DNA of 64,000 nucleotides. Source: Basidiobolus meristosporus CBS 931.73. Taxonomy: Eukaryota > Fungi > Basidiobolomycota. Positions 1 through 64,000 of this stretch are shown here, one piece after another. Within the stretch, counting starts at the first letter, position 1; the number at the start of each line of letters is the position of its first letter. The position numbers and the translations under genes are program-made. The notes beneath the pieces were generated by a model. That model had not been told where the DNA came from. It was given only the letters and a program-made list of their open reading frames with translations, and did no database searches. The stretch is from the NCBI GenBank assembly GCA_002104905.1, contig MCFE01000175.1, positions 1 through 64,000 on the forward strand. Reading direction: 5' to 3'.

Positions 1-530
1 TATCACCACTCCTCTGTTTAATCTCCTGGCACATACATTGCAATATCTCATGGTGCAATGTTGTTCTATATTCCGGAAGCTCTTGTCAAACCTCTGACAA
101 TGCTTGGGAAACTTGGTTGACCGGCCACCTGGTAGTGACTACAGCAACTTGCTCAGCATCATTCACATTTGCTGCAATACCTCCTTCACACTCCTCTTGG
201 ATTTGGCCACTTCCTTGCCCTCTTCCTCTTCTGCACCCAGTTCTGTGTCCTCTTTCACATCCTTGTCCCCTTCCCTGCTCTCTTTGTACTCAACCTTCAC
301 TTGTGGCATCTACCTGGCTACTGCCTGCTTCCATGCCGCTTGTTTTATGAAGGATTATATCTACTATTCCCACTTTTATACTCATTTGGATGATGTCAGT
401 GGCCCATTCATCATATCTTTCCTTTGAGGTTACTCAGCTTATTGCTACAACATAACATCCATCCAGCCAGTGATTGAATCATTTGATGCACACATAAAAT
501 AACTTTATTCTGTTTTTATCAAAACCCTTT
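1..530 (-). pseudogene. Decayed reading frame, probably transposon-derived, in the CpG-depleted block
   Basis: The minus frame reads GFDKNRIKLFYVCIK*FNHWLDGCYVVAIS*VTSKERYDEWATDIIQ...G*VQ...V*QELPEY to the window edge. All four stops are TGA (CGA>TGA compatible). ORF 535-750 (-) may be the frameshifted upstream part. No family recognised. Confidence 0.35.
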
Positions 531-1363
531 TATTTTATTTTATCACTTTGAGTACTTTATATTGAGGTAAATAAGAACTAAGCTGAAGTTTGTTTTGGAA
601 GTGATCAATTGCATTGGTTTGTTCTCTCCTCAGGACAACTGAGTCATTTGCCAATTTTTTCCAAGTTTTCTCCAGGTATTTGGGACATCCAAAGGTACCA
701 TTACCAGAATTGGTAACTGTACTGCTCTTCTTGCTGCAATCTTTGTCCATAGTAGAATCTTAGTCTTCCTTTGGAGAGCAAGAACTGCTATGGTAGAGGA
801 AGCTTCCTCTTTTGGTCTTGATCCCTGGGTAAAGGTCCTGAAGCTTTCCCCTCATGGCTTGTTTATTGTCCATATTGGTGCTGTACTTGATGGAGTGTCT
901 GTGAGTGCTGTTTAACCACCAGTTGTTCTCTTCTGTCCTGTAGATTTATATCACTTTCATATATACTCACTCCATTATATCTCACTTTTACCTCTCTTGT
1001 GACTGTACTCTTGTTTCATCCCTCAATGGCTAGACAAAACCAAGGCCACCACATATTGGGGCTGGTGGTTTAGTGATCAAGGAGCAAGCTATTGATGCTA
1101 ATATTGATTTTGAGCATATTATCTAGGAATATCTCGGAACCAATTAGAATAGAAAGTTACTCAATAAGTAACATAGTACCATTATTTGCACATCAGTATT
1201 TGCTAACCACAAAGCAATGCTTTTCAAAGATATTCCATTCCCATGCAGCTGTTTGTTGATGGTCCCTACAATACACAAGTGAGTGCGTAAAGTAAGCACC
1301 CATAATACTTTTGGGGGGTGTGGTTGCCATGTGTGAGTAAAGTGTCTTATGAATCCAGGTTAA

Positions 1364-1742
1364 ACTATTGTGATGAAAAATAAAAGCATTTTATACTGTG
1401 CAGCTGATGATTGATGACACCTCTTAGACCCAAGTAAACATAGCAAGTGGGTATCCTTAAAACCTGTTGGGGTATAGTTACTGTGCACTATAACAGTGTG
1501 TTAGGGACTCATGCACAACTATTGTGATGAAAAATAAAAGCACTTTATTACTACACAGTTGATGATTGATGACTCTTGCTAGACCCAAGTAAACATAGCA
1601 AGTGGGTATCCTTCAAACCCATTGAGGTATGGTCACTGTGCACTGTAAAAGTGCAAAAGGGACTTATATAAAACTAACATGATGAAAAATAAAAGCACTT
1701 TAATACCACATGGCTGACAATTGATGACTCCTGCCAGATACA
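1364..1742. repeat. Degenerate tandem repeat, ~154-155 bp unit, about 2.5 copies
   Basis: Units start at 1364, 1518 and 1673 with act(att/aac)(g/a)tgatgaaaaataaaagca. The first two share gacccaagtaaacatagcaagtgggtatcctt. Confidence 0.85.
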
Positions 1743-2268
1743 TGTGCACATGGAACACCAGTGGTAGTTGCAATGGTGTCAAATAAAGTTTCTATTTTAG
1801 GTATAATATATATTGAACTTTGGAATACAACTAATATCTGGTAAAAGCAATTGGGTGACAGAAAATTTGCATTGGTCATGAGTTTTTTTATCATGTTAGG
1901 GCTGCACAATTTATAATGCCCAAAGCTTATAAAAATAAGGGATTGAGGCCAGATTGAGATGATTCCCATTAATTATTAGATGTAGCATTAAAAGAAACAA
2001 TTTATTTTCATATAATCATCAAGGCTTGTACAGAGCATACAGAGAGTATAGGGAGACCAATATTGGCCCAGACATGCCCACTATATGACCAGAGAATGTG
2101 CCAATTGTAGAGTAAAAATATTTATGGTTTGGTGATAAGGGTTAGGAGGAGGAATTGTAACCCTAAGGGACCAGTACCAAGAATAAGAGGAAAATAATTC
2201 AAAGGGAATTTAAAGAGTATGGGAGCAGTATGGGGGATTGCATCCTCTAAACCCCCTGTTTTTTTATT

Positions 2269-3002
2269 AAACCTGTTCTGTTGGATAGTGCCATATTGAG
2301 CCATGAGTGCCAAATGATGCCACTGTGTGCCAGAGAGGCCAAGTGAATCTATACTTGGCCACAGAGTGTGAAACATAGCTCTGCATCTCCATGCAAAGCA
2401 GCCCCTGTGTTTCACCCATGATGCAGGAGAAAATCCATTTTTTGACCTTTCTTTGTGGATCAATGTTGTGCAGGATGTGTGAGAGCACCAAAGGATTGAA
2501 GATATGCATATGGTACTCAATACCCATGGCATTCTGAATCTAGTTGATGTGGCTTGTAACATGTCATAAAAATGCATGGCACTATTTTGGTCCACTGGTA
2601 CTATCTGGCACTATATTTAATTATGAGCCCTAAAGTAAGATCAATACAAAGCACTTATAGTGCCAGATAGTACCAGTGGACCAAAATAGTGCCATGCATT
2701 TTTATGACATGTTACAAGCCACATCAACTAGATTCAGAGTGCCATGGGTATTGAGTACCATATGCATATCTTCAATCCTTTGGTGCTCTTACACATCCTG
2801 TACAATATTGATCCACAAAGAAAGGTCAAAAAATGGATTTTCTCCTGCATCATGGGTGAAACACAGGGGCTGCTTTGCATGGAGATGCAGAGCTATGCTG
2901 CACACTCTGTGGCCAAGTATAGTCTCACTTGGCCTCCCTGGCACACCATGGTATCATTTGGCACTCATGGCTCAATGTGGCACTATCCAATGGAACAAGT
3001 CT
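2269..3002. mobile_element. Foldback / MITE-like element, copy 1 (347-bp arms, 40-bp loop, ATT target duplication)
   Basis: Arm 2269-2615 is the reverse complement of arm 2656-3002. ATT lies at 2266-2268 and 3003-3005. A second copy is at 51047-51778. Confidence 0.9.
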
Positions 3003-3082
3003 ATTCTCTAGGGGACTGTATCTCCCAGACCCCCTGCTGTTCTAACCTTTTCCTAGTCCTTACTGAAACACCTACTCCCTAA

Positions 3083-3897
3083 GCTGGTACACCCACAGAT
3101 TCCATCTTATCTACCAGCAGAGTAATTCTGTTAATTAGATTTTTTCATTTCTTCTCCTGGCAGCATCTTTGTAGTAAAGAATTCTTGTCTCAGATACTTT
3201 TTCTTAGCAGCTGAACATGACTGGTAGGTGTCTTCTAGTGCTCTCCAGGCATTCTTTGCCATTTTTACTCTTGAACATTGAATAAGCATTTAATCTCTCA
3301 CATTAAGGCAAATGCAGTTTAAGGCACTTTGTTCTTTCTTCTGGTACTTTAAGAATACTTCTCCAATGTCTTTAGGAGGGCATTCTTCTCACATGACAAT
3401 ATACCAAAGGCCTCTTTCTTGTAGCCATGTCTTCATCTTCACCTTCAATACTTGGTAGTTAGATTCATCCAACTTTTCAGCAGAAGAAAAAATTCAAGTA
3501 ATAGCAGTATTAGGTATTGCAGAGAGTGACAGCTTGGGGCTCATAACCTGTTGTAAGAGTCTTGGAGATATTGGAAGTGACTTGGAGAACAAGTGGACTG
3601 TGTGGTCTCCACTAAACAATTTATTGGATGTAAAAGTAGTATTTATACTTTTACATGGTCTTAGCATAACAAACATGTTGAATAGTCTTAGGAAGATCTC
3701 AAAGACATGTGTGCAATGTTTAGTGCTGTTTGGGCAACTTTGAGAATTTTCATGTTCTGAATACCTGATAGTTTGGTGAAAATATTTTGAGTAAATTCTG
3801 GTAAGCAATTTGGCCAGTATTCTCTAGGATTTGAAGGCAATGATCTAAGTGACTAAGTTAGGTGGATATTTAGATGGAATTACCAATTTTTACAACA
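3083..3897 (-). mobile_element. Ty1/copia 5' fragment: LTR 3549-3897 plus truncated gag
   Basis: LTR TGTTG...CAACA is followed by the copia-type PBS ggttatgagcccc. Decayed gag reads EKLDESNYQVLKVKMKTWLQERGLW. Same family as 45.3-53.5 kb. Confidence 0.85.
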
Positions 3898-4729
3898 GGC
3901 AGCAAGTCATTCATACCAATCTTACCACTCCCCTCCCACTGAATAGTGTCATAAGCACAGAAAGCTACCATCTCATCTAATTAATTTACCTACCAACTCC
4001 CCTCAATTACACACTCTTGTATCAAAGCTACAACACTAGTGCTTGCTTCTTTGTTTCAACTGAAATCAAGATTTCACCTGTTGGTGACTGTCTCCCCCCT
4101 TTCCCCTTAATTTGAAGTTAGATTTATCTCAATTCAAGTAAAGATTTTGCCTACCTTGGTGATTTTCCCTCCCACTAAAGATAAAGACTTCACCTGCTAG
4201 TGACCATCTTTCTTCTATACCCTACATCTTGTAGAGTATGCTTGTAAGCATCCTATCAACTGATAACCCTAACAGCTCCAATAAAGGTTAACCATTTCTG
4301 AATTAAACAGTCCTACACTATGATATTGACAAAAGAATAAATTAGTCTGTATATTTGATGGTAAGCTAGCTGTATAGCATCTGGCCACCTTAATAAGTAC
4401 AATAGTGCTCTGCGTAAATCTAGTTGCATCATGCTCTTACCAACATAATTATGCAATACACTATCAGAAAACAAAGATTAAAAGGGTATACACCAAAATT
4501 GCTGGTATGATCTACAATGTTGGCAATCCTCGCTGCATACTTGCATAAAAAATTGTTAGAAATACACTTACACTTGTTAAGCCAGGTTATGAACATCAAC
4601 AAGCCAAATTTATGTAAACAATTTTGAAACAATATTATTCCATCACAAGTTTTATTAGCTAGATGAAAATCGAATAAAATTAGCAGTCATCAAGGAAATT
4701 TAGGACGTTTCGATAAGCATTGTACGGAT

Positions 4730-5670
4730 ATGATTCTAATCAAAGCCACTACTCTTGCACTCCTGCTTACCATAACTTCCAACATATGTTTGACTCATGC
4801 TGCTCAAGTTACGGACCAATGTCTTGAGGGTGATAATAACTCTAAGGCAGCGGCAATCAAGATTTACTCTTTCGAAGAAGCCCTTTGGCCAGGCCCAGTT
4901 CGCCTCACTCTGGCCGAGAAAAGTTTAAGAGATGTCGAAGTAATTGAAGTGAACTTGGCTGTTGCGGAGAATCTTTCTCCAGAATATCTCAAGTAGGACA
5001 TGATACGGAATCTATCTGTGCAATGAATCTAACCTTTCGCTCTAGGATCAATCAGCATGGTACTGTGCCTGCTCTGGTGGACACAAATACAGGAATGATT
5101 CTTGACGATTCCACCACCATTACCAAGTTCCTTGATGAAAACTTCCCTGGGACAGAGTTGTATCCCGCCCAAGAGCTGTCTAATATTGATCGCTGGATCA
5201 AGGAAGCCCACAATGTGGATGGAAATCTTTTGGCCATCTCACCGGCGAATGCAGGTGAGCTCAAGCAGAAAAAAGCCTTTGCTGAAAAGTTCTTGGGCGA
5301 TCGGTTAAAGGCTTTAGCGAAATTTATGAAGAAACAAGATATTGCACTTTATCGCGAGAAACAAAAGGAGATGCAGTCGGTCCTGAATGCTTATCAACAT
5401 CCTGAGCAGGCACAGCCGCTGTATGATAGCCACAACAACGAATGGAAAAAAGCAGAAGCGTTTCTGAATCGGCTGGACGCTCAGTTAGCAATTGGCCCAT
5501 ATGTTGTAGGAAAGAAGTATACATTAGCTGATGTTCATACTATTCCGTTGTTGTTACGGTTAAAGTCGATCAAGGGAGATGCAGTGTTGAAGGGGAGACA
5601 GAACCTGCAAAGGTATCTGTACAAGGTAGCATCAAGGGAGAATTTCAAGGCAGTGTATGGCGCACTATGA
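4730..5670 (+). CDS. Glutathione S-transferase (GST_N/GST_C) with an N-terminal signal-peptide-like extension; exons 4730-4992 and 5046-5670
   Basis: A 53-nt GT-AG intron joins PEYLK to INQHGTVPAL. Motifs: VRLTLAEK, ENLSPEYLKINxxGTVPAL, DSTTITKFLD, YTLADVHTIPLL. Hydrophobic N-terminus MILIKATTLALLLTITSNICLTHA. Confidence 0.88.
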
Positions 5671-5914
5671 TGAAATAAATATACTGATTTGAGTACTGCG
5701 GCTTGTCTTTTCAGGCAGATTAGGCAGCCAGAGCCAGGGTGCCGTACCGGATCACCGACATCGAGTTACGCTTTTTCGTAGCCATCAGCCTTCAGACGGG
5801 AGAATAAGTTGGACTTTGTGTATATTAACATTATATTGTTTATTCTAACAAGGATATCTCGCAAAACCTGCATCATCCTATTGTTACAGCCTATAGAGCG
5901 CCACATCCCTGGGT

Positions 5915-7663
5915 CTAAATTCGACTAGACTTTGCTGGTTTCAATATGCCATTGTACCACTTGACCTTCCCGTCAGGTTGATTGGCTTTGGATTCAGTGG
6001 TGGTGCATATACCTCTATTATCCTGACCTTCCCCAAGGTCGTATGGCGCCAAAAAGACCAAGGCAACTCCAGCAAGAACCAGGGCACAGACACCACATAA
6101 AGACAAGATCTTTTGGGTGTCGATATATGCTGCCTGCACTAGCGCTTTTTGATCTGTACGAAGTGTTTTGAAGTAGGTAATACTGTTAATAGCTTTAGCT
6201 ACATCAACGCTAGGGTCCATGCGCCCGTTAAGTTTGTTCGGCAAAACAGTGTTCCAGATGGTTGTTGAAACGGCCTCCCCGATTGCCCCACCCAAATATG
6301 CGACCATAGAGTACAGCGCAATTGCGATTGCAATATCCACCTGATCAACTGAAGCCTGGACACCTATACCAATACAACTAATGGTGATACCACTACCAAG
6401 CCCGAGAAGGCCTTGCACTGCTGCGATCTCGCCATTGGATGTGTGCGTTCCCCCACGAGTTCTGATCATAAGTCCAACCGATATCAGGTATATAGCCCAC
6501 CCTAGCCAAGCCCACCGACGGTAACGTTTAGATTTTTGCATAGCCCATCCTCCGAGAATGGCACCAATATAGTAGACTACAGAACCAAGCTGTAGCAGCT
6601 GAGCAGTACGGGCGTCGGTATCACGAGTTACCTGAATAAAGGCGTTGAAGAAGAAAAGGGAGACATTTGAAGTGAAATAGAACATTGTTCCAGCTCCCAT
6701 TGCTGCTGAGAAGGTACGGTTTTTGAACAATCTGAAGGGCACGACAGGACAACGTGCCAATTTATGTTCGTAGAGACAAAAAAAACCTAAAACCAGAACG
6801 CCGGATACAAGGGGACCGAGAACACGGCGATCACTCCATCCATAGACTATATTGTAGCTCAAGCCAAGAGGTAGCAGCACCATAATGACTCCTCCGCAGA
6901 GTAGCAAAAGGCCAAAGAGATCGAGTTCAATCGCCATATTCTTTAGGCTTTTGAAAATTGATTGCGGAAGGAATGGATCATCGAGTATATCCAAATTCTC
7001 ACGCGCGCGTTTGTCGACAATGCAGAGACTATAAATAGCTGGAACTGAGCAGACTAAGGCAAGAATGGCTAAGAGGCCATAAACCCAGCGCCACTGATGG
7101 ATTAGTGCCTGCGCAACCACGGGCCCTAGATAGGCGTTTGTCACGCTAGGGATTGCCATGTAGCCGTTGTAAGAACCGCGAAGGTGTAGTGGAATGAAAT
7201 CGGCAATCAGAATAATGGAGATAGTACCATACCCGGCTTGCCCGATGGTGGACAATATCGTACCGCCAAAAATATAATCGAAGTTACGTGCACTGGCACA
7301 TGTGACAAATCCGATTGTGTGGAACGCTATGGATATGACAATAGCATGTACACGGCCAAATGTATCGGCAATCTTGGCAAAGATTGGGCGTAAGCCGGCA
7401 ACTAGCAAATAGGTTACACTTGTAAGCGCACCATACATAGTCATGCTGTTATAGGTACTTAATACGTCCGGCATGATAGTAGCAGTAGCACTCGTATCCA
7501 TGGCCGTAACGAAGTTGATAGCGAAAAGGCTGCCGATGATCAGAAACTGATCAATTTTGCGCCATTCCCCAGCGGAGCCCTTTTTCACACCAGCAAGTTC
7601 TTCGCTCTCCATATGAGCCTTCGTCGTATGTTGCTCAGCACGTAACCCCTCCCCACTGGACAT
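5915..7663 (-). CDS. MFS siderophore-iron transporter (SIT/ARN/MirB-like), intronless
   Basis: 582 aa with many TM helices. Motifs AKIADTFGR, WRWVYG, PVVPFRLFKNRTF, RYRRW and a C-terminal GGAIGEAVSTTIW...AYIDTQK pattern typical of SIT family members. Confidence 0.8.
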   Translation of the reverse strand: MSSGEGLRAEQHTTKAHMESEELAGVKKGSAGEWRKIDQFLIIGSLFAINFVTAMDTSATATIMPDVLSTYNSMTMYGALTSVTYLLVAGLRPIFAKIADTFGRVHAIVISIAFHTIGFVTCASARNFDYIFGGTILSTIGQAGYGTISIILIADFIPLHLRGSYNGYMAIPSVTNAYLGPVVAQALIHQWRWVYGLLAILALVCSVPAIYSLCIVDKRARENLDILDDPFLPQSIFKSLKNMAIELDLFGLLLLCGGVIMVLLPLGLSYNIVYGWSDRRVLGPLVSGVLVLGFFCLYEHKLARCPVVPFRLFKNRTFSAAMGAGTMFYFTSNVSLFFFNAFIQVTRDTDARTAQLLQLGSVVYYIGAILGGWAMQKSKRYRRWAWLGWAIYLISVGLMIRTRGGTHTSNGEIAAVQGLLGLGSGITISCIGIGVQASVDQVDIAIAIALYSMVAYLGGAIGEAVSTTIWNTVLPNKLNGRMDPSVDVAKAINSITYFKTLRTDQKALVQAAYIDTQKILSLCGVCALVLAGVALVFLAPYDLGEGQDNRGICTTTESKANQPDGKVKWYNGILKPAKSSRI

Positions 7664-8066
7664 CGCAGTGATCTACTTTAGATAGCTGACGGAAAGTGGC
7701 TTACGAACAACAAGAGTAGCTTCGGTATATATGTTCACCGATGCTATTCACCAAGAGCTTTCGCCAACGCTCAGAGGAGTAGTGGATTGATTTTCGGTAC
7801 CATACCATTGCTATTTATTCCTACGACTACTCTGAGTGACCTCCTCATTTTATGGCCACATACAGTCCCACATCTGGTTTTGGTGAAAAGTTTTCACACT
7901 GTCATCCCTATTCACATCAACTTTCACCATTTTTGTCTGCCACCATTCGACTCGTAACCAACAACAAATATGGGGGCTTCAGACACACAAGTCCTGGGAA
8001 CCCAGCCACGATATATGAAGTAACTGCAACAACTGTCTTTAATAGCAATATGATTCATGCTGATCC

Positions 8067-8241
8067 ATCAGATAATGTGCACTCAGATGAAATGATTTGA
8101 TTGTAAACGATCTGATAGCCCAGTAAGCTCTTAGTGGTTCAGAGGGATGGCTAGATTTGACCAAGAAATTCCGATATCTCCATGTATGGCAATTCCCATA
8201 TTGTGGTACAAATTATCATTGGCGTGAACTCGTTATCAGAT
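8067..8241. promoter_or_regulatory. Cluster of three SreA/Fep1-type iron-repression GATA sites in a divergent promoter
   Basis: ATCAGATAA at 8067-8075 (+), ATCTGATAG at 8110-8118 (+, one mismatch), TTATCAGAT at 8233-8241 (= ATCTGATAA on -). They sit between the SIT start (7663) and the oxidoreductase start (8328). Confidence 0.7.
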
Positions 8242-8327
8242 TCTTTTACTTGGAACATCCATCACATATTAAATCTTCCCAAACCTCCAACCATTCCTTA
8301 CATTCATTCGCACCTATCTGTTCTACT

Positions 8328-9611
8328 ATGGGTGCTCTACGTCCATTGCTTAGCCTCAAGCCGGTTCACATCCTCATCGCCGGTGGTAACTACGGTGGTC
8401 TCAATGCTATGAGATATCTTTATTCGCATCTTATTGCACCTCATGGTTATGCTGGCCAAGAACAGGCACCTCCGAATCCCAATGTGCGCATCACCTTGGT
8501 TGACAGACGCGATGGATTTATACACTACGTGGGAATGACCCGAGCGCTGACCGAGCCTGATTTTGGAGAGAAGCTATGGTCATGCTATAAGGATATCCCT
8601 TGGATGTCTCACTCTTCAATCACAATTCGCCAAGCAATTATCGAAGAGGTGTGCGCAAACCATGTAAAACTGGCCAACTGCAATGAAGTAATTGATTTTG
8701 ATTACCTTATATTGGCGCTTGGCCAAAGCCGTGGAGGTCCGATTGGAGTTGGCGCGTCTACCAAAAACGATTATGTCAAGGATCTGAACAAACATCATAA
8801 GGATATCACTAGTGCAAAGTCAATTGTTGTTGTTGGTGGTGGTGCAGTTGGTATCGAGATGGCATCAGACATTAAGTGCGATTTCCCTGAGAAGGATGTC
8901 ACCCTCATTCACTCTCGACCACTCCCAATCCCTGGCCCATTCAAAGATGAATTTCGCCAAGAAACGATACGAATTTTAAAGGAAGATATCGGGGTAAACG
9001 TGATTTTAGGTGAGCGTGTTGTAAACGATCACTCAGAAAACGCAGTTACCGAGCCGGCTCCAAAACTCGCTACTCTACTGCCAGAGTTGATCTCAACGGT
9101 CAAGAAGAATGTTGAGCTAACAACTACCAGCCAGCGTAAGATTGCCGCCGACTGGGTAATCAATTGTCTAGGCACAGCGAGTAAAGCTTCCATCATCAAG
9201 CTTCCGTCATCAACCGACAACCCAATTTTCTCGCCAGCGGGCATCCGCATCAGCAAAACAATGCAGATCAACGATCCGAAATATCAGCACATCTTTGCAG
9301 TAGGGGATATATGCGACAGCAATATTATGAAGCTTGCCGGGATTGCTATGTATGGTGGTTGCATGGCAGCCAAGAATCTCAGCGCACTGATCACTTCAGC
9401 ACAAGGCGAGAGCCCTGAACTCGAAAAATTCCCTGATTTTCCCAGCAAGCTTCTTCTGCTCATGGGCAAAAATCATTTCATCTTTCAGCTTGGGGATGAA
9501 GTCTGGGAACGTGAAAAGACTCGAGAATTCGTTCATGAAGACATGGGGCTGGAGCTTTGCATGAATGCCCTAGCTATCCGAGACTTCCCGAAGCCTGAGA
9601 CCACCTTGTAA
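8328..9611 (+). CDS. AIF/AMID/FSP1-like FAD-dependent pyridine nucleotide oxidoreductase (Pyr_redox_2)
   Basis: ILIAGGNYGG FAD motif, FDYLILALG, IVVVGGGAVGIEMASDIK NAD motif, VTLIHSR, IFAVGDI. First ATG at 8328; the ORF track starts upstream at a non-ATG codon. Confidence 0.9.
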   Translation: MGALRPLLSLKPVHILIAGGNYGGLNAMRYLYSHLIAPHGYAGQEQAPPNPNVRITLVDRRDGFIHYVGMTRALTEPDFGEKLWSCYKDIPWMSHSSITIRQAIIEEVCANHVKLANCNEVIDFDYLILALGQSRGGPIGVGASTKNDYVKDLNKHHKDITSAKSIVVVGGGAVGIEMASDIKCDFPEKDVTLIHSRPLPIPGPFKDEFRQETIRILKEDIGVNVILGERVVNDHSENAVTEPAPKLATLLPELISTVKKNVELTTTSQRKIAADWVINCLGTASKASIIKLPSSTDNPIFSPAGIRISKTMQINDPKYQHIFAVGDICDSNIMKLAGIAMYGGCMAAKNLSALITSAQGESPELEKFPDFPSKLLLLMGKNHFIFQLGDEVWEREKTREFVHEDMGLELCMNALAIRDFPKPETTL

Positions 9612-11324
9612 TGGTATGCTTGCAATGGATCAAAGCGCAGGTCTCTGCTCTTGATTTTTCCAACCACATCAATCTCACACCGTTACTGCCATGCTAAATG
9701 CTAGTGGAAGTATCGTTGTTTCTACGAGTGTGTTCTATTTTGATCCATTAGCATTCAGTCATTTCATTAAGTGACATTCTAAGCACCATCATCCTTCCTG
9801 TTGGTAACGAGAGTGAAAATGTTTAGTTTTCTTATCACGCAGAACACTGCCTTTCTCCTGATTCTCAAACTATCTTTAATAAAGGTTGCTTTAGACTTCA
9901 AGGAGATAATGTTGCTCAAGCCTTCATGTTTCTCATATTACTCCAACATTCAGAAGTTCAGCAAAAACCACTTGGAAGTTTTCCAGGACAAGTTATCTCC
10001 CAATATTGTAGGTGATGTAGAAGGGCGGTCCTGCGCAAGTTTAAGTGTATTGTAATCCGCATGGATTTGTATAGTATATCATCAATTCAGTAGATATATT
10101 TGTACGTGTACGCTACATAACGTTTTATAACTAATACAGGCTCGTATCCACTTATTGGCAGCACCATTTTACCGCGCGAAATCCATTCATTCAAACTACT
10201 TATTGCTACAAAGACCTTTACACTTCAAGCATGTATTAGGTAAACTAGTTAACCTTCATGCCCAGATCTCTTGTTGTTTGGATACTAAGACAAGATCATC
10301 CCTCGCACATGCGGGATGTGCTTTGGATTAAACCAGATTTCAAATGGGGTAATTAGAGTCAGTGATACATATCAATCCCAAGTATTTACGATGTTTGCAC
10401 CATATGAGATGGAGTTGGGAACACGTGGTGGGATTATTCCATATCTGATCCTTGCAGAAGGAAGACTGTCCATTCCACATATCTGATTGGTAGTGCAGCC
10501 GATTTCGAACAATGTAGCAACAATAGTCTGATATATTGGTCACAGGCTAATCACGATGGGTGATTGTCAAATGTTGTCATATTACTGTATAAGTCGGATT
10601 TGAATGATTTGCATTTTGATGTCATCCTTAGATTTTCTTTGAAGTGCAATGGTTTTTGTTACTGGGCATATTTACAATATACCACTGTACCGATAACTAT
10701 ACACACTTCTATACTTTCTTCACCAGGCAACTATAATGCTCATATATTCCTGACTGGCCTAAGTGGTCTAAATATTACAAGTAACCACTAACCAAGAATT
10801 TGGGTTGGGAGTAGTAAAGACCAGAAGCTAGAATATAGATGAGAGTTGAAACAAATATATAGGTGTTAATATAAGAACTACATCAACAACGCCCCTATGT
10901 AAAAAAACTCAAAGGATCAGTAGAATGCCAGCATATTACCAGCAGAAATCATATTTTCTTTCAAGTTGAAACTTACAATGTCAGAAGCTCTCGCTTTTTG
11001 AGTACAAATAGACACGTAACCTGAAAGAGGATGTACCTATGTAATACTCATACCAGATATGGCAACAGTCAGCCTACTACTTCCTGTGGCATTTGTGCTT
11101 GATAAACTAACTGCAAATACTGGTGTACCACTGGCAGAACACCGTATAGTATTCAGGTTGGATTTTTTCTGCACGGTGCACTAGCCAAATTAATTAGCTT
11201 AGTTGGCTTTAATCCTAACATTTAGATAAACCAGCCTTCTGTATGAGCATATATCTTATAGCATTGCTTTATGAGTATATATAGAACTACTCTGCTATGC
11301 AAAGTAGCTCCATATTACTTTAAG

Positions 11325-11570
11325 AATTTGAGCAATAGAGACCATGTAGATTATGTGGTTTTCACTCAATGCTTTATTGAATGTGAAAGTAGTGTTTATA
11401 CCTTTACTTGTTCTTGTCAAAACAAGCACATAAAGTATGCTTAGAAGGGCTCCAAGAGCATGTGTACAAGGCTTGGACAACTTTAGACAAGTTACTCAGT
11501 TCTTGTCTCCTGAGTACCTGATATTTTGGTAAAATATTTCAAGTCCTAACCAAGAACTTGGGCAAGGTAG
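11325..11570 (-). mobile_element. Degenerate copia LTR remnant
   Basis: Similar to the 349-bp LTR: tatgtggttttcact, gtagtgtttatac, gagtacctgatattttggtaaaatatt. Confidence 0.6.
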
Positions 11571-12924
11571 TTTAAGACTCATAATCTATGAGCTAAACAA
11601 CAAAGTTAGTGAAATACTGTGGCGTAATAAAAGACGTGCAATATAAATGAGCTTGCTTCAATGCAATTGCACCTTGAGTACCACTATATCCAGCTCAATT
11701 TATAAGTATTGTAGCATATGTAGGCACATATAAGGCTCAAGAAGTATGCAATACTGACTTTTAATCTATTCAGACTATTTATGTACAGCTGATGAAGAAC
11801 AGGAGTGGGGGGCTCAAGCTCATTACAAGCCATTTGTGATACTCTCTATTCTGCCTATAATGTCAGGTACCCTGAAAAATACTTGGTAGTAAACAGTGTG
11901 TTCTGTGTAAGCAGTTGTTTTCAATTCAAAGATCTTATGGGTACTTCATCTGATATGTACAAGCAACTTGGTGCTAAACTTATTATTTGAAAGGTCAAAA
12001 TCTTAAAGCAGTCAAGCCTTTTAGCTGCTTAATCAGTAATGAGTAATTTATTACTTCGCTATGGATCACTGCATAGACAATTTCTAACTTAGTGGCGCTT
12101 AGTGGCGAGTAACTTGATGCACAGATGGATAAGGATATAATTGATGCTGTCAGATGGTCGAGCTCTGGCTCCTTGAAAATGAACACTAATACTGATTAGT
12201 ATGCTTCCCAAGTATTTTGGGATCTTCCTCGAGCATTCTAAACAGAAATTTTTAAGGTCACCCATATATGAATACTATATGTTGGGTCAATAAATCCGCA
12301 ATTAGTAGTCAACATTTTGTTCCAAATACTTAAAAAGACCTCCAGATCCCAACTGCCACTATCAGCAGGCCCTACGCTGAGGACATTAGTGTTGTGAGTT
12401 TCGTATTTACATTAACTTGGTGATCTATCCAACGCAGAATACAACTATCATCCTGATAATCACCACACCAATCAGCAAGCATTATCCAAATCTTAGTAGG
12501 AAATTCTAATGAATTAGTGAAGTCATAGATTCATAGCTAATATACTAAAAAGCCCCAATTCTATTATCAACAGTATTGTGATCGGAACTTCCATGCAATT
12601 CGACGTATTTTGTAACTCTTCACAAGTAATATAGATGGGTATGCGCTAATATTTCATATAAAATAAATCGCAATAGATCACTACCAAATATCCGTCCACC
12701 AGATCCGAAGTGACCAATAGATATACGCATATGGGCTGCGGATAACGAATATATTTGGGAGAAAGTCCACTCCACCGAATTAAACCCAAGCCAATTGTTC
12801 AATGCGGGAAGCTGACCTTGACGCCTTCAAGTGCAACATAAATACATATACTTCGTGAACTATGTCCGGTTAAGAAAATTTATCAACCAATCGAATTACT
12901 AGCTGTGGAGTGTTAATTGTCAAA

Positions 12925-13983
12925 ATGCTCTCTTGGTGTCGCCCTTTGTCGTCTACGGTGTCAAGTCTTGCAACCCGAACGCGTTCTAACTCGGTTTGCT
13001 GTTTTGGACCCCCCTCGTATAGGCTTTTACATCACAGCACCGCCTCGGCTTTATCTTCCTCAGCTCCAGAGAAACCCTTACCCATAACTATTGTTGCATG
13101 TTCTTCTCGAATTGATCTACTCACAGACTTGGACACACCTGAACATCCTACTACTGCTGGCTGGCCTCGTTTTCTTGCTGAAAATACACAAGAAACGGAG
13201 CATCTATTTGAAGAGGACTCCCTATTGAAATGGCAATTTATGGCAATCCTTCGTGAAGGTGTAAATGCAGAGGAAAAGGTCATTGGTTTAGCGAATTCTA
13301 TACCTTTCTACTGGTCAACTCCCAATGATAACAACAGTCTTCCAGATTTGGGTTGGGATGCTGTTATGCGCTCTGGACTCCAGCTTGATCGTTCTTTGAA
13401 AAATGCAGTATATGATGGACCAAAACCTAACGCTTTAAGCGCCGTTGCTGTTTCGGTTGATCCCGCATATCGGTTTAAGAAGACCGGTAGGGATATTGCA
13501 GCCGAGCTTCTAAATACGATGAAAACAGCAGCAAGAGACTCGGGATTTTCTGCATTCGTTTTGCCCGTGAGGCCGACTGGCAAGGCAAGCAGCGAGGAGT
13601 TTATAAAAATGGATTTCGAGGAGTATTGCGCCAAGGTTAGGGGTCAAGATGGAGTTATCTCGGGTGGCCTTCTGGCGTTTAATAGCTGCGACTCTGGCGC
13701 GGAGCCATGGGATCCCTGGATTCGCAAGCACATAATGATGGGAGGGAAGATAGCCAGACCTGCACTGCAAGGAACAACCATCAAAGGTACTAAGAAGGAG
13801 TGGGAAAAGTGGACTGGTGTAGACTTCGGTGCCATAGCAACTGGTGAACGTCTTACGAAGTATGGAGACGGCAAAGTCAGTGTCGATATCATGATTCCAG
13901 GTGGATTAGTCCCGGTGAAGTATTTCCCAGCCACCGACACGGGAATCTACGAGGAACCCAATTTGTGGATGAGATATTTTTGA
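12925..13983 (+). CDS. Bacterial-type GNAT-like N-acyltransferase with a putative organellar targeting peptide, intronless
   Basis: LSAVAVSVDPAYR, FVLPVRPT, PWDPWIRKHIMMGGKI, EWEKWTG, PGGLVPV and YEEPNLW match an uncharacterised GNAT family I know mainly from bacteria. N-terminus is Ser/Arg-rich and lacks acidic residues. Confidence 0.75.
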   Translation: MLSWCRPLSSTVSSLATRTRSNSVCCFGPPSYRLLHHSTASALSSSAPEKPLPITIVACSSRIDLLTDLDTPEHPTTAGWPRFLAENTQETEHLFEEDSLLKWQFMAILREGVNAEEKVIGLANSIPFYWSTPNDNNSLPDLGWDAVMRSGLQLDRSLKNAVYDGPKPNALSAVAVSVDPAYRFKKTGRDIAAELLNTMKTAARDSGFSAFVLPVRPTGKASSEEFIKMDFEEYCAKVRGQDGVISGGLLAFNSCDSGAEPWDPWIRKHIMMGGKIARPALQGTTIKGTKKEWEKWTGVDFGAIATGERLTKYGDGKVSVDIMIPGGLVPVKYFPATDTGIYEEPNLWMRYF

Positions 13984-15053
13984 ACCAAGTATCTTGGCAT
14001 CAGCGCCTGGAAATTGATTGTATCAATAAAGTAATACTGAGTAGAACTGAAGCCAGCATCATCGTAGATCATGTTGCTATTTGGGGTCTATTACTCGGTT
14101 TCGCAATGAGCGGCAGCATTCTTGGCGACACAACTGTGCACTTCTTGGCCCGTTGGTAACAGAGATGGTATTGAGTGTTGACCGGAGCATAGGCTAATTG
14201 GGCCTGCCTGTCACGGTCCAAATGGGACGGGAAATACCTGTTGACAGCTAAACAAGCGACCAGAGTATATGTATCCTCTTGGGCGAGATCCAAAAAAAGG
14301 CAAAATCACTGAGTTAGATAAGCCATCAGCTAATACACGAGCCAGTGGATGATGTTGGTGTCACCCCAATGCATATTGGGGATTGGGAGTTCCCCTGGTT
14401 TCATCGTTTTGGCAAATTCTCAGCTTGCCCATGGCCCAGGTGATGCCAAGTAAAAATGATGGCAACTGAAGAGCCAAGACCCGGTAAAGTGTGCAGGAAG
14501 CTCGTCAAGGCAGCCATTGCCTGCGATAACACCGTAGGGATGTTTGAGTAAGCAACCGATTGAAAGCTGCTGTTGAGCAGTGGGTTGCATCATCGACATT
14601 GTGGGGGGGGGGAACAACGAGGTATTCTTTGTTCGAAAAGAAAATGTCAAGAGATCCATTGAAGCGTTGCATGCATGGCCAACGACGCCATTAATTTGGA
14701 CCAACATTGAGACACAGTTCTCGGAAATCTATTTATGGGCCTTCCCGATTAACAAGAGGGACTGCAACAATATAAATAACAATAAGCTACTTCGTACCTC
14801 GAACTTTATATAAATCGCAGCGATCCCTGGATTCAGTATGTGCTAGTCATTTTGGTCAGTCAGGGCGTTGCGTTAACCATTGCCACGATTATTTCTTCAG
14901 GAATCCCGCTCAAATTTAGTCTTTGAACACATTTGATTATCCTTATATACCGCCTCGCTGCGCTTTCGCCCCACAACTTTATCTCTCAGTCCACGGTATA
15001 CTATCCGCTACATTGAGCTTCCCGCTTGAACTTTATACCCTTTTTTTCTGACC

Positions 15054-16350
15054 ATGTCGGAAGTTCCAGTGTCCAATTACGTCATTGGCTTTACAGTTTC
15101 ACTCTGCGCCTCGATCGCAGACGCGTTTGGTGCAAACTTGATGAAGCGAGACCACGCTCGAAACGAGGCTCTCCCTCCGGAACAAAGAAAACACGAATTT
15201 CTTCGTTGGGGTTGGCACCTGGGGCTGCTTTGCTATGTAGGTAGCCAAGTCGTGGGGAGTACCATCGCACTCAGTATGTAGCATGTCTTCGTCTCCTGCA
15301 TATGTGATGTCATTGACATTCATCACATCTAGATTTCTTGAAGACACAGTGGGTGGCGCCCCTGGGCTCGGCCGCTTTGATATTTAACTTCATCTTTGCC
15401 AGGCTTCTCGTGGGCACTCCAATCACCAAGAGTGACTTATATGGAACTGCCATTGTAATATGTAGTGTCGTCTGGGTTGTTGTATTTGGAGGGCTCGGAA
15501 AAGACGATGATTGTAAGTTCTTTTTACACCTCTTTCTGTTCTATGATTGAGACAGCTCATACAATCACCCTAGACGAGAATGATCTATCTCTGGAGACTC
15601 TCAAGCTACTATACTTCCGGCCACTTTTCATTACGTACTTCAGCGTTCTGAATATCACCACGTTGGGGAGCTTTGCGTTCGCTGTCTATGTCAAGCGATT
15701 AATGAACAACAAAGAGAAGAAGCAAAAAATCCGGCTTTTCCGATCCATGGAAACTATCCGTTTGCTACGTCTGATCGGCATGTGCTTTGCTTGCATCGGT
15801 GGCTTGTTTGCGAGTGAGACTCTTCTGCTTGCAAAGAGCGGGTAAGTGACTTCACCGCAGTAGAGTGGTGTTCTGGTTGGCATGCTAAGAACTATTCCAA
15901 CAGAATCCGATTGCTCGTTATCTCGATCTCCAGCGAAAATCAGTTCACCGACGGGCTGTCCATCGCTATAGTGATCGGTCTGATATTTACCGCCGTACTA
16001 CAGGTAGAGAAACGCTCATGATTCCTGACTAAGGCTCCAACTTCTAAAGTCTTCTTAAGCTGTACTGCCTAAACAATGCGCTCAAATATGCAAACTCAGT
16101 AGTGGTGGTCCCTTTGTTCTATTGCTTTTATACGTGTGTTGGACTATTCAACACGTGCGTGTATTTGAATCAGTTCGAAACCTATCCGTGGTGGGTCTTA
16201 CTTCTGATTTTGGTTGGAGTGGTTATTTTGGTATTCGGGGTCCGGCTGCTATCTCAATCTAAAACCCAAGATCAACATCACATAGAGCTCTCGTACCCTG
16301 AAAACGACTTGTCAGATCTGGAGTTGAGCTCAGTATCTAGCAAGGAGTAA
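15054..16350 (+). CDS. NIPA/DUF803 Mg2+ transporter family; exons 15054-15273, 15333-15512, 15574-15841, 15904-16003, 16060-16350
   Basis: Four GT-AG introns keep the frame. Motifs DAFGANLMK, WVAPLGSAALIFNFIFA, LNNALKYANSVVVVPLFY. Confidence 0.85.
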
Positions 16351-19030
16351 CCAACACATCAGCTCTCTTGACGGGCAGGAACAGAGCACCTTATTTCCCT
16401 TTCCCAGCTTTGTATGATAGATACATGTTTTCCGTGCGCATTCCATACCCATCTGGTTCCAACCTCTTAAGTGGCTTTGTAAGAAAGATGACTGACACCT
16501 AACATTAACTGTGAATAAATCAAATACTTCTGCGGATCGGCGTGTATGGTTCTGAGAAACCGGAGTATAATCTAGAATGACCAAGCCTAGAAAATAATGG
16601 ACTTTGCTTGTGTAATGGTAAAATGGCAATCTCAAGCAATGATCGTCTCCATACGATTTTGCGATTGAACAAAGCAACAGGGAGGTTACGATCCGATTAT
16701 ATCATCAACAATGGCGTACTCTTATGTCGCACGCCAAAGAGTTAGGGTGTATATACATATACAGTAGGCAGGTGCCCCTACTATAGGACAATTGGGAAAT
16801 GCACATCTAGGCTCTTGCGGCAGCCCTGCATGCCTTTGTTCTCCACTGATCCGCACGGTTCGGGATGCCCTTGGATGATCCCCCGCCTGGAATGGTAGGT
16901 TAGTGGCGCTCATAGTTAATAAACATTTAGAATACCGGGGAGTGTCGAGTGAAGTGAAGTGATCATAAGCTTGGTCATGATTCATATTGCTGGCAAACCA
17001 ATAGGAGTACCTGTATGATATCATTCATTGTTCCAAGTTCAATTTTCAGCAACGCCATCAACCGAACGGTAGCCCAACAAACCTGTACAATGTCCGGCTA
17101 TTGAGTAGCCAATATAGTCTTGAGGGGATCAAGCCCAAGAGCTGACATCATTTCTCAGGCGCCAAGCACATCGATGATTACACAAACTACGCAGGTTGGT
17201 GTATGCGTCGTGGTGATTTTCGATATTCTAAGGGCTTCGTTCAGGTGGAGCGCCCATTTTCGCGCAGCACACTCGCGAGACGAAGTATACACTCCTCTAA
17301 AATTGGAACGAGGTATTCTGATACATCAACATGGGATGCATATTGATACGTACAGGAAATGTGGTTTTGTGTGCTGCTAACTTGACGTGTATTGCTTCCA
17401 GGAGAATTATTCTGTGTGATGCGAGCCAGCACAGAAACAACCTATGAGCGCCGCTTGCCACGCACCATAAGAAATTGGCATCCAAGAATGGCCTTCCATT
17501 ACTTCTGTATGCCCAACGAATTTCAGTGTCTCTGGAACAGCCGCTCGGCCAATGTTTTCTGCGGATCTACATGTATGAGGTCATAACAGCTGTGTAGTTT
17601 GTTTCTGGATTTGGAATCAATGCCAAACAAGTAACAAATCCCAACAGGCGGCCTGGAGTAGGGAGCCCATGGACCTGGGCTGATGCTGATTGGTTTGGGT
17701 ATGGACGATGACCCTTCAATTGGAAGCTAGGGTACCTACCTACGATCAGTACCATTGTTACAACCTAATCTCTGCTTCAAGCAGCAACCCGGCCCCGACA
17801 TGGGCTCAGGTCGCTTATGGAAACAAAACGCTGATCGTACCTTCCTTCTAGGCTCCGCTGAACCGGTGCAGGTCCTCTCCAAGCCACTCCTATCGATCGG
17901 TTCTCAGCCTCATCTGCCGAACAACTTGGCAGCACCAGCCGACCCTCGTGAGGTCAGAAGTGCAGAGTCACCCGCCGATTGCCGCAACTTAAACGGTTAG
18001 CACTAATTCGCAACCGGTTTTCTGAATGGCCAAGCTGATCGGCCTATCGTACCGGTTCGAAGCAATGTGGGAAACACATCTTTCGATTGGGAACTGACAA
18101 GGTTTCATCTAGGATATGCACATCCCGATCAAGATTCAACAAGTTTGGGAATTTTACACTTGTGACTTCATAAACAGAAAAACATGCAATGGTGAGAAAA
18201 TCTTGATGAGACCTCACTGGGCAGGCGTGCCGATTCAGAGTTCGGCTAAAGTCTCAGTATTTTATCCACCCAGGTGGCGCTTCCAGCCGTCGCATGAGCC
18301 CATAGACCGTCTCTGTTACATCATGTCCGTCTGTAGCTGGCTCTTGACCTAGAACACTTGGGAACCACGCATATAGCAACATTGGTTACGCTCACACATC
18401 CGTACCACTTCCAGCAGCCCCCAGCATATTCCATTTCCCAAATCATCATGTCCGCCCGTTGCAACCACATCATACACTGCAGTGAGGTAAATGTGTTCAA
18501 CAAGTAACGGAGCCAATCCGATTGCTCGACGCGTTCCAAAAATAAAGGAAATCATCATAAACCACCGAATGTCCGTTGAATCTCCCGCCTCGCCATTGGC
18601 GAGGTATCCCTGGGGTATGAATGTGTATCGATCTACAATGATTGTTGAGTACCTAGCATGGCAACTGAATTACTACTTGGGACACTGACATCATAATTGG
18701 AGAATGCATTCTTCCTCACCAATTAGAGCTAGCTAATGGCACCCAGGGATCACATTGCTTTTAGTGTTGGATTGTGGAACACTTGTATTGATCAAGTAAA
18801 CTGAAATCCTGGTGCTAAACAATTCTGCGAATAACATGAGGTGCCTTCCTAGATCTGCAACGCATCTCGTATATAACCCGACCCTGCTCTGCCACCCATC
18901 CATTCCCAATAGTTGCATCCTGTCAAACTCCCGAACTAGTTCCAAGCTTGGAAACAATCACCATTCGCATCTGGCTCCAGTCAGAAACCAACACTCTCTC
19001 TTTGCTTCCGCCAAAAACAACAAGTCCACC

Positions 19031-20466
19031 ATGGCATCCACCTCGCCCAAATCCTACAACTACGACGAGAAAATCTCCAACATGGACGTTTCCTCGGTCA
19101 ACACATCCGTGGAGGCGGGCCATTCCTTAACCATGCACTCGACCACATACGAAGAGAAGAACGAGGAGACCTCTAGTGTACTCGTCGAGGAGACCGGGGA
19201 AAAAACCTCCGCCAAGAAGGCGTTTCTTTTGTTAATAAAGGCTTTTGTTGGCACGGGCATTTTATTTCTGCCTAAGGCTTTCTTCAATGGCGGACTTCTA
19301 TTCTCAGTGATCATCCTTGCGCTTGTTGGTAGTATCACAGCATGCGCAACGCTACTTCTGGTCAAAGTGCGCCTTCAAGTTCCTGGTGAATTTGGCGAAA
19401 TTGGTGGTATTCTCTATGGGAAACCAGTTCGGATTCTGGTTCGATTCTCGATTACCATTTCACAGGTAAGCTCTTGGTTCCGCTGCATCCTTCCCCTCAA
19501 TAACAATACTAACAACCTCTCCAACAGCTGGGATTTTGTTGTGCCTACTTCATTTTCGTGGCTCAGAACCTTTACGACTTAACCCACACCTTGTCAGGGT
19601 GTAGAGTGGACATTCCGGTCAAGTACTTCATCTTCCTGCAGCTAGTCGTCTACGTCCCCTTTGCCATGGTGAGGAAGATCAAAGCATTCTCATATGGGTC
19701 ATTGGCCGCCAACATATTCATCTTGTTTGGTATCGTCTACATATTCTATGTCGATATCGATCACTTCGTCTCCGTTGGTGCTGGTGATTTCAAGCTATTC
19801 AACCCACAAGACTTCCCCCTGTTCATTGGAACCGCATTATTCAGCTTCGAGGGAATCGGCCTGGTTCTACCCGTGGTGAATTCTATGAAAGAGCCCAAAC
19901 GCTTTCCTGCAGTTCTTGCCTCGGTCATCGTAACGGTCACGGTGATATTCGTGGGGATCGGTGCAGTCTCCTACGCCGCATTTGGCAGCTCAACTGAGAC
20001 GATCATCCTGCTGAACATGCCTAGTGATCAAGCCACAACCAAGGTTGTGCAGTTCTGTTATGTGTTCGCGATCCTTCTTACTCTTCCGCTGATGATCTTC
20101 CCGGCGACCAATATCCTAGAAAGCGCTATATTTGGCGACAGATCCGGCAGGAAGTCAACCATGATCAAATGGGAGAAAAATCTTTTCCGTGCCTTGCTTT
20201 GCGTCTGTCTGGGCCTGATATCCTGGGGAGGTGCATCGAATCTTGACAATTTTGTTTCCCTAATTGGCGGCTTTGGGTGTATCCCATTGCTCTTCATCTA
20301 TCCCGCGCTTTTCCACTTCAAAGTATGTGCGAAATCCATCTGGGCCAGGGCCGGAGATATTGTGCTATCTCTCTTTGGGCTTGGCGTGATGATATTTGTG
20401 ACATACATTAGCATCAAGAGCTGGTCAACTTCCGAGGTTGTTAACCGCTGTGGAAACGCTGTGTGA
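19031..20466 (+). CDS. Vacuolar amino-acid transporter, AVT3/4-like (Aa_trans); exons 19031-19465 and 19528-20466
   Basis: KAFLLLIKAFVGTGILFLPKAF, SQ|LGFCCAY, FIGTALFSFEGIG, TLPLMIFPA, SLIGGFGCIPL. Confidence 0.92.
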
Positions 20467-21361
20467 GCCGATTAGCCACCCACCATCATGGTTTGCAAAG
20501 TACCAGAAACCTTATTCCTAATGTATTGACTTTGTTGTGTTTACACTTTCTCCAGAAGACAAGCATTATATCCAGTTTTGTTGTTGGATATCAGTAATCT
20601 CTGCTGTTTACTTCTCCACTCTATCACTGTACAAATATGTGTAAGAATGTCCAGAGATATTCCTTTGTAGCCTTTTCAACTTATTACGATACTAATAAAA
20701 CTTTGAAATTAAGAGATTGCTATGGACTCCATACAATAACCTCCTGTCAGACACATTTAAGACATGCGATTCAGTGCGACCATTTGACATGTGTCTCACA
20801 ACATGTGCACATGCTTGGCTGTTTGGTCAGCTTTTTGTTTGGCATAGTATGCGCATGAATAAATGAATTTCTCTCCTGCATTAAAAATTCATAAAGCTCA
20901 TCCACACAAGGCCCTAGCAGACAACAAATAATACGAGTGCCACAATGGCATCTATCCAAAGTATCACCCTTCTTTAACTGTTCCCAACTGTGGCGGGTCC
21001 ACGTCGCTATTCCCAGGGGTATCGAAGATATCCTCCTCCAAAATAGGCCCTGCATTTACAATCATCCAAGCCTGTACAACACCAGGACGTTAACACTGCT
21101 AAGAAACGACAAACCCCTTTGGGGCCTTTGATACCAGAGGATTCCGTAAAACTAGCAAGTAGCACCTGAAACAGCTCTTTGAGTGCAGCACAAACTGCTT
21201 ACTATCTTTTGGTCACCACTACACTGAGATATAGTGATCGAAAATCACCTTCGGTCGCATAAAATCGAATTAGAAAAATGAGTCATGGGTGATGCATATT
21301 ATATTATAGGTGATGATTGCATGTTACAGAGTCGACTAGAAGTGAAGAATGTGCGGTGATA

Positions 21362-22541
21362 TTACCGAGAGTATCTGAGAAACAGCATGCCAAGTATAGA
21401 GCCGGTGGCCAATCCAGTCAAAAAGAAACCGAAGTATCTAGACCAAATTGCACGACCATTAAATTGCTCTCTTTCTTCTAGAAAGCTCTGCTTTAAATCT
21501 TGAATTTCCAGTTTCCATTTATCTATGGTCACCACCAACTCTTCCCATTTCTCCATTCCGTTATGTTTACTCTCCTTGCTCACCAACCCCTTGAGTTCTT
21601 CCACTTTGCATGCTATAATCTTCTCCAGCACGAACTTTTGGGATTCTAGAGTATCTTCGGTTTGCTCCCGCAAGATCTGCTCATAGTCCGACATTTGTTG
21701 CTGCATGGTGGTCTTCATGCTCATTTGATGCTCCTCAAAATTCTGCTGTAATTTCTCGTGTAGATCATCATGCTCCTTATGCGTGAGCTTATGTAGTATA
21801 TTTTCAAGGGATACTTTTTGCTCCGTCAAGCGCTCGCTAATCAGTTGATTGAACTCAGCTCTCTGTAATTCCAATTTCTCCTGAATAGTTTTCTCGATAA
21901 TTTCCGAGAAGCACTCGGAGAGGTTTGGTTGTGAAGCGAGAGGCTGAGTGGACGCCATGTGCAGAGGACTCGACATTCTGGTTGAAGCGTTGATTCCATT
22001 AGATATCTCCAGAGGTTCGTCACTCATTTGGCTGATTTCCTGATCGTACTCCGAAAAGATAGAGCGTGTTTCATCTTCGCTACACAGAGAAGCGCTTCCG
22101 TAAGGTGAGTGGGCACCAGCCCTGCTCTGCGAACGAGTGGCTTTTGCCATGGCTAAAAGAGAAGCAACCGATGAGTACAGGATAGAAAAAGACTAGCACA
22201 TTCAATGACATACCTCTTTTCTTCTTCTCTAGCTCTAGTGCATCCATAATCATACGACACCACTTGATGTTGGCACCGGCCTTACGCAGGTCCTCTGGCT
22301 TAGCGCGAAGAAGTAATTTCCCATCGATTCTTTTTGCCAACACAAACTCAGATAGTACTTTGAGTATCTCTGGAGGGATGTCGTTTATTCCCAGAATAAA
22401 CGCTCCTACATCGTTAGGTGTCCATTTGGTGATATACTTCTGCTGAAATGGTCCGTTTGAAACGGGTGTGGGTGAGACTGGGGATGAGAGTATGCTTTGG
22501 TTTGAGGTTGGAAATCTAGAAGAGTTAGGTCTAGTGCTCAT
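21362..22541 (-). CDS. SAM-domain + coiled-coil protein with a C-terminal TM anchor; exons 22541-22214 and 22152-21362
   Basis: KWTPNDVGAFI...IDGKLLL...EDL (SAM-like), an E/Q/K-rich coiled coil, and terminal FGFFLTGLATGSILGMLFLRYSR. The GT-AG intron is frame-preserving. Confidence 0.75.
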
Positions 22542-23585
22542 GATTAGGGGGAGGTTTAAGAGTTATGTTAAGTCCCGAGGGCGAATTAGAGATGTTAATG
22601 GTGTGAACGAAGGAAGAAAACTAGATTAGCACTCCAGGCTATGGTGTGTATTTAAGTAGCAGGAATGGGAATATGTACTGATCGTAGAATGAGGAGATTA
22701 TATTCGTCGTGATTGCATTACTCACACATATTCCATGAATGGGAACACCTCAATGGTTTATGAGAAATCTAGGCAGTGGCAAATTGAGCATCCTAATGAA
22801 TTCACTGGTTATTTTAAATGGCTAAGATCCTGAGTTAGCGAAACATGCTAACTGGTAGGAGACCCGTCACGCTATTGGTGCGCCGAGCTCAGGTTGATTA
22901 TGACCTTCTTTATTAGGATATGCAATTTAAATCCTTCTCTAAGATGCATATGTCACAGATCATTCTAATTTACATGATGAGTGATATTCATGGCAAATGT
23001 TAAATTCGCATCACTTTGGTATCAACCTCCCAGGTAATACAAGAACGCTTGTAGTACCTGAGAGATGTGAGAAGCATGTTTGCCAGAGACTATATGGAAT
23101 GGGATTACTCAACTGAAATAGCTCTGAGGAACATAGAGACCGACTATGGACAGATATCCAGAGAACGTTGATCGGGATTCAGGTTGTAATCCAATAAAAT
23201 GCCTATTTTATTGAGAACGGATGATTCTACTGTTATGTATGCATGAACAATACATTGCCGAATGTATTCTAGTTGTGTGTACTGGAATAGAGGAGTCATG
23301 ATAGCGAAACGTGCTAACCTTTCGGCTATCAAAGAGTTGTGCTGAAACAAACGCGAATGACCTGAATCGTCGTCTTATTACGTTTGCCAAAGCTGTGGCT
23401 TAGTTCGCCTCGATCTGTGGGTTCATTGGTATGCATCCACTTGGTGTTGTGCTTTGGTGGTGGCTTAGCGTTCATTGGAATGCCATCCCAAGAGGTCATG
23501 GCGAGATATAAAGCTCGCTCCTTCAGACCTCCGCATCCACATCCTCGCCTTGGGAAGCACGCTGACCAACACTCGAGCACAGACC

Positions 23586-23632
23586 AAAACACAAGCACAA
23601 GCACAAACACAAGCACAAGCACAAGCACCAAC
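23586..23632 (+). repeat. (ACAAGC)n microsatellite upstream of the fasciclin ATG
   Basis: acaagcacaagcacaaacacaagcacaagcacaagc. Two units shorter in the duplicate copy. Confidence 0.8.
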
Positions 23633-23661
23633 TCAGCCTCAAACAGACAGCCAGAAAAGCC

Positions 23662-24927
23662 ATGCGTATCCAACTCCTTCTAGCCCTTGTCTCCGCTCTG
23701 GCGGTAGCTGGTACACCTTATGGCCGTAGGGGAAGATATGATCGCGGATACAACGGTGGTGGACGCCAGGGCGGCTCGGTCATCGACATCCTCGCCAGTG
23801 ACCATCGCTTCACCAAGCTCATGGACAGTCTTTCGTATCAGAGTGGACTGGCGAATGACCTGGATGACGACCGAGAGGAGATCACGGTCTTCGCACCCAC
23901 CAACCAGGCGTTTGAGAAGCTTCGCAATCGGTTCCAGGGCAGGCTCTCGCCAGAAGAGATCAACGGGGTGCTCAAGTATCACATGGTCCCGGAGTTCCTG
24001 GACAGGGAGACCCTCGTGGAGAAGAAGCTCATCAGCACGAAGCTTCGTGAGCCGGGCCTCAATGGGGAGGAGCAGCAGATCCGAGTTGTTCGCCGTGCAG
24101 GCCATCTCTTCCTGAACAACCTGGTCCCCATCCAGGAGTCAGCGATGGTGGCGATGAACGGGCTTGTGCACGCGATCGATGAGGTGATCCTTCCGCCAGA
24201 GAACATGTACGAGATGATCATGAAGATGCCCTCGAAGTTCTCCACACTGGGCGCTGCCCTTCAGAGGACCGGACTCCACCGGGAGTTGGAGCGTCGTGCC
24301 GCGATCACCGGGTGGGCCCCAACCAACCAGGCCTTCCGACAACTCGGCTGCCAGGCACTGAGCTACCTGTTCAGCCAGGAGGGGACTCGGGACCTCCGCA
24401 AGATCCTCGAGTACCACTTCACCCCCGAGCTACTCTACACCTCCGAGTTCGAGGTAGCCGATGTTGGCCGGGGTGCTGGCCAGGGATTCAGGCATGGTGG
24501 CTCGAGTGAGTATGACCTGGAGAGACCTCGTCACCGGTCCAGCCCTGAGTACGAGAGTGGGGACAGGTATGGCCGTGGCCATGGTGGATATTCTCGTGGG
24601 TCCGAGCGTGGCTATGATCGCCACTACGACCGCCATGAGCGTGGTCGTGGATTGAATGGTGGTCGTCGTCGGGGACAGTTGCCCGGTAGTCGAGGTGAGG
24701 TGATGTATCTAGACACTTTCCTCGGTGGGGAGAGACTGCTCGTCGAGACCAAGCCCAGCACTCGTGCGGGGGACAACATTCGCATTAACGATGAGGCTCA
24801 TGTCCTCTTCTCCGACATCCCGGCTGAGAATGGAGTCTTCCATGCGATTGACCATGTCTTACTTCCCGAGAATCTCAACATCCCCGATTATGATTGGTTC
24901 GACAATGAGGACCAATGTGATTTCTAA
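23662..24927 (+). CDS. Secreted fasciclin (two FAS1 domains) with a G/R/Y/H-rich insert, copy 1
   Basis: Signal peptide MRIQLLLALVSALAVA. Motifs ITVFAPTNQAF, LKYH, NGLVHAIDEVILPP, WAPTNQAF, NGVFHAIDHVLLP. Intronless and GC-rich. Confidence 0.92.
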   Translation: MRIQLLLALVSALAVAGTPYGRRGRYDRGYNGGGRQGGSVIDILASDHRFTKLMDSLSYQSGLANDLDDDREEITVFAPTNQAFEKLRNRFQGRLSPEEINGVLKYHMVPEFLDRETLVEKKLISTKLREPGLNGEEQQIRVVRRAGHLFLNNLVPIQESAMVAMNGLVHAIDEVILPPENMYEMIMKMPSKFSTLGAALQRTGLHRELERRAAITGWAPTNQAFRQLGCQALSYLFSQEGTRDLRKILEYHFTPELLYTSEFEVADVGRGAGQGFRHGGSSEYDLERPRHRSSPEYESGDRYGRGHGGYSRGSERGYDRHYDRHERGRGLNGGRRRGQLPGSRGEVMYLDTFLGGERLLVETKPSTRAGDNIRINDEAHVLFSDIPAENGVFHAIDHVLLPENLNIPDYDWFDNEDQCDF

Positions 24928-26033
24928 CTTTGCCCTCCATTTTCTGCTTCCATTCTCTCCCCTCCCCTCCCCTCCCCTCCCCTCCACTCCCCTTCCTCCA
25001 CTCACCCCCTTCCACAACCAGGATCAGCTCGGATGAATGGAAAGCAGCGATTGGGCTTGTTTGTTCTTGTAAATCAGTGCATCCTCGTTTGTCCGATGGC
25101 GCACATGCTACCTTTGTTTCGGGGGTGGGGGATTGTCCATCACCCTAGTCGTATAGTTTATCTTGCAAATACCACAAAACAACACAACACAACACATCGC
25201 ACCGCCCCACTCCACTCCACTCCACCCCACCCCACCCCAACCCAAAACTTACCATATCTTATCTAACCCACCAAAGTACCAATCGCGAATGACAGCCTTG
25301 GGATGAAGCTGACCCCCAAGGAGTCACTATTTCTATCGTTTCTGGATGTGTGTTTAAGCAGCGAGCAACTACAGTTGTGAATAAAAACCCATTGCTGGAT
25401 CAGGTGTGAGAATGGCGGGTTTGTGACTAGGCATTTACTGTGGCTTAGCATGGTTGTATGTATGTGAGTTCTGATGGGAAGGCTGGGAGCCCTTCTTCTG
25501 CCAAAAAAAGCAATTTGAAGTAGGTTGTCTGTTTTTGCCAGAGTGCAGGACAAGTGTGGTAGATGTGGCATTAAAATACTTGGATCATGTTGTACGAGGA
25601 TACTTGTTTGGCAGTAATGTGTTGTGACGAAAGCCCCATTCTGGCATCATTCTATTATTCCGAGATTATTGAGGCAGGAGCATTCAAGAGAATTATCATT
25701 GTCTATATTGAATATTCATCAACACTACCGATATCCTCGTTTAGATTATATTGATTCGAGGGCGCAGGAATGAAAACCTGCTCATAGGTATGATTCAACA
25801 TTCAACACAGAAGCAAATGGATTTCAGTCTACAGGTAGCTTGGTGCACACAGGGTATGAGACTCAACCCATTATTGACTAATGATCAGCATTAGCACAGC
25901 ACTCCTGTAGCTCAGATCTTGATGAATCCAATCGTTACTGCGTCAACCATCTTGGCAACGAATTATAATTCAACACCATACCTGCCAACACCAAAATCCA
26001 TCTCTCTCCATCTTCTGAATATCCACCTTGAAA

Positions 26034-26741
26034 ATGGATTTGAACAAAGAGCCGCTACAATTCGGGGCCATTCTCTTTCCTCAGTATGACCTCCTTGATG
26101 TTACTGGAACTACCCGCATGTTGGAAGGATTCAAGGAACACTTCAAAATCCTTTACCTAAGCGAAGATGGAGAGCCTTGTATATCGAGTGGTCAAACATC
26201 ACTTGTTTGTACACATAGCTGGAAGAATCCACCTAGGCTTGATATTCTTTTCGTCCCAGGCGGAGGAGCCGGTGCTGAAGTGGTCATGCAAAAGCAAGAG
26301 TTTCTCGATAGCATAAAGAAACTAGCCTCTCAAGCCAAATACATCGTCTCTGTATGTACAGGCTCAGCCATTTTAGCAAACGCAGGGCTTTTGGATGGGA
26401 AGCGTGCTACTTCCAACAAGATGGCGTTTCCTTGGGTAGTACAGTTTGGGCCCAAGGTTAATTGGGTAAGAGAGGCTAGATGGACTGAAGATGGCAATGT
26501 GTTTACCTCCTCGGGGGTGAGCGCTGGAATGGATCTGGCTATCCGCCTGGTACAGCTGGTAGTTGGAGAGCCATCGGTTCCGTTCCTGCTCGATGTGGCT
26601 GAATACAGATGGAACTCGGATCCCTCTCTTGATCCATTCACGAATGTGATCCCAGACATCGATGTGTCAAAGGTCAAGCAAGATGGGGGATATGTCTCTT
26701 ATCACGAATACTATGCTCTAGTGAAGGCTCTGCGAAAGTGA
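26034..26741 (+). CDS. DJ-1/PfpI family, isonitrile-hydratase (InhA/ICH)-like subgroup, intronless
   Basis: LFPQYDLLDVTG (Asp in the ICH position), DILFVPGG, SVCTGSAILA (nucleophile Cys), ARWTEDGNVFTSSGVSAGMD, EYRW. Confidence 0.85.
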   Translation: MDLNKEPLQFGAILFPQYDLLDVTGTTRMLEGFKEHFKILYLSEDGEPCISSGQTSLVCTHSWKNPPRLDILFVPGGGAGAEVVMQKQEFLDSIKKLASQAKYIVSVCTGSAILANAGLLDGKRATSNKMAFPWVVQFGPKVNWVREARWTEDGNVFTSSGVSAGMDLAIRLVQLVVGEPSVPFLLDVAEYRWNSDPSLDPFTNVIPDIDVSKVKQDGGYVSYHEYYALVKALRK

Positions 26742-27637
26742 AATGGCCAGACTTGGTGACGTCACCCATACCCCCTCCCTATGAATTGAAGTAAACTGAA
26801 GTTCCAAGTACTGAACAGCATACAAATCTCACACTGATCTGGCGTTGTATGCCGGTCGGGACGAACCACGTCCTTTTACCTTTAGTCAATGATCGATAGA
26901 GCCCCGACTAGAATGCTCTGTTGGGTGTTCCTGCGATGGAAGGACCACGGGAATGCGTCATATGTGGAGAAGTCCGGCCCAGAGCCTGGACTTATATTGA
27001 TGCCGGTCTTGATTAGGTAATGGTTAGATTAATGTGAGCATATTTGAGCATCGATTCTGTCACCGGTAGTCAGGTGAACGCACACACCGCTGACAGGATC
27101 GTAGCCAATGGCGAGAGAGAAGCTGCTCGAGGCCATGTACTCAAAACCTAGGCTTGAGTCGATGAATCATGAGCAGAGGACATCCCACTGACTTAAAGCT
27201 GCTATAGCCAACCAGATCCATTCGGACCAATCTGGGGGAATGGCAGCAGCCACTATGAAACATCTATCTAATTTGCGGTTGATACTGTGATTCCCTTAGC
27301 AGGGTTGCAGCAGTAGAAAATGTGCAGATTTGGGATTTTGTCAAACCTTGTTTTCATCCATCAATTTGATTAGCCATCAGAAGGGGAAGAACCTTGTTAA
27401 GCTTACACTCAACCAATCCCCGTACTCACTAATCGGTCTGAGGAACCCAAAATCCGGCATTTTCCAGTCGCACCAGCAATGGATTTGATTGTGAGGGGTC
27501 TCACATGGAGTTGAGGAGGCCAATTTAAAAATACAGTTTGGCTGACCACAGAAACTTGATATCCCCTTTGGAAACTTGTTGAGCTCTTTCCCTCATAATC
27601 TCCAGGATCCCCACATTTCGTCTTTAATCAACACGCA

Positions 27638-28143
27638 ATGCTAGTGAATAAGGACACCTCCGGGAACAGCACTACCTTGAAGCTCCACTCCCTGCTATCG
27701 GAATTCCGACTCCTGACAAACAAGAAATCTAAAGCTCCAGCTGTCAAGTCTACTCCACTCACCATAGAAAACCTCAAGACCCATAATACCCTGGTGAGTC
27801 CAGTTTCGGTCCTCTTTGAGTTTCATGCATTTACTTATTTTGCCCAAAGCTTCCACCTTCCAAAGAGTTCAGGCACGCTCGTATCTCCAAATACGTTCAG
27901 AACCAAGCTCAAGAACTTCAGAAACACAACGACGACGCAGCCTTTTTTGCCCCGCCCTCGCTGAGCCCACTGGAAGACAAACCGTGCTTCGACTCTATTT
28001 TCTGTGATATGGACGACTCCGTATCGGTCATTCACCTTCCTCGCGCCAAATCCAAAGTCTTTGGCACCAGAGTCAATGCGTTGATGCACAAATTTTTCCC
28101 GTCGTTTTACTCCACGTATCCATCAGGCCAGGTCTATTGGTGA
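27638..28143 (+). CDS. Small 149-aa hypothetical protein, two exons (27638-27793, 27850-28143); not visible as one ORF in the track
   Basis: GTGAGT donor and AAAG acceptor give a 56-nt phase-0 intron. Spliced product: ...PLTIENLKTHNTL|LPPSKEFRHARISKYVQNQAQELQ...GQVYW*. Confidence 0.65.
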
Positions 28144-29253
28144 ATGATGACTCCACCAAAAACGAACCGGTCCCCATTTAATATCCTACTAATTTGTATA
28201 ATGTGTTAATCCTGTAAGTTTGTAGCATTTTAGTATAGTATGTGTTTAGGAGCATTAGAATCTCCACCTATAGACTTAACCTTGTTTAATGTTGATTATG
28301 CGAGAACCCATTCCCCGTAATTCCTTGGATCCATGTGTACAGGTATGATCCATACCGCTTCAGTGGTCGCCTCAGGCCAACTGTCTCTTATTACTCTGTA
28401 CCGTACGACATTGTAACCTCAATAAATATTGTAGTGGGTCTTGTATGTGCTGTTGCATCTCCAGGAATCATCGGGCCGGCTCCAGATGAACAGCTGGTAT
28501 GGCGGTGGTGCATGCATTATCGGTTGAAAACAACTGGGGCCAGGTTTGTGGTGACTGGCGATGGTAACTGCCATAGGTGTTCATGTTGAGGTACACAAGC
28601 CAACGCTTTCAAACCAATGTACGCAGTGGATTAGCTGATGGTGTCAGGGAGGCGATCTTCAGGTAAGCATAAGTAATTCATTCGATCAACTTCGTGGATC
28701 GCCCAAGGGTGAATCATGTTGTGATTGATTCTGCTTGGAGATATCCAGGACTGATGATAGCCCTTTTGGACCTGCGATGCCGGTGGTTGGTGCCTGGTGG
28801 CTAGCCTGAGGCTAACAAGGGCTGATCGAAGCATTGCTATTACAGTCTTGGTAGGAGGGATCCATGGAGCATGCTCTTCCTGAATTTTGGGAGATGGTAC
28901 GATATCAGCCAGGCATGGAGTGTATTAAGCTTCATGGTGTACTGGTGTGCCATGGGCGTTCCAATGGAATTCCTAATCGACTTGGAGGCGTAGCACAGGG
29001 TAGATTGGATTCCAAGTAGGGGAATTCAGTAGTGATACCAATATGTATCAAGAGTCACACCTAAGCTACATACCCAGTCTTCACTCTCCAATGGAATCTA
29101 TATACATGCTTTGGCGACGGCGTTCACCTTCTAACCTCCGCTCTTTCGGTACTGCTGTGTCTAACCTTCTTTCTTCCCGGGAATACTCCACCCTTCACCT
29201 TCTTATTGCAATCACCCCGTTGTTCCGACACTCCAAAACATTAGATTGCAAGT

Positions 29254-31768
29254 ATGGACTATTTTTCCCGCTTCAAGTCTAGAGTGGCGAACCCTGGTTA
29301 TAAAATAAGCAATGCAATACGGCTGTCCAAATTCCAAGAATGCTGCTGGATAATACAGGTTAGCCACCAACGTTACTTGCTGGTTTTGTTTATACGCCTA
29401 AAGTATACTTTAGAGAATATTGGAATACCCAATGTTAAGCTCAACTACCAGGGTTGGTCAGATCTTTAAGACAATGGTTGACTTGCTGGTTCAAGAGGAG
29501 ATTCGCACCGAAGAGGGTGCTACTGGAGCCTGCATGGAGTACTTGTTAAAAAATCATGTGCTGGGTAAACTGGCCCATCATGCTCCAGATGGAATCCGAC
29601 AGGAGGTGATTCGGTTCATCTCCAGTATGATCAACCTACTCGACGATAGGTTTTTGGTGCATAAGGCTGCTCATGTGCCGACTTTAAAATTACTGGAGGA
29701 TTGCATGGGGAATGAAGAGTGGAGAGAATGCTTCGCTGAAGATTTGGTAGATTTAATGTATAATATCTGCTCCAAGATTCATGGTTATCCAGAACTGCTG
29801 CATATATTCTTTTACGATAAGCAATGGCTTACTGCACCCCAGAAATCCAATGCTAGAGGTGTACAAGGGCAAAACAAACTGTTCAACGCCGAATCTCTGA
29901 AAAACCTTGTGTCCAACCAAGAGATTTCGAACGAGGGTGAAAAACGGGAGTACGAGTTTGCATTTTTCAAGCATCTGCTACTTTTTATCCACAAAGACGG
30001 AAAATTAGGAGATGTCGCCAGAACTGCCTTGCTCTTCTTGATGGATGTCGCGGATTCCGGTCTGCGCGACTTCATACTTACCGGGGATTTCTGCACGATT
30101 ATCGCAGCTGGTCTGGGTGCCTTCTATTCGCAGCTCCCTAGGAAACTCGTTGTTGAGGCGAGTATGGAGTCTGTATCTTTCGGGTATCATGGCTACCCCA
30201 CAGAGAAGACCCAACGAGGCGAGACTGCTACTTCGCCCGAGTTTCAAGCCTTGCTCGAGTCTTTTCTGAAGTATCTTGATTTTACACAAGAGGTTTTGGT
30301 GCGATGCTCTAGAGGGAGCATCTGCACTTTGCTATTGGACAGCACTAAATCATTGTTCGTGGAAAACATCCTCTACCCTTCCCTGTTAGAATGCTCAGAT
30401 ACGGATGGCACTGCCATCGCTGTCATCACCTACATAGACCTGTTGATCCGACATATCAAAAACAGCGAACTCAACAATATGATTGTGGCATACTTGGTCA
30501 ATTCAGACCTAACCAACATGCCGTCCCATAGCACTTCCGGCCTCAGAGGGATCTCAAACGGGGATACTGATGTGGATGCGCCTACAAAGCAACTAGAAGC
30601 CCCGCCACTGCTTCCTTACAACATGAAGGATTTGATCTTCTCTAATCTTCGCTCCACCTCCCAGCCCGTGGTGATAGCTGCGCTGAAGCTGCTTAAGACC
30701 ATGCTTACCCACCATTGCTTGTATACGGTGAGTTTTCTCGATGTAGAGTATACATCGACTCGAGAGAAGCCCACAGACGAGAGGAGATACACTCCGGCAA
30801 TCGACCACTTACGTGTGTTGAGCAAATACCTTTCGTTGATTTCCTTGATTGATCCTACCCATGAAAAGGGACTCTCCGCCAAAAGCTATGGTGAATACTT
30901 GGCTGATGCTGAAGTCTCCATGGAGTACCATGAGCACCATCATATGGACGACATGGCGCACATGAAGCTTGGAGTTCTCACAAAGAAGAGCAATCCAAGA
31001 CGCCATACTAGAGCAATGAGCATCAAGTACTCCAACTTGGATGCGACCAAGAACACCTTTACCGAAGAGCAACCGAAGAAAATCCCCTCTGGGTTGCTTC
31101 AGAACCTCAACAGATGCACGTTGTTTAAGCACAAGATCCGACCTACGGACCCTATCATGCACGTACTGATCGGATTGCTGTCCGGCTATTTTGAGCAATC
31201 GTGCGAATTGAACCTTGCGGTGACAGGGGTGCTAACTGCGGTGATTTCCTGTCCATGCCGCGATTTGGAGAGTTGGGTGTCCTCCAAGAATGAGACGTTG
31301 ATCCCACCTAACCATCCCCACGGTCGGCACTCACCAGTCTCTTCCGATTCCAACAATCAGGAGGAATACGGGATTTCCCCACCAAGCCTCATTTACGACG
31401 ACGAAAGCAGTGAAGATGAAATGGACCCATCTGCACAGGATGAGACATGCTTCAAGTCCCGACTATTTGAAGATCCGATTTTTTTTGCTGTGCTAGAAGA
31501 ACTTTCCAACCAGGTGGTTAGATATAGAAGGGAAATGCTTGGGTTCGACCAACGCTTCCGTGCACGCCGTGAAGAATTACTCAGCTTTGGGATCCAGCCG
31601 GCACGAAGAGCTTTTCATGTTTCAGAGGAGGGACGTTTCAATTCTAAAAGGAGGTCGCTCGAGGAGATGGTGGATAATGCAATTATTTTGGGTGAAGTGA
31701 TCAAAGAGGTTGTAAGTATTGTTCAAGTAAGACGAAGCCTAGGTGTAAATGAAGTATGGTATGTGTAG
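29254..31768 (+). CDS. FTS-Hook-interacting protein (FHIP/FAM160/RAI16-like, FhipA); exons 29254-29358 and 29414-31768
   Basis: EEIRTEEGATGACMEYLLKNHVL, PELLHIFF, GDVARTALLFL, LGAFYSQLP, LYPSLLECS, NLAVTGVLTAV, NAIILGEVIKEVVSIVQVR. Confidence 0.88.
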
Positions 31769-32080
31769 CACTTTAGAATATCAACCGCAATCACCTGTAC
31801 TGGGGGATTGCTCGCATGTATATGATGTAAGAGTGAACAATGTGTACAAGCCTTGGATTATCAAATATGAATCGACATCAATATTGTAACATGTTTTCTC
31901 CACACATCTTTCTTCGTAGATCGACATTGGTTATGTTGGTTCCCGAATTAATGATATTTCCATTACGAAGTGGAGCTTCCCACTTATTGCACCGCTACAA
32001 TAATGCCCAACCAATGCCGATACGCTTTGTAGTTCCATTAGAGTCCTTCACACTGTCGCTTTCTCTCTACGTTTTCCGAA

Positions 32081-34204
32081 CTTCCCATCAGAACTCACAT
32101 ACATACAACCATGCTAAGCCACAGTAAATGCCTAGTCACAAACCCGCTATTCTCACACCTGATCCAGCAATGGGTTTTTATTCACAACTGTAGTTACACG
32201 CTGCTTAAACACACATCCAGAAACGATAGAAATAGTGACTCCTTGGGGGTCAGCTTCATCCCAAGGCTGTCATTCGCGATTGGTACTTTGGTGGGTTAGA
32301 TAAGATATGGTAAGTTTTGGGTTGGGGTGGGGTGGAGTGGAGTGGAGTGGAGTGGGGCGGTGCGATGTGTTGTGTTGTTTTGTGGTATTTGCAAGATAAA
32401 CTATACGACTAGGGTGATGGACAATCCCCCACCCCCGAAACAAAGGTAGCATGTGCGCCATCGGACAAACGAGGATGCACTGATTTACAAGAACAAACAA
32501 GCCCAATCGCTGCTTTCCATTCATCCGAGCTGATCCTGGTTGTGGAAGGGGGTGAGTGGAGGAAGGGGAGTGGAGTGGAGGGGAGGGGAGGGGAGGGGAG
32601 AGAATGGAAGCAGAAAATGGAGGGCAAAGTTAGAAATCACATTGGTCCTCATTGTCGAACCAATCATAATCGGGGATGTTGAGATTCTCGGGAAGTAAGA
32701 CATGGTCAATCGCATGGAAGACTCCATTCTCAGCCGGGATGTCGGAGAAGAGGACATGAGCCTCATCGTTAATGCGAATGTTGTCCCCCGCACGAGTGCT
32801 GGGCTTGGTCTCGACGAGCAGTCTCTCCCCACCGAGGAAAGTGTCTAGATACATCACCTCACCTCGACTACCGGGCAACTGTCCCCGACGACGACCACCA
32901 TTCAATCCACGACCACGCTCATGGCGGTCGTAGTGGCGATCATAGCCACGCTCGGACCCACGAGAATATCCACCATGACCACGGCCATACCTGTCCCCAC
33001 TCTCGTACTCAGGGCTGGACCGGTGACGAGGTCTCTCCAGGTCATACTCACTCGAGCCACCATGCCTGAATCCCTGGCCAGCACCCCGGCCAACATCGGC
33101 TACCTCGAACTCGGAGGTGTAGAGTAGCTCGGGGGTGAAGTGGTACTCGAGGATCTTGCGGAGGTCCCGAGTCCCCTCCTGGCTGAACAGGTAGCTCAGT
33201 GCCTGGCAGCCGAGTTGTCGGAAGGCCTGGTTGGTTGGGGCCCACCCGGTGATCGCGGCACGACGCTCCAACTCCCGGTGGAGTCCGGTCCTCTGAAGGG
33301 CAGCGCCCAGTGTGGAGAACTTCGAGGGCATCTTCATGATCATCTCGTACATGTTCTCTGGCGGAAGGATCACCTCATCGATCGCGTGCACAAGCCCGTT
33401 CATCGCCACCATCGCTGACTCCTGGATGGGGACCAGGTTGTTCAGGAAGAGATGGCCTGCACGGCGAACAACTCGGATCTGCTGCTCCTCCCCATTGAGG
33501 CCCGGCTCACGAAGCTTCGTGCTGATGAGCTTCTTCTCCACGAGGGTCTCCCTGTCCAGGAACTCCGGGACCATGTGATACTTGAGCACCCCGTTGATCT
33601 CTTCTGGCGAGAGCCTGCCCTGGAACCGATTGCGAAGCTTCTCAAACGCCTGGTTGGTGGGTGCGAAGACCGTGATCTCCTCTCGGTCGTCATCCAGGTC
33701 ATTCGCCAGTCCACTCTGATACGAAAGACTGTCCATGAGCTTGGTGAAGCGATGGTCACTGGCGAGGATGTCGATGACCGAGCCGCCCTGGCGTCCACCA
33801 CCATTGTATCCGCGATCATATCTTCCCCTACGGCCATAAGGTGTACCAGCTACCGCCAGAGCGGAGACAAGGGCTAGAACGAGTTGGATACGCATGGCTT
33901 TTCTGGCTGTCTGTTTGAGGCTGAGTTGGTGCTTGTGCTTGTGTTTGTGCTTGTGTTTTGGTCTGTGCTCGAGTGTTGGTCAGCGTGCTTCCCAAGGCGA
34001 GGATGTGGATGCAGAGGTCTGAAGGAGCGAGCTTTATATCTCGCCATGACCTCTTGGGCTGGCATTCCAATGAACGCTAAGCCACCACCAAAGCACAACA
34101 CCAAGTGGATGCATACCAATGAACCCACAGATCAAGGCGAACTAAGCCACAGCTTTGGCAAACGTAATAAGACGACGATTCAGGTCATTCGCGTTTGTTT
34201 CAGC
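32081..34204 (-). repeat. Right arm of the 2.1-kb inverted segmental duplication
   Basis: Reverse complement of 23341-25481. Confidence 0.95.
32630..33895 (-). CDS. Secreted fasciclin, copy 2 (differs from copy 1 only by L6V)
   Basis: The 421-aa translation is identical to 23662-24927 except residue 6. Confidence 0.92.
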   Translation of the reverse strand: MRIQLVLALVSALAVAGTPYGRRGRYDRGYNGGGRQGGSVIDILASDHRFTKLMDSLSYQSGLANDLDDDREEITVFAPTNQAFEKLRNRFQGRLSPEEINGVLKYHMVPEFLDRETLVEKKLISTKLREPGLNGEEQQIRVVRRAGHLFLNNLVPIQESAMVAMNGLVHAIDEVILPPENMYEMIMKMPSKFSTLGAALQRTGLHRELERRAAITGWAPTNQAFRQLGCQALSYLFSQEGTRDLRKILEYHFTPELLYTSEFEVADVGRGAGQGFRHGGSSEYDLERPRHRSSPEYESGDRYGRGHGGYSRGSERGYDRHYDRHERGRGLNGGRRRGQLPGSRGEVMYLDTFLGGERLLVETKPSTRAGDNIRINDEAHVLFSDIPAENGVFHAIDHVLLPENLNIPDYDWFDNEDQCDF

Positions 34205-35600
34205 TTAGGGGCTTATATCTTATGGCAAATCAACTAGATATCATAAATTATACCAAACAGCAATTAGTATATCTCACAATCCAGATCCAACATGGATGGT
34301 AGCAGAACTATGATATGTTGAATTCGACTTACTTGATATGTTGGTGATTTCTTATTCATCACAAGCCACGAGAAACAATGGATCGACTATAATACCTATA
34401 CCTACGCCGTAACAAAACCCTTGATCTGCAAACTGCCTCGCTCCCCCGAAAATATCTTTGTATTTCAGGATGGATATCAAGAACAAAGCACCTATACTTG
34501 TATGAGATGGCGATCCATTGTGTTTGGTATGCAGCTACTGACTCCAACCAGGTCGGTTTTTATCGTCCGATGACATACATTTGCACCAGATGCCCGTTGT
34601 CCCTCGCCTTCTGTAGTTACGAATCCCCTTCGCCCAGCGGCACTTGATCCCCATTCAACATCCAGATTTGCTTCTCTCCGTGGGAACTAGCTCACTTCCA
34701 TTCAGTTGTTTATTAGCGACCTCCATGAAATTTACCATTGGACATTAAGCATAGCTAACTGCATACTGCATTTCATGATGAACCTCTTCAGAATATTCTT
34801 TTTGGTGTGTAGAAGAATAAGAAAGTCAGCATCGCACCATGTTTAATGCTGACTAACCCTTAAATGTAATACAAACCGAAAAAGCTATGGAATTCATTCT
34901 GTCTGACTGGAAAGTGTGGAGGGCGGGTATATCGGTTCCGGCTCGTTACTCTCCACACAGAAAATTCTTTTTTCCGTCTTTGCCAAGCTATAGCTATACA
35001 AATCGACGACAGTTGTGATGGACAGAACTGCTGTTAGGACTATGGCGCGGTGTGTGTGACCGCAGATATTCTATTGAGCCCTCAATCCGTAGTGCTGCCA
35101 AACTAGGAAATACCCAATGAGGCATTGCGTCTTGGTGCGGAGGTACCAAGGTTAGATTGAAACTCCCTTTTTCCTGGAACCTCGGCCCGATATGATTTTC
35201 CTTGGATGTAGGTATTCAGGGCAGCCTATCCGCCTTATAGAAACTGTGCTAGCCGGAACTCGACTATGAGGTATCGCTGCAACAAATATTATACTGGGCA
35301 TACCCAGAGATATATTGCCTTTTTCCACACTGCCGTTGAAAGGTGTGATGGCTATTACTGTAAATCTAGGACCAAGTATTGATGCGGCTGACCTAAAAAT
35401 TGACACGGGCAGTCGATTACTAATGTGGGTCCGATGGCAGAGATCAGTATTCCGAGCACTCCGAACCAATCAGCCAAGTACCAAGCTAATGGCGACAAAG
35501 ATGGTGTTGATACCCAAAGGTTGGGAATCCAAGAAGAAGTATAAAAGCGCAGCCAGGAGATGCATAGTTGTCCAATACATACAGCACTCCCAAAGCAACC

Positions 35601-36089
35601 ATGAGCACCTCAGCTTTTTATGACCTCAAGGCCAACGATAAGACGCATCGAGAAATGGATTTCTCCACTCTGAAAGGCAAAGTGGTTTTGATTGTCAACG
35701 TCGCCTCCAAATGTGGATTTACCCCCCAGTACAAGGCATTGGAAGCCATATACAAGCAATACAAAGATCGGGATTTTGTCATCCTGGGATTTCCCTGTGA
35801 CCAATTTGGTGGACAGGAGCCTGGAAATGATGAAGAGATCTCAAGTTTTTGCGAGTTGAACTTTGGAGTAACATTCCCATTGATGGAAAAGGTTGAGGTA
35901 AATGGAGATCATGCGCACCCTGTATTTGAATATATAAAGCAGCAGAAGCCGGGTCTCCTAGGTATGAAGCGAGTTAAATGGAATTTCGAGAAATTCCTAA
36001 TCGATCGAAACGGCAACGTGAAATCACGATATGCGTCAACCACCAAACCGGAATCCATAGCTCAAGACATCGAGAGCCTCCTCGGGTAG
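35601..36089 (+). CDS. Cys-type glutathione/thioredoxin peroxidase (Gpx/Hyr1-like)
   Basis: VNVASKCGFTPQY, GFPCDQFGGQEPG, FCELNFGVTFP, KWNFEKFL. TATAAAA at ~35541. Confidence 0.95.
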   Translation: MSTSAFYDLKANDKTHREMDFSTLKGKVVLIVNVASKCGFTPQYKALEAIYKQYKDRDFVILGFPCDQFGGQEPGNDEEISSFCELNFGVTFPLMEKVEVNGDHAHPVFEYIKQQKPGLLGMKRVKWNFEKFLIDRNGNVKSRYASTTKPESIAQDIESLLG

Positions 36090-38752
36090 AAGAGCGATGC
36101 TGTCGGGTGCCTTGCTGGCCTTCACCTTAGCATGTATGCGAGGCGGGAGTATGCTGAAAGCAGACTGCTGATCTTATTGAATAAACCACTTTCCACAACG
36201 CTAGTTGGTCAGTCATGCTTTGCCCTATTCTGGACCCCATCAGAGAGCGCGGTGTCACCAGAACATTAATGATTTCGACGCATCTTATTAAGCATTTATA
36301 TATATTCCGTCGCTACCACTGTTTTCGGAAGCATCGAAAGGCTGCAGCAGGCTTCCAACATTTGCCCTACCTTGATAGATTAAATTAGGCCAAGATCACA
36401 TTCCGAATTTTCAGGACGCATGGTAGCACCACAATTTGCAGAAATTCCACAATACTGTTGAATCCAATAACTGGTAAGCAATTACTTGTTGAGTAGCAGC
36501 TGGCTTCATCCAGACGACAGCACCTCCGGAGGGCCATACCAACGCAGGCCTAGACATGTATTCGTCACAACAGGTGTATGTGCAATGGATTACTCATTCG
36601 TATAACCAAGTCAGTATCTATCCTCCGCAACAGTTCGTACATACCATTGCTGCAGGAGCGAACCAATCCATGGGTTGGAAACAAGCAGTACGTGGTTTTC
36701 AACGCATTGGGCGGTGAATCCCACGCGGCTTAGCAGTCCACAATCGATGATTGCCCTAGCCTAACCTACCCCCGTGACCTTGGCTGGCTGGTTGGCTGCT
36801 GCTGAGACCTTGTCGATGGTTGGCCAATCAAGAGCCCCTTGCCGCCCAGCAGCCGTTTATCTGTACACCATTAGTGAAATCCACTGAGCCAAATCTGGGT
36901 TGGGTGGTGAGAAACGAAACATGTGGGCAAACTCGACTAAACAGGAGCGATGGGGATACCGCGAAAACGAATTCATGTGTAGAGATCTAGCAGATGCGCT
37001 CTAGTATTTGTCATTTCGGATGCGTAACGTGGCCACGAATGAAGGTACATAGGGAATCCGTGTCGGCCCCATTTTACGGGGAGATCAGCTCCCTGCCTCT
37101 GGCGATTTGTGAGTGTGCACCTCGATATTCGACCGCCGTTGGTGAAATGCCTTCAAGCAGCGGTCTCGATTGGCGCCACATGCACTTGCCGCGGTGCCAA
37201 CAACCAACACCTTTCCATCTAGAGTCCAAATAGGCAACTCTCTTGAGTGGAGCTGAGGTAGCGACAATGAGCTGCCAGTCATTCGTCACATGTGCCTCGT
37301 CTATCTGAAATTGTTACCTGGAAAGTGCGATCAAACATGCAACGCTAACTCTGCCTCTCGAGGCTAGCACTGACAATCGCACCCCATGCCGGGAGTTCAT
37401 TGGAATCTGTAGACACAATTTCTTGTTTATCACTGGTATTTCTCTCGTCAGGACAATCCTGGCTTTGAGGTATACCATCAACGTGAGAACGAATCTCAGC
37501 CGTCTTAGCATTCAGCGGCCTCCTCTGTGGTCTTTTCTTGACCCTCCAATCTTTCGGCATAGTGTTTTCTGGGTATTGCGATGTGTGTGTACTCCATCAC
37601 TGTAACCGCCATGCTGTAATAGGTTTGAGATGCGCGTAGGTTTTCCCGTAGACGTAAGCAATTGGTTAGATATGTCCAGGATCACCATCCTCTGTACGTC
37701 GCCCTGTTACTACATGGGCGCGAATACAGTGGATATCGACCTCGTAGTTGCAAAAAAGGCACTAGAGGGTGCTTCACGCACATCTTACGACGAAATACAG
37801 TCATCTGGGGTGAAACCAGGCAAGCGCTTGGCTGGAACCTGAGCACCTGGATAAACGTTCTACATGTAGCAGCGGCCAATAATTGCCGTTACAGGATTGG
37901 TTAGCCTCAGGATGGGAAACGGTGGGAAAAATTGCACTAAACCTCATTAGCATGTACCTCCATGCTTGCATCGAATCAAACAAGCAAGTGTCGTGAGGGT
38001 AATCACCGGGACATGAACCTCTATGCTCCACAAGGAGCCTGGTGCTCCGAGGGATTTCTGGAACCGTGTGCGTGTCTTGTTCTGGCATTTGGTGATGGGC
38101 CTTCTTTTTCTCATGTTTGTAACACATCCAAGACGTGAAACCAAGATCACTCATTTGTTTCATCCATGGAGGCCATCCGAAGATCAAATGCCTATAGAAA
38201 ATAGCCCTTCAGCTGCACCCGTCGTCCTTGTTGAAAGTGGCCAATGACTGTAATCAATATTGATACCATACACCCACTGTATAGGGCAACGCCATTGATG
38301 ACGGTTTATGTCCGCAAACTGCCTGTGCCAAGTCGGACATATTTTGGGGTGACAGATTTACACACGGTGGATGGGAAATGCTGCTTTGGTTTGGTTGAAC
38401 ATTGACACCAATTAGGTCATAGGTCTCTGTGGAATGCCTCAACGGTATTCGTTTGATTGGTGAAATCTGGACTACATCACCGTACCTCTGGGTGGCTTGT
38501 TATAAAAGGCTGCTCTCAACATCAGAGGCCCTATGAGTTCGCAATCTATTTTAGTTCGTTAGAGTTCAATCAACCACATAACCATCGCTCGCCCTTGCAA
38601 GCGCTTCCTGCGAGTTTCGAGTCACCTTCACTGTGTTTCCTTAATCACCTAGTTGCAAAGTTCACCCGCGCCAGTCGCAGTTGATCCTATCCTCCCAACT
38701 CTCCCTCTCCCTCTCCCTTTAGCCTGCCAATCCTCATTCAGACTCCTGGGCG

Positions 38753-39820
38753 ATGTCACCTTCAAACATGGTGGACGAACAGCTGAAATCGCCCGACATG
38801 TACGATCTTTATGCACCCGCTTCACGGTGTGTCTCCCCTTTCTCAGACGAAGATGATGGCGTCGAGAGTGGCTCCGATCATGGCACCTCGTCCGGGGCCC
38901 AAAGCTCCATGTTCATGAATTTCACCTCGGACCTGAACCCGCAGAGCCCTACGAAAAAGCAGAAGAGCAAGCAATCCACCACCTACAAGGTCAACGGCGT
39001 CAACATCCTCAATCGGAAAAGCCTCGATAGCAAGACTGTCATGGAGAGGCTGAAGCGAAGACGGGAAAATCATAACCACGTTGAGCGTAAACGTCGAGAT
39101 AACATCAACCACACCATCTTGGAGATCTCTCGACTCATCCCTCAGGAGCCGACCTCCAGCACCAAGCTGAACAAGGGGAATATTTTACGCATGGCTGTAG
39201 ATTACATCAAGGTAGGTCATCCCTCCGTCCACATCTATAACTCATCAAGCCTGACCGTTCTCGTTTTCCAACATTAGGAACTACAATCAGAAAATCTGAG
39301 CTTGAAATCCCAATCAAGAAAATACACCGAGGGGGTTCATGCCTATCCGCACCAGAAGACATCCATCGGTGTCGATCAGTTCCACTACCCCGCCTCAGCT
39401 GACTTGAACAAACCACACACCATCTCGATGGCTGTTGGATACACCGCGGTGGAGATGCCTAAGTTCGAACCAAAAAGCCACCACAGCTACGCACCAGCCC
39501 ACTACCCTTCGAGCTTGCGGCCAACAACAACAAGCGACCGACAAGGCTATGTGAGTCACTCATATGCCACCGCCTTGATTCCACAACAATACATACAGCC
39601 CCTGGTCTCTGCCTCGCTGCCCAACTCCAGCCTACCACTGCCAAGCTTCACACAACTTTCTGGAGCATCGGTCGCGCCTCTACCTCATCCAGGTATGCTT
39701 GATCTGCAATCACAACATTCGCTCGCTGGCCCCGGCGCATCAGGAGACCCACTTCACCATCGGATGCAGCATAGAGGGCTGATGTTCGCCAACTATCACA
39801 ATACCATAAATCTTATTTAG
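38753..39820 (+). CDS. bHLH transcription factor (H-E-R class, E-box binding); exons 38753-39211 and 39278-39820
   Basis: RRRENHNHVERKRRDNIN...KLNKGNILRMAVDYIK|ELQSEN. Upstream YKVNGVNILNR motif. Confidence 0.9.
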
Positions 39821-41540
39821 CACAGTTGGGTATTGACTGTCTACCCAGGCCACTCCGCAACTACATTGAATGTAATATGCCAAGTTGTCGTTATTCTCTG
39901 GATGAGGTAGGGGCTACTCTGTAAAGACCCAATGTACGTATGGAGAGCATTGCGCTTCACAACTGGCCTCACCTGGGCGATTCTTTGGGACATCCGAAAT
40001 TCCCCCCCCCCACTTGAAACCCATGTGTGGTGCATTTGCCAACTCCGATGAGGTCTTACTCATCTCTGTAAATACTCGCCCTTTTCCCACCATGGCATCG
40101 CCGAACCATGACTAAAATAAACACCAAGTTCTACTGATATAACTGGAAGGCTCGCGCCAACGGCAAGATCGGGTCGAATTGATCTTGTGCGAGCGTAACG
40201 CAGGCAACTGATTGACAAGATACACGGTGCAGCCCGGCCAAATCGGAACCTCAGAAGGCGCCCAGTATTTACCATTGAACCACCCACTCCGCAAGCGTTG
40301 GCGGAGTTTGCATTACCTACAGCACGCAACATGGGAATCGTGGAAGCAAAACAGAAGTTGGCCGGAGATTGGTATGAGAGCTGGATCTCGCGGCTGGCTG
40401 GGAACAACGGTCCGCGTTGGAATAGCCATGGGGACGTTCACGGGAAAACGTCCGCCGCCATGGTTGCAGTAATAGACTGGATGCATTTCGGATGGTTCCA
40501 TTGACCATGGCTAAAACGGTTATATATATCCTCCCCATTGGCATAAGTTTTGCTCATGCCACCATTTGAGACGGCGATGTGCATGATCAGGAGCGGCTCC
40601 ATTCAATCCAGATAGGAGGGATCTGAGCCGCCTCACAACCCGAGCGGAATGCACCCAATTAGAGGGGCTCAGCCAACCCTAGACTCGCAGGGCAGGGAGG
40701 CCTTGTTACAATCGCTGGCCTGGTTACAAACCATGCAACACCACGTCACATGGCACAACACCATGGGCGTGTTTATCGCGGGCATGAATTTTTTCACCAA
40801 GCGGCCGACAGCTTAAATGGGATCCAGCCTAGGCACAGTCCACAAAGGGTGCCCAAAAAATCGGGGATTTCATAACAGCATTAAGAATCATGCAATCGGT
40901 TGGGATTTGGATCGGGTATCAATCCAAGAAAGTCAAGTCGGTCTAACCGGCCACCACACCACACCACCAAGACCACCCCATGCGCGAGGTCTCAAGAAAA
41001 TGAATGTCGTACGTGATAAACTGTACTTGATTTCCACCGCACTGATACACCAAATATGGACTGGATGATGCTTAATTTGTGGTTGCTCAAGGGCAGTCGG
41101 AAGGATTGTTTGGTGCTGGTGGAAATGGTTATCTCAAGGAAAGTTCGTATCGAGCGAACATGGTAACTTCCTATTCAATTGCAATCAACATATTTTATGG
41201 TAAATCAATGTTACATGAGCCTTGCCGGATTTCTAAATTACATGGGTCGGATTTAGTTATTTCCCTTACGGGAGACCGCATTGTGGGATGGGCTACAAGC
41301 TTGCCAGGGATGGATTCCGCTCCCTTGTTGGATGTCTAGGGGGGTGGGGTGGAGGGCGTGGTTGTCAGGGTAACGGATTTTATACACATTGGAGGGCTGG
41401 GTGGGTGGTGCGCGAAGTCCCCAGTTCATTGACCCTTGGAACGAACAAGAGCAAAAGTTTGTATATTTAATATGAATATGCAAAGAGCACTATATCTTCT
41501 CCTAGAAACAAAATCTCGGTGGCGAAATCCATTGCTTTAC

Positions 41541-42353
41541 TTAGGTTGACGGGGAGCTCACGGTACTGGAGCTTGAGGAGCAGGAATCTGAAAAGTCCGA
41601 GGGCCCGTCCAAGTGGAGGGCTGCTTCAAGCTCGATTAACTGATATACTAGGGTGAGGTTGGGCGAGATGGATGGACTGCGTAGTTTGACAAACGCGTAC
41701 GCCTGGTTTAAGGGAAAATGCAACGTACGCATGATGTAGGCAATGACGAGACTGGCCGACCGGGAGATCCCGCATTGACAGTGTACCAACACCCCCGAGC
41801 CTGATATACGCGCCTGGTCGATGAACCCAAACAGCTCCGAAAAATCCTGGCTCAGCTTCTCCTGGTTATGCGACCAGTTGACCTTTTTGTATTTGAGGGT
41901 GTGCGGCGTGGACCCAGGGGCGAGGGAGGGCTCGGCTTCCGCCTCGGGCTTTTCTTCAGAGAAAAACGGGGAGTCCACTTCCTGGGCCACGTTCAGTATG
42001 TAGTGGATATTAGCTTTTTCTAACTTGACCTTGTCTTGAGCATTCTGCTCGGAGCCCAGGTAGAGATTCGGTAGTATACAAACAGGACCAGCTTGGTAAG
42101 TATCTTCTTGCAGTGGGCTAGCAGGCTCTTTGGAGTCTACAGTGTGGGCGAAAAGGGGCGAAACGCTCAACGGGGTGATGGGTTTGGAGGGGGCGGCGGA
42201 GAGGGGAAGTGCTGATAATGGGGAGGAAGCGGATGGGAGCGGTATGACCAAAGAGGGGGGTTTGCAATGGCGTTTTTTAATATCCACTCGGAGTGGATTT
42301 CTAGAAGCTTTCGAGAATGGACGGGATATGGATTGAGGAAGCATTATGGCCAT
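41541..42353 (-). CDS. Dual-specificity (MAPK) phosphatase, Msg5/Pmp1-like
   Basis: ILPNLYLGSE, YILNVA, VLVHCQCGISRSASLVIAYIM, AYAFVK..SPSISPN. Confidence 0.92.
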   Translation of the reverse strand: MAIMLPQSISRPFSKASRNPLRVDIKKRHCKPPSLVIPLPSASSPLSALPLSAAPSKPITPLSVSPLFAHTVDSKEPASPLQEDTYQAGPVCILPNLYLGSEQNAQDKVKLEKANIHYILNVAQEVDSPFFSEEKPEAEAEPSLAPGSTPHTLKYKKVNWSHNQEKLSQDFSELFGFIDQARISGSGVLVHCQCGISRSASLVIAYIMRTLHFPLNQAYAFVKLRSPSISPNLTLVYQLIELEAALHLDGPSDFSDSCSSSSSTVSSPST

Positions 42354-45310
42354 GTCATTGATGGGTAATTACAACTACTCGATGCTCCTGACTAACTACT
42401 ACGAATTCCTGCGCTAGTTAATGGTTTCCGGAGAGGAAGTTGGGATCAACGATGAAGAACACTATTCAGTTAACAGTTAAATTGTAGCGGATCAATGGGA
42501 TTGTCGCGTGAGGAATAATTTAGGAATCGAGGCTGAGGATGCAAGCGGGCCTGCGATGGTTATATAGCAGCCACTCTGGAGCTGCTCCACCGATAAAAAT
42601 AGATATTCCCAAATCAGGCGCAGAACGGATGAGAGTTGGAAATAGTGAGTGTTCACAGCAGATTCATGTAACATTTCCCTTGGTTTATTATAGCTTCCTG
42701 TTTAAGCAATGACCTGATCCACTTCATTTATCACTTTCGTGAATCTATTAATAGGGAGCATTTGCGGTCTCAACACCGCGCCTAATGCATCGCCAAAAAT
42801 CATGTAATGGTGATTCAAGCGCACTCGAGATTATCCCCGTCCCTGCTATTTATATGGAAGGATTATTTTTAGATCGCAATGCTTGTCCTCCTGCGAGTCG
42901 CCAGTAAGACTCCGCGGGTGTCATGCTAATGCCCTCAGTTTCGCCCAGCTCCACCCAATCCATAGCTGGTGATAGGCTGCAGCGGTAGGGATGGTCAGCA
43001 CCCATTGGGCCGACCCAATGTTATACAAATCATCCCCAAGATCGTAGCGTTGCATTGGAGTTTCCTGCAAGACATTCCATCTAATGCCAGATTATCCATG
43101 GATTGGGAATATATACGCGTTCAAACGTGCGGCGTAATTTAACCCACAGATGGGCAGAGCTGGCCTAGGGACTTACCATGGTGGCAAGATCTGTTTCGCA
43201 AATGTTCTTGGAGCACATGAATCGCAGTCTGTACTTGATTTGAGGCGACTCAGACCTGGTGGTGATTAGGACTTCTATGGCGGAAATATCTCGCGGGGTG
43301 CATGGTGTTGGTTACTGTAGCGCAGATGTAGATGTGCGCTTGATGAAGATGCCATGAATTCGGATTGTTGTAAGGGGACCGGTATTGGCGGACTATTTGG
43401 GAGAAGGTGCTTCGCCAGCCGACAGTCACTAGCCATAAGCTATGATCAGCATAGTAAGCGCTGCTGCCGGGGTCCAGTGCGGTGCTCTTGGCGTGTTTCG
43501 TGAAGCAGTGTTGGCCCAGTCCAGCGGAAATCTATTTGTTCGCTGCAGCGACTGATACTCCACCTGAAGCCAATCTTCGCTGTGATCTGGGAATTGTGGA
43601 TACCGCCGAGGCTATGTGTGATCAGAGCGCGGGTGCCCGATGCTTATGAGATACTCTAATTTAAGCAGCTTACGCAACATACAGTGCTGATGTCAGGCAA
43701 GCCAGGGATGCTGGGGGGGCAGGTTTGATCATCTGGTCCTCGCATAACACTACACTCCCTCGCACTGGGGCCCTCTGCGATCACGAAAGTATTTGGGATG
43801 GGGTCCCTGTTTCCTAATTGCGGGGTATAGCCATGGCATTGAAAGTTCGCATAGACCTCTCAAACGTGATTGCTCTCACCCCCAGCAGCGCAACAGTGCC
43901 AGTGGGCTTCCTATTAGCGAGGCGCATCAACGACTTCGTTGGACATTCCTCACCCCCATACGAATACGCTTCCGTGATCGGTTGATGGATGGGCTCGCCT
44001 GATTTGTTGGATGGGTTGCTGCCGCCCCTTTGTTATGCCCTGTATTTCGCCATTACTCAGCCCTAATCTTGCCTCGCTTTGTCCCAATTCGTTGCCGATG
44101 GCGTCTGCTACGTTGGACTGAACGAATTTCTCACTCGTGATCTTTCAGAAGTGACTACCTTGGTGTCGAGGTTCGCGTCACCCCTGCCCGCACCGAAATG
44201 CTGCGAAGCGTTATGATGGGCGTGGTCTTTGCGCTGTTGCTCAATGGAAGGCTGTCTGTTACAGGTTGCTCGCCAGTCTTGCTGCTAGTCATGCTGCCCA
44301 TTGGGTTCTCCGTTTTGCAACGGAGTTCAGTCAGGCGCCAAGGGTTGTGAAGTCGTCGCCGATAAACTTCGCGCCGCCCATGCTTAAGTCGTCAAATTCA
44401 CCGACCGCTTCATGATCCACTCGAGCCAGTCCGTTCGTGATTACCTTGATAGTGCCGTCTGTCATGTCCTTTGTCAAGGAGTTGTTCTACAACCTACCTC
44501 TTTGATAGAAATAGAAGCCAACCCACACCTCATATATTAATGGAATAAATCTTTACGCATGCATCATAGCCAATCACTGTACTCCGCTTGATGGTAATAT
44601 CGTGGCATGGTAGCTTGTTTGATTGTGTCAACACTGTTAATCCATTGTAAGAGAGCAAATAATCGTGTTGTCACCGATTCTTCATTTATTTAGGTTCACG
44701 TGTTGCTTCTCTGGAAATTCCACCTTTTCGTTGTTTTTTTAACCCAAACCCTAACCCACCATACACCAATTCAAAATGATCCATTGCAATTTCAGGATCC
44801 CTGAGAAATAACATCAAGAACTTAGGGTAGGGTTCACTAAACTTGCAACTCTCAATATCTCAAGTAGTAGCTACTTGGCAGACAAGCAAATATATTTTCC
44901 AGAAGGAGACTAGGCCAACTAGCATTTGTACCAAACTTGATAATCAGCTAATCAGTGCTTCCATCAAAAATTGCCACTAAAAATTTGAAAGAAACACATA
45001 AGCTGAATGCCAACAAAATACCACTAGAATACTAGTAGGGTGCCAGCAGATAATCAGATGAACTCCAAACTTGAGATTTCTCATAGGGAATACCTCAAGA
45101 AATTGATGATAACTTACAGGCCTTGACTAATTCTGAGAGCTGGTCAATAGTTTGCATCTGAATCCTAAATAACATCCACCTGATATAAGTTCTGTGGTTG
45201 TACTAAATATTCACCAAACTTAGATGCTTAAGTCATTGTCTACACATCTTGGAAATACGGCCAAATTTCTATTCAGAATTTACTTGGAAAATATTTAGGA
45301 AGGTCTAAAG

Positions 45311-45616
45311 TGTTGTAAAAATTTGCAATTCCACCTAAATATTCACCTAACTTGGTCACTAAGATTATTACATTCAAATCCTAGAGAATACTGACCAAAT
45401 TCCTTGTTGGGATTTGCTTGGAATATTTACCCAGAACATGAAAGTTAGATAAGTTGTCCAAACTGTTGTAAAAATTTGTATTTCCACCTAAATATTCACC
45501 TAACTTAGTCACTTAGATCATCACCTTCAAATCCTAGAGAGTACTGGCCAAAATTCCTTGTTGGGATTTACTTAGAATATTTTCACCTAAATACCAGGTA
45601 CCCAGAACATGAAAAT
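45311..45616 (+). repeat. Two tandem 5' halves of the copia LTR
   Basis: tgttgtaaaaatttg...cacctaactt...aaatcctagaga starts at 45311 and again at 45464. More degraded similar sequence lies at ~44900-45300. Confidence 0.8.
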
Positions 45617-47760
45617 CAAAAAATATCAGTTATTGATCTGTTAGCATGTTTGGCTACTTCATTTTGCTGTGGGGAGTATAGTACAGTAGTCTCTTGCTTT
45701 ATCCCATGAATTTTGCAGAAGTGGATGAACAGTTTTGATGTATATTCTCCACCATTGTCAGAGTGTATTTTCTTGATTTTTTCACCAGCTTCTCTCTCTA
45801 CCATGGCTTTGAACTCCCTGAACTTAGACAGAGCTTCTTCCTTTCTCTCCATGAAGTAGACCCATGTGTATCTTGTATAATCATCAACAAAGGTGATTAC
45901 ATACTTCATCTCACCTGAGGATAAATTTTGCATAGGTCCACACAGATCTGAGTGAATTAGATCTAATTTTTTCTTAGTTTTGATCAACCAGATCTCTTGA
46001 ATGGTTGTCTGGCTTGTCTCCCATATATACAGGCTTCAAAGTGCTCCAAATTAGCTGGGGGATCAATTTTTACTCCAGAAATTAGGTGATCTTTGATTAT
46101 TTTGCACAAATAATCAAAATTGGTGTGCCCAAATCTCCTGTGCCAAAGCATTGGTGTTTCTGCATTTAAGTTACTTATATTGGCTTCCAAATATGATGGA
46201 ATATAAGTCAACTTGTATAGGTTCTGATCTCTGGTACCTGAAGCAACATGGGCATCATTTTGATCAGTGATTTTGCATCCGGAATTGTCAAAGCTGAAAC
46301 TGAGTCCTTCTGCAGTGGCCTTGCTTACAGGTAGTGGGTTCTTGGCTATTTCTAGTACATAGAGTACTTCTTTAAAGGTCAGTGTATGACTTCCTTCACT
46401 GCTTCTTAGGTTTACTTGGATAGCTCCTTCTCCCACTGCATCCAGTGTTTTATTGTCACCCATGAAAACCTTCTTAATTGGAATATCTTGATATTTGGTA
46501 AAAAGTTCTTTTCAGTGCGTAAAGTGTTGAGATGCTCCAGAGTCAATATACCACATCTAAGAATCCTTGTTTGTGATCATTTTCAGTCATATGAATAGTC
46601 TATCTTCAGTTGTTGCATCATTTCCATATTCAGGCTTTTTCTGCTGACTATCTTTCTTTTTGAAGCATTGGTCTGATGTGTGTCCTTTCCTTTTGCAGTA
46701 CTTGCAAAACAGGTTGCTGTTGCCTTTTTAGGGTCTTGGGTACCTCCTTTGTTGGTTATCACTGCTTATTAAAGCATTTTCCTCTTCCTTCTTATTGGCA
46801 CTTGATTTTCTTAATACTTCATCCAGGAGCCTTTTATATACATAATTTAAGGTCAAATCTTCAGTTCTGGACTCTAGGGCGGATACAAGACCCTGAAACT
46901 CATCTGTCAGGCTATTCAGGATGGTAACTATCACATCCCCATTAGTAGTTGGTACACCCACAGATTCCGTTTTGTATACCAGCAAGGTAGTTCAGTTAAT
47001 TAGATTTTTCATTTCTTCTCCTGGCAGCATCTTTGTAGTAAAGAATTTTTGTCTCAGATACATTTTCTTGGCAGCCAAACATGACTGGTAGGTGTCTTCT
47101 AATGCCTTCCAGGCATTCTTTGCCATTATTGCTCTTGAGCATTGAATTAGCAATTTGTCTCTAACATTAAGGCAAATGCAGTTGGGGGCACTTTGTTCTT
47201 TCTTCTGGTACTTTAAGGCTTCCTCTCCCATGCTTTTAGGAGGGCACTCTTGTCCCATGACAATATCCCAAAGGCCTCTTTCTTGTAGTAGCATCTTCAT
47301 CTTCACCTTACACACTTGGTAGTTAGATCCATCCAACTTTTCAGCAGAGGGAAAAATTCCAGTAGTAGCAGTAGTAGACATTGCAGAGAGTGACAGCTTG
47401 GGGCTCATAGCCAGTTGTAAGAGTCTTGGAGATATTGGAAGTGATTGGGAGGACAAGTAGGTTATATGGTTTTCACTGAATGATTCATTGAATGTAGAAG
47501 TAGTATTTATACTTTTACATGGTCTTGGCATAAAAACATGTAGAATAGATTAAGGAAGATCCCAAGAATATGTGTGCAAAGTTTGGGGCTGTTTGGATAA
47601 CTTTGAGAATTTTCATGTTTTGGGTACCTGGTATTTTGGTGAAAACATTCTAAGTAAATCCCAACAAAGAATTTGGTCAGTATTCTCTAGGATATGAAGG
47701 TAATGATCTAAGTGACTAAGTTAGGTGAGCATTTAGGTGGAAATACAAACTTTTACAACA
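45617..47760 (-). mobile_element. Ty1/copia copy D: LTR 47413-47760, gag, protease, GAG-pre-integrase, integrase core; no RT/RNaseH or 3' LTR
   Basis: EKLDGSNYQV gag, LWHRRFGH, HSDLCGP, FVDDYTRYTWVYF, SDNGGEY. Several stops and frameshifts. Confidence 0.92.
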
Positions 47761-48327
47761 GTTCTTTCTTCTGGTACTTTCAGCCTTGCTCTCCCACATT
47801 TTTAGGAGGGCATTCTTCTCCCATGACAATGACCCAAAGGCCTCTTTTGTGTAGCAGTATCCTCATCTTCACCTTCCACACTTGGTAGTTAGATCCATCC
47901 AACTTTTCAGCAAAGGAAAAAGTCCCATTAATGGCAGTAGTTAACATTGCAGAGTGTGACTGCTTGGGGCTCATAACCTGCTGTAAAAGTCTTGGAGATG
48001 TTAGAAGTGATTTGGCAGGATACATATATTGTGCAGTTTTCACTTAATGCATTATTCAATGTAAAAATAGTATTTATACTGTGACATGGTCTTGGCATAA
48101 CAAACATGTAAAATAGATTAGGGATGGTCCCAAGAACATGTGGGCAAATTTGGGGCAGTTTGGGCAACTCTGAGAATTTTCATGCTCTGGGTACCTGGTA
48201 TTTTGGTGAAAACATTCCAAGTAAATCCCAACAAGATATTTGGTCAGTATTTGCTAGGTTTTGAAGGTAATGATCTAAGTGACTCAGTTAGGTGAGTTTT
48301 TAGGTGGAATTACAAATTTTTACAACA
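47761..48327 (-). mobile_element. Ty1/copia copy E: LTR 47979-48327 plus gag start, interrupted by copy D
   Basis: 349-bp LTR, PBS ggttatgagcccc, EKLDGSNYQVWKVKM. Ends at ...KYQKKE against the D LTR. Confidence 0.88.
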
Positions 48328-48379
48328 TAATCTACTTGTTCTCCCAACCACTTCTAATATCTAAAGACTCTTATGACAT

Positions 48380-50745
48380 TATCCACCTAACTTGGTCACT
48401 TAGATCATTACCTTCAAATCCTAGAGAATACTGACCAAGCTTCTTGTGGGGATCTAATTAGAATATTTGCACTAAAATATCAGGTACCCAAAACATGAAA
48501 ATTCTCAAAGTTGTCCAAACAGCCCCTAATCTTGAACCAATGCTCTTGGGACCTTCCTGAATCTACTCAACATGCTTGTTATGCCAAGACTATGTATATG
48601 TATAGATACTACCTTTACATTGTACAAGTCATCAGGTGAAAACCTCATAAGCTACTTGTCCTCCCAATCACTTCCATTATCTCCAAGACTATTGCAACAG
48701 GTTATGAGCCCCAAGTGGTCACCCTCTGCAATGACTACTAATGCTACTACTGGAATTTCCCCTCTGCTAAGAAGTTGGATGGATTCAACTACCAATTGTG
48801 GAAGGTGGAGATGAAGATGCTACAGAAGAAAGAGGGCTTTGGGATATTGTCATGGGATAAGAGTGCTCTCCTAAAAGCATGGGAGAGAAAACCTTGAAGT
48901 GCCAGAAGAAAGAATAAAGTGCTTTTAACTGCATTTGCCTTAATGCTAAAGACAAATGGCTAATTGATGTGCAAGAGCAAAAACAGCAAAGAATGCCTGA
49001 AAGGCATTAGAAGTTGCCTACCAGTTATGCTCAGCTGCTAAGAAAATGTATCTTGAACAAAAAATATATACTATGAAGTTGCTGCCAGGAGAAGAAATGA
49101 AAAATCTAATCAACAGAATTACCCCGCTAGTAGATCAGATGGAATATGTGGGCATACCAGCTACTGATGCAGATGTGATAGTTGCCATCCTGAATAGCCT
49201 GACACACAGGTTTCAGGGCATTTTGTCAGCCCTAGAGTTTGGAACTGAAGATTTGACCATAATTATCCATATTGAAGGCTCCTGAATGAAGAATTAAGAA
49301 AATCAAGTGCCAATAAGGAGGAAGAAGAATGTGCTTTACTAAGCAACAATAACTAACAAAGGAAGAACCCAAGACTGTTTAAAGGCAATGGCAACCTGCT
49401 TTGCATCTACTGCAAAAGCAAAGGACCTATATCTGACTGGAACCTCAAAAAGAGAGGTTGCAAGCAGAAAAAACCTGAATAAAGAAGTGCTGCAATAACT
49501 GAACATATACTATTTATATCTGTACCTAATATAACCACAAACAAAAATTATCACATGTGGTACATTGACTCTGGAGCATCTCAACACTTGAAACACCACA
49601 AAGAACTTTTTACACAAGACCAAGAAGCTTCAATCAACAAGGTTCTCAGGGGTGACAATAAAACACTTGATGCAGTAGGAGAAGGAACTATCCATGTAAA
49701 CCTTAGAAGCAGTGAAGGAAGCCATACACTGACCTTTAAAGAAGTATTTTAGTACCAGAAATAGCCAAAAATAAGCTATCTGTAAGCAAGGCCACTGCAG
49801 AAGGACTTGGCTTTAGCTTTGACAATTCTGGAGGCAGGATCACCAACCAAAATGGTACCCATATTGCATTGGGCATTAGTGATCAGAATCTATACAAGTT
49901 GGCTTATACTCCATCATTTCTGCAAGCCAATATAAGCAAGTTAAATGAAGAAACAACAATGCTCTGGCACTGGAAGTTTGGACACATCAATGTAGATTAT
50001 TTGCACAAAATGATCCAAGATCAGCTATTTTACAGGGTAGAAATTGGTATCCCAGCTAGTTTGGAGCACTGTGAAGCCTGCATATGTGGGAAACAAGCCA
50101 GTCAGCTGCTCAAGAGCTCTGGGTTGTTCAAAGCTAAGAAAAATTAGATCTATTTCACTCAGATCTGTGTGGACCTATGCAAAATGTATCCTTTGGCAAG
50201 ATGAAATATATGATCAACTTATTGCTGACTGTACAAGATACATGTGGGTCTACTTCATGGAGAGAAAGGAAGAAGCTCTGTCTAGGCTCAGGTAGCTTAA
50301 AGCCATGGTGGAGAGAGAAACCAGTGAAAAAATCTGGAAAATACGCTCTGACAATGATGGAGAATATATCTGAAACTCTTCATCCACTTCTGCAAGGTTT
50401 ATGGAATAAAGCAAGAGACTACAGTACCATTCTCCCCCCTGCAAAATGGAGTAGTAGAATGTGCAAACCGGTCAATAATTGATATGACAAGATCTATGAT
50501 CAATAATCAAAAATTCCCCTGTGATTATTGGACAGAATCAGTTGCCACAGCTGTATACCTTAAGAACAGGAGTTATAGCAAAATGCTTGGTTAATATACT
50601 CCATCTGAACCATGGTATGGATATGCACCAAGTGCAGAGCATCTAAGTATAGCTTGGTGTACAGCATAAGCCAGGATACTGCCTGGAAATCTGTCAAAAC
50701 ATGATCCAAAAGTGTAAAATGCATATTTTTGGGCTACTACAATAC
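48380..50745 (+). mobile_element. Ty1/copia copy F: 5'-truncated LTR to 48699, decayed gag-protease-integrase, interrupted by copy G
   Basis: caaca|ggttatgagcccc, WYIDSGASQHL, LWHWKFGH, YMWVYFMERKEEAL. Ends near the FLGY-like motif. Confidence 0.88.
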
Positions 50746-53510
50746 TGTTGTAAATATTTGTAATTCCACCTGAAAGTTCACCTAACTTAGTCACTGAGAT
50801 CACCACCTTCAAATCCTAGAGAATACTGAACAAGTTCCTTGTTTGGATTTACTTAGAATATTTTCACCAAAATACCAGGTATCCAAAACATGAAAATTCT
50901 CAGAGTTGTCCAAATGGCCGCAAACTTTGCCCACATATTCTTGGGACCTTCCTTAGCCTATTCTACGTGTTTGTAATGCCATGAATATGTAAAAGTATAA
51001 GTACTACTTTTACATTCAATAAATCATTAAGTGAAAACCACATAATAGACTTGTTCCGTTGGATAGTGCCACTTTGAGCCATTAGTGCCAAATGATGCCA
51101 TAGTGTGCCAGGGAGGCCAAGTGAGCTCATACCTGGCCACAGAGTGTGGAACATAGCTCTACATCTTTATGTAAAGCAGCCCCTGTGTTTCACCCATTGC
51201 GCTGGAGAAAATCCATTTTTTGACCTTTTTTTTTTAGATCAATGTTGTGCAGGATGTGTAAGAGCATAAAAGGACTGAAGATATGCATCTGATACTCAAT
51301 ACCCATGGCACTCTGAATCTAGCTCCTGTGGCCTGTAACATGTCCCAAAAATGCATGGCACTATCTTGGTCCACTGGTACTATCTGGCACTATAAGTGCT
51401 TTGTATTGGTCTTACTTTGTGCTAAAAATTAAATATAGTGCCAGATAGTACCAGTGGACCAAGATAGTGCCATGCATTTTTGGGACATGTTACAGGCCAC
51501 AGGAGCTAGATTCAGAGTGCCATGGGTATTGAGTACCAGATGCATGTCTTCAGTGCTCCTGTACTCTTACACACCTTGAACTACATTGATCTACAAAAAG
51601 GTCAAAAATTGGACTCTCTCCTACGCAATGGTTGAAACACAGGGGCTACTTTGCATGAAGATGCAGAACTATGTTTCATACTCTGTGGCCAAGTATAGGT
51701 TCACTTGGCTGCTCTGGCACACTATGGCTTCATTTGGCATTCATGGCTGAATGTGGCACTATCCAACAGAACAAGTCTAATATACTGGTCCTCCTAATCA
51801 CTTCCTATATCTCCAAGACTCTTACAACAAGTTATCAGCCTCAAGCTGTCACTCTCTGCAATATCTACTACTGCTATTACAGGAATTTTTTTCCTCTGCT
51901 GAAAAGTTGGATGGATCTAGCTGCCAAGTGTGGAAGGTGAAGATGAAGATGCTGCTACAAGAAAGAGGCCTTTGGGATATTGTCATGGGAGAAGAATGCC
52001 CTCCTAAAAATGTGGCAGAGAAAGCCTTAAAGTACCAGAAGAAAGAACAAAGTGTCTTTAACTGCATTTGTCTTAATGTTAGAGACAAATTGCTAATTCA
52101 ATACTCAAGAGCAAAAACAGCAAAGAATACCTGGAAGGCATTAGAAGACACCTACCAGTCATGTTTGGCTGCCAAGAAAATGTATCTGAGACAAAAAATC
52201 TTTACTACAAAGATGCTGCCAGGAGAAGAAATGAAAAATCTAATTAACAGAATTACCCTGCTGGTAGATGAAATGGAATTTGTGGGTGTACCAACTACTG
52301 ATCAAGATGTGATAGTTACCATCCTGAAAAGCCTGACCAATGAGCCTCAGGGCCTTGAATCAGCCCTAGAGTCCAGAACTGAAGATTTGACCTTAAATTA
52401 CATATATGGAAGGCTCCTGGATGAAGAATTGAGAAAATCAAGTGCCAATAAGAAGGAAGAAGAAAATGCTTTAATAAGCAATGATAACCAACAAAGGAGG
52501 TACCCAAGACCCTACAAAGACAACAGCAACCTGTTTGGCAATTACTGCAAAAGGAAAGGATACACATCAAACTGGTGTTTCAAAAAGAGAGATAAACAGC
52601 AAAAGAAGCCTGAATATGGAAATGCTGCAACAACTGAAGATAGACTATTCATATATGCACTAAGTATGACCACAAACAAATATTCTTAGATGTGGTACAT
52701 TGACTCTGGAGCATCTCAGCACTTTACATACCAAAAAGAACCTTTTACCCAATATCAAGAAATTCCAATTTGGAAGGTTTTCATGGGTGACAATAGAACA
52801 CTTGATGCAGTGGGAGAAGAAACTATCTAAGTAAACCTAATAAGCGGTGAAGGAAGCCATACACTGACCTTTAAAGGAGTGCTATATGTACTAGAAATAG
52901 CCTAGAATCTACTGTCTGTATGCAAGGCTACAGCAGAAGGACTCAGCTTCAGCTTTGACAATTCTGGATGCAATATCACTGATCAAAATGGTGCCCATAT
53001 TGCTTAGGGTATCAGAGATCAGAATCTATGCAATTTGACATATATTCCATCATATTTGGAAGCCAATATAAGTAACCTGAGTCAAAACACTAATGCTTTG
53101 GCACAGGAGATTTAGGCACCTCAATTTTGATTATTTGCACAAAATGATCAAAGATCAGCTAATTTCTGGATTAAATATTGATCCCCATCTAGTCTGGAGT
53201 ACTGTGAGCCCTGCATATATGAGAAACAAGCCTGACAGCTGCTCAAGACCTCTGGGTCAATCAAAACTAAGAAAAAATTAGATCTAATTCACACATATCT
53301 GTGTGGACCTATACAAAATTTATCTTTAGGCAGGATGATGTATTTAATCACCTTTTTTGATGATTATACAAGATACACAAGGTCTACTTCATGGAGAGAA
53401 AGGAAGAAGCTCTGTCTAAGTTCAGTGAATTTACAGCCATGGTAGAGAGAGAAGCTGGTGAAATAATCAAGAAAATATGCTCCAACAATGGTGGAGAGTA
53501 TACCTCTTGA
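50746..53510 (+). mobile_element. Ty1/copia copy G: LTR 50746-51829 (carries the foldback insertion), gag ORF 51907-52689, decayed pol to the integrase NGGEY motif
   Basis: The LTR minus the 732-bp insert and 3-bp TSD is exactly 349 bp. Gag has a zinc knuckle CKRKGYTSNWC, followed by WYIDSGAS. Confidence 0.92.
51047..51778. mobile_element. Foldback / MITE-like element, copy 2 (arms 51047-51394 and 51434-51778, 39-bp loop, AAT target duplication)
   Basis: Ends agacttgttc...gaacaagtct. AAT at 51044-51046 and 51779-51781. The loop is the reverse complement of the copy-1 loop. The empty site matches uninterrupted LTR copies in length. Confidence 0.93.
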
Positions 53511-53519
53511 ATAACTGCA

Positions 53520-56460
53520 AAACACTGCCTAGTACTTTATCAATCAGTCCCTTCTACCTGGTGGATTCTAGTCCCCCTCATAGGTGCACTATGGTTCTTA
53601 TATGTATGGATCTCATATTGAGAGCCACAGAAGCTACCTTGTACCCATAACAAGCCTGGCATACTTTGGTAAAGTCATCCTAATAATAATTAGATGCTTA
53701 TTATATCTAACACAACCTTACATTATTTAGCTGACTACCCAGGCACTAGGCTGCTTAATTTCTTAATGCCAGATGCATAGATGTCTCTATGTGCACATCT
53801 GTGCTCAGTACCTTCCAACCTATCCTGGCTGTCCTCCATGTACCTACAGACCATATCAATAGCAACCTGAGGGCTATATTCTTGATGAGATTTGGATATG
53901 GATGTACTTGCAACTTGACAGACTGGAGGGTTATATTCTTGATAAGATTAGAAAATGGCAGTACCTGCAACTAGACTTGATTTCCCATCTCCCCACATAT
54001 CTGCTCAGTAGGAAACTCCAAAATGTGGAGCAAGGCACAATATTCTCCTCATGGCAAGCAGGACAGAATAGAGATTGCATACATTAGCAGCAGAGATCAC
54101 AAACTCACATGACTCAGTTTGTGCAAGGTGAATGGTACAGCTAGGTGCTGTTAGAGAAGTATCAAGTGGCCCACAAGACACTGTAGGTACAGCAGTGACT
54201 GAAGGATGGTAGAATATGAGTTGTGCGGCAAAATGCAGGCTGTGATCCTTGTTGTACTTCCTATACTGTCTGCATGCTACATGGCTGAGAGACTTGCTAC
54301 AATAGCCACATGGTCTTTCTACTCTTCTCTTATGGTGCTGAATCATAGTAGTCATGTCCATGGGGTAAACAGTTTGAGACTCAACAATGTAACACTATTA
54401 TATCATTTTTTTGCAATACTCATGTGAACTTAAGACAGTCTTGTTCTTGATACATTGCACCTACACAAATGTAAGATTTAATGATAACCAGCCATAGTAG
54501 GCATTATAAATAAAGTTGTAGCACCACATACACATGTATATGTAACACCATTTCCCCTTTGCTTTGAATCACTTCCATATATATGCCACCAAAAAATAAA
54601 GCAAAGTTGTCTGGTTCCCAACAAAGCCCCACTGCTGACAGCAGCAGAAGAGCAGTTGGCCAACAGCATGCATTGACAGTCAGTGCAACAATTGGGGCTA
54701 CAGCCAAAAAAGGCCCTGTGGAGAGTATAACCACTGAAGGCAATAATGCAGACTCCTAAAGCTCTCAGTCATGTAGGCAATGAGGAATCTCTACAAAGCT
54801 GCAAGCAGATCACAATGCAGAGGCAGATGTGAATGTAGCAAAAGCAGTACCTTCAGCTGAAGACAAGCAAGTAGCTGTTGTAGCATCACCACCTCCTGTA
54901 TCAGCAACTATGTTGTCAAATAATACAAAAGCATTAATGAGTCAAGTTGGTGCTGTGGCTGAAAGGATAGTTGCAAAGGCCCAGAAAAATCAGGAAATAG
55001 TTCAGAAACAGGATAAGCAGAAAATACCTGTGAAGCAATCAATATCCCAGGTAGAGAAAGCAGTATCTTTCCTGCTGAGAAGGAACTCAAGTAGCTCAAT
55101 GTCACAACTAAGAGTTGAGTCATTTCCTATTGTCATAGCAGAGAGAGACAGTGGAGTCTTTGAAGCACAACAGCCGTGCCCAAAGATAAAGCCTCCAGAA
55201 GAACCTATCACAGCATGGGAGGGAGAAGCTATAGTGTTTATACCAAAGCCAAAAATCAGAAGACATTAATGATCTGGGAAGCCATCTAGTGCAATGATGA
55301 AGAATTGGCTAATATTCAACAGGATGTTAGAAGTCAAGCACACCAGCACCTTGAGGCTGGCGTACTATGGGACCATCAGGAACTCAAGGCCAAGCAGAAT
55401 GTGCTTGACATGTTCCATAAACTTTATCCTGGATTCAAATGGGAAAACACATATTGGGCTAGCATTGGTATGCTAAGAAGGTATATCAAGAATAGCAGAA
55501 ACTATCAAACGCAACAGAGTAAGGGTGCAATGGCTAAAAACCAGCAGCTTCCTCAAAAGCCTGTTACAAGCAGGGCCAAAAGCTACAAACAAGCATCACA
55601 GAGACATCAGGCATCCAGAAGTGTGCCAATAAGGACAAGCAGGCAGACACAGATGCACCAACACAATATTTATCAAGGAAAGAAGTAGCTTCACTCAGGA
55701 AGCGCACAGTCAATGTATCAGTGAAGGACCTTGCAGTCATAGAAATCAGTGGTTACCTCAGGAGCCCATCACAGCATAGGCTGAGTGCTCAAAACAAGTA
55801 GAAAAAAAAGCGTCAGGTTGCCTGTAGAGCACCAGTATGGAACATGCAGGCCAAAACAGCTGCATCCAAGCAGCATTTACCAAGGAGAAAGTGTAGTTCA
55901 ATACAAGAAGCCCTCAGACAGAGTAGCAGTGAAAGACCTGGCAGTGATAAAGGAAAAGAAAAAGGGAACAAAGTCTATTCAAGCCAGAGACAGGAAGTGT
56001 TGTGTTATATTATGATTAGTTTGGGGCTTGTTCTACAATGTAAAGGCTAATCAACAATATACAACAACTTTATGTATGTTAATACTGAAATAGTTTATTG
56101 GGAGTTTGATAAACCAATAGAAGATATAACTTTCACTAATATCCTCAATCTTAGGCTCAAAATATACTATAGGCAGTGTTTCTCACTTCTACAGCAGCGT
56201 TCTGACCATCTGTTTACTAAAGGGCTTATTTACTTTTATAGTAACCTTTCCTTATTTGGAAGCCACTTTCCTTTCTGAGAAATTATTTACTTATATGGAA
56301 ACTCTAAACTCCCCTTTAACCTAAAGGGGTGTGTTGTAGAAGTCTCTAAAGGGGTCTTTAGACCTAAAGGGGTGTCTAAAGGGGTGTCTTTAGAGTAAAG
56401 GGGCTTCTTAGAGGGGACTTTTCCAACAGAAAAGTGGTAGTTTCTTGTAGAACTTAGATT
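53520..56460 (+). mobile_element. Unclassified CpG-depleted repeat with decayed ORFs (54829-55269, ~55270-55688)
   Basis: CpG nearly absent. Protein-like segment IQQDVRSQAHQHL..LWDHQ..KQNVLDMFHKLYPGF..YWASIGMLRRYIKNSRNY. Internal duplications. No termini identified. Confidence 0.45.
56311..56416 (+). repeat. Array of TAAAGGGG octamers
   Basis: Direct copies at 56322, 56347, 56365, 56377 and 56396, variant TAGAGGGG at 56409, inverted CCCCTTTA at 56311. Confidence 0.8.
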
Positions 56461-56824
56461 GGATTCTTGTGAGCTTTGCAGTCTCTTTGCTGATGTAGTA
56501 CCAATCAAAGTCAGAATACTCAACAGTTCAAGTGATGCAGGGAAGTCTTATAACCTTTAAACTTGTAATTGTAGTGTGGAGATTCTGGAAAGAGAGGCTC
56601 TCTTTTATTTTTCAGCTGGGGAAGTTATATACATGAAATTTCTGAAGGATCAAAGTTTTTGGGCAATTGCACAAGCAATACATGTGATACAAAGCTAACA
56701 TTATGCAGTGGTGCAGATTGAACATAGATGCAGCACCTATGAGAACTTCATGTTATTTGATTGGCTGGCTCAAAAGTTACACGTGATCAAAGTCACCAGA
56801 GTAATCCTAGCAATAGTGGCCTAG

Positions 56825-57773
56825 TGTTATGAATAGACACAAGGCAGGAGATTAGAGCTAGGCAAGGCAGGACCAGGAAAGGACTTAGGTGTGGATCAAC
56901 AAGGCAAGGTGTGTTTCCAAGGCAAGGCTGTTTATTCAAGACCTGTGTTTATCAGACTGCGGAATACATAAGGGGGGATAGGACTATATATACCTTTTGG
57001 CAATATGGATGCCAAGAGATATTGGCTAATACTGATGGGGTTCTGGGGTGAGGCACAGTAAGTGTGCCAAGATAGAATATACTAAAGAACAGACTGGAAT
57101 ATCACATGGAGATATGTCAGGAGTCAGGTGATCATGTGACTAGGTCATGTGACATGTAGTTACCATATATGGCATGGGACTACATAAACTCTAATGGTAA
57201 GCTTCTATAGAATGTTCTGTAGTGTAACATTGACTTGGAGCTTGCAAGAAGTTGCTCCAATGTAGTAGAACTTTTTAGAATGAACTGAGATTTCTTCACT
57301 GACTTGATTTGGCTAGATAACCAGAGACCAGGGATGTCATATGTTCATGACTCTATTCTCATCATTTGAGGGGCTCTCCTCAAGCTTTTGATTTTGGCTT
57401 GTTGGGGCATATCTGGTGGAATAGCACAACTAGATCTTGGCTGTTTGTTAGGTTTGCTGCTGGTTCCCAAGTTTGATCATTTGGGCCATAACCCACCCAA
57501 TCTACTAGATTGTGAAGTTGGGATCTGATGTACTTTGAATCCAATACTTGCTGAACTTCAAACTCTTGGTGTTTGTCCACTTGGATGGCTGGGGGATTTG
57601 CTGGGTGCTGGTTGGGTAGAGTACTTTCATGGAATGGTTCTAGGAGGGATACATGGAATGTATCATGAGTTTTCATACTTGGTGGCAACTGAAGCTGGTA
57701 CACAAATGGACTAAATTTCTTCTTGATCTTGAATAGACCTAGTTTCTTGTAGTCTAATTTGTCACAAGGGCAG
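56825..57773 (-). mobile_element. Chromovirus (Ty3/gypsy) 3' fragment: integrase C-terminus with chromodomain and probable 3' LTR (~56825-57364)
   Basis: GLFKI...YQLQLP...HDTFHVSLLEP, FEVQQVLDSK, LVDWVGYGPNDQTWEP. Interrupted at 57773/4 by the younger gypsy. LTR limits approximate. Confidence 0.82.
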
Positions 57774-58844
57774 TGTGGTGGTGTATAAGTCCAAGGGAGA
57801 TATACGTCCAACACTTCTCAAGTGTTTTGTGTGTGGGGTGTTCACTGGGTGCGATAACCTCTGGCAAAAGCTTGCTAGGAATACTTGGGTTCTGTCTCTA
57901 ATCTAATGTGAAGGGGAATAAAGCCACAAGCTTGCCAAGGGAAAACTATTGAGCTACAATCCCCAACTTAGTTGGCGTCTTAACAAAAGTATGTGCTGGG
58001 TTCAGCGTCCTTTGAGATGACAATGTACTAAAGCTTCCAAAGTCAAAACAGCTGTAAACTCCACCAGCAGGGACTTGATAAGAATGCAGCTGTGGTCAAT
58101 AGTTACAAAGACAGAAAAGTATCTTTGCCTGTACAAGAACCAACTTGGGAAAGAATCAAATATAATAAAAGATACCTACTCTGAGTATTCCTCACAAGTA
58201 GTGCCTCCAAGGTCAGTTGGCTGTCAGCGCGGTTTCCTGGGAGTGTCCTGTGGTCTGGGGTTGGAAGTTCAGGTAGCAGCAGGTAGCAGTGATCACACTA
58301 ATCAACAAGTTGGTATATTGATAAAAGGGATGATGATTTATTGTTGAGGGATAGCCTCCCTTATATACTTTTCTGACTGGCTAAGTGATTACTAATCATG
58401 GTGTTCCAGAAGGTTCCGGAGATCAATAGAAATCTTAATGACATCAGAATGACCTAAGAATGTTCTAAGTAGGTGCCGGAAGGTTCTAAGAGGCACAGCA
58501 CATCCAACCAATCAGGGATCAGTATTCTGAAACCTGTGTAACATGGGGATACCATATATGGTATGGAAATGGTAGGGATGGTGACACGGGCTGATCATGT
58601 GTCACGGGTACTGGCGCAGGTACTTGCCTAATATAGAAGCACTTGTAGCTAGTAATCTTACATAAAGTGAGGGGTAACTTATGCAATAAGGTAAGCAGGC
58701 GTGATAGTCAACCGGCTTATGGGATAGTACTGATTGGGCAAGACAAATGGGATAAAACTAAAATGAGTGTAGTAGGGATATAGGGAAGTAGAAAATAAGG
58801 GAATGCGCACATCTGTCAGTGGCTGTCACTGTCACCCCACTACA
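57774..58844 (-). repeat. 3' LTR of the young gypsy (1071 bp)
   Basis: Starts TGTAG after the PPT and ends CACCACA on the minus strand. 122 bp match the 5' LTR with no mismatch. Confidence 0.93.
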
Positions 58845-58883
58845 TCCACCCCCCTCTCAGCTTTGAACTTGGGTCAAAGCAAA

Positions 58884-61800
58884 CTAATCTTGATGTGCAA
58901 AATTCCTATGCTTGAATAACTTAAGTTGGTTTCCAGCAACTGGTGCTCTCAACTGGGTGTTGTCAAGCTCAGATATGTAATAACTTCCATTTCCAATCAC
59001 CTTGGAAATGAGGTAGGGGCCAGTCCATTTGTTGTCAAACTTCCGACTCCATTGTTTGTCTAAGGTGGAATCATAGAGTAGTACTGGGTCTCCTAGTGAT
59101 AGTGGTTTTGGTCTTATTGAGTGTGATTTTTCAAAGGGCACCTTGTTCTTCAGTCGTGTATCCTTAAGTTGTTCAGCAGCTCTGCTGATATTCAAGTCAT
59201 GGTGATCAAGTTGCTGTATGCGAGTTGCAAGGAGGTCTTCAGTCTGCATATTGGATCTCCAATTCAATGAGTTCCAAGTGACTGTGCTTAACTCAACTGG
59301 TAGTATGCAGTCATGTCCATAGAGTAGTTTGAATGGCGATAATCCAGTTGTTCTCTTGGTAGTAATTCTATCTGCCCAGAGTGCAAGATGTAATTGCTGT
59401 GGCCACAGTGTTGTGTTTTTCTCACAGGCCTTGACAAGAGAGTTCACCAATGGTCCATGTCCTCTCTCTATCATTCCATTGGCTTGAGGGTGGTAAGCGG
59501 TTGTAAAAGCAATGTGTATCTTGTACTTTAAGCACAACTCCTGGATCATTTGGGATGTCATCTCTCCTCTGTCAGCAACAAACTGTTGGATGCAGCCAAA
59601 TCTGCAGATGATGTCTTCAAGTATAAATCTCCATATGGTATGGCTCTTGTTGTTGGGCAAGGCTCGAGCCTCTGCCCATCCACTAAGGTCATCTCTAGCA
59701 ACAATCAGGTACTTTTTTGATCCAGCTGTTGGCATGTGGACAAGGTCAATACCAACCTTTTGCCATAGACAGATTGTGTAAGTAGGATGCAGTGGTTCTT
59801 CATAACGCTTGGAGGATCTCTTCTGGCAGGCTACACATGACTCAACAAAGTGTTGAATATCATAGTACATGTTTTCCCAGTAGTACCTCTGAGCTGTGGT
59901 ATAGTAGGTGGCTTCTTGTCCTCTATGTCCTCCTGGTTCTCCTTGGTGGATACTTGTCATGATGTTCAGTTGCTCTTGAGGGGTAGTGATTACTCTTCTT
60001 GGCATAAGTCCAGGCTTCACTTGCTTAAAGAGAAGATCATCTTTAAGATAGTAGTGGTGTGCCTTCTTCCTGAGTTTTCTAAACTCCTGAATATCCATCC
60101 AACTAGGTTTCTTAAGTGTCCTTAGATATTCCTTGATCAGACTCCAGGTAGTTCTCTCTTGGTCTTTGATGGCAATCTGTCGGATCTCTGCATCAATAAT
60201 ATCATCAAAGTGAGGGTCCAAGTCTTCAAATAATTGTGGTCCCTTCCTGGAGAGTGCATCAGCCACAACATTTGTTTTGCCAGGGATATGTCTGACCGCA
60301 AAGTCAAACATTTTCAGCCATGCCATCCATTGGTTTGTGGCATCATCAGGTAGGTCAGGTTTGTTGATCATTCCTATAAGTGGCTTGGCATCTGTCTCCA
60401 GGATAAAATGTGTCATGTAGAGTTGTGACTTCAGTTTCCTCAGCATCTTCACAACTCCTAGTAGTTCTCTCTTAATCTGTGAGTATCTTTGCTCTCTAGG
60501 AGAGAATAGGCAGCTCTCATATCTGCAGGCATAGCGGTTGCCATCTTCATCATCTTGTCCAAGTAGTGCTCCAGCTCCTATGGGGCTTGCATCCACTGTC
60601 AAAATAGGTGGGCATTCAGTGTTTTGATAGTCAAGAGGTCTTAGAACTGGTGGAGATACTAAGGCCGCTTTCAGTAATTGCATGGCTTCTTCTTGCTCTT
60701 CTCCCCAGATAAATGGGGTGTTCTTTCTCTGTAGTCGGTAAATTGGTTCTGCTATCTCAGAAAATCTTGGGATCCAGATCCAAAAGAACCCACAAGCAGC
60801 CACAAAGCCACAAGCTTGTGTGAGATTTGTGGGGGTAGGCCAGTTGCATATCTTTTGTGTCTTGGAGTCTCCAGGTGAACGACCAAAGGTGTTGCATTTT
60901 TGTCTAACAATGGATATCTCTGATACACCAAAGCTGCTTTTCTCACCACTGATGGTGAGTCCAGCTTCTTCAATGGCTCCTAATATGGCATCATTGTATG
61001 CGATATGGTCATAAACAAACTTTCTTACTCCAGGCATAACTTCAGTGGTGTCCCGGAATTTTGGTCCTTTGATGCCTATGTCATCCACAAAGACAGCACG
61101 TTTCTCAGGTATAAACTGATACAGCACATTTACCATGCATCTCTGGAACTGAGCCACGGAGTTTGTAGCCCCTTGACTGAGTCTTGTCATCCTTAACAGT
61201 CCAAATGGTGTCTGTAGTGCAAACATATCTCTTGATGTCTCATCAAGGGGGATCTGGTCATACCCTGAGTAGAGATCATATGTTGAGTAGATGGAGTGGC
61301 CACTAAAGCTTTCTGCAAAGTCATCAATAGATGGAGGTATAGCAGCATCTCTGATAGTGACAGCATTTGCAGGTTGCATGTCTTGAATGAATCGGAGCTT
61401 TCCATTCTTCTTTTTTGTCACAAACCATCTGTTAGCATAGGGTCCATGGCAAGGTTCTAGGATACCAGCTTCTATCTTCTTCTTAAGTAGGTCATGCACA
61501 TCAGCTTGGAGTCCTCTGGGCAGTGGGTAAGGCTTAAATGACCAGGGTGTGTGGGGCACTGTATGAATCTTGATGGGTTTTTCAACCAATGTCTTTAAGA
61601 GTCCTATCTCCTTGTCATTATATGAGAAGACCTTATCATGCCCTTTCAAGGTCTCCTTGAATAATAGTATCTCCTCTGGTGTTAGGTTTCCATCACCAAT
61701 GATAAGTTGCTTAAGTCTCTCAGGTGTAAGTCGTATATCATCTGGTGTTTCATCTGGTGGTCTAATGTAATCAGCAGGTTGAGATCCATCAGTCAGTGGG

Positions 61801-62459
61801 GTAAGTGATGGTCTAATCTTCTGTTCTACTGTCTTGTATTTTGTTCGAACCATAGCTGTTTGCTCCTGTATACCTAATGAGCAGCTCCAAATGTTGGGGT
61901 GTATATTGTCAGGCTCCTCATCTTCTTCCATAATAAGATGTGTCTTCTGGCAAGCAGTATGTGTCCTCCTATTGTTGGGTGTTACACCACAGAAGGTTGA
62001 CTGTAGTCCTGGGTTGGATCCTTGTATGGTGTACCATACTGACCCATCGGAATAGTTGGTAGTTGTAGCCTTAGTACTGGTTTCCCATGGTCTACCTAGC
62101 AGAAGGTCAAAGTTTGCCTTCTGGCAGATGAAGAGGGGAAGCCAGACCTTGATTCCTTGTACCTCAATAGGGAACTTGTGCACTACACCGTAGAGTGGGC
62201 TAGATCCTGAGTTTGCATCAGTCATGTTCCATCCAATATCTCTATCAACAGGTAGTAGCTCCTTGCTTCTAAGTGTCTTCCAGAAGTCTAGCGGCATAAC
62301 ACAAATCTCTGAGCCACTGTCAATATGGCAGTTAACAGGGTCATCATATATATATCCTTTCACCACAGCAGTTGCAACTGAGTAAAAGGTCTTATACTCA
62401 GTAGTGTAGTCATCTTTTTGGTGGTCTTCATGGCTTGTCTGAATTATATGGGTGTCCAT
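58884..62459 (-). CDS. pol: Gypsy Pol (protease, RT, RNase H, integrase), 1191 aa uninterrupted
   Basis: HIDSGSEIC protease, YDLYSGYDQI, VFVDDIGIKG (RT), TVDASP / ETDAKPL (RNase H), H-H-C-C, GIDL / ADRGE / NGMIERGH (integrase). Confidence 0.95.
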   Translation of the reverse strand: MDTHIIQTSHEDHQKDDYTTEYKTFYSVATAVVKGYIYDDPVNCHIDSGSEICVMPLDFWKTLRSKELLPVDRDIGWNMTDANSGSSPLYGVVHKFPIEVQGIKVWLPLFICQKANFDLLLGRPWETSTKATTTNYSDGSVWYTIQGSNPGLQSTFCGVTPNNRRTHTACQKTHLIMEEDEEPDNIHPNIWSCSLGIQEQTAMVRTKYKTVEQKIRPSLTPLTDGSQPADYIRPPDETPDDIRLTPERLKQLIIGDGNLTPEEILLFKETLKGHDKVFSYNDKEIGLLKTLVEKPIKIHTVPHTPWSFKPYPLPRGLQADVHDLLKKKIEAGILEPCHGPYANRWFVTKKKNGKLRFIQDMQPANAVTIRDAAIPPSIDDFAESFSGHSIYSTYDLYSGYDQIPLDETSRDMFALQTPFGLLRMTRLSQGATNSVAQFQRCMVNVLYQFIPEKRAVFVDDIGIKGPKFRDTTEVMPGVRKFVYDHIAYNDAILGAIEEAGLTISGEKSSFGVSEISIVRQKCNTFGRSPGDSKTQKICNWPTPTNLTQACGFVAACGFFWIWIPRFSEIAEPIYRLQRKNTPFIWGEEQEEAMQLLKAALVSPPVLRPLDYQNTECPPILTVDASPIGAGALLGQDDEDGNRYACRYESCLFSPREQRYSQIKRELLGVVKMLRKLKSQLYMTHFILETDAKPLIGMINKPDLPDDATNQWMAWLKMFDFAVRHIPGKTNVVADALSRKGPQLFEDLDPHFDDIIDAEIRQIAIKDQERTTWSLIKEYLRTLKKPSWMDIQEFRKLRKKAHHYYLKDDLLFKQVKPGLMPRRVITTPQEQLNIMTSIHQGEPGGHRGQEATYYTTAQRYYWENMYYDIQHFVESCVACQKRSSKRYEEPLHPTYTICLWQKVGIDLVHMPTAGSKKYLIVARDDLSGWAEARALPNNKSHTIWRFILEDIICRFGCIQQFVADRGEMTSQMIQELCLKYKIHIAFTTAYHPQANGMIERGHGPLVNSLVKACEKNTTLWPQQLHLALWADRITTKRTTGLSPFKLLYGHDCILPVELSTVTWNSLNWRSNMQTEDLLATRIQQLDHHDLNISRAAEQLKDTRLKNKVPFEKSHSIRPKPLSLGDPVLLYDSTLDKQWSRKFDNKWTGPYLISKVIGNGSYYISELDNTQLRAPVAGNQLKLFKHRNFAHQD

Positions 62460-62474
62460 ATGTTCAACAGCTTG

Positions 62475-63737
62475 TCATCTTGTTCTAAGCTGCTCATCAA
62501 AGGTCTTCCTAACAGATGGGGATACACTCATGATTTCTCCAACCGACAAAGTGAGGTTCTGCTTTAGCAGCTTCTCAGTAATCAGTTGAGGGCTTGAGTA
62601 GCTTGCTATCTTTGAGGTCATCTGAAAGTGAGGCAATGGATCTTGGGTGGGCAGCATACTAGGCCTCTTGTCAATAACAACTTCAGGTTCTTCAAATTGT
62701 GGTCTTCTAAGGATGGGTTTGGCAGGTTCTTCAGGGAGGTGTCTTTTGGTAGCAAAGGCATCAACTTCATATTGTCTGTTGTCAGGGCTGCTTGGATTTA
62801 CTTTATGAGTCCCAATAGGGGCATCAACAGTAATCTTTCTGGTTGCTGAGTCAGATTTCTGGAAAAGGGCTCTCATCCCTCCTCTTTGGAAATTAGTGGG
62901 AATCCTTCTTCCTTCTTTGTCAGCAAGCATTCCATCAGCATCAAACTGTACTGCTCCTTCTCTGAGTAGCTGACTAAGCTCTGAGCATTCTCGTCTGGCA
63001 TGCTGAGTAGAGTCACACCAGATGCAGTGCCTTGGCAAAGGTCTTTGTCCCTCAGTAGCAACCTCAGCTGTGCCATTAATCTTGAGGGCTAGCTTCTGTA
63101 GCTGTTCAGCAAGTTGGTCAATTCTGTCGGTAGTGTAGGTCTGATTGTCAGCAGCAGCACTCCTTGGCTCCTTGGTTGACTGGTCTGGCAGATTAGATGT
63201 CAGGAGTCTCATAAAGGTAGAAGTTTGCTTTGCCTCTAGGAGAACACGTTTCATCTCTGCAAAGCAAGGAATGCCAGACTTGTCATCCTTGGCTGCATGT
63301 AAGTCAACTTTCCTTGCCAAGTCCTGGGGAAGCCCTTGTGCAAGGTAAAGTGTCATGGTAAACTCAGTTATAGCCTGGGACTCTAGGAGTGGCTTGGCCA
63401 TATCTTCATACTGTTGAATGAACTCTTCAAGTGGTAGCTTGGAAAGTCCAGTTTTTCCAAAGTGCCTGAGGTCTTCAATTCCGTAGTATATCTGGGGTCT
63501 ACCATACTTGGTCTGTAGGTAGGTCTTCATTAAGGCCCAGTCAGTGAGAATGTCTCCTTGTCTGAGAAGCTTAGTGGTAATATCATCGGTGCAGTAGTAG
63601 GGGAAGTCTTCAGCCATTTCTTGTTCAGATAGGCTGCACATCTTGCAGAGCTTCTACCATTTGAATATGAAGCTCCCCACATTCTTTCCATCAAACTGTG
63701 GGGCTCCATGTGAGAGTGGTAATGGCATAGAGTTCAT
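62475..63737 (-). CDS. gag: Gypsy Gag (DUF4100-like), ATG at 63737 with one in-frame TAG at 63654-63656; in frame with Pol
   Basis: MNSMPLPLSHGAPQFDGKNV...KW*KLCKMC, CIWCDSTQHARREC, LSVGEIMSVSP. Junction reads LRTR*QAVEHMDT. Confidence 0.85.
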
Positions 63738-63856
63738 TTTTGGGCAGGTATGTTGGTGTTGTAATCTTGGTAATATTGGTAGTCTCTTTTCAATAGGTGG
63801 ATAACAGCTCAAATCTCCAGGTAAATCTTGTTGGGTCCTAGGGAGCTTGTATGAAC

Positions 63857-63874
63857 CCCCCACGTTGGGTGCCA
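63857..63874 (-). other. Primer-binding site, tRNA-Lys-type
   Basis: TGGCACCCAACGTGGGGG, 4 nt from the LTR; 16/18 match to the tRNA-Lys1,2 PBS TGGCGCCCAACGTGGGGC. Confidence 0.75.
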
Positions 63875-63878
63875 AATA

Positions 63879-64000
63879 TGTGGTGGTGTATAAGTCCAAG
63901 GGAGATATACGTCCAACACTTCTCAAGTGTTTTGTGTGTGGGGTGTTCACTGGGTGCGATAACCTCTGGCAAAAGCTTGCTAGGAATACTTGGGTTCTGT
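63879..64000 (-). repeat. 3' end of the 5' LTR of the young gypsy (truncated by the window)
   Basis: Identical to 57774-57895. Confidence 0.95.

Follow-up and report, generated by a model that had tools for sequence, protein, structure and literature searches.

A divergent gene pair of the fungus Basidiobolus meristosporus CBS 931.73, comprising an MFS transporter and a FAD/NAD(P)H flavoprotein (hereafter the reductase), is probably a two-gene iron-starvation module under SreA-type repression. This reading, drawn from sequence comparison, follows from the cluster of GATA motifs in the shared promoter, from the retention of both the pairing and the motifs in relatives, from the clade to which the reductase belongs, and from the iron or SreA regulation of members of that clade in Histoplasma and A. 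fumigatus.

The divergent locus and its shared promoter

In the window (the whole 64-kb stretch of B. meristosporus DNA analyzed here) the MFS gene is an intronless ORF of 582 aa at positions 5915-7663 on the minus strand (Pfam MFS_1, E 1.5e-28), and the reductase gene is an intronless ORF at 8328-9611 on the plus strand, with its ATG at 8328, encoding a protein of 427 aa (Pfam Pyr_redox_2, E 4.7e-23). The intervening 664 bp (7664-8327) constitute the shared divergent promoter, which we aligned with the promoters of B. ranarum. The earlier note on this sequence had described such a divergent pair, and the ORFs bear out every one of its coordinates, while the Pfam matches agree with its gene identities at the superfamily level. 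NCBIfam matches, which were weak, sub-threshold and bacterial, were set aside, as was a scan for bacterial-type promoters and terminators, since the host is a fungus. A bacterial origin of the pair was rejected because the close relatives of both genes are all fungal, and a glutathione link via a neighboring GST was rejected because the GST is not kept at the Kickxellales loci.

The promoter contains two exact copies of the GATA-repressor-type consensus ATCWGATAA, namely ATCAGATAA at 8067-8075 on the plus strand and ATCTGATAA at 8233-8241 on the minus strand, 87 bp from the reductase ATG, as well as a GATA-type site with one mismatch, ATCTGATAG, at 8110-8118 on the plus strand. A motif search reproduced the earlier description of these three sites: from first to last they cover 175 bp, at distances of 87-261 bp from the reductase ATG. 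They are 404-578 bp from the ATG of the MFS gene, and for this reason control of the transporter is less certain than that of the reductase. The promoter thus has at least one copy of the extended ATCWGATAA, the mark of SreA/Fep1-type promoters; the form (G/A)ATC(T/A)GATAA has been described in the OXR1 promoter of Histoplasma (PMC2275787). A CCAAT box, which reads ATTGG on the plus strand, occupies 8218-8222 on the minus strand, 11 bp ahead of the proximal GATA site, and may represent a CBC/HapX-type site.

The two exact sites are the only ones in the 64-kb window, and both fall inside the MFS/reductase promoter. The composition-aware expectation is 1.8 exact sites per 64 kb, to which the uniform-base estimate given previously (one per 65 kb) comes near, so that the site count as such is unremarkable. 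The remarkable feature is their clustering: according to an analytic first-order Markov calculation, three ATCWGATAR sites within 200 bp are expected anywhere in 64 kb with a probability of about 2e-4, and in a given 664 bp with a probability of about 7e-6. Sites with one mismatch, taken together, show no enrichment: the window has 30, against an expectation of 44.

Conservation of the pairing and the motifs in relatives

In B. ranarum, which possesses two reductase paralogs, the sites are kept ahead of both. In the alignment of the B. meristosporus promoter with the two paralog promoters of B. ranarum, the conserved GATA sites make up the two longest invariant runs, both of 10 bp; ATCTGATAGC at the 8110-8118 site is one of them, and TTATCAGATT at the 8233-8241 site is invariant in all three promoters. 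The CCAAT box is the third-longest run. Among 20,000 shuffles an invariant run of at least 10 was seen in 0.24%, and two such runs in none (0/20,000). The block TCCATCAGATAAT containing the exact site at 8067-8075 is kept in one of the B. ranarum loci (L003). One locus in the comparison (L001, offset 2603) is the window's own genome and was left out as independent evidence.

The divergent arrangement of the MFS and reductase genes is retained in B. ranarum, Martensiomyces, Coemansia and Linderina, and the two genes have neighboring locus tags in at least seven further Kickxellales assemblies. In Calcarisporiella the genes are adjacent yet convergent, and the MFS protein, about 40% identical to that of the window, belongs to the same clade. 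We found no biosynthetic gene beside the pair in Basidiobolus, Kickxellales or Calcarisporiella. The GATA sites are present at the Martensiomyces, Coemansia and Calcarisporiella loci; in the shared promoter of Linderina a search found no site, and at the Mortierella outgroup locus no ATCWGATAR was found. A second clade of Kickxellales reductase paralogs has no MFS neighbor, and a GATA site is present upstream.

Taken over the reductase clade, ATCWGATAR occurs within 700 bp upstream in 10 of the 11 genes examined, at a density of 3.0 per kb, about 30-fold above the 0.10 per kb of the remaining parts of these loci, and the clade genes preceded by such sites come from three phyla. The earlier note had staked its proposal of co-regulation on the pairing and the motifs being kept in relatives, and both are.

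The reductase and the transporter

In the phylogenetic tree the reductase groups with Histoplasma OXR1 and an Ascomycota group in a single clade of 27 rows (SH-aLRT 97), while the FSP1 sequences, used as the outgroup, form a separate clade with support of 100, and the "AMID-like" sequences likewise fall outside the OXR1 clade. Two reference sequences were identified from their genomic context: P0067 as Histoplasma OXR1, and P0231, located beside sidI-like and sidC-like genes, as Afu1g17180. As judged from these sequence data, the window protein is a member of the fungal OXR1/Afu1g17180/CopD clade with an FSP1/NDH-2-type fold. Its best sequence match in the PDB is FSP1 (E 3.8e-26), and its AF2 model (pLDDT 94) likewise has FSP1 as the top Foldseek match (TM 0.88 by target length), followed by NDH-2. 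The Pyr_redox_2 fold is accompanied by intact FAD and NAD(P)H motifs in the alignment (E177, G326-D327), and inspection of the alignment revealed neither a presequence nor a redox-active cysteine pair. The genomic association with transport or biosynthesis genes (here the MFS neighbor) and the SreA-type sites upstream are likewise in place. Disulfide reductase chemistry, which has been suggested for CopD (PMC12278577), was rejected because a conserved cysteine pair is absent. No TM segment is predicted and no other obvious membrane anchor was seen in the protein. The N-terminus begins with MGALRP in the window, with MVAL/MVAV in B. ranarum and with MA/MS in Kickxellales, and N-myristoylation was rejected because the glycine varies among orthologs. 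The previous label "FSP1/AIF-like" hence holds for the fold; as to membership of the FSP1 clade it does not, and the myristoylation glycine is not kept.

Members of the clade have been connected with iron in other fungi. In Histoplasma, microarray and qRT-PCR data show that iron starvation induces OXR1 (PMC2275787), and Afu1g17180 belongs to the SreA-regulon cluster SRGC2 of A. fumigatus (PMC2610380). A link of this family to siderophore clusters has thus already been published. The function of CopD/OXR1/Afu1g17180 is listed as unknown (PMC12278577).

The AF2 model of the MFS protein (pLDDT 85) has about 14 long helices. A search of a library of 1.84 billion proteins yielded 145 relatives at E <=1e-30, and the 20 closest representatives, examined by name, carry only generic names. 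Among named Atlas clusters the nearest are those of siderophore iron transporters (SITs), and the best named HMMER matches are proteins annotated as MirC (E 6e-48), with DHA2 following at about 1e-21, although the protein shares only 26% identity with any SIT that bears a name. In the tree, in which the SIT references are automatically labeled MirC proteins, the transporter is sister to a pan-fungal clade holding these proteins, and the fungal clade is split from DHA2 with support of 99-100. Orthologs are 78% identical in B. ranarum and 53-57% in Kickxellales. By these comparisons the protein appears to be a fungal 14-helix transporter nearer to SITs, on their MirC-like branch, than to bacterial DHA2 pumps. 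Of the earlier designation "siderophore importer" the relationship to SITs stands; siderophore import is no more than putative, as the closest relatives are uncharacterized and the nearest named ones are annotated as MirC, an intracellular protein in A. fumigatus whose substrate is unknown (PMC11380514). SITs are regulated by SreA/Fep1 in other fungi (PMC2610380), and some of them carry heme or glutathione instead of siderophores (PMC10500206).

Proposed mechanism, alternatives and known systems

The bidirectional promoter carries three candidate sites of the SreA/Fep1/Sre1 type. Under iron sufficiency an SreA-type repressor would be expected to bind them and to shut off at least the reductase and probably both genes, which would both be expressed when iron is scarce. 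The SIT-related transporter would then move an iron chelate, putatively a siderophore and in a presumed direction, across the membrane, and the flavoprotein, predicted to be soluble and cytosolic, would pass electrons from NAD(P)H via FAD to the ferric siderophore of its partner, releasing Fe(II) and free ligand. Iron repression in Basidiobolus appears well supported by comparison with the other fungi. The role of ferri-siderophore reductase for the partner transporter is the mechanism we prefer, albeit tentatively and at somewhat less than even chances, given that no clade member has been documented with ferric-chelate reductase activity and that the closest solved folds are quinone reductases (FSP1, NDH-2). 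In favor of this role, the partner of the family is a transporter in every lineage, an MFS protein in the window and one of the ABC type in Histoplasma, P. roqueforti and A. nidulans, and in Zoopagomycota biosynthetic genes are absent from the neighborhood.

The flavoprotein could also act on quinones, as an FSP1/NDH-2-type NAD(P)H:quinone oxidoreductase free of iron. Its induction under iron starvation would then either save iron, with the enzyme standing in for the Fe-S-rich NADH dehydrogenase, or hold the quinones of the membrane in reduced form and curb lipid peroxidation while iron import is raised, and the MFS gene would be its neighbor only through the shared promoter. We consider this unlikely. 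It agrees with the best sequence and structure matches, with the table of a review in which Afu1g17180 is entered as "alternative NADH dehydrogenase" (PMC12719309), and with the Kickxellales paralog that retains its GATA site in the absence of a transporter neighbor. However, the protein falls outside the FSP1 clade and has neither the conserved myristoylation glycine nor a TM segment or other obvious anchor, and transporter adjacency recurs across Basidiobolus, Kickxellales and Calcarisporiella, and with ABC transporters in Ascomycota. The convergent pair of Calcarisporiella indicates that this adjacency exceeds what promoter sharing needs.

Still less probable is that the pair serves siderophore production or recycling, with the MFS protein exporting the desferri-siderophore and the flavoprotein tailoring the siderophore or stripping iron from it before re-export. 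Such a role would fit the Ascomycota, where the family resides inside biosynthetic clusters with presumed exporter ABC transporters (Histoplasma SID, A. fumigatus sidI/sidC, P. roqueforti cop, in the last of which the family member is listed as "unknown"), and also the nearest solved folds of the MFS protein, which are 14-TM DHA2 efflux pumps (exporters). Against it, the pair has no biosynthetic neighbor in any of the three lineages named above, and none of the C-termini in the alignment, as read by eye, resembles a peroxisomal targeting signal, a feature that SidI, SidH and SidF carry. To our knowledge, the known hydroxamate and rhizoferrin routes need no reductive step. Finally, a GATA cluster that is no iron switch, having arisen by chance or being the target of another GATA factor (e.g. 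an AreA-type nitrogen regulator), would match the chance-level number of exact sites in the window and the ability of any GATA factor to bind HGATAR, but is very improbable in view of the clustering probability of about 2e-4, the SreA/Sre1-specific nature of the extended palindromic ATCWGATAA (PMC2610380, PMC2275787), the standing of the sites as the best-conserved blocks of the promoter, and their recurrence before genes of the clade in three phyla, two of these genes being iron-regulated by experiment.

Extending the preferred reductase mechanism to the family as a whole, it is conceivable, if doubtful, that the ferri-siderophore reductases still missing from the fungal cytosol are flavoproteins of the OXR1 family, which would serve utilization and not biosynthesis and would have been in the regulon before the split of Dikarya and zygomycetes. 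This suggestion stems from the transporter-reductase pairing across Zoopagomycota and Calcarisporiella and from the SreA-type sites across three phyla. A 2023 review, which mentions bacterial ferric reductases generically, states that no fungal step has been identified in which siderophores give up their iron by reduction (PMC10500206). This reported gap, together with the transporter neighbors of the family and its iron regulation in two human pathogens, makes Afu1g17180/OXR1/CopD a candidate for assay. If the enzyme is only a quinone reductase, the finding is that of an ordinary regulon member. The locus adds comparative evidence that one uncharacterized family of flavoproteins belongs constantly, and with deep conservation, to the iron-repressor regulon, and it would extend iron control of the ATCWGATAA type to Zoopagomycota, a group in which iron regulation has received little study; SreA homologs have been reported in Mucor (PMC7011435).

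The multiple ATCWGATAA copies of the window resemble those in promoters controlled by Fep1/SreA/Urbs1/Sre1 (e.g. S. pombe fio1-fip1 and str1, U. maydis sid1, and the Histoplasma SID cluster), some of which are bidirectional and serve two iron-uptake genes (PMC2610380, PMC2275787). Binding has been measured at those promoters in vivo or in vitro; the Basidiobolus sites are candidates by sequence. The transporter shares with the MirC branch of the SIT/ARN family (TC 2.A.1.16) its restriction to fungi, its 14 helices and its length of about 580 aa. The proposed logic, in which a flavin-dependent cytosolic reductase co-regulated with or fused to a siderophore transporter releases Fe(II), is also that of the bacterial ferric-siderophore reductases linked to importers, namely FhuF, the ViuB/YqjH SIP family and the SIP domain of mycobacterial IrtAB. 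Their folds (FAD_binding_9/SIP or 2Fe-2S FhuF) are unrelated to Pyr_redox_2, and the analogy is one of logic only. Mammalian FSP1/AIFM2, an NAD(P)H:CoQ oxidoreductase and ferroptosis suppressor for which we know of no link to siderophore genes, has two dinucleotide-binding domains and no redox-active disulfide, like the window protein, from which it differs in identity (25-29%) and in lacking the insertion of about 20 residues after helix 1 and the variable insertion after GERV. A further parallel is provided by OXR1 (Histoplasma capsulatum)/Afu1g17180 (An0403 in A. nidulans)/CopD (P. roqueforti), pyridine nucleotide-disulfide oxidoreductases encoded in siderophore gene clusters. The Ascomycota genes of this type lie inside NRPS siderophore clusters beside ABC transporters, unlike the window gene, which stands by itself in a zygomycete lineage, paired divergently with an MFS gene, and the identity is only about 28-30%. 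Nevertheless, the window protein has in common with them the clade, the variant GG[N/S]Y[G/A/S]G form of the first dinucleotide motif and an insertion before strand beta-2, and its gene, like theirs, has ATCWGATAA sites upstream and a transporter gene nearby.

The divergent gene pair and its shared promoter

The MFS transporter and the flavoprotein reductase are encoded by uninterrupted ORFs of 582 aa (window 5915-7663, minus strand) and 427 aa (ATG at 8328 to 9611, plus strand), respectively, separated by an intergenic stretch of 664 bp. The public B. meristosporus models are truncated, with 439 aa for the transporter (window 6230-7546) and 311 aa for the reductase (8604-9611), and the full window ORFs align end to end with their orthologues (e.g. 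the B. ranarum proteins of 559 and 445 aa). One of the compared loci, L001, was found to be the window DNA itself (offset 2603) and was excluded as independent evidence.

A motif scan of the window detected exact ATCWGATAA sites in the promoter at 8067-8075 (plus strand) and 8233-8241 (minus strand), and a one-mismatch site ATCTGATAG lies at 8110-8118. The distances reported in the earlier note are exact: the sites span 175 bp, located 87-261 bp from the reductase ATG, within the intergenic 664 bp. The two exact sites are the only ones in the 64-kb window, for which 1.8 would be expected by chance, and one-mismatch sites as a class are not enriched in the window (30 observed vs 44 expected). 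The signal is the clustering of the sites: a first-order Markov estimate puts the probability of three ATCWGATAR sites in a 200-bp stretch somewhere in the 64 kb at ~2e-4, and that of such a three-site cluster in a given 664 bp at ~7e-6. The feature comprising the GATA sites and the gene pair is real and was accurately observed.

On the distal side of the transporter gene we found an adjoining GST gene (window 4730-5670), and another GST gene adjoins the homologue of the reductase (OXR1, as it is named in Histoplasma) in Penicillium vulpinum (L008:12239-12958). As the pair has no GST neighbour in Kickxellales, this adjacency is probably due to chance. The reductase gene is followed by a 3.3 kb AT-rich stretch (9612-12924, GC about 0.37) devoid of long ORFs, which contains two ATCAGATAT near-sites (at 10441 and 10479) and an overlapping pair (11946-11956).

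Relationships of the reductase and the transporter

The reductase matches the Pfam family Pyr_redox_2 (E 4.7e-23), and by sequence FSP1 is its top match among solved structures (E 3.8e-26). FSP1 is also the nearest fold to the confident AlphaFold model (pLDDT 94; TM 0.88 by target length), followed by type-II NADH dehydrogenases and AIF. The alignment reveals an intact NAD(P)H motif GGGAVGxE and FAD GD motif and no conserved cysteine pair; no TM segment is predicted, and no presequence is apparent by inspection. In a tree of 48 proteins, the Basidiobolus reductase groups with sequences from Kickxellales, Calcarisporiella, Neoconidiobolus, and an Ascomycota group (SH-aLRT 97), separately from the animal FSP1, oomycete, Mortierella, and "AMID-like" clades. 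Members of this clade share an insertion before strand beta-2 and the variant GG[N/S]Y[G/A/S]G of the first dinucleotide motif, at the position of which FSP1 has GGGFGG. The window protein starts with MG, its orthologues with MV in B. ranarum and MA/MS in Kickxellales; this lack of conservation makes FSP1-style myristoylation unlikely. The label "FSP1/AIF-like" given in the earlier note holds for the fold only; the tree places the protein in the family known as OXR1, Afu1g17180, or CopD in Histoplasma, A. fumigatus, and P. roqueforti, respectively, and "OXR1/Afu1g17180/CopD family" should replace it.

The transporter matches MFS_1 in Pfam, and its AF2 model (pLDDT 85) exhibits about 14 long helices, with 14-TM DHA2 pumps (such as EfpA, QacA, EmrB, and an Rv1410 homologue) as the nearest solved folds. 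The best named matches outside its own clade are annotated as MirC (26% identity, E 6e-48), bacterial DHA2 proteins score at E about 1e-21, and in the ESM Atlas the named clusters closest to the window protein are siderophore iron transporters. An exhaustive protein search yielded 145 relatives at E <=1e-30; the 20 closest ones that were looked up, from chytrids, Mucoromycota, Basidiomycota, and Ascomycota, all carry generic names. In the tree, the proteins from Basidiobolus, Kickxellales, and Calcarisporiella form a clade (support 98) whose sister group (support 100) is a pan-fungal clade (support 99) including MirC-labelled proteins. Since the latter roughly tracks the species tree and has no Zoopagomycota members, the window transporter may be the Zoopagomycota counterpart of the pan-fungal MirC-containing orthogroup. 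[quoted passage not shown]

Conservation of the pairing and of the upstream sites

The divergent pair is present in B. ranarum (L003), Martensiomyces, Coemansia sp. D115, and Linderina, and consecutive locus tags for the two genes occur in seven or more additional assemblies from Kickxellales. In Calcarisporiella the genes are adjacent and convergent, and the transporter is about 40% identical to that of the window and belongs to the same clade. Upstream of a second B. ranarum reductase paralog (L002), in divergent orientation, we found a stretch (L002:789-1160, minus strand) that matches only residues 38-202 of the transporter (165 residues, 46% identity) and resembles either a relic of the gene or a copy that has diverged strongly, which suggests that both genes of the pair were duplicated together. 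A second paralog clade of reductases, in Kickxellales, has no MFS neighbour. No siderophore biosynthesis gene was found beside the pair in the Basidiobolus, Kickxellales, or Calcarisporiella loci.

In Kickxellales, the reductase gene is always followed by a 5'-nucleotidase gene (Metallophos/5_nucleotid_C; L004:7190-9064, L005:6841-9294, L006:3653-5869), and this conserved synteny of three genes is not shared by Basidiobolus. Two genes upstream of a second-clade paralog, Coemansia spiralis encodes a 768-aa Pyr_redox_2 protein (L011:799-3105), ~26% identical to the window reductase.

Aligning the B. meristosporus promoter with those of the two B. ranarum paralogs gives ATCTGATAGC and TTATCAGATT as the two longest invariant runs; among 20,000 shuffles, 0.24% contained a run of at least 10 invariant columns and none contained two. 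Third in length is ATTGG at 8218-8222, which reads as a CCAAT box on the minus strand; it precedes the proximal GATA site by 11 bp and is a possible CBC/HapX-type site. We also counted ATCWGATAR in the 700 bp preceding the start codons of 11 genes of the reductase clade (three from Basidiobolus, four from Kickxellales, and one each from Calcarisporiella, Histoplasma, P. vulpinum, and A. fumigatus). These regions contain 23 sites in 7.7 kb (3.0 per kb), vs 19 in the remaining 194 kb of the same loci (0.10 per kb), most of which precede other siderophore genes. At least one site precedes 10 of the 11 genes, the exception being the Linderina reductase with none, and none occurs in the Mortierella outgroup locus. 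The earlier note would have taken a lack of conserved motifs or pairing in relatives as refuting its reading; both are conserved, and the reading is not refuted on this count.

Candidate function and known iron-regulated clusters

The comparisons provide good support for the promoter as a putative target of an SreA/Fep1-type repressor, under which the transporter and the reductase would act as an iron-starvation module. We infer that the flavoprotein would reduce the ferric chelate handled by its partner. This role is favoured because every lineage has a transporter as the partner, the Zoopagomycota loci are without biosynthetic neighbours, the protein resembles a soluble cytosolic NAD(P)H/FAD enzyme, and reductive iron release from siderophores has not been identified in fungi according to a 2023 review (PMC10500206). 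The nearest characterised relatives are quinone reductases, which counts against such a role and in favour of an iron-sparing or antioxidant quinone reductase. Less probably, the pair might serve in export, recycling, or tailoring. An improbable third reading, set against the good support for iron repression, is a GATA target unrelated to iron.

Iron regulation was already known for the Ascomycota group, an uncharacterised family that is broadly present in Pezizomycotina (518 matches at E <=1e-30, some named "Oxidoreductase OXR1"). The Histoplasma member of our tree (P0067) is found 6 kb downstream from a ubiquitin hydrolase gene and next to ABC transporter and NRPS genes, a neighbourhood that matches the published layout of OXR1 and thereby identifies it; OXR1 is induced by iron starvation (microarray and qRT-PCR), and its promoter carries (G/A)ATC(T/A)GATAA (PMC2275787). 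Likewise, the A. fumigatus member (P0231) can be identified by its sidI-like ligase and sidC-like NRPS neighbours as Afu1g17180, which belongs to the SreA-regulon cluster SRGC2, and in A. nidulans its orthologue An0403 and the ABC transporter gene An0404 make up a cluster of two genes (PMC2610380). The P. roqueforti coprogen cluster contains copD (416 aa), with the same annotation and its function listed as unknown (PMC12278577). The P. vulpinum homologue of OXR1 stands in a row with genes for an OPT transporter and a sidI-like ligase (L008:2657-9780), each of the three with ATCWGATAA sites upstream, in what we predict to be a small iron-regulated cluster including an oligopeptide transporter.

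The link of the OXR1/Afu1g17180/CopD family to SreA-controlled siderophore clusters is already published; what is added here is a family member from a phylum, and with a partner gene, that are new to the family. The value of the locus is comparative, as it sharpens a testable candidate for a fungal ferri-siderophore reductase.
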